Shown piece by piece: positions 1 to 22,785 of a stretch of DNA of 22,785 nucleotides. The stretch's first letter is position 1; the number at the start of each line of letters is the position of its first letter. The notes under the pieces were generated by a model. That model did not search any database, was not told where the DNA came from, and saw only the letters and a list, made by a program, of their open reading frames with translations. The stretch is from an uncultured delta proteobacterium (lineage in GTDB: Bacteria > Desulfobacterota > RBG-13-43-22), in assembly GCA_963843145.1 (NCBI GenBank), contig CAWJJC010000001.1:1-22785 (forward strand). The letters are read 5' to 3'. The position numbers and the translations under genes were made by a program.

Positions 1-7
1 GACAATC

Positions 8-36
8 TTGACAATGAACCCGCTCCGCATTATTTT
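8..36 (+). promoter_or_regulatory. Candidate sigma70 promoter
   Basis: TTGACA (8-13), 17-nt spacer, TATTTT (31-36); the -10 matches only 4/6. Confidence 0.35.
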
Positions 37-91
37 CTAGTTATAATTCAATACCTTTGGCCCTTCCAACCTTTTGATCCGACCTAAATGT

Positions 92-109
92 TTCGACAAC
101 TTTGTCGAA
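92..109. promoter_or_regulatory. Perfect palindrome; candidate activator/operator site
   Basis: TTCGACAA-CT-TTGTCGAA, about 75-90 bp upstream of a sigma54-like element. Confidence 0.55.
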
Positions 110-182
110 CGGCTAACTATCCCGGTAAAAGAAATCAAGTCCATTTAATAAAGATATCAGCCTGTTAGTCGAAATAATTGGA

Positions 183-198
183 TGGCATAATTATTGAA
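183..198 (+). promoter_or_regulatory. Candidate sigma54 (-24/-12) promoter of the SHOCT/multicopper oxidase operon
   Basis: TGGCAT-AATTA-TTGAA versus consensus TGGCAC-N5-TTGCW (GA instead of GC at -12). AT-rich, IHF-like tracts lie upstream. Confidence 0.55.
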
Positions 199-329
199 AT
201 AAATTATGCTGGGCAATAATAGTATTGCCTTTCGCAAGCTTCCGCGAAGTTAAATTAATCTTCTCCTTCCCCCACCTCCCCCAATGGGGAGAGATTGAAA
301 GGGCGAAGGGGAAAGAGGAAAGGAGTTTT

Positions 330-683
330 ATGGCCATGAAATCCAACAACATATTGTACAGGGCTCTGTTTTTATTGTTAATTCTAACCGGCTTCTGGGT
401 GCTGCCCGGATCGGTCTTCGCCGATTACCGCCAATATTACGGCTGGGGGCCGGGCATGATGGGCTGGGGGGGGACGACGGGGTGGTTTGGGCCCTTGGGG
501 ATGATCCTTTTCTGGGTGGTGATCATCCTCGTGATCGTTCTGCTGGTCCGGGGGATCCGGACTTCGAAAGGGACCGTTCAGCAGTTTGGGCCGGCCCCGG
601 AATCGGCCCTGGAAATCCTGAAAAAACGATATGCCCGGGGTGAGATCAACAAGGAAGAATACCTGGAAAGAAAAAAGGCATAG
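330..683 (+). CDS. SHOCT-domain membrane protein with Gly/Met-rich periplasmic segment
   Basis: AGGAG RBS at 321-325 supports ATG 330 rather than 225. Signal-like N-terminus, WGPGMMGWGG, a TM helix and C-terminal SHOCT motif ALEILKKRYARGEINKEEY. Confidence 0.85.
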   Translation: MAMKSNNILYRALFLLLILTGFWVLPGSVFADYRQYYGWGPGMMGWGGTTGWFGPLGMILFWVVIILVIVLLVRGIRTSKGTVQQFGPAPESALEILKKRYARGEINKEEYLERKKA

Positions 684-737
684 ATTCTTACATCCATTGT
701 TCTGAGAATTGTCTCTAACAATGGATGTAAGATTCTA
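681..737. repeat. Long AT-rich inverted repeat (21-bp arms, 1 mismatch)
   Basis: TAGATTCTTACATCCATTGTT (681-701) pairs with AACAATGGATGTAAGATTCTA (717-737). Confidence 0.85.
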
Positions 738-831
738 ATATAGAAAATCAAGTAGTTTTTATTACAGCCAAAAAAAATTCAAATTATTTTGGTTAACCTT
801 TGACCCGTTTCTTGTCTAAAGGAGTATCAGT

Positions 832-2295
832 ATGAAAGAACTCACCAGAAGGGATTTTTTTAAATACTCCGCCCTGGGCGGAGCCGTCGGTTTGGCCCAT
901 CTGGCCCGGCCTCTTGATTTAATGGGGGCCGCTGCCCCCGCACCTTCCCCCGCGGTAAAAGAAATCCGGTTTACGGCCGCCGTGACCAGCGTGGATCTGG
1001 GGACCGGCAAGTCCTTCAAGGCCTGGACCTATAACGGACAGGTCCCGGGGCCTGAAATCCGGGTGAAGGAGGGCCAGCGGCTCCGGGTCATGGTTAAAAA
1101 CCAGCTTCCTGAAGGGACGACCGTCCACTGGCACGGTCTGCCGGTTCCCAACCGTATGGACGGCGTTCCCTTTGTCACTCAGAAACCCATCCAGCCCGGA
1201 GAAACCTTCGTCTATGAATTTGAAGCCAACCCTCCGGGGACGTACTTGTACCATTCCCACGCCTCGTATCAATTGGACCGGGGATTATACGGCACCCTGA
1301 TCGTAGAACCCAATCGGGAGGACCTGAAATATGATCGGGAATTCTCCTGGCTCCTGGAAGACTGGGCCACCTTGGATGGCGGCGGCCCGGAGGCTTCCAA
1401 AATGGGCCGGATAGCCCCCCAGATGGGCATGATGGGCGGGATGAGGGGAAGAAGGCGGTTCGGCGGCGGCGGCGGCGGTCCACTCCAGGAACCTCTTTAT
1501 GATGTCTATACCATCAACGGGAAAGTTCGGGAGGCCTCCCAGGACTTTAAGGTCAAGAAAGGGGACCGGGTGCGGATACGAATCGGCAATCCCTCCTCCT
1601 CCACCTTTTACACCCTGCGGATCGCCGGCCATTCCATGACCATCACTCATGCCGACGGCCGGCCGGTTCTTCCTTTTACCGTGGATGCCCTGCGGATCGG
1701 CATGGGTGAACGGTACGATGTCCTGGTGACCGCCGACCATCCCGGCCGGTGGGCCGTCTACACGCTGAACGAACGGTCTCCGTCGGGGGGCCTGATCCTG
1801 GGCACTCTGTTATATGAAGGGGTTCGCGCCAGGGATTTCAGCAGCGCCCCCGAGGCCTCTTTTCGGATCAATGATTACCGCTTCCTCGAAGGAATGGATG
1901 AGAAGTACCTGATTCCGGTCCAGGGGGAGGCGAATCGTGTCTTCCGAATGACCTTAAGCGGCGGAATGATGGGCTCCCCCTACTGGACCATCAACGGCCG
2001 GGCCTACCCGGATTCAGAGGATCTGACCCTTAAAAAAGGTGAGCGGGTGCGCCTGGAATATTTCAACCGGAGCATGATGAACCACCCCATGCATCTGCAT
2101 GGCCATTTTTTTGAATTGGTGGGAAGCGGAATGGTAACCGGCGTCCGGGTGAAAAAGGATACGATCATTATCCCCGCCCGCATGGGCGGGGGCGCCGTGG
2201 AATTTATCGCCGACAACCCCGGCGTCTGGTTTCATCACTGCCACAACCTTTATCACATGGAAGCGGGGATGGCCAGCCTGGTGAAAGTGATATAA
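832..2295 (+). CDS. Tat-exported multicopper oxidase (three cupredoxin domains)
   Basis: Twin-arginine signal TRRDFFK; copper ligands HWHG, YHSH, HPMHLHGH, HCHNLYHMEAGM; Met/Gly-rich insert; GGAG RBS. Confidence 0.95.
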   Translation: MKELTRRDFFKYSALGGAVGLAHLARPLDLMGAAAPAPSPAVKEIRFTAAVTSVDLGTGKSFKAWTYNGQVPGPEIRVKEGQRLRVMVKNQLPEGTTVHWHGLPVPNRMDGVPFVTQKPIQPGETFVYEFEANPPGTYLYHSHASYQLDRGLYGTLIVEPNREDLKYDREFSWLLEDWATLDGGGPEASKMGRIAPQMGMMGGMRGRRRFGGGGGGPLQEPLYDVYTINGKVREASQDFKVKKGDRVRIRIGNPSSSTFYTLRIAGHSMTITHADGRPVLPFTVDALRIGMGERYDVLVTADHPGRWAVYTLNERSPSGGLILGTLLYEGVRARDFSSAPEASFRINDYRFLEGMDEKYLIPVQGEANRVFRMTLSGGMMGSPYWTINGRAYPDSEDLTLKKGERVRLEYFNRSMMNHPMHLHGHFFELVGSGMVTGVRVKKDTIIIPARMGGGAVEFIADNPGVWFHHCHNLYHMEAGMASLVKVI

Positions 2296-2306
2296 CGATT
2301 TTGGTA

Positions 2307-2373
2307 AGGAGCGAAGCGTCGAGGCAATCACCCGGTCGGCACCGGTGATTGCCTCGCTTCACTCGCCCTGACA
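2307..2373. repeat. REP-like palindromic element, family A copy 1
   Basis: GAGCGAAG..CGAGGCAATCACC / GGTGATTGCCTCG-CTTCACTC stem; shares GGAGYGAAGC..GCAATC with the copies at 10227 and 14087. Confidence 0.75.
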
Positions 2374-2428
2374 GACTGGAGGACCTTTGCTGAAACAAGT
2401 AAAGGATTGTTGCCCGACTTAAAAATAC

Positions 2429-2462
2429 AGAAAGGCCAAGGGGAATCCCCCTTGGCCTTTCT
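2429..2462. terminator. Probable bidirectional intrinsic terminator
   Basis: Perfect 15-bp stem AGAAAGGCCAAGGGG-AATC-CCCCTTGGCCTTTCT between convergent genes, with T-rich tails on both strands. Confidence 0.8.
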
Positions 2463-2473
2463 CTTTGAGGTTA

Positions 2474-2914
2474 TTAGTTGATGGGACGCACCCAGCCGGT
2501 ATTCTTATCAATGGCCAGCTTGGAAACCAGAGAGTTGTCTTTGGTTCGGACCTCACCTTCAAAATAGGTCGTTTTGTCCTCGATCTTTCCGGCCTTAAGG
2601 TTGGGATTCCCGCCGATGTAATTGCTGACGATGGAGGCTGCGTCTTTCTCGCTCAACACTTTCTGCCCGCCGGTGGCCCCGTAGGAGTCGTCCCAGCAGG
2701 GCATCCCGGAATACTGGCCCCCGTTGCCCTGGTAGGCCGGACCCATCATCGGTCCCCCGTAACCATAGCCGGACCCCATCATGGATCCACCATAGCCATA
2801 GCCAGGCCCCGCCATGTGGCCCCAGCCGCCTCCCGGTCCCCAATAACCGGCTAACGCATAACCGCTGACCCCAAGCCCTAATACCAGAACCGTAACCATT
2901 AATAATTTTTTCAT
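2474..2914 (-). CDS. Exported Gly/Met/Tyr-repeat protein with small PepSY-like C-terminal domain; occupies the ZraP position
   Basis: TAAGGAGG RBS 8 nt before ATG 2914; signal peptide MKKLL..YALA; repeats of GxGYGYGGxMM; C-terminal FEGEVRTKDNSLVSKLAIDKNTG is PepSY-like (inference). Confidence 0.8.
   Translation of the reverse strand: MKKLLMVTVLVLGLGVSGYALAGYWGPGGGWGHMAGPGYGYGGSMMGSGYGYGGPMMGPAYQGNGGQYSGMPCWDDSYGATGGQKVLSEKDAASIVSNYIGGNPNLKAGKIEDKTTYFEGEVRTKDNSLVSKLAIDKNTGWVRPIN
2736..2830 (-). repeat. Imperfect 33-bp (11-aa) coding tandem repeat, about 3 units
   Basis: Encodes GHMAGPGYGYG / GSMMGSGYGYG / GPMMGPAY. Confidence 0.75.
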
Positions 2915-2957
2915 AACCATTACCTCCTTAAAAATGTTTTGTTTTGCTTTCATATAT

Positions 2958-2973
2958 TGCAACCGGGATGCCA
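2958..2973 (-). promoter_or_regulatory. Sigma54 promoter of the periplasmic repeat protein
   Basis: Minus strand TGGCAT-CCCGG-TTGCA, a near-perfect -24/-12 element. Confidence 0.85.
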
Positions 2974-2990
2974 ACAGGGTCTTTATTTAA

Positions 2991-3003
2991 TAACCTATTG
3001 ATT
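2991..3003 (-). promoter_or_regulatory. IHF binding site
   Basis: Minus strand AATCAATAGGTTA exactly matches WATCAANNNNTTR and lies between the sigma54 promoter and the upstream activator sites. Confidence 0.7.
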
Positions 3004-3059
3004 ATATTATATTAGTATTCGTTAAAGGTGAAGTGAAGTCCTTTAATGAATAATTTGGA

Positions 3060-3118
3060 TGAATAATTTTTATGCACTCGACCTGTTCAAAACGATACTT
3101 TTGGGTAAATTTTATGCA
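3060..3118. promoter_or_regulatory. Pair of candidate enhancer (UAS) sites for the ZraR-like regulator
   Basis: TGAATAATTTTTATGCA (3060-3076) and TGGGTAAATTTTATGCA (3102-3118): imperfect 17-bp dyads 42 bp apart (about 4 helical turns). Confidence 0.65.
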
Positions 3119-3127
3119 CTTTGGATG

Positions 3128-3156
3128 TAGACTAAAATTTCAATTCGTTATAGATT
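3128..3156 (+). promoter_or_regulatory. Candidate sigma70 promoter of the two-component operon
   Basis: TAGACT-N17-TAGATT. Confidence 0.4.
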
Positions 3157-3214
3157 AAAAAGAAAAGGATTCGGGAAGTCCTGAGATATTACCTGAGGGG
3201 TTGAGGGTCCGCTC

Positions 3215-4999
3215 ATGAAATTTTACAACAAAAAGGTTTCGTCCCCGCAAGGCAAAAAGCTATTTTTCCCGATCATCTCCATCCTGGCGGTAGTCGTGAC
3301 TTTGCTGGTCATCTTGGGCATCTCAACTTATCGGCATTTAAATCGGGCGCAGATGCGGATGGAAGAATCTTTGTTCCGGGACGGGCAGATTATCCTCAAG
3401 AGCCTCGAGATCTCTTTTCGCACCGGCATGATGGGCATGATGGGCCGGCTCGACAACCTTCAGGATATCATGTCTTCGATAACCACTCTTTCTGATATCC
3501 GCTATGTGGCCCTCCTGGATCAAAACGGCCTTATTCTGGCCCACAGTGAGGAGCGATTGGTCGGGACTTCCTTTCCCCAAAAAGAGAAATTCCGAGCAAT
3601 GACCACGGGGAATGGGCCCAAGAGCTGGTTTGGGGAAAAGGGAGAATTTGTCGTTTTGAAGCGGCTGGAACCTTTTCCATATCCGGGGATGAACGGTCCC
3701 GGCATGTCGGGCATGATGTCCATGCGTCGTTCCATGGTGAGTGGGGGTACGGACCTCCTGGATGAAATCCAAACCGGCCGGGTCTTCGCCCTGGTGGCCC
3801 TGGATACCCGGACTTTTGTGGACGCCCGCCAAAACGACCTTCGACATACCCTTCTGATGGGACTGATTTTGCTGGTCTTGGGGACGGCCGGATTTTATTT
3901 TATTTTTCTGGTTCAAAATTATTATGTGGCCCAAAAGGCCCTGGAATCCATTACCACCTATACCGCCCACGTGGTGGAGCACATGCCCGACGGTCTTATT
4001 TCTCTCGATCCCTCAGGCGCTATCGTCACCCTGAACAGTCGAGCCAGGGACATCCTGGGTCTGACGGGGAAGGTCGATGACCGGCAGGAAATAAAAAAAA
4101 GAGTGCAGCCTTTTCTCCAGCCTTTTATGGTCGCTATTTCCAAGAAGGAGCCTCTTCAGGACCAGGAGACCCCTTTTCCGGTCCGACCCGGTGAAACGAT
4201 CCCTGTTTCCTTGAGCGCCGCGCCGGTCGTTTCGGATACGGGGGAAGACCTGGGATCCGTCCTTATCATTAGAGATCTGCGGGAAATCAAGGCGCTGCAG
4301 GAGAAGATTAAAACCAGCGAACGCCTGGCCGGCCTGGGAAGCCTGGCCGCCGGCATGGCCCATGAAATCAGGAATCCCCTCTCTTCCATTAAAGGTTTTG
4401 CCCAGTATTTTTTTAAAAAAAATCCGCCGGAAAGCGAGGGGAGGCAATACAGTCAGGTGATTATCCAGGAGGTGGACCGGTTAAATCGGGTCATTTCCAA
4501 CCTGCTGGATTTTGCCAGACCGAAAGAACCGGTATTGGAATTGGTTTCCCTGCCGGAAATCATTCAACACAGTGTCGGGTTGATCAGGGAAAATGCCCGG
4601 TCCGGGGGAATCGAAGTTCGCACCGATATTGGTGGAGGGCTTCCCCCCCTGCTGGCGGACAGGGATCAGCTAACCCAGGTCTTGCTGAATATCGGCTTGA
4701 ACGGGTTGGAGGCCCTGGAGGGGGGAGGAACGCTCGTTGTTCGCTGCTCTGCCGACCGGGAAGCCCGAACCCTGGTGATGGAGATCGAGGATAGCGGACC
4801 GGGTATGTCCGCAGAAGAGCTATCCCGGATTTTCGACCCTTTTTATACCACCAAGAGAAAAGGGACCGGCCTGGGACTGGCCATCGCCTACCGGATCATC
4901 GAAAAACACCGGGGGACCCTGTCGGTCAGGAGCCAACCGGGTTCGGGGACCCTGTTCCGCATTGAACTGCCCCTGCCGACGGAGGAAGGACTTGAATAA
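3215..4999 (+). CDS. ZraS/HydH-like sensor histidine kinase (2 TM, Met-rich periplasmic domain, PAS, HisKA, HATPase)
   Basis: H-box AHEIRNPL, N-box QVLLNIGLNG, DSGPGM, IFDPFYTTK, GTGLGL; PAS-like HMPDGLISLD. Confidence 0.93.
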   Translation: MKFYNKKVSSPQGKKLFFPIISILAVVVTLLVILGISTYRHLNRAQMRMEESLFRDGQIILKSLEISFRTGMMGMMGRLDNLQDIMSSITTLSDIRYVALLDQNGLILAHSEERLVGTSFPQKEKFRAMTTGNGPKSWFGEKGEFVVLKRLEPFPYPGMNGPGMSGMMSMRRSMVSGGTDLLDEIQTGRVFALVALDTRTFVDARQNDLRHTLLMGLILLVLGTAGFYFIFLVQNYYVAQKALESITTYTAHVVEHMPDGLISLDPSGAIVTLNSRARDILGLTGKVDDRQEIKKRVQPFLQPFMVAISKKEPLQDQETPFPVRPGETIPVSLSAAPVVSDTGEDLGSVLIIRDLREIKALQEKIKTSERLAGLGSLAAGMAHEIRNPLSSIKGFAQYFFKKNPPESEGRQYSQVIIQEVDRLNRVISNLLDFARPKEPVLELVSLPEIIQHSVGLIRENARSGGIEVRTDIGGGLPPLLADRDQLTQVLLNIGLNGLEALEGGGTLVVRCSADREARTLVMEIEDSGPGMSAEELSRIFDPFYTTKRKGTGLGLAIAYRIIEKHRGTLSVRSQPGSGTLFRIELPLPTEEGLE

Positions 5000-6341
5000 G
5001 CAAACCGTTCTTTTAGTGGATGACGAACCCAGTCACCGCCTGATGTTGCGGGCCCACCTGCGGGAAGAAGGATTTGAAACGGAGGAGGCCGCCGACGGGC
5101 AGGAGGCGGTGGATCGGGTAGGCCGCCATTTCTACGATCTGGTTTTGATGGACGTCCGCATGCCGATCCTGGATGGCATTGAGGCCCTTCGGCGGATTAA
5201 AAAGATAAGCCCGGCCATACCGGTCATCATGATGACCGCTTACGGATCCATCGATTCCGCCGTTGAGGCCCTAAAATCCGGCGCCGATGATTACCTGACC
5301 AAACCCCTCGATATGGAGGAGCTCCTTTTGAAGGTGAAGAAGGTGCTTCGCTACCGACAACTGGAGGAGGAAAACCGGTTCAACCGGGAGCGGTTGGGAG
5401 TGCAGTTTGATTTCTCCAACATCATCGGAAAAAGTCCGCCCATGGAAAAACTTTTTGAGACCCTGTCCCTGGTGGCCCCGACCGATGCCTCGGTGTTGCT
5501 TCTGGGGGAAAGTGGAACCGGAAAGGAACTGGTGGCTAACGCCATCCATCAGAACAGTCCCCGTCAGGAGAAACCCTATATCAAGGTGAACTGCGCCGCC
5601 CTTCCGGAATCCCTGCTGGAGAGCGAGCTCTTCGGTCACGAAAAAGGCGCTTTCACCGGCGCCCTCTCCAAAAAAAAAGGACGCTTTGAACTGGCGGACG
5701 GCGGGACCATTTTTCTGGACGAAATCGGGGAGATGAGTCCGGCTACCCAGACCAAAATTTTGAGGGTCCTTCAGGAACAGGAGTTCGAGGCCGTGGGGGG
5801 GACCAAGACCATCCGGGTGGATGTCCGGGTTATCACCGCCACGCACAAAGACCTCGAGACGGCCATCAAAGAAGGGACCTTTCGCGAGGACCTTTATTAC
5901 CGGCTCAACGTGGTGCCGATCCAAATTCCGCCTTTACGCGATAGAAAGGAAGACATCCCCATTCTGGCGGAACATTTCTTAAAAATCTATGCGGACAAAA
6001 ACAATCGACCGCTTCACGGGTTTGAACCGCAGGTCATGGACGCGCTGGTCCGGTATGCCTGGCCGGGGAATGTCCGGGAGCTGGAAAATAACGTGGAACG
6101 GATGGTGGTCATGAGCCGCGGGGAAACGATTCTCAACCAGGACCTATCTCCCGTCCTGAAGCCGCCGCCGGAAGAAGAACAGGAATCAAGAAGCCTCATC
6201 GGTTCTTCCTTGAAGGACATTGAAAAAGAAGTCATCCTCAAGACCCTGGAGCAGGCAGGGGGCAACCGCACTCATACCGCTCGGATCCTGGGTGTAACCC
6301 GCAAGACCCTACAGAACAAGATCAAGGAATACGGAATATGA
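4992..6341 (+). CDS. ZraR/NtrC-family sigma54-dependent response regulator
   Basis: GGAGG at 4981-4985 supports a TTG start at 4992. Receiver LLVDDE..MDVRMP..KP, Walker A GESGTGKE, ESELFGHEKGAFTGA, Fis-type HTH. Confidence 0.95.
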   Translation: MNKQTVLLVDDEPSHRLMLRAHLREEGFETEEAADGQEAVDRVGRHFYDLVLMDVRMPILDGIEALRRIKKISPAIPVIMMTAYGSIDSAVEALKSGADDYLTKPLDMEELLLKVKKVLRYRQLEEENRFNRERLGVQFDFSNIIGKSPPMEKLFETLSLVAPTDASVLLLGESGTGKELVANAIHQNSPRQEKPYIKVNCAALPESLLESELFGHEKGAFTGALSKKKGRFELADGGTIFLDEIGEMSPATQTKILRVLQEQEFEAVGGTKTIRVDVRVITATHKDLETAIKEGTFREDLYYRLNVVPIQIPPLRDRKEDIPILAEHFLKIYADKNNRPLHGFEPQVMDALVRYAWPGNVRELENNVERMVVMSRGETILNQDLSPVLKPPPEEEQESRSLIGSSLKDIEKEVILKTLEQAGGNRTHTARILGVTRKTLQNKIKEYGI

Positions 6342-7471
6342 AAAAAGAAACCCAGTGCATCCACGGCGGCGGCTATCGGGACCCCATCACCCGGGGCCTG
6401 AACACTCCGATTTTCACTTCCTCCTCCTACGAATACCTGGACCGGGAGGAATGTCCCTATCCGCGCTATTTCAACACCCCCAATCAGGAAGCGGTGGTTC
6501 GAAAGATGTGCGCCCTGGAGGGAGGCGAGGACGGAGTCCTCTTCAGTTCCGGCATGGCGGCCATGAGCACGGCTATCCTGGCCTTTGCCGGCGCCGGGGA
6601 CCACGTGGTCCTGATGGATGAACTGTACGGCGGGACCCACGCCATCGCTACGAATGAGTTCAAGCGGCTGAACATCGATTACGCCTTCGCACCGACCGAA
6701 GCTGAAGCCATCGTGCAGTCCTCCACCGAACGGACCCGGGTGATCGTGATCGAATCCCCAACCAATCCCCTCCTCGGTCTAGTCGACATTCGCCGCGTAG
6801 CGGCCTTGGCCCGGGAGCGGGGCATCACCACGATCATCGACAACACCTTTGCCACCCCCATAAATCAGAACCCCTTGACCATGGGAGTCGACGTGGTGGT
6901 CCATAGCGGGACTAAGTACCTGGGGGGTCACAGCGATCTTTGCTGCGGGGTGGTGGTGACCTCGGCCGAAAAGGCCGCGCGCGTGCGGGACCTGGCCCGG
7001 AACCTGGGCGGCAGCCTGGATGCCAACAGCGCTTACCTGCTGGAACGGAGCCTCAAGACGCTCTCGCTGAGGGTCGGACGCCAGTCCGAGAACGCCCAGC
7101 GCCTGGCGGAGTTCCTGGAGCGGCAGGCGGGGGTAACCCGCGTTTTTTATCCCGGGCTGAAGACCGCTCCGGGCCATTCCCTGGCCCAAGCCCAGATGCA
7201 GGCCTTTGGGGGTATGCTTTCCTTTGAATTGGATGAAAACAAGATAGCCTCCTCCCAATTCCTTCGGCGCCTGCAATTGATCAAGCCGGCCGTCAGCCTC
7301 GGCGGCGTGGAATCGACCATCTGCGCCCCGGCGGTCACCTCCCATGCCAAGATCTCAGCCGCCGAAAGAAAGCGGATCGGCATTTCCGACTCCTTGTTCC
7401 GACTATCGGTCGGCATCGAGCACCCCGAAGATCTAACGGAGGATCTGGCCAGGGCCCTGGGTTTAGATTAG
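6338..7471 (+). CDS. Cys/Met metabolism PLP-dependent enzyme (cystathionine gamma-synthase / beta- or gamma-lyase family)
   Basis: FSSGMAA, ESPTNP, DNTFATP, PLP-lysine motif HSGTKYLGGHSD, SLGGVES, RLSVGIE; ATGA overlap with the regulator. Confidence 0.93.
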   Translation: MKKETQCIHGGGYRDPITRGLNTPIFTSSSYEYLDREECPYPRYFNTPNQEAVVRKMCALEGGEDGVLFSSGMAAMSTAILAFAGAGDHVVLMDELYGGTHAIATNEFKRLNIDYAFAPTEAEAIVQSSTERTRVIVIESPTNPLLGLVDIRRVAALARERGITTIIDNTFATPINQNPLTMGVDVVVHSGTKYLGGHSDLCCGVVVTSAEKAARVRDLARNLGGSLDANSAYLLERSLKTLSLRVGRQSENAQRLAEFLERQAGVTRVFYPGLKTAPGHSLAQAQMQAFGGMLSFELDENKIASSQFLRRLQLIKPAVSLGGVESTICAPAVTSHAKISAAERKRIGISDSLFRLSVGIEHPEDLTEDLARALGLD

Positions 7472-7505
7472 GCATCAAAACGCCGGGAAGAAAAAAAATT
7501 GATCG

Positions 7506-9068
7506 TTATCTTTTTGACCTCTTTCCTCTCCCATAGGGAATCTTTAATTTTCTCATCTTGTTTCGCAAGGTGCTGGGATTGAGACCCAGCAATTGAGCCG
7601 CCCCTTCGTCCCCCTCCACCTTCCCCCCCGTGATCTTCAATACCTGTCGGATGTGGCGGGCCACTAATTCTTCCAGAACCGGGGGCCTTTCACTGCCTTC
7701 TACGACTTCGTTTTCTTTTCCTTCCAAGGGGAGCGGTTTATGGGGAATCGGTTCTATTTCGAACTTAAGTTCATCTCCCCGGCTTAAAATTAGGGAGCGC
7801 TCCACGATATTTTGCAATTCCCGCACGTTTCCCGGCCAATTGTAGGCCATCAGGCTCTCGACGGCTTGCGGCGAAAGGCTGGGCCGCGCTTTTATTCCCA
7901 GTTCCCTGGTTTTGCGTTCAATAAAATGGTGGACTAACTCCGGAATATCTTCCCGCCTTTCCCTGAGCGGGGGCACCAGGATAGGAAAGACATTGAGCCT
8001 GAACCAGAGGTCAGCCCGAAAACCGCCGGATTCCGTCATCTGCCGCAAATCCCGGTTCGTGGCGGCAATGATTCGAACATCGACCTTTACCGGTTCGGTT
8101 CCTCCCACCCTTTCCAGCTCTTTCTCCTGAAGGACCCGCAGCAGTCTCACCTGGGCGTTGGGTGGCAATTCGCCGACTTCATCCAAGAAGAGCGTCCCCT
8201 GCTCGGCCCGTTCAAAGCGTCCCCTTTTTCGGGAAAGGGCGCCGGTAAAAGCCCCTTTCTCGTGCCCGAAGAGCTCACTGTCCAGCAGACTCTCGGGGAT
8301 GGCCCCGCAGTTGATCTTGATAAAAGGGCCGCCATTCCGGAGGGAAAGACGATGGATGGCACTGGCAAGGATCTCCTTTCCAACCCCTGTCTCTCCCAGA
8401 AGAAGAACAGGACTGGAAAGGGGGGCAACCTGTCTGACCAACTCCATAACCTGCCGCAATCCAAAATCGCTCCCGATAATCTCTTCCCCCGATATCTGTC
8501 GCAGCTCCTGGAGCAGGTAGCGGTTGTCATCGGAGAGCATTTCCTTTAACGTCAGCACTTCCCGGTACCGAAGGCTGTTGGACAAAGCGATGCCAAAAGG
8601 CTGGTTTAAGGCGGCCATCAGCCGAACGTCTTCATCCGTATACCTGTCGTTCCCGTCGGCCCGGACGGTGAGGGCGCCTACGCGCTTTCCGCCGATAACC
8701 AGACGCATGACCAATAGTGATGACTGAAGCCTTCCGTGGGCCCTCCCCATATCCCGGGTCACCGGGTCGAGCACGGCTCGGTTAATCCGCTTAATCTCCG
8801 GTCGAACGACCTGACTCAATTCGGCGGACGCTTCCTCGGATAACTTTACCGATCGAGGGGGGCTATGAAATTTCCCCCCTTCCCTGGTAGCGGTCGCAAT
8901 GGTCCCGATGATTTTTTTGTCCAGGTCATAGATATGGTAATTCATTTCATCCACCGGAATGAAATCCTTGAGGTAATCGAAACAGTTCCAGAGGGCTATT
9001 TCCACATCCAGGCTGCTGCTGATCCTTAACGTGACCTCCTTGAAAAACTCCTCTTCCTTTGGAAGCAT
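7506..9068 (-). CDS. GAF-domain sigma54 enhancer-binding activator (FhlA/NifA-like architecture)
   Basis: N-terminal GAF-like domain with no receiver; GETGVGKE, DSELFGHEKGAFTGA, WPGNVRELQN; HTH GAAQLLGLNPSTLRNKMRKL; AGGAG RBS. Confidence 0.93.
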   Translation of the reverse strand: MLPKEEEFFKEVTLRISSSLDVEIALWNCFDYLKDFIPVDEMNYHIYDLDKKIIGTIATATREGGKFHSPPRSVKLSEEASAELSQVVRPEIKRINRAVLDPVTRDMGRAHGRLQSSLLVMRLVIGGKRVGALTVRADGNDRYTDEDVRLMAALNQPFGIALSNSLRYREVLTLKEMLSDDNRYLLQELRQISGEEIIGSDFGLRQVMELVRQVAPLSSPVLLLGETGVGKEILASAIHRLSLRNGGPFIKINCGAIPESLLDSELFGHEKGAFTGALSRKRGRFERAEQGTLFLDEVGELPPNAQVRLLRVLQEKELERVGGTEPVKVDVRIIAATNRDLRQMTESGGFRADLWFRLNVFPILVPPLRERREDIPELVHHFIERKTRELGIKARPSLSPQAVESLMAYNWPGNVRELQNIVERSLILSRGDELKFEIEPIPHKPLPLEGKENEVVEGSERPPVLEELVARHIRQVLKITGGKVEGDEGAAQLLGLNPSTLRNKMRKLKIPYGRGKRSKR

Positions 9069-9090
9069 CCGTCTACTCCTTTATTACATC

Positions 9091-9156
9091 TTTCTTATTA
9101 GACAGTTTATCCTGTAACTGTCGAATAAGACAACTTCAATCTGTCACTATAGACAG
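9091..9156. promoter_or_regulatory. Three TGTC-N6-GACA dyads; candidate UAS of the GAF activator
   Basis: TTTC-TTATTA-GACA (9091-9104), TGTC-GAATAA-GACA (9119-9132), CTGTC-ACTATA-GACAG (9141-9156). Confidence 0.75.
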
Positions 9157-9208
9157 AGTGTTTTCGGAATATATTCATAACTAATTGAAATATATGCAAT
9201 ATAATTTT

Positions 9209-9224
9209 TGGCACGATACTGGCT
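9209..9224 (+). promoter_or_regulatory. Sigma54 promoter
   Basis: TGGCACGATACTGGCT, correct GG-N10-GC spacing; IHF-like TTTCAATTAGTTA on the minus strand about 9178-9190. Confidence 0.8.
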
Positions 9225-9261
9225 TTATAAAATGGCTAAAAGAACAAGCGGTGGTGACGAA

Positions 9262-9546
9262 ATGAAGTGGATGGAGATGATTTGGGTGCGTTCCTCGGAA
9301 GGGTTTCAGAAGGGCTTCTTAAACGAAGCGCTGGGGCGCCTCGGGGAATTGGGCAAGGAAGAAGGTCCGGACGAGGTCAGACTATACTCGCATGCCTTCT
9401 TACGAGGGGATTTCTTAATCCATCTAATCTGGAACAAAGGGTCCCCTCAACATGGAGGAACCCCGGCAAGCTTCGAAATACAGAGCCTATTAAAAGACTT
9501 GGGATTAACCAATCACAGCTTATGGAATGAGGAGGAAATAAAATGA
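9262..9546 (+). CDS. Small hypothetical cytoplasmic protein (94 aa)
   Basis: The start must lie downstream of the sigma54 promoter; GGTGG before ATG 9262; globular alpha/beta-like composition; stop overlaps the next ATG. Confidence 0.7.
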   Translation: MKWMEMIWVRSSEGFQKGFLNEALGRLGELGKEEGPDEVRLYSHAFLRGDFLIHLIWNKGSPQHGGTPASFEIQSLLKDLGLTNHSLWNEEEIK

Positions 9547-10220
9547 GTATGCCCTTTACTATCGACCAATTTTTAGAAATTTTCAGACAATACAACCTGG
9601 CCATCTGGCCCGCGCAGATCCCGGCCTACTTTTTGGGATTTCTGGCCGTCTGGTTCGCCTTTCGGAAGGGGTCCCCATCAAACCGGATTACCAGCGGAAT
9701 CTTGTCCCTTTTCTGGATCTGGAATGGGGCCGCCTACCATCTGGGCTTCTTCAGCCGCATCAATCCGGCCGCCTTCCTGTTCGGCGGCCTGTTCATTCTC
9801 CAGGGATTTCTATTTTTTTACTGCGGAGTGCTTAAGTCATGTTTCTCTTTTGAATTCAGAAAAGACCTATCCTCCTTCGTCGGAGCCTTGGTCATCCTCT
9901 ACGGACTGGTAATTTATAATCTCATCGGTCCCCTGTTTGGACATAGCTATCCCTACTCACCCTTGTTCGGTTTGGCTCCCTGCCCCACCACCATCTTCAC
10001 CTTAGGAATTTTCCTCTGGGCCGACAAAAAATTCCCTCGTTACTTATTAATAATCCCGGGGGTCTGGGCCATTATCGGAACATTTGCGGCCACTTCCTTC
10101 GGTATTCGGGAAGACCTGGGCCTTATCCCGGCTGCTTTCCTAAGTCTGAGCTTCTCCATGCTGGGGAAAAAGAGCGGGACACTATTCACCTCGGATCCAT
10201 CTCTTAGCCGCGCCTTATAG
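9543..10220 (+). CDS. DUF6064-like polytopic membrane protein
   Basis: MPFTIDQFL..YNLAIWPAQ and PLFGLAPCPTTIFTLG motifs recalled for DUF6064; about 7-8 hydrophobic helices; GAGGAGG RBS. Confidence 0.8.
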   Translation: MSMPFTIDQFLEIFRQYNLAIWPAQIPAYFLGFLAVWFAFRKGSPSNRITSGILSLFWIWNGAAYHLGFFSRINPAAFLFGGLFILQGFLFFYCGVLKSCFSFEFRKDLSSFVGALVILYGLVIYNLIGPLFGHSYPYSPLFGLAPCPTTIFTLGIFLWADKKFPRYLLIIPGVWAIIGTFAATSFGIREDLGLIPAAFLSLSFSMLGKKSGTLFTSDPSLSRAL

Positions 10221-10226
10221 GCTGAT

Positions 10227-10287
10227 GAGGAGTGAAGCAATCCCCGACAAGCCTTGCGGTCAGGATTGCTTCACTTCCCCGCAATGA
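10227..10287. repeat. REP-like palindromic element, family A copy 2 (may double as terminator)
   Basis: GGAGTGAAGCAATCC / GGATTGCTTCACTTC stem, then CGCAATGA and a T-rich tract. Confidence 0.75.
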
Positions 10288-10427
10288 TAGTTTTTCCTCT
10301 TTTTTCTATAAACGCATCCTGGGTGAATAAAAGTTTTCGTTTTTGTTTGCTTTAAAATCGTCTATTCTGACCGGACTCCTATTGAGGAATAGCCCGGACT
10401 TGATTCAAGCCCCAGACCCCTTAGATC

Positions 10428-10730
10428 ATGACCTATTCAAAGCAGATTAAACTTCCCATCGACGGCGTCCTGGACCTGCATACCTTTCCTCCTCGGGAAG
10501 TTAAAGCCCTAATTCCCGATTACCTGACGGCCTGTCGTGAAAAGGGCATCTACCAGGTGCGCCTTATTCACGGCAAAGGTACCGGGACCTTGAGGGAAAT
10601 CGTCCACGCCGTTCTTAGAAAACAGCCCGGGGTCGCTTCTTATCGTTTGGCCGGCGAGGAGGGAGGGGGCTGGGGTGCCACGCTGGTGCTCCTCAGGCCC
10701 GTTTCCCCTCCTCCAGCTTCCACCCTATAA
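10428..10730 (+). CDS. Stand-alone Smr/MutS2 C-terminal domain protein
   Basis: LDLHTF, LIHGKGTGTLR, GGWGAT motifs. Confidence 0.9.
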   Translation: MTYSKQIKLPIDGVLDLHTFPPREVKALIPDYLTACREKGIYQVRLIHGKGTGTLREIVHAVLRKQPGVASYRLAGEEGGGWGATLVLLRPVSPPPASTL

Positions 10731-10793
10731 ATTATCCAAAACAAGAGTTGCCTGGGAAAGCCTCGCGAAGCCTAAAATTATTTCTTAGGGTCT

Positions 10794-10823
10794 GTTGACT
10801 TTTATCAACCCAGGCCTTAAAAT
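10794..10823 (+). promoter_or_regulatory. Sigma70 promoter with a dyad over the -35
   Basis: TTGACT (10795-10800)-N17-TAAAAT (10818-10823); GTTGA-CTTTTA-TCAAC at 10794-10809. Confidence 0.7.
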
Positions 10824-10850
10824 CTAAAAACTAAGAAAAGAGCCGAGCCC

Positions 10851-11258
10851 TTGAAATCTAAAATTTTCCAATTTGCGCTGGTTATAACCTTAATTCTCAG
10901 TTTGTTCGGGTTGGGACTGGCGTCACCCTTAGCTCCCTGTAATTGTTTGAAGTCTAAAGCCCGGACAACTGCAGTTCATCCTTACCAGGATACGGGTTGC
11001 TGTACACCGCCGGCCGTACCTTCATCGCCCGCCTGCCCCTGTGAGGACGACTGTAATCCGACTTTCCAATCGCCGGTCAAGGATCTTGTCATATCGCTTA
11101 ACGCCGGCCAATCGGCTTTTTCTTTAGAAATCAACCACTTTTCTTCAATTCTCCGTGGATCCCTGCCGTCTGAACTGTTGGCTTCAAGGTTGGTTTTTCC
11201 GATCCACAGCCCTCCACCTGGCCCTTTGTACCTCAAGACTCTTTCCCTGCGCTGTTAA
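10851..11258 (+). CDS. Cys-rich exported hypothetical protein; possible metal-responsive leader ORF
   Basis: TTG start just after the promoter; hydrophobic N-terminal helix; 8 Cys (CNC, CC, CPCEDDC, terminal C); C-terminal HSPPPGPLYLKTLSLRC. Confidence 0.65.
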   Translation: MKSKIFQFALVITLILSLFGLGLASPLAPCNCLKSKARTTAVHPYQDTGCCTPPAVPSSPACPCEDDCNPTFQSPVKDLVISLNAGQSAFSLEINHFSSILRGSLPSELLASRLVFPIHSPPPGPLYLKTLSLRC

Positions 11259-11460
11259 TCCCTCCATCCCCTCAGCGGATCTCTTAATCCATCTTTAAAG
11301 AAAGTCTTAGGCTATTATTTTGGCCTAGGCCCGGATCCTTCCTATTTCAGGATAGGGCGGATCACCTAAAATTCAACGTTAGCCAATAACTAAGTGTTTC
11401 GATTCGCAAATAGGATAACGCATGTTTTATGAGACTAAACGGCGCAATTGCTCACTCCAT

Positions 11461-11481
11461 TCGGCCCGAGCTCATGGCCGA
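11461..11481. repeat. Short GC-rich palindrome in the intergenic region
   Basis: TCGGCC-CGAGCTCAT-GGCCGA; further stems at about 11308-11327 and 11333-11364. Confidence 0.5.
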
Positions 11482-11561
11482 GGGCAACACTTAGTCCCGA
11501 GTGAATAAATACGTTATCGAATTTATGAATCGAGGGACTCAAAAAAAAAGGAGACCTAAAA

Positions 11562-12041
11562 ATGTTTTCAAGATACTTAAAAAAGATCAATCCCGTATTT
11601 TCCTGCCTGTCAGGCTTAATACTTATTTCGGGTATTCTGGTATTTTCTTATTCACAGGGCCTGGCCCTGGGAAAAACCACCGCCTCCAGTCCGTCCGAAT
11701 TTTCATATCAAGCCTCCCAGTTTGCCGACGGAAAGGCCCGTTTCTTCACTTATTCCGCCCCCGGGGGGAAGACCATCAAATATTTCATTATCAAGAGTTC
11801 CGACGGTGTCATCCGGGCCGCTTTTGACGCCTGCGATGTTTGCTGGCCCTCCGGAAAGGGATACAAGCAGGATGGCGATTTCATGGTCTGCCAGAACTGC
11901 GGACAACGATTTGCCTCCAAATTGGTGAACGAGGTCAAAGGCGGCTGCAACCCGGCGCCTCTGGCGAGGACGATGCAAGGGGACCATCTGGTTATCAAGG
12001 CCAAAGATATACAGGCGGGCCAAAGTTACTTTACTTTTTAA
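11562..12041 (+). CDS. DUF2318-like (FtrD-like, predicted Fe-S/metal-binding) exported protein
   Basis: N-terminal TM/signal; AAFDACDVC, CQNCGQRF, GGCNPAPL; AGGAG RBS. Confidence 0.88.
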   Translation: MFSRYLKKINPVFSCLSGLILISGILVFSYSQGLALGKTTASSPSEFSYQASQFADGKARFFTYSAPGGKTIKYFIIKSSDGVIRAAFDACDVCWPSGKGYKQDGDFMVCQNCGQRFASKLVNEVKGGCNPAPLARTMQGDHLVIKAKDIQAGQSYFTF

Positions 12042-12056
12042 ATCGGGGAACCCCTT

Positions 12057-13214
12057 ATGAAACTTAGAACCATTGCCTATCGCAATTTGATGCGTCGGAA
12101 GGCCAAGGCCCTGTTTATCTTGGTGGGCCTCCTGATCGGGATCGCCTCGGTAGTGGCCTTCATCAGTCTGGTGGAGGCCCTGACCACTGAAATCAACCAT
12201 AAGATGGAAAAATACGGGGCCAATATTCTAATAGTTCCCAAAACCGAAAATCTATCCCTGACCTACGGCGGGATATCCCTGGGCGGCCTCTCTTTTGATA
12301 TGAAGGAAATAAAGCAGGCCGATCTGGAGAAGATCAGGACCATAAAAAATAAAGCCAATGTGGCGGCGATCGGCCCCATGGTTTTGGGTGCTGTGACGGT
12401 CAATAATAAGCAGCTCTTGCTCGGAGGATTGGATTTCAAGGTCCGCCGCTTTCTACGCCCCTGGTGGAAGACCGAAGGGCGTTTCCCTGAACAAGAAGAA
12501 CTTCTGGCCGGCTCGGAAGCCGCCCGCATATTGGGGCTGACCGAAGGGAAAGCGGTCGCCCTCAACGGAAAGAACCTCCGGGTTTCCGGCATTTTGGAAC
12601 CAACCGGTTCCCAGGATGACCAGATGATCTTCGGCCACCTAACCACCGCCCAGGCGATTTTGGGCAAGCAGGGGCGCATCTCCATGGCCGAGGTGGCCGC
12701 TTTGTGCTCCGGTTGCCCCATAGAAGATATGGTGACCCAGATCTCCGGGGTCCTGCCGGGAGCCAAGGTCATGGCCATCAAGCAGGTGGTTCAGAGCCGG
12801 ATGGAGGCCTTGGGGCATTTTCAAAAGCTGGCTTTCATACTGTCCGGGCTGGTGATCCTGGTGGGAGCCTTGGTGGTTTTGGTGACGATGATGGGCAGCG
12901 TTCGGGAGCGGACCAGTGAGATCGGCATCTTCCGGTCCATCGGTTTTCGACGAAGCCACGTGATGCGCATCATTCTGCTGGAGGCCGGGGTGGTTTCTTT
13001 TCTGGCCGGTGCCGTGGGGTACCTGGTCGGCATCGGAGTCACGCAGGCCGCCCTGCCCTTTTTCTCCGACGGCCCCACCCTGTCCGTCGGTTTCAGCCCG
13101 ATCATCGCCGGCGGGGCCGTGGGACTGGCCCTCGTTCTGGGCCTCCTGGCCGGTATCTACCCGGCGCTGATGGCCGCTCGCCTGGATCCGAATGAAGCGC
13201 TGCGCACCCTTTAA
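12057..13214 (+). CDS. MacB/FtsX-family ABC transporter permease
   Basis: TM1, large periplasmic domain with ALCSGCPIE, ERTSEIGIFRSIG, three C-terminal TMs, AARLDPNEALR. Confidence 0.93.
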   Translation: MKLRTIAYRNLMRRKAKALFILVGLLIGIASVVAFISLVEALTTEINHKMEKYGANILIVPKTENLSLTYGGISLGGLSFDMKEIKQADLEKIRTIKNKANVAAIGPMVLGAVTVNNKQLLLGGLDFKVRRFLRPWWKTEGRFPEQEELLAGSEAARILGLTEGKAVALNGKNLRVSGILEPTGSQDDQMIFGHLTTAQAILGKQGRISMAEVAALCSGCPIEDMVTQISGVLPGAKVMAIKQVVQSRMEALGHFQKLAFILSGLVILVGALVVLVTMMGSVRERTSEIGIFRSIGFRRSHVMRIILLEAGVVSFLAGAVGYLVGIGVTQAALPFFSDGPTLSVGFSPIIAGGAVGLALVLGLLAGIYPALMAARLDPNEALRTL

Positions 13215-13231
13215 TCGAAGAGGACCTGGAC

Positions 13232-13987
13232 ATGGACTACGTAAAAATGGAAAATATAGTTAAAACCTATGGCACGGGTGAGGGAAAGGTGGCCGCCCTT
13301 CAGGGAATCAGCCTGTCCATTCGAACCGATGAATTTGTAGCCATCATGGGCGAATCGGGTTCGGGAAAATCAACCCTTCTATCCATCCTGGGCGTTTTGA
13401 ATACCCCTTCCGGCGGGTCCTATCAGGTGAACGGGGTTGAGGTTTATTCCCTGACCAGTGAACAGCAGGCTGACTTTCGGCGGGAAAATTTGGGATTCGT
13501 CTTTCAAAGCTTTCACCTGATCCCCTACCTGTCGGTGGCGGAGAACGTCATGCTGCCGCTGACCACCAAGCGTCTCAAGGAAAAGATCAAGCGGGAAATG
13601 GCTGACGAGGCCCTGTCCCGGGTGGGCCTGGCTTCCAAGGGCCACCGCTTGCCGAACCAGATCTCCGGCGGGGAGCAGGAGCGCGTGGCCATCGCCCGGG
13701 CCGTGGTCAATAAACCGCCGATTCTGCTGGCCGACGAACCCACCGGGAACCTGGACACCCGGACCGGCCTGGAGATCCTCGAGTTACTTCAAGAGCTGAA
13801 TGGGGAGGGTATGACTATCATCATGGTCACCCACAGCCCGGAATGGTCCCGTTACACCCATCGGATCCTGCAGATTTCCGATGGTCGGCTGAAGGGGGAG
13901 GAGACCAACTCCGCCCCGCTCGAGTTATTTCCGGCCGAATTCGGGCTGCCTGTTTTTCCGGCGGGAAGGCTGGCGGCGGCGGGCTGA
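13232..13987 (+). CDS. ABC transporter ATP-binding protein (LolD/MacB-like)
   Basis: [41 protein letters not shown]. Confidence 0.95.
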
Positions 13988-14086
13988 TTAACATCCCCCA
14001 AGCCGCGGGATCGTTATACTCCCCAACCTGCCGGACCGGTGGACTTTTTACGAGACTGACCAAGGGGATGATTCCCCCCCGGCTGC

Positions 14087-14191
14087 TCATCGCGAGGAGT
14101 GAAGCGACAGAGCAATCCGCAGGAAGCAGATCGTTGCTGATAGCGCCTTTGGGATCCGGAGGCCAATCACCTGCTGCCCGGATTGGCTCCG
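14087..14191. repeat. REP-like palindromic element, family A copy 3 (degenerate/composite)
   Basis: TCATCGCGAGGAGTGAAGCGACAGAGCAATCC at 14087-14118; hairpin CGGAGGCCAATC..GATTGGCTCCG at 14157-14191. Confidence 0.65.
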
Positions 14192-14235
14192 CCGTTCCAG
14201 ATATAAACGGTCTCAAAATAGTTCCAACATCGTAG

Positions 14236-14320
14236 CGTCATCCCCGCAGCGTTTTTGAGCGGGGATCCAGTTTTTTCTCAGGGAACACTGGATCCCCGAT
14301 AAAGCCATTCGGGGATGACG
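14236..14320. repeat. Nested-palindrome (cloverleaf-like) repeat, family B
   Basis: Termini CGTCATCCCCG / CGGGGATGACG; each half self-pairs (ATCCCCGC..GCGGGGAT, ATCCCCGA..TCGGGGAT); central CCAG..CTGG. Confidence 0.85.
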
Positions 14321-14383
14321 AGAAATTAAATGTAAAAATAATCATGAGATAGGTAATACAAAGCTTCCAGAAAATTCCAAAGG

Positions 14384-15367
14384 TTAATTGGTTATGGTAA
14401 TCATCAGCCCGTTGCTGATGGCCCCTTTCGAGTTCCGGATTTTCACGGTCACCGTTCCTGGAATGTTGCCGCTGTTCCAACTTGGGGAGGTGACCGAAGT
14501 CGGGGACCAACTGGCGGCCGTCAGGGGCACACCGCTGATCAGAGCCGCGCCGGGAGTGGTGTTGGGGCCGAACCCCTCACCCGTGACAAGAAATGAAGTG
14601 CTGGTATTTATTCGGACGCTTTCCGGATACACCCCGGTGACCGTGGGCTGCTCCAGAGTGACTGTCGGCGTGCAGTCGGCCGTGTATCCGTAGCGGTTAT
14701 CGACATAGAGCAGATACAACGGGTTACCGGCCGTGTATTCCCCGAGACGGTGGTCGTTGGAAACCGCGTCAAAAGGTGGATCCGAAACCCCTTCAAATTT
14801 CATACTGGGAATGAGGTTTCGGCCCGAATCATAGAAATAGAAATTCTTGCCGGTGCAGGTGCTCGCAATCCGGGCCGTGCTTCCGATACCTGAAGCAAAG
14901 GAGGTCGGGGGACTGGATGGTGGTGGCCTGGATGGTCAGGAAGCCGGAACTGAGTGCCGGGACAGTTCATGGAACACGGGGTTTACCGGCAGGCTCATCA
15001 CCACCGGCGCCTCCCTGGAGATCCAATTCCAGGACTTGACCGGCTCAAAGGATCTGCTCCAGTAGGCCTTGGCGAATTCCAGGTAAAAATCCGCGAACGG
15101 TTTTCCGGTAACGGACTCGATGGCCCCCGCCGGTCCCGTCCAATCGTCCGACATGGTCCAGAAGGTTTCCAGGACCGCCGTAGCTTTTTTGCTTTGCAGG
15201 TAAACGGCCAGGGCCATGGCCGCGTTCATTTCTTCGGTGGCCATGCCGTTCCAGTTGGCGTATCCGTTCCGCAGCCATTCCTCGCCGGACCCGTAGATAT
15301 CGTTGGTATAATAGCCGGTGTGGGACGGGTAAACCTCATACTGGACAGGTGCGGGGGTCAATTCTTT
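14384..15367 (-). pseudogene. 5'-truncated, disrupted remnant of a secreted/surface protein with C-terminal IPT/TIG-like Ig domain
   Basis: ORFs 14936..15457 and 14384..14803 share a frame, split by TGA at 14936-14938; no start or RBS; C-terminus PTVTGVYP..FLVTGEGFG..VTVKIRN..SNGLMITI is IPT/TIG-like. Confidence 0.65.
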
Positions 15368-15413
15368 ATTATTAACACGAACAGCTTCATCGCTTTTTTC
15401 CGTTTTATCTTTA

Positions 15414-15668
15414 TTAATCCTGAGGAAGCTTTGGAAGCTTCTGGAGCGCCTTGGCAAATCTTTCGGGATTAAAGGTTTCCCGTTTTTTCACGACATCAAA
15501 AATTTCTGCCACGACAACGCCCCCAATCAGCTTCTTGGAGTCTTCTACTGAATATCCTTCCGATATCAAACGATCAAATGTCTGACGTGTCTCGGGAGGA
15601 TTTTTTGTCCGAAGCTGCGTTTCGACGACTTCAAAAATTGCTGATTTCAAATAAGGATTTTCTTCCAT
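15414..15668 (-). CDS. Small helical hypothetical protein (84 aa)
   Basis: Clean ORF downstream of barstar with amphipathic helical pattern (AIFEVVETQL..PPETRQTFDRLISEGYS). Confidence 0.75.
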   Translation of the reverse strand: MEENPYLKSAIFEVVETQLRTKNPPETRQTFDRLISEGYSVEDSKKLIGGVVVAEIFDVVKKRETFNPERFAKALQKLPKLPQD

Positions 15669-15708
15669 TATTCATAGCCTTTCTACCGGGATCAGTACCT
15701 CGTTTCTT

Positions 15709-15987
15709 CTAACGGAAAACAATCTTGATATCTTCCCGTTCCTGGGCCACGTGCTTCAGGACCGTGCGTATTCTCTGGAAGTCGCGATTCATGGCCTGCT
15801 TCGAAAGCGCCGACTGTTCCCAAAGGATCTCACAGGGTCCGTCCAGATCGGTAGTTAACACATCGGCCAGGGCATCCAGGTTTCGACCGAAATAGTCCGG
15901 CAATGGCAGCACCTTGCCGATTTCCTGATAGAAAGAATCGAGCGACTGAATGGCTTGACCGTTAAGCACATATTTTTTTACTGGCAT
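15709..15987 (-). CDS. Barstar-family ribonuclease inhibitor (92 aa)
   Basis: LPDYFGRNLDALADVL barstar signature; GGGAGG RBS before ATG 15987; overlaps the RNase stop. Confidence 0.93.
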   Translation of the reverse strand: MPVKKYVLNGQAIQSLDSFYQEIGKVLPLPDYFGRNLDALADVLTTDLDGPCEILWEQSALSKQAMNRDFQRIRTVLKHVAQEREDIKIVFR

Positions 15988-16469
15988 GCCGGTACCTCCC
16001 TGAAGGTCTGGTAGTGATCGACCGTGACCACCCGTAGGCCGTCGGTCGAGAAAATAAGGCGTTTTGGGCCGCGGTGGCCCCCCTGATAATCGAGATCCGC
16101 TTCCCGCCATTTTCGCCGGCCGTTGGGCAGCTTCCTTTCGTAATTGCCGAAGTGATCGCCACCCAGGCTTTTGCCCCGGAGTTCCCTTAAGGCCCACAGG
16201 TTTTGGCCCGGCTTCCACCCGGCCGTTTTGGCCTCCTGTTTGGTTACGAACTTCGAAGGTAAATGGCTATTTCCTGACTGGTTCAAAGTCCTGAGGACCT
16301 CGACCAGTTCGGCTTGGTCGATCTTGATTGGCAGTTTCCCGGAAAGCTCGTGAACGACGGATTCACAAGTGGCCGCCAGCAACATTCCATTTGAAAGCGG
16401 GCTGCCCGGAAAAATAACTGCCATTAGAATAATCCCTAGGTAGCCAAGAGACTGGACGATAAACTTCAT
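15978..16469 (-). CDS. Barnase-like secreted guanyl-specific ribonuclease
   Basis: Signal-like N-terminus; FVTKQEAKTAGW, GGDHFGNYERKLP, WREADLDY (catalytic Glu), RGPKRLIFSTDG, DHYQTF (catalytic His). Confidence 0.93.
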   Translation of the reverse strand: MKFIVQSLGYLGIILMAVIFPGSPLSNGMLLAATCESVVHELSGKLPIKIDQAELVEVLRTLNQSGNSHLPSKFVTKQEAKTAGWKPGQNLWALRELRGKSLGGDHFGNYERKLPNGRRKWREADLDYQGGHRGPKRLIFSTDGLRVVTVDHYQTFREVPACQ

Positions 16470-16476
16470 GGATTTC

Positions 16477-16932
16477 CTACCGTAACCCTACCCTATCCAG
16501 GTTGAAACCTTCTTCGAATGGATTTACGAACCGCACGCCTTCTATCACGGCCCCCACATTGAAATCCTCTGAAAGAATGAGCGGAATCTGGTGTAATCGC
16601 GCCGAAGCCCATATCTGGGCATCCCAATAGGCCATTTTGTAGGTGCGAACTCCACGCACCGCCTCCAGTATGATCGAGCCGCTCAAATCCAATATCTCCC
16701 AGGACAAAAGGTAGTTCTGGATTCGGTCGTAGACCTCTTCCCCGGTCAATGGCTTTTCCAACTTACGCGTCGCATTGACGAAAAATTCCGCCAATACCTG
16801 AGGCGTCAGTACTCCCAGACGCAAGGTGGCGAGATGGTCTAAAACCGCAACCGCCTGAGATTGCTTTTCCGGTTCACCCTGGTCATAAGCATAAAGCAGG
16901 ATATTGGTATCCACCAAGATCTTATCGGCCAT
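16477..16932 (-). CDS. vapC: PIN-domain ribonuclease toxin (VapC family)
   Basis: Acidic tetrad motifs VDTNILLY, QVLAEF, WDAQI, LSEDF; overlaps the upstream antitoxin. Confidence 0.9.
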   Translation of the reverse strand: MADKILVDTNILLYAYDQGEPEKQSQAVAVLDHLATLRLGVLTPQVLAEFFVNATRKLEKPLTGEEVYDRIQNYLLSWEILDLSGSIILEAVRGVRTYKMAYWDAQIWASARLHQIPLILSEDFNVGAVIEGVRFVNPFEEGFNLDRVGLR

Positions 16933-17200
16933 AGCGCGCTAGTCTCTCTTCGTAGGCTTCTTCCCGCCTGAATTTTCGACCACCGGGAAGAGGTTTTCCG
17001 GCCATTCGTTGAGCAATAAAGGCCTTTTCTCGTTCCCAGGCTGAAAGATCTCGAAGACCGGGAACCAGAAAAGCCATCTGCCGGTCTATGGCTCGGCGCA
17101 TAATCTCCGCCTCTGTAATCCCCAACTTTTTCGCCTGCCTTTTAAGGTTTACATCCTGCAGGGGTTCAATATAAACTTGCTTTCGGATCATCTGTGCCAT
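16922..17200 (-). CDS. Putative RHH/CopG-type antitoxin (VapB-like)
   Basis: N-terminal beta strand RKQVYI followed by two helices (ITEAEIMRRAID); small gene overlapping vapC; GGGAGG RBS. Confidence 0.8.
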   Translation of the reverse strand: MAQMIRKQVYIEPLQDVNLKRQAKKLGITEAEIMRRAIDRQMAFLVPGLRDLSAWEREKAFIAQRMAGKPLPGGRKFRREEAYEERLARYGR

Positions 17201-17224
17201 ATCCGTGCCTCCCTAAAGAGCGAC

Positions 17225-17266
17225 TATATACATTACATTGTACATCGTAACCCTTCGGAATGTCAA
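17225..17266 (-). promoter_or_regulatory. Sigma70 promoter of the antitoxin-toxin operon with candidate operator repeats
   Basis: Minus strand TTGACA (17266-17261)-N18-TACAAT (17242-17237); three ATGTA repeats across the -10/+1 region. Confidence 0.7.
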
Positions 17267-17365
17267 GAGGGATATCAAACGGAAAAAGGATTGCAGTAAG
17301 AACAATTTCTCCTTGCCTAGAATCAGCCAAACTGACAATCTCAAAAACAACTAGAAAAGAGGCCG

Positions 17366-18850
17366 ATGTTGCACCCTAAAAACATAACCGGGGAAGAAGA
17401 ACACCATCCCCGGCACCAAACTCAAAACCCGGTAACGAAAGGCTCTCCCCATAAATGGCTTTCCCTGGCGGCGGTGGGGTTGGGCGTCCTGATGGCCACC
17501 ATAGACATCAGTGTCATCAACGTTTCGCTGCCCACCCTGGTGCAGGCGCTTCGGACCGATTTCCCCACCATCCAGTGGGTTATCCTCTCTTATATCCTGG
17601 TAATCACCTCGACCATGCTGACCATGGCCCGACTGGGCGATATGGTGGGGAAAAAACGGATATATCAGTTGGGCTTGGCCATCTTTACCCTGGGTTCTTT
17701 TTTATGCGCCTTGTCTCCCACCGTCTATTGGCTGATCGGCTTCCGGGCCCTGCAGGGCTGCGGGGCCGTCATGGTCCAATCCCTGGGGATCGCCCTGGTT
17801 ACCGAAGCCTTCCCGGCCCAAGAGCGCGGCCGGGCACTGGGAATCTCCGGCGGGATCGTTTCGGTCGGGCTGGCGCTCGGGCCGCCGATAGGAGGCCTGA
17901 TCATCGGGCTGGCCAGTTGGCACTGGATTTTCCTGATCAATATTCCCATCGGCCTCCTGGCCATCGGGGCTACCGGCCTGTTTATTCCTTCCCGTAAAAC
18001 AAAAAGGGGAGACCAGCGTTTCGACGTCCTGGGCGGACTGGTCTTGTTGGCTACCATCATCGCTTATGCCCTGGGCATGACCATAGGCCAACATCTGGGC
18101 TTCAATAATGCCAAGGTTTTATTGCTCCTGTCGGGTGCCGGCCTGGGACTCGGGCTGTTCGTTCGCGTGGAAAAAAAATCGCCCCAGCCTATGCTGAATC
18201 CGCAGCTTTTTAAAAACACCCTGTTTTCCATCAACCTGCTCATGGGCTGGCTGGTATTTATCGTGCTGGGCGGAACGTTTACCCTGCCCTTCTATCTGGA
18301 GCTGGTCAAAGGCTATCCCATCGAGAAAGTCGGTCTGTTGATGATGGTCGTACCGATATCCATGGGGCTGATTTCCATTATCGCCGGGGCCTTGTCCGAC
18401 CGGTTCGGTCCCCGGGGGATCAGTCTGTTAGGCCTCATGCTGCTGGTCCTCGGCTGCCTGTCCATTAGCGACCTGAAAGTCGAAACGACCGCCGTGGGCT
18501 ATATCTTCCACCTGCTGCCGCTCGGGTTGGGGCTGGGACTTTTTCTCGCTCCCAACAACAGCGCGGTTATGGGCGGGGCACCCAAAGAACATTTGGGTGT
18601 GGCCTCGGGACTGCTGGCCCTTTCCCGGACCATGGGGCACACCACCGGGATTCCTCTGGCCGGCGTGCTGTTCACCACCGGGATGATGGCTTCCGGCCGG
18701 GTCCGATCGGCCGCCGACCTTTCCCTGGCCCCGCCGCAGGACCTGGTAAATGGCCTGGCAACCACCTTTCACACCACCGCCCTGATGATCGCTACCGCAA
18801 CTGTTCTGGCCGCCCTGGCTCTTTGGCTGGACCGCCGCCGGCCAACCTGA
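17366..18850 (+). CDS. MFS drug:H+ antiporter, DHA2 (EmrB/QacA) family
   Basis: IDISVINVSLP, ARLGDMVGKK (motif A), FRALQG, GPPIGG, WHWIFLINIPIG, GALSDRFGPR; about 14 TM. Confidence 0.92.
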   Translation: MLHPKNITGEEEHHPRHQTQNPVTKGSPHKWLSLAAVGLGVLMATIDISVINVSLPTLVQALRTDFPTIQWVILSYILVITSTMLTMARLGDMVGKKRIYQLGLAIFTLGSFLCALSPTVYWLIGFRALQGCGAVMVQSLGIALVTEAFPAQERGRALGISGGIVSVGLALGPPIGGLIIGLASWHWIFLINIPIGLLAIGATGLFIPSRKTKRGDQRFDVLGGLVLLATIIAYALGMTIGQHLGFNNAKVLLLLSGAGLGLGLFVRVEKKSPQPMLNPQLFKNTLFSINLLMGWLVFIVLGGTFTLPFYLELVKGYPIEKVGLLMMVVPISMGLISIIAGALSDRFGPRGISLLGLMLLVLGCLSISDLKVETTAVGYIFHLLPLGLGLGLFLAPNNSAVMGGAPKEHLGVASGLLALSRTMGHTTGIPLAGVLFTTGMMASGRVRSAADLSLAPPQDLVNGLATTFHTTALMIATATVLAALALWLDRRRPT

Positions 18851-18920
18851 AGAATTTCTACCGTCATCAAGAAGATAGCCAGGGAGACCGTTTCCCTCGA
18901 TCCGTTCCTTTAGGAAAGGC

Positions 18921-21626
18921 TCAGGCCGCCCGGCCTATCGCTTCCAGGTCGATAAATTGGGCGGCCGTCAAACCCCGGTATCTTTCCGGGTGACAGGTGA
19001 TGATCAGGATCTGGAGTCGCTGGGCGGATTCTTCCAAAACGTCCAGCACCCGGGCCATGCGGGCGGCGTCGGTAAAGGTCAGCACGTCATCCAGGACCAC
19101 CAATTGGCGCTCAGAGGAGGCCAGCAGTTCGGCCAGGGCCAGCCGGGTGGCCAGATAAATCTGCTCCCGTTCTCCGCCGGAAACCTGGTCCAGGGGAACG
19201 CCGACTCCGGCCGGATCCGGAATCACCTCCGGGGTATTCAGCCCCGCGTTTAATTTGAGCGGACCGGGTCTTTTCCCGGCTATGCGCTGCAGGATATAAT
19301 TGGCTTTCTTCTCCACCGGGGCCACGAGCCCCGCGGTCATTTCCGCCCGGCATTCTTTCAGTGTCTCGAAAAGCAGCCGGACGGCATTGACCTGCAGGGT
19401 TTCGGCCGCCAGCTCCCGCTCCAGTTCGGCCGTCTCCTCTTCGGCCCGACTCAGCAAGGTGTAGGCCCCCTGGCCCCCCAATTGGCGCAGCGCTCCCTCA
19501 GTAACTTTTTCATCCGCCAGCGCCCGGCGGGAGGTATCCCAGGCAGCCTCGAGTCGCTTTTGTAAACGCTCCAGCGTTGCTAAGGGATCTTCGTCGTACC
19601 CGACCAGTTTCTTTTCCGCCTCCTGAAGCCCGGCCCGGGCCCCCTCAAATTCCAGGCCCGTCCGGGCCAGCTCTTCGGCCAAGTTCTTTTCATCGCCGAC
19701 CTCTTTCAAGCGGTTGACCAGCTTGGCTTCCAGGGATTGGACCAGGTTCTGATTCCGGGCCAGCTCCCCTTCCAGGTGGGATATCCGGCTGGCGGCCCCG
19801 GAAAGACTGATCTGGGCCTTCTCCCACTCCCCTTCCGCCTTTTCCACTTCCCGGACAAATTGTTCCTTGATGGTCCGGAATTCCCGCTGCAGCCGGTCAC
19901 TGTCCGGAAGATTGTTCTCCCACTGCGGATACTTGATCAAAAGGGTGGCCATCCGGCTTTCCAGAAGGGCCAGCCGCCCTTGAAGGGACTCGGGGGCTTC
20001 CCCGGCCAGCAGGGTTTCCAGGCGGGTCCGGTGTTCACCTATCCGGGCTTCCAGTTCCCGGGCCTGTTCTTCCCGCCGTTCCAGTTCCTCCAGCGGAACG
20101 GAACCATAGGGTTCGGTCAGCTTTCTGATTTTCTCCTCGGCCCGTTCCGAGTTTTTCCTCAGCTCTCCAATGGAACCGGCCGGTCCCCTGGCTCGGATCC
20201 GGGCGATCCCCGGCAAGTTGACGGCGACTTCCGGGGAGCCCTTGATCCGGATCGGGACCCCGGGGTTCAAGGGTACCGGACCGGTCTGCTCCCCGGCGAG
20301 CACCTCGGCGGAGCCCGCGGCCTCCGGGACGATTTCCAGGGTGATCAGGGCATTTTCCAAACGCAACCGCGCCTCGTTTTTTTCGGAGATGGCTTTCCGC
20401 AGGACCGTCAATTCCCGGGAGGACGGGGCGACCAGACGGCTTCTTTCTTCCTGGATGGAAAGCAGCGCTTTTTGGGTTTCCTGGATTTTGCCGAGGCGCC
20501 GGGTCAATTCGCCGGACTGATTTTTTTGAACCAGAAAGGCGGCCGCGTCATCGGCCGCTTCCTGGGCCAGATCCACTTTCTTCCGGCCCAGCCGCGCATC
20601 TTCCAGGGCCGCCTTAGCCCCATTGGCGGCCCGCTGCAGTTCTTCCACTTCTCGTTTCTGCAGGGGAAGGTCCCGGCTGCTTTTTTCCAGGTTAGCCCGG
20701 GACGTCTGAAGTTCCTCCCGGGTGGACCGGATGCCTTCCTCCTGCTGTTTCCAGTGCCGGTAACGGGCCTCCAGGGCCTGGAGCCGGGCCTCTCTTTCTT
20801 TTTTCTCCGACAGCAATGCCCGGTAGGCCTCGGTCCTGGCCTGCTGGGTCGCCAGGACCCTTTGAATCTCTTCGGCTTCATGACGAGCCTGGCTGCTTTT
20901 GAGCTGGAAATCCCGAACCTTTCGAGAGAGATCGTCATATTCTTCAAGCCTTCTCAAGGCCTCGGCCCGCCTTTCCACGGCCTTTTGCAAGGCCTCTTTC
21001 AGTTGGACCAATCGGGGAGCGTTTTTTCCGGAAAGGAGCTTGCCGCCCGGCGTGAAAAACTGGGCATAGCGGGCTTCGATCAACTTTTCCACCGGCCCGG
21101 CGCCTTCGACCTGGGCACCCAGAGACGTGCGGATATCCGCCAGGACCTCTCCCGACAGGGCCACCAGGGACAGGTCCCCCTGGGGGGCCCACAAGACCTG
21201 AGCCAGTCCCCAGTGTTCCGCCCTGGCCAGGCCTTTAACCGGCGCGTTCCGGGTCAGGACGGCCCGGACCCGTTCGTCGGCCGACGGGCCTTCGGCCAGG
21301 GGAATCAAGCGTCCGTTTTCTTCCCGTTCGAGTTTGGAAAAGGGCTGGTCCAGGAACCGCTTGGTGATCCGAAAGGTCGTTCCCTGATGTTCGAAAAGAA
21401 CCTGCACCGTAGGGGCCAGTTCCCTTTTCCAGGGCTTGATGGCTTCAATGTCTTTCCCCCCAACCTTATGATTATCAAGCAGCGCCCGGCGGAGGGCCTC
21501 AAAAAGGGTGGTTTTCCCGCAGGCATTGGGGGCAAAAAGGATGTTCAGCTTCTCATCAAAGGGTCCGACCACAATGGGGTCCAGGAAGCAGCGCCACCCT
21601 TGAACCATAATAGACCGAAGGATCAT
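18921..21626 (-). CDS. Rad50/SbcC-like (YhaN-type) coiled-coil ABC-ATPase
   Basis: Walker A variant APNACGKTT, long coiled coils, signature VSGGEREQ, Walker B VVLDD, switch ITCH. Confidence 0.9.
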   Translation of the reverse strand: MILRSIMVQGWRCFLDPIVVGPFDEKLNILFAPNACGKTTLFEALRRALLDNHKVGGKDIEAIKPWKRELAPTVQVLFEHQGTTFRITKRFLDQPFSKLEREENGRLIPLAEGPSADERVRAVLTRNAPVKGLARAEHWGLAQVLWAPQGDLSLVALSGEVLADIRTSLGAQVEGAGPVEKLIEARYAQFFTPGGKLLSGKNAPRLVQLKEALQKAVERRAEALRRLEEYDDLSRKVRDFQLKSSQARHEAEEIQRVLATQQARTEAYRALLSEKKEREARLQALEARYRHWKQQEEGIRSTREELQTSRANLEKSSRDLPLQKREVEELQRAANGAKAALEDARLGRKKVDLAQEAADDAAAFLVQKNQSGELTRRLGKIQETQKALLSIQEERSRLVAPSSRELTVLRKAISEKNEARLRLENALITLEIVPEAAGSAEVLAGEQTGPVPLNPGVPIRIKGSPEVAVNLPGIARIRARGPAGSIGELRKNSERAEEKIRKLTEPYGSVPLEELERREEQARELEARIGEHRTRLETLLAGEAPESLQGRLALLESRMATLLIKYPQWENNLPDSDRLQREFRTIKEQFVREVEKAEGEWEKAQISLSGAASRISHLEGELARNQNLVQSLEAKLVNRLKEVGDEKNLAEELARTGLEFEGARAGLQEAEKKLVGYDEDPLATLERLQKRLEAAWDTSRRALADEKVTEGALRQLGGQGAYTLLSRAEEETAELERELAAETLQVNAVRLLFETLKECRAEMTAGLVAPVEKKANYILQRIAGKRPGPLKLNAGLNTPEVIPDPAGVGVPLDQVSGGEREQIYLATRLALAELLASSERQLVVLDDVLTFTDAARMARVLDVLEESAQRLQILIITCHPERYRGLTAAQFIDLEAIGRAA

Positions 21627-22750
21627 CAGGCCCCCCCCTTCGAGAGGAGAAAAAGCTCCATCAAAGCCTGGGCGGCGGTCTCCGGGGAGGCTCCCTCCGG
21701 ACGGGGTCCGGGGAATCCGGGATCGGAAAGCTGACGTATTCGGGATGCGGTTTCCCGGAGGATGCCGGGAGGAAGAGCGGCCATCCAGGTCTCGTCTTCG
21801 GGAGAGGGTTGCAGCCGGGAGAGGTCCACATCCCGGTAGAGAAAGCGGGCGTTGATGATCTCTTGGAGGTGAACGAGTTCTCCCTGTTCTTCGGCCCGGA
21901 GAAATCCGGATACCTTCAAGGCCAGCAAGGTGTTTTCCGGCCGGGGCCAGGACTCGATCTTCTCTTTGAGCCGATTCAAGTCGCCCTCTTTCCGGAGGTC
22001 GGCCTCCAGCACCTCCCAGGCCAACCCGCCGACGGTCAGCGGGGTAATCCGGGGGGGTGACTTCGGGGCGTCGATCTCCACGATCAGGATCTTCCCGCTG
22101 TCCCGCTCCCCGAAACGGGAAGGTTCGGGCGTGCCGGGATAGGCCGTGCGGGTGACCGCCTGGCCATCCGGGAAAAGGGCCAGGGAATGCCAGTGGCCCA
22201 GGGCCAGGTAATCCAATCCCGCCCGGGAGGCCGCATTCCGGGGAATGGGGAGTTCCAGGTCGTCCCCGCCGACCCCTTCAAAGGAGCCGTGGGCCAGGCC
22301 GACACGGATTTCGGAGGTGGTTTCCAGGGGTATCCAGGAGGTAAGGTCTTTCCGGGAAAATTTTTCCCGGACCGGGCAGGGGTACAGCCGGCCCCCGGGC
22401 AGGGGTACCGGCTTTTCCTCGGAAAGTATTTGAATGTTGGGCTTTGAGCTCCAGGAGGGGTGCTCCCAGACGGCTCCGGGAACCAGGGGATCATGGTTTC
22501 CGGGGATCAGATAAACCGGGAGATCGATACTGCCCAGCAGGTCGGCCGTCTGCTGGATCAGGACGCGCTCCACCGCGTTGTCCTCGAAGGTGTCGCCGGC
22601 CAGGAGGATGAAATCAACGTGTTGATCCCGGGCCAAGCGGACGATCCGCTCCGCCGTTTTGAGCCGTTCGGCGCGGACCCGCTCCCCGGCCCCGCCCACC
22701 TGGACGGCCTTCATGCCCAGTTGCCAGTCTGCGGTATGGAGAAATTTCAT
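21626..22750 (-). CDS. Mre11/SbcD-like (YhaO-type) metallophosphoesterase nuclease
   Basis: HTADWQLG, AGDTFE, PGNHD, AHG, LALGHWH, YPGTPE; TGATG overlap with the ATPase. Confidence 0.93.
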   Translation of the reverse strand: MKFLHTADWQLGMKAVQVGGAGERVRAERLKTAERIVRLARDQHVDFILLAGDTFEDNAVERVLIQQTADLLGSIDLPVYLIPGNHDPLVPGAVWEHPSWSSKPNIQILSEEKPVPLPGGRLYPCPVREKFSRKDLTSWIPLETTSEIRVGLAHGSFEGVGGDDLELPIPRNAASRAGLDYLALGHWHSLALFPDGQAVTRTAYPGTPEPSRFGERDSGKILIVEIDAPKSPPRITPLTVGGLAWEVLEADLRKEGDLNRLKEKIESWPRPENTLLALKVSGFLRAEEQGELVHLQEIINARFLYRDVDLSRLQPSPEDETWMAALPPGILRETASRIRQLSDPGFPGPRPEGASPETAAQALMELFLLSKGGA

Positions 22751-22785
22751 GAGAAATATCTTTTATCCCGTTGGGTACGTTTAAA

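Follow-up and report, generated by a model that had tools for sequence, protein, structure and literature searches.

Immediately upstream of a DUF2318–FtsX–ABC operon in the window (the whole stretch of DNA analysed here, 22,785 nucleotides) lies a small open reading frame (sORF; positions 10851–11258) that, judged by comparison with its relatives, is a real gene under purifying selection. It encodes a Cys-rich protein of an unnamed family, and its predicted place is that of first cistron in a promoter–sORF–spacer–DUF2318–FtsX–ABC unit. The sORF is proposed, by analogy and as a reading about as likely as not, to be a CruR/CutF-like, cis-acting leader whose nascent chain would sense a thiophilic metal or the thiol redox state outside the cytoplasm, with a new, non-proline C-terminal motif. 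The proposal is made because the gene position, export signal, invariant Cys residues, stop-ending motif, fixed spacing and long spacer lacking a recognisable promoter or terminator are hallmarks of CruR and CutF. Also counted in its favour are the evidence for coding, the recurrence of the design across the phylum, the lack of a confident fold past the helix, the retained TTG start, the C-rich, G-poor RNA at the stop in a genome that has rho, and a spacer that has changed less than synonymous sites. Export, metal binding, arrest, action in cis and the metal sensed are all putative elements of it.

An earlier note on this DNA, made from its letters, had placed the sORF first after a good sigma70 promoter and ahead of a DUF2318–ABC operon, with a TTG start, an export-like helix, CxC/CC/CxCxxxC clusters and a distinctive tail. 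Each of these was recovered: the promoter-like site matches at 10 of 12 positions, the features of the protein are all seen within the ORF, and the downstream genes match the expected domain models (Table 1).

Table 1. Features of the sORF and its operon, in window coordinates.
Feature	Position	Strand	Basis or remark
Sigma70-type promoter-like site, TTGACT-17-TAAAAT	10795..10823	+	10/12 matches; best of 5 in 10300–14400
Purine-rich Shine–Dalgarno-like stretch, ~8 nt before TTG	10833..10842	+	Putative; read from sequence
Small ORF (sORF), 135 aa, TTG start, TAA stop	10851..11258	+	Unnamed family of putatively exported Cys-rich proteins
Putative export signal, residues 1–26 (KSK, hydrophobic core, GLA/SP)	10851..10928	+	AF2 helix; G22 and A24 invariant
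Cys-cluster region, residues 30–68 (CxC, CC, CxCxxxC)	10938..11054	+	11-sequence alignment
Linker, residues 69–117, drifting sequence, fixed length	11055..11201	+	pN/pS, alignment
Conserved C-terminal tail, residues 118–135 and stop (H..PP.PLYL...SLRC-stop)	11202..11258	+	Alignment
C-rich, G-poor 78-nt window across stop, candidate Rho loading region	11226..11303	+	C=26, G=9
Spacer between sORF and DUF2318 gene, 303 nt	11259..11561	+	No sigma70-/sigma54-like promoter and no intrinsic terminator found
Structured repeat within spacer, 151 nt, outside conserved system	11389..11539	+	Genomic copies
GGAG Shine–Dalgarno of DUF2318 gene	11550..11553	+	Read from sequence
DUF2318/FtrD-like protein, 159 aa, N-terminal membrane segment	11562..12041	+	PF10080, 5.3e-32
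MacB/FtsX-type ABC permease, 385 aa	12057..13214	+	MacB_PCD PF12704, 3e-17; FtsX PF02687, 1.4e-23
ABC ATPase, 251 aa	13232..13987	+	ABC_tran PF00005, 2e-33

The coding status of the sORF is carried by its pattern of change among relatives. Searches by tblastn upstream of DUF2318 orthologues recovered it at 90%, 47% and 42% identity. Comparison with the closest relative gives a dN/dS of 0.20, and comparisons with other homologues give 0.27–0.47, with one exception, the near-identical pair L012/L014, at 0.71. Across 11 aligned homologues at 36–47% identity there are zero indels over 135 residues, and the weak TTG start is retained at all 7 distinct loci of the subfamily. Synonymous swaps in the tail (CTG/CTA, CGC/CGT, TGT/TGC) include the codons of the invariant residues L133, R134 and C135, and tail pN is 0.00–0.31 versus a pS of 0.14–0.75. 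As read from these aligned codons, selection on this candidate arrest segment acts on the peptide and not on the RNA. In one relative (G016, locus L006) the gene is frameshifted. Among 8 runs containing parts of the stretch, the 1 RNA run gave a single 192-nt contig on the DUF2318 gene (11753–11944) and none on the sORF, a result that is uninformative for transcription or attenuation; 4 runs were placed on the stretch, and the DNA runs gave low-depth fragments.

Each of the 7 distinct subfamily loci shows, upstream of the sORF, a TTGAC −35-like element followed by an A/T-rich −10-like hexamer some 27 nt ahead of the TTG. The promoter scan called a site with 17-nt spacing in 6 of these 7, the remaining locus (L009) giving a different match with a 16-nt spacer. 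In the same scan, a promoter-like TTGACn-17-TAnnnT was present upstream of the sORF in 18 of 25 family loci. Comparable purine-rich stretches precede the TTG at the other subfamily loci. An upstream FUR box, sought with the delta-proteobacterial consensus of PMC545781 (Table 3), was rejected as a candidate: 3 of 25 regions beat shuffled controls at ≤0.05, which is about chance.

The N-terminus of the sORF protein is modelled by AF2 as a hydrophobic helix at residues 3–23 (pLDDT 74–77 over the first two ten-residue blocks). The signal peptide was judged by eye and from this model, and the product may be cleaved by signal peptidase. A lipoprotein signal was considered and rejected, since the lipobox-like VxSC of some members reads LAPC in the window and is inconsistent across members. 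The Cys clusters are C30xC32, C50C51 and C62xC64xxxC68, and all seven residues are invariant in 11 of 11 close sequences; in the 23-sequence family alignment, C50 and C64 are invariant. Beyond them, residues 73–117 drift at a pN/pS of ~0.7–0.8 in diverged pairs, yet contain no indels in the 11 homologues.

The tail of the window's copy reads HSPPPGPLYLKTLSLRC and ends in PLYLKTLSLRC-stop. Among the 11 homologues, L128, L133, R134 and C135 never vary, H119 hardly does, and 11 of 11 end in LRC-stop without trailing residues. The earlier note had treated polyproline as a key element. The window has P121–P123; the homologues have PPK, PPA, LLI, PLP or PPF at this position, and PP is absent from the last 15 residues of P0002, L014 and several wider members (e.g. 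L043 and L049). Because PPP is absent in most homologues, polyproline is not a conserved element of the family, and this part of the earlier proposal falls away.

Past the helix, the AF2 model (mean pLDDT 45, from an 11-row input alignment) contains nothing confidently folded, a low confidence that is no proof of disorder. There is a low-confidence β-bridge between residues 80–81 and 126–127, and the 11-sequence alignment contains additional weak conservation at F72, Q73, D78 and S82, beyond the Cys cluster. These positions and the β-bridge would fit a small folded domain and were counted against the sensor.

Among 68 other DUF2318 loci of Thermodesulfobacteriota genomes, 26 have a member of the wider family upstream: in a first set of 28 loci the sORF is intact in 18 and frameshifted in 1, and a second set of 40 contains 4 strict and 3 variant members. 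The earlier note had suggested that ORFs in this position would keep the Cys clusters and a PP..LYL...LRC tail despite low overall identity; the Cys cluster and the LYL tail are indeed kept, but PPP is not. The wider members have just 12–24% identity to the window's protein, and the family-wide features are the export helix, a CC...C cluster, an unconserved intervening segment of 68 ± 3 residues and the C-terminal tail. The tail consensus is P.(L/V/I)Y(L).{3,4}(S)L[LRI][CI]-stop, or roughly P-x-LYL-x3-SL-[LR]-[CI]-stop.

Over 23 sequences, C64 lies 68.0 ± 2.6 residues (range 63–71) ahead of the C-terminus, a value that depends on a MAFFT alignment in which whichever Cys is nearest may be aligned, and this dependence was counted against the sensor. 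The C51-to-C64 distance is much more variable (12.3 ± 6.1 in the family alignment). The helix and the CC pair also stand a fairly fixed distance apart (44.9 ± 4.4); this is domain-like, and was likewise counted against the sensor. Wider members differ in their stop codon (TAA 10, TGA 5, TAG 3), a further point against it.

The search of 401 genomes of the phylum, among them that of the window, gave family members in at least 26, and DUF2318 is present in 24 of the 26 sORF-positive genomes versus 80 of the 401 overall. At one locus (L074) the sORF lies directly before the permease gene, with DUF2318 absent between them. Across loci where the sORF is 12–47% identical, DUF2318 is 51–88% identical, so that the sORF diverges about three times faster. 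In other lineages of the phylum the same operon slot is held by a membrane-anchored HMA-domain gene (7 loci; Pfam HMA in 4 of 4 tested), and in 5 loci it is filled by a SurA-like gene.

The earlier note had singled out the region as its best candidate for an undescribed system, a view with which the searches agree. With a Pfam threshold of E≤1, neither the window's protein nor any of the 18 wider members had a match, and at E≤10 all 11 subfamily members were likewise without one. The DUF2946 model (PF11162) found no match in a six-frame search of the window's genome, and its failure was counted against the sensor. NCBIfam had no match for the protein, and the sources label the family 'hypothetical protein'. 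A word-index protein search with the single sORF sequence found nothing, and HMMER over 1.84 billion representatives yielded 2 real matches, a repetitive 387-residue protein at 2e-4 being treated as spurious. A profile search from a broad alignment returned 4 'hypothetical' proteins, and the ESM Atlas returned unnamed clusters only, with no family. In the PDB sequence search, the sORF profile had one match at E 0.2 and the DUF2318 profile none, leaving nothing usable. Rfam gave nothing at gathering score in the whole window, and only chance-level matches (E 0.4–3.5) in 10700–11700. The literature searched contained nothing on the sORF family.

Downstream, the DUF2318 protein scores above the PF10080 gathering cut-off (110.4 bits against 26.3), and strong Shine–Dalgarno sequences precede the DUF2318 gene in all family loci. 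A MacB/FtsX-type permease gene follows DUF2318 in 36 of 40 further loci. The nearest NCBIfam models to the ATPase are DarD, LolD and MacB, all under their cut-offs; the domain make-up of the downstream genes is that of MacB/FtsX-type (type VII) ABC systems, with no NCBIfam equivalog cut-off reached. Neither a membrane-fusion nor an outer-membrane partner is encoded in the operon. One relative within the phylum has DUF2318 fused to an FTR1 iron permease, which points to metal handling and not to peptide export.

The spacer between the sORF and DUF2318 is 84–400 nt long over 32 loci (median ~175), compared with −23 to 56 nt after an HMA-domain gene in the same slot (n=7) and −4 to 107 nt after a SurA-like gene (n=5). 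A sigma70-like promoter was called inside the spacer in 0 of 25 family loci, a sigma54-like site reached 9 of 11 matches to the consensus in 0 of 32, and intrinsic-terminator-like sites were found in 4 of 25 spacers, all weak. Between the closest genomes, ~12 of 189 aligned spacer positions differ (~6%, a manual count) versus an ORF pS of 0.205.

The earlier note had drawn attention to several hairpins over this spacer. The window's spacer does fold better than its shuffled versions (z −3.31; 0 of 100 shuffles as good), but about half of the hairpins derive from the 151-nt repeat and they are not conserved. The repeat has two further genomic copies, at 95% identity on C17 and at 75% with a 28-nt gap on C12; the closest relative (G002) keeps an internally deleted 37-nt form, and the 3′ 55 nt occur in 6 of 21 genomes searched, the window's own included. 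The 189-nt spacer of the closest relative is unremarkable (z −1.57; 15 of 200 shuffles fold equally well). Because of the origin of the hairpins in the repeat and the ordinary folding of the relative's spacer, they were rejected as a conserved attenuator. No conserved RNA structure was found in the spacer. Pairing of the post-stop C-tract with the DUF2318 Shine–Dalgarno was also rejected, being no better than in shuffled controls (2 of 25 loci at ≤0.05). The ordinary folding of the relative's spacer, the lack of conserved structure and the shuffle-level pairing were all counted against the sensor.

The C-rich, G-poor stretch past the stop, which the earlier note had also described, is present: the first 60 nt contain C=18 and G=7, and when 3214 stop regions of long ORFs in this genome are ranked, the 78-nt segment across the stop falls within the top 0.2%. 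The C>G skew of the stop region is 0.21–0.49 in all 7 subfamily loci, versus a genome mean of −0.05 (sd 0.20). In a 24-locus profile the skew begins ~180 nt before the stop, in the Pro/Ser/Leu-rich coding part, and returns to background 30–60 nt past it. Because it starts inside the ORF and fades soon after the stop, the tract is largely coding composition; that it may reflect only Pro, Ser and Leu codons was counted against the sensor. A rho gene is present in the window's genome.

In the proposed mechanism, the signal helix would bring the growing sORF chain to the Sec translocon. By the time the final codons are being read, the Cys cluster would lie ~68 residues back, just outside the tunnel and the translocon, where metal binding or the disulfide state of its Cys residues could alter the pull on the chain. 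The last ~15 residues (P.LYL...SL[LR][CI]-stop), still in the tunnel, would hold or release the ribosome at or beside the stop codon, and the dwell time of the stalled ribosome would set DUF2318–FtsX–ABC expression across the long spacer. The likelier route would be that this ribosome keeps Rho from loading onto the C-rich RNA that surrounds the stop, or lets it load, on the model of CruR or TnaC; a change in how accessible the DUF2318 ribosome-binding site is, on the CutF model, would be less likely. The earlier note had suggested an analogous non-RAPP arrest peptide. The CruR-like layout and the lack of RAPP survive comparison, but the polyproline and the hairpins do not survive in the roles given to them, and the C-tract is mostly coding composition.

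The sORF product could instead be an ordinary trans-acting periplasmic accessory of the DUF2318–FtsX–ABC module: Cys-rich, largely unstructured, secreted or membrane-anchored, and serving in metal binding or a thiol/disulfide relay. Its tail would then dock on DUF2318, the FtsX periplasmic domain or a PDZ-type protease, and the spacer would be incidental or would hold unrecognised regulatory sites. This account is the main rival, though rather unlikely. A C-terminus of the form hydrophobic-x-hydrophobic-COOH is a common PDZ ligand, and the sORF tail fits it. Because HMA-domain proteins hold the same slot elsewhere, the sORF could be another metal-binding accessory protein; the SurA-like proteins in that slot, the seven invariant Cys with the extra conserved positions past them, the hint of a β-bridge and the tight co-occurrence with DUF2318 count the same way. 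A thiol-rich helper is plausible because the related FetA (DUF2318)–FetBCD unit of Campylobacter jejuni works with two thioredoxin-like proteins (PMC10783030). What such an accessory leaves unexplained is a spacer of 84–400 nt that occurs only after this type of first gene and has no recognisable promoter or terminator, the retention of a weak TTG start, and a protein that outpaces DUF2318 in divergence yet keeps a 68-residue spacing to its exact C-terminus. Nor does the sORF have the confident fold, Pfam match or PDB relative that would suit it.

It is improbable that the sORF product is cargo of the MacB-type transporter, a secreted Cys-rich peptide or modified-peptide precursor whose C-terminus is a recognition or core region. 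E. coli MacB exports a Cys-rich enterotoxin, the permease has the MacB periplasmic core and FtsX domains, the best NCBIfam models for the ATPase include peptide and darobactin exporters (below their cut-offs), and at L074 the sORF directly adjoins the permease gene. Against export as cargo stand the absence of a recognised maturation enzyme among the flanking genes of the listed loci, an operon without membrane-fusion or outer-membrane partner, and the fact that the best conserved link is to DUF2318, with its FTR1 fusion; the long spacer and the fixed spacing would also go unexplained. Finally, a chance or decaying frame, with the region serving as a long 5′ leader of the DUF2318 operon, can practically be set aside. 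The missing database name or family and the frameshifted copy in G016 would fit it, but the conserved frame, start and stop, the absence of indels, dN/dS well below 1, the synonymous changes in the tail and the spread of the family across the phylum's genomes would not.

Should the nascent-chain sensor be correct, the sORF would represent a second, unrelated family with the CruR/CutF layout, and the principle would have arisen more than once, would be tied neither to proline stalling nor to copper, and would be at work in anaerobic bacteria that reduce sulfate and metals. Such a family would also offer a new arrest-type sequence for ribosome studies and a handle on the substrate and role of the DUF2318–ABC module, the leader's signal likely being what the module handles. 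A broader claim, that of a new phylum-wide class of translocation-coupled nascent-chain sensors with a periplasmic Cys cluster that reads a thiophilic metal or redox state, a ~68-residue ruler and a stop-ending non-proline motif, gating a Fet-like DUF2318/type VII ABC system across a promoter-less spacer and independent of DUF2946, is somewhat less likely than not. Independence from the DUF2946 lineage of CruR and CutF would imply convergent evolution of the same regulatory principle. Were the product a trans-acting accessory, the family would still be a new, unannotated partner protein of the DUF2318–ABC module.

To our knowledge, CruR and CutF are the only leaders with metal sensing outside the membrane to have been studied. 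Both are assigned to DUF2946, rely on proline and respond to copper. The sORF family fails the DUF2946 model (PF11162), to which CruR belongs, and occurs in Thermodesulfobacteriota whereas CruR is from Proteobacteria. RAPP occurs in none of the 11 close or 23 family aligned sequences. The hallmarks reported for CruR and CutF in PMC9426467 and PMC9973294 are a first gene, an export signal, a Cys motif, a C-terminal motif, fixed spacing between the two motifs and a long spacer after the gene. Like CruR (Bp2923, a DUF2946 protein of Bordetella pertussis), the sORF is first in its operon, with a predicted export signal and a long intergenic region before the transporter gene; the spacing from Cys motif to C-terminal motif is fixed in both, at ~68 residues in the sORF versus 45 between CXXC and RAPP in CruR, and the proposed logic is common to both, Rho termination being governed by a ribosome that lingers on the last codons of the leader (PMC9426467). 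On the same source, the sORF differs in placing its motif P.LYL...SL[LR][CI] at the stop, where RAPP lies three residues before the end of CruR; in having seven Cys (CxC, CC, CxCxxxC) and no conserved CXXC, where CruR has one CXXC; and in preceding DUF2318–FtsX–ABC genes instead of a TonB-dependent transporter (PMC9426467).

With CutF of Rhodobacter capsulatus, as far as the accessible text of PMC9973294 describes it, the sORF has in common a Sec-type signal peptide (predicted here), a CxxxC motif (C64–C68), prolines in the last 15 residues (in the window's copy) and a same-strand downstream metal-related gene. Of the features used in the 'CutF-like' filter, it has a length below 150 residues (135), a putative N-terminal signal peptide and a same-strand gene within 1000 nt (303-nt spacer). 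The idea of nascent-chain sensing outside the membrane is also common to both (PMC9973294; bioRxiv 10.1101/2025.02.05.636593; accessible text). In contrast, CutF needs a PPP run and EF-P, and PPP is not conserved in the sORF family; CutF has a short spacer with a stem-loop that is melted on the next gene's Shine–Dalgarno, whereas sORF spacers are 84–400 nt long and no such stem-loop is supported (PMC9973294, accessible text). The CutF-like neighbours named in the main text of PMC9973294 are copper, nickel and cobalt genes; ABC, FtsX, MacB and iron are absent from that main text. TnaC is mentioned in the Discussion of the CutF paper (PMC9973294), and SecM in PMC9426467 and the CutF papers.

The closest parallel to the downstream genes is the Campylobacter jejuni FetA (DUF2318 plus YHS)–FetBCD–FetEF system, in which, as in the window, DUF2318 with conserved CxxC motifs adjoins an FtsX-type ABC system (PMC10783030; PMC6083913). 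It has a link to iron, and so has the phylum through the FTR1–DUF2318 fusion of one relative. The accessible text of PMC10783030 and PMC6083913 describes no small leader-like gene in the Fet cluster. The window's operon is a minimal form by comparison, with a single-domain DUF2318, one permease, one ATPase, no FetMP/P19 and no thioredoxins.

SecM, VemP and MifM resemble the sORF in size (100–170 residues) and in build: each starts with an export or membrane segment, drifts in sequence through the middle and is conserved again at the C-terminus, where the arrest segment lies in these leaders. Release by pulling force, as proposed for the sORF, is a further likeness. They control secretion-machinery genes and have no Cys cluster, whereas the sORF precedes a putative metal system. 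TnaC-type Rho-coupled leaders, as the sORF does, have a conserved peptide that ends at the stop, adjoining C-rich RNA and a spacer of a few hundred nucleotides. These leaders are short and cytoplasmic and sense a small molecule in the tunnel; the sORF, at 135 residues and putatively exported, would sense outside the cytoplasm.

The sORF, a small cysteine-rich ORF upstream of the DUF2318 gene, encodes a protein with an N-terminal KSK followed by a hydrophobic helix, which AF2 places at residues 3–23 (pLDDT 74–77 over the first two ten-residue blocks). The cysteines are arranged as CxC (30, 32), CC (50, 51) and CxCxxxC (62, 64, 68), and the C-terminal end is HSPPPGPLYLKTLSLRC. The cysteine clusters, export-like helix, TTG start and upstream sigma70 promoter-like site described in the earlier note are all present in the window, which is the beginning of contig 1 of a 5.35 Mb assembly in 32 contigs.

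Coordinates and order of the sORF, its neighbours and nearby elements in the window
Feature	Position	Strand	Description
GAF + sigma54-interaction + HTH_8 activator gene	7506–9068	-	1.8 kb upstream of sORF
Smr-domain gene			upstream of sORF
sigma70-like site	10795–10823	+	TTGACT-17-TAAAAT; 10/12 positions match; 27 nt 5′ of TTG
sORF	10851–11258	+	TTG start, 135 aa, TAA stop
Terminator-like hairpin	11103–11125		GCCGG-CCAA-TCGGC, then TTTTTCTTT; inside sORF
Hairpin-rich repeat, 151 nt	11389–11539	+	two further copies in same genome
DUF2318/FtrD-like gene			first gene 3′ of the 303-nt spacer; PF10080, 5.3e-32
MacB_PCD+FtsX permease gene			second gene 3′ of spacer
ABC ATPase gene			third gene 3′ of spacer

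The sORF protein matched no Pfam or NCBIfam model and a word-index protein search returned no homologue; an exhaustive HMMER search over 1.84 billion representatives yielded two credible matches. DUF2318 homologues were found in 5 of 40 relatives, and tblastn located the sORF upstream of DUF2318 in three relatives (90%, 47% and 42% identity). A fourth relative, G016, carries a distant, frameshifted copy ending ...NLRC-stop. At this locus (L006, oriented 902–1310), the signal-peptide part, which holds CPC, and the remainder, which ends ...LIFYLPIQNLRC-stop, are in different frames, with the break near an A-run; programmed frameshifting, a pseudogene and an error of assembly are all possible explanations.

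Profile and contig searches contributed seven more proteins and seven more loci to the subfamily of close homologues. All 11 subfamily sequences align across the full 135 residues with zero indels, at 36–47% identity apart from one pair at 90%, and share invariant C30, C32, C50, C51, C62, C64, C68, P54, P63, D66, L128 and L133-R134-C135. Invariant tail residues show synonymous codon changes (CTG/CTA, CGC/CGT, TGT/TGC), and the TTG start and TAA stop are kept in all seven distinct DNA loci. For the sORF, dN/dS comes to 0.20 with the closest relative and 0.27–0.47 with others, the near-identical pair L012/L014 being an exception at 0.71; linker residues 73–117 have a pN/pS of about 0.7–0.8 in diverged pairs. 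Together, the dN/dS values, synonymous tail changes, lack of indels and linker pN/pS show selection on the peptide and, in the linker, on length and not on sequence. A chance ORF is hardly credible beside this record. The PPP motif, proposed earlier as a key element, was not retained, being replaced in homologues by PPK, PPA, LLI, PLP or PPF.

Across the phylum, the DUF2318 protein was matched in 80 of 401 sampled genomes (E ≤ 1e-10). Same-strand ORFs upstream of DUF2318 were listed for a first set of 28 loci, 18 of which have an ORF of 116–164 aa whose N-terminus is hydrophobic and which carries CC/CxC/CCC clusters and a tail of the same kind (for example, GPPGPLYLFNLSLLC, PPPEPLYLQKASLLI, APVPLYLSHASLLI and SVKVYLKIVSLIC). 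The remaining loci comprise one frameshifted copy, five with a SurA-like gene, two with a ThiS-like gene and two without upstream sequence. In the SurA-type loci (L027, L029, L030, L032 and L047), the gene encodes about 320 aa of Zn-ribbon + SurA_N-like protein, in the slot just before DUF2318. Among 40 additional, more distant loci, the strict tail pattern was found in four and variants in three, a membrane-anchored HMA-domain protein occupies the first-gene slot in seven (Pfam HMA in 4/4 tested), and DUF2318 is followed by FtsX in 36. The HMA proteins (L091, L112, L114, L117, L118, L120 and L122) carry a C-terminal CGGCG-type Cys tail.

Pfam gave no credible match for any of the 18 + 7 tail-type proteins; those few models that hit at E ≤ 1 all scored far below their cut-offs. 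Outside the subfamily, identity to the window's sORF protein is 12–24%, versus 51–72% for the adjoining DUF2318 at the same loci. Of the Cys clusters and PP..LYL...LRC tail proposed earlier for comparison despite low identity, the clusters and the kind of ending recur, but PPP does not. Residues C50 and C64 are invariant in a 23-sequence family alignment, in which the distances, subject to an aligner that may favour the nearest Cys, are 68.0 ± 2.6 residues from C64 to the C-terminus (range 63–71), 12.3 ± 6.1 from C51 to C64 (6–27) and 44.9 ± 4.4 from the helix to C50 (31–53). A family profile matched 26 of the 401 genomes, many by construction, and at least 20 of 24 credible matches lie directly upstream of DUF2318. 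At L074 (G238:C63, oriented 1483–3135), a 129-aa member ending ...PPPKVFILNSSFLC lies 106 nt 5′ of an FtsX-type permease with no DUF2318 between; in that genome, the DUF2318 gene is on a separate contig, preceded by a ThiS-like gene.

Promoter scanning of family loci, by a rule identical to that used on the window, placed a TTGACn-17-TAnnnT promoter-like site 13–36 nt 5′ of the sORF start in 18 of 25 loci and in none of the 25 spacers. Sigma54-like sites (at least 9/11 matches to the consensus) were absent from all 32 sORF-DUF2318 spacers, and a FUR-box scan of family loci stayed at chance level. Terminator-like hairpins with a U-tract occur in 4/25 spacers, all weak, and every DUF2318 gene examined has a strong Shine-Dalgarno of its own. 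The spacer to DUF2318 measures 84–400 nt (median about 175) in 32 loci with a tail-type sORF as first gene, −23 to 56 nt in seven with an HMA-domain gene and −4 to 107 nt in five with a SurA-like gene. As its length tracks the first-gene type, the long spacer belongs to the sORF arrangement and not to the operon. Of the 189 positions at which the window's spacer aligns with that of the closest relative, about 12 are changed (manual count), a divergence lower than that of sORF synonymous sites (pS 0.205). In the single RNA run found, one contig of 192 nt maps to DUF2318 but the sORF is uncovered, which is uninformative either way.

The window's spacer, in which hairpins were noted earlier, does fold more stably than shuffles (z −3.31), but the closest relative's spacer is unremarkable (z −1.57) and 11389–11539 is a genomic repeat. 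Its further copies, on C17 (95% identity) and C12 (75%, with a 28-nt internal gap), both lie in sense orientation shortly 5′ of a start codon. The repeat's 3′ 55 nt occur in varied contexts in 6 of the 21 genomes searched, a count that includes the window's genome, and at 82–95% identity in four other genomes of the same family; the closest relative retains a 37-nt remnant. The repeat has no Rfam match; it may be a small module for regulation in cis or an element of REP/MITE-like type. In the L010 spacer, about 180–220 nt past the sORF stop, five tandem heptamers (TTCGATG-like) and a T8 run stand just 5′ of the DUF2318 Shine-Dalgarno. Hairpins with TCGATT/AATCGA arms occupy a similar place in L012/L014, where they are kept while the spacer's first half has diverged, and likewise in the window and L008, there within the repeat.

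The C-rich, G-poor stretch reported after the stop is real as a skew around the stop: among 3214 stop regions of the genome, the window's ranks within the top 0.2%, and the skew is positive in 7/7 subfamily loci. In a 24-locus profile, however, it rises over the final 180 coding nucleotides and vanishes 30–60 nt past the stop. For the window, both the minimum-energy and the centroid fold pair the post-stop C-tract with the DUF2318 Shine-Dalgarno; as a family feature, this pairing was rejected, being no better than shuffled controls across 25 loci.

The sORF may act in cis as a nascent-chain sensor, a reading held at about even confidence and favoured because the layout agrees with that reported for CruR and CutF. 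The Cys cluster would be freshly exported at the moment the ribosome reaches the conserved tail, which would stall the ribosome on or close to the stop codon, and the ribosome's dwell time would set downstream expression. Rho is the more likely route of control, given the long spacers, C-rich RNA and lack of intrinsic terminators; a rho gene was found in the window's genome. Alternatively, the product could be a trans-acting accessory protein, metal-binding or acting in a thiol relay, with its tail docking on a partner. HMA proteins taking the same operon position in other lineages, additional conserved residues past the Cys cluster and a weak AF2 beta-bridge (residues 80–81 with 126–127) favour this possible but less probable role, whereas it is made less likely by the long spacer, by the TTG start and by a sequence that diverges fast while the spacing stays fixed. 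Ranked below it, together with a chance ORF, is the improbable proposal that the sORF product is cargo of the MacB-type exporter.

A thiophilic metal, though no particular one, is pointed to by the DUF2318 module's tie to iron in Campylobacter (in the portions available of PMC10783030 and PMC6083913), by an FTR1-DUF2318 fusion and by the HMA proteins in the first-gene slot. The fusion, in a relative from the phylum (L007, G040; 508–1824), combines an FTR1 iron permease (Pfam 1.2e-40) with DUF2318 as its C-terminal domain (1.6e-26), and an FtsX-type permease lies 3′ of it.

The earlier suggestion of an undescribed system still stands: no account of the sORF was found in literature on DUF2946/CruR, DUF2318 (COG4393/PF10080), arrest peptides and Desulfovibrio Fur/FtsX, nor is it mentioned in the available portion of PMC545781. 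Neighbours named in the available text of the CutF survey are copper, nickel or cobalt genes; ABC, FtsX, MacB and iron are absent from its main text and two supplements, and the family may still stand in File S1 or the figures (PMC9973294). The family mostly satisfies that survey's rule-based 'CutF-like' filters, as far as its available text gives them, PP near the end not being universal. Because it neither matches the DUF2946 model nor carries the CXXC and RAPP motifs, it is not placed in DUF2946/CruR. As the available portions of the sources describe them, CruR combines an export signal, CXXC, RAPP, a fixed 45-residue spacing and a 162-bp spacer with Rho-dependent termination (PMC9426467), and CutF, with a signal peptide, CxxxC and a C-terminal PPP, works by stem-loop melting (PMC9973294; bioRxiv 10.1101/2025.02.05.636593); the layout of both is like that of the sORF family.
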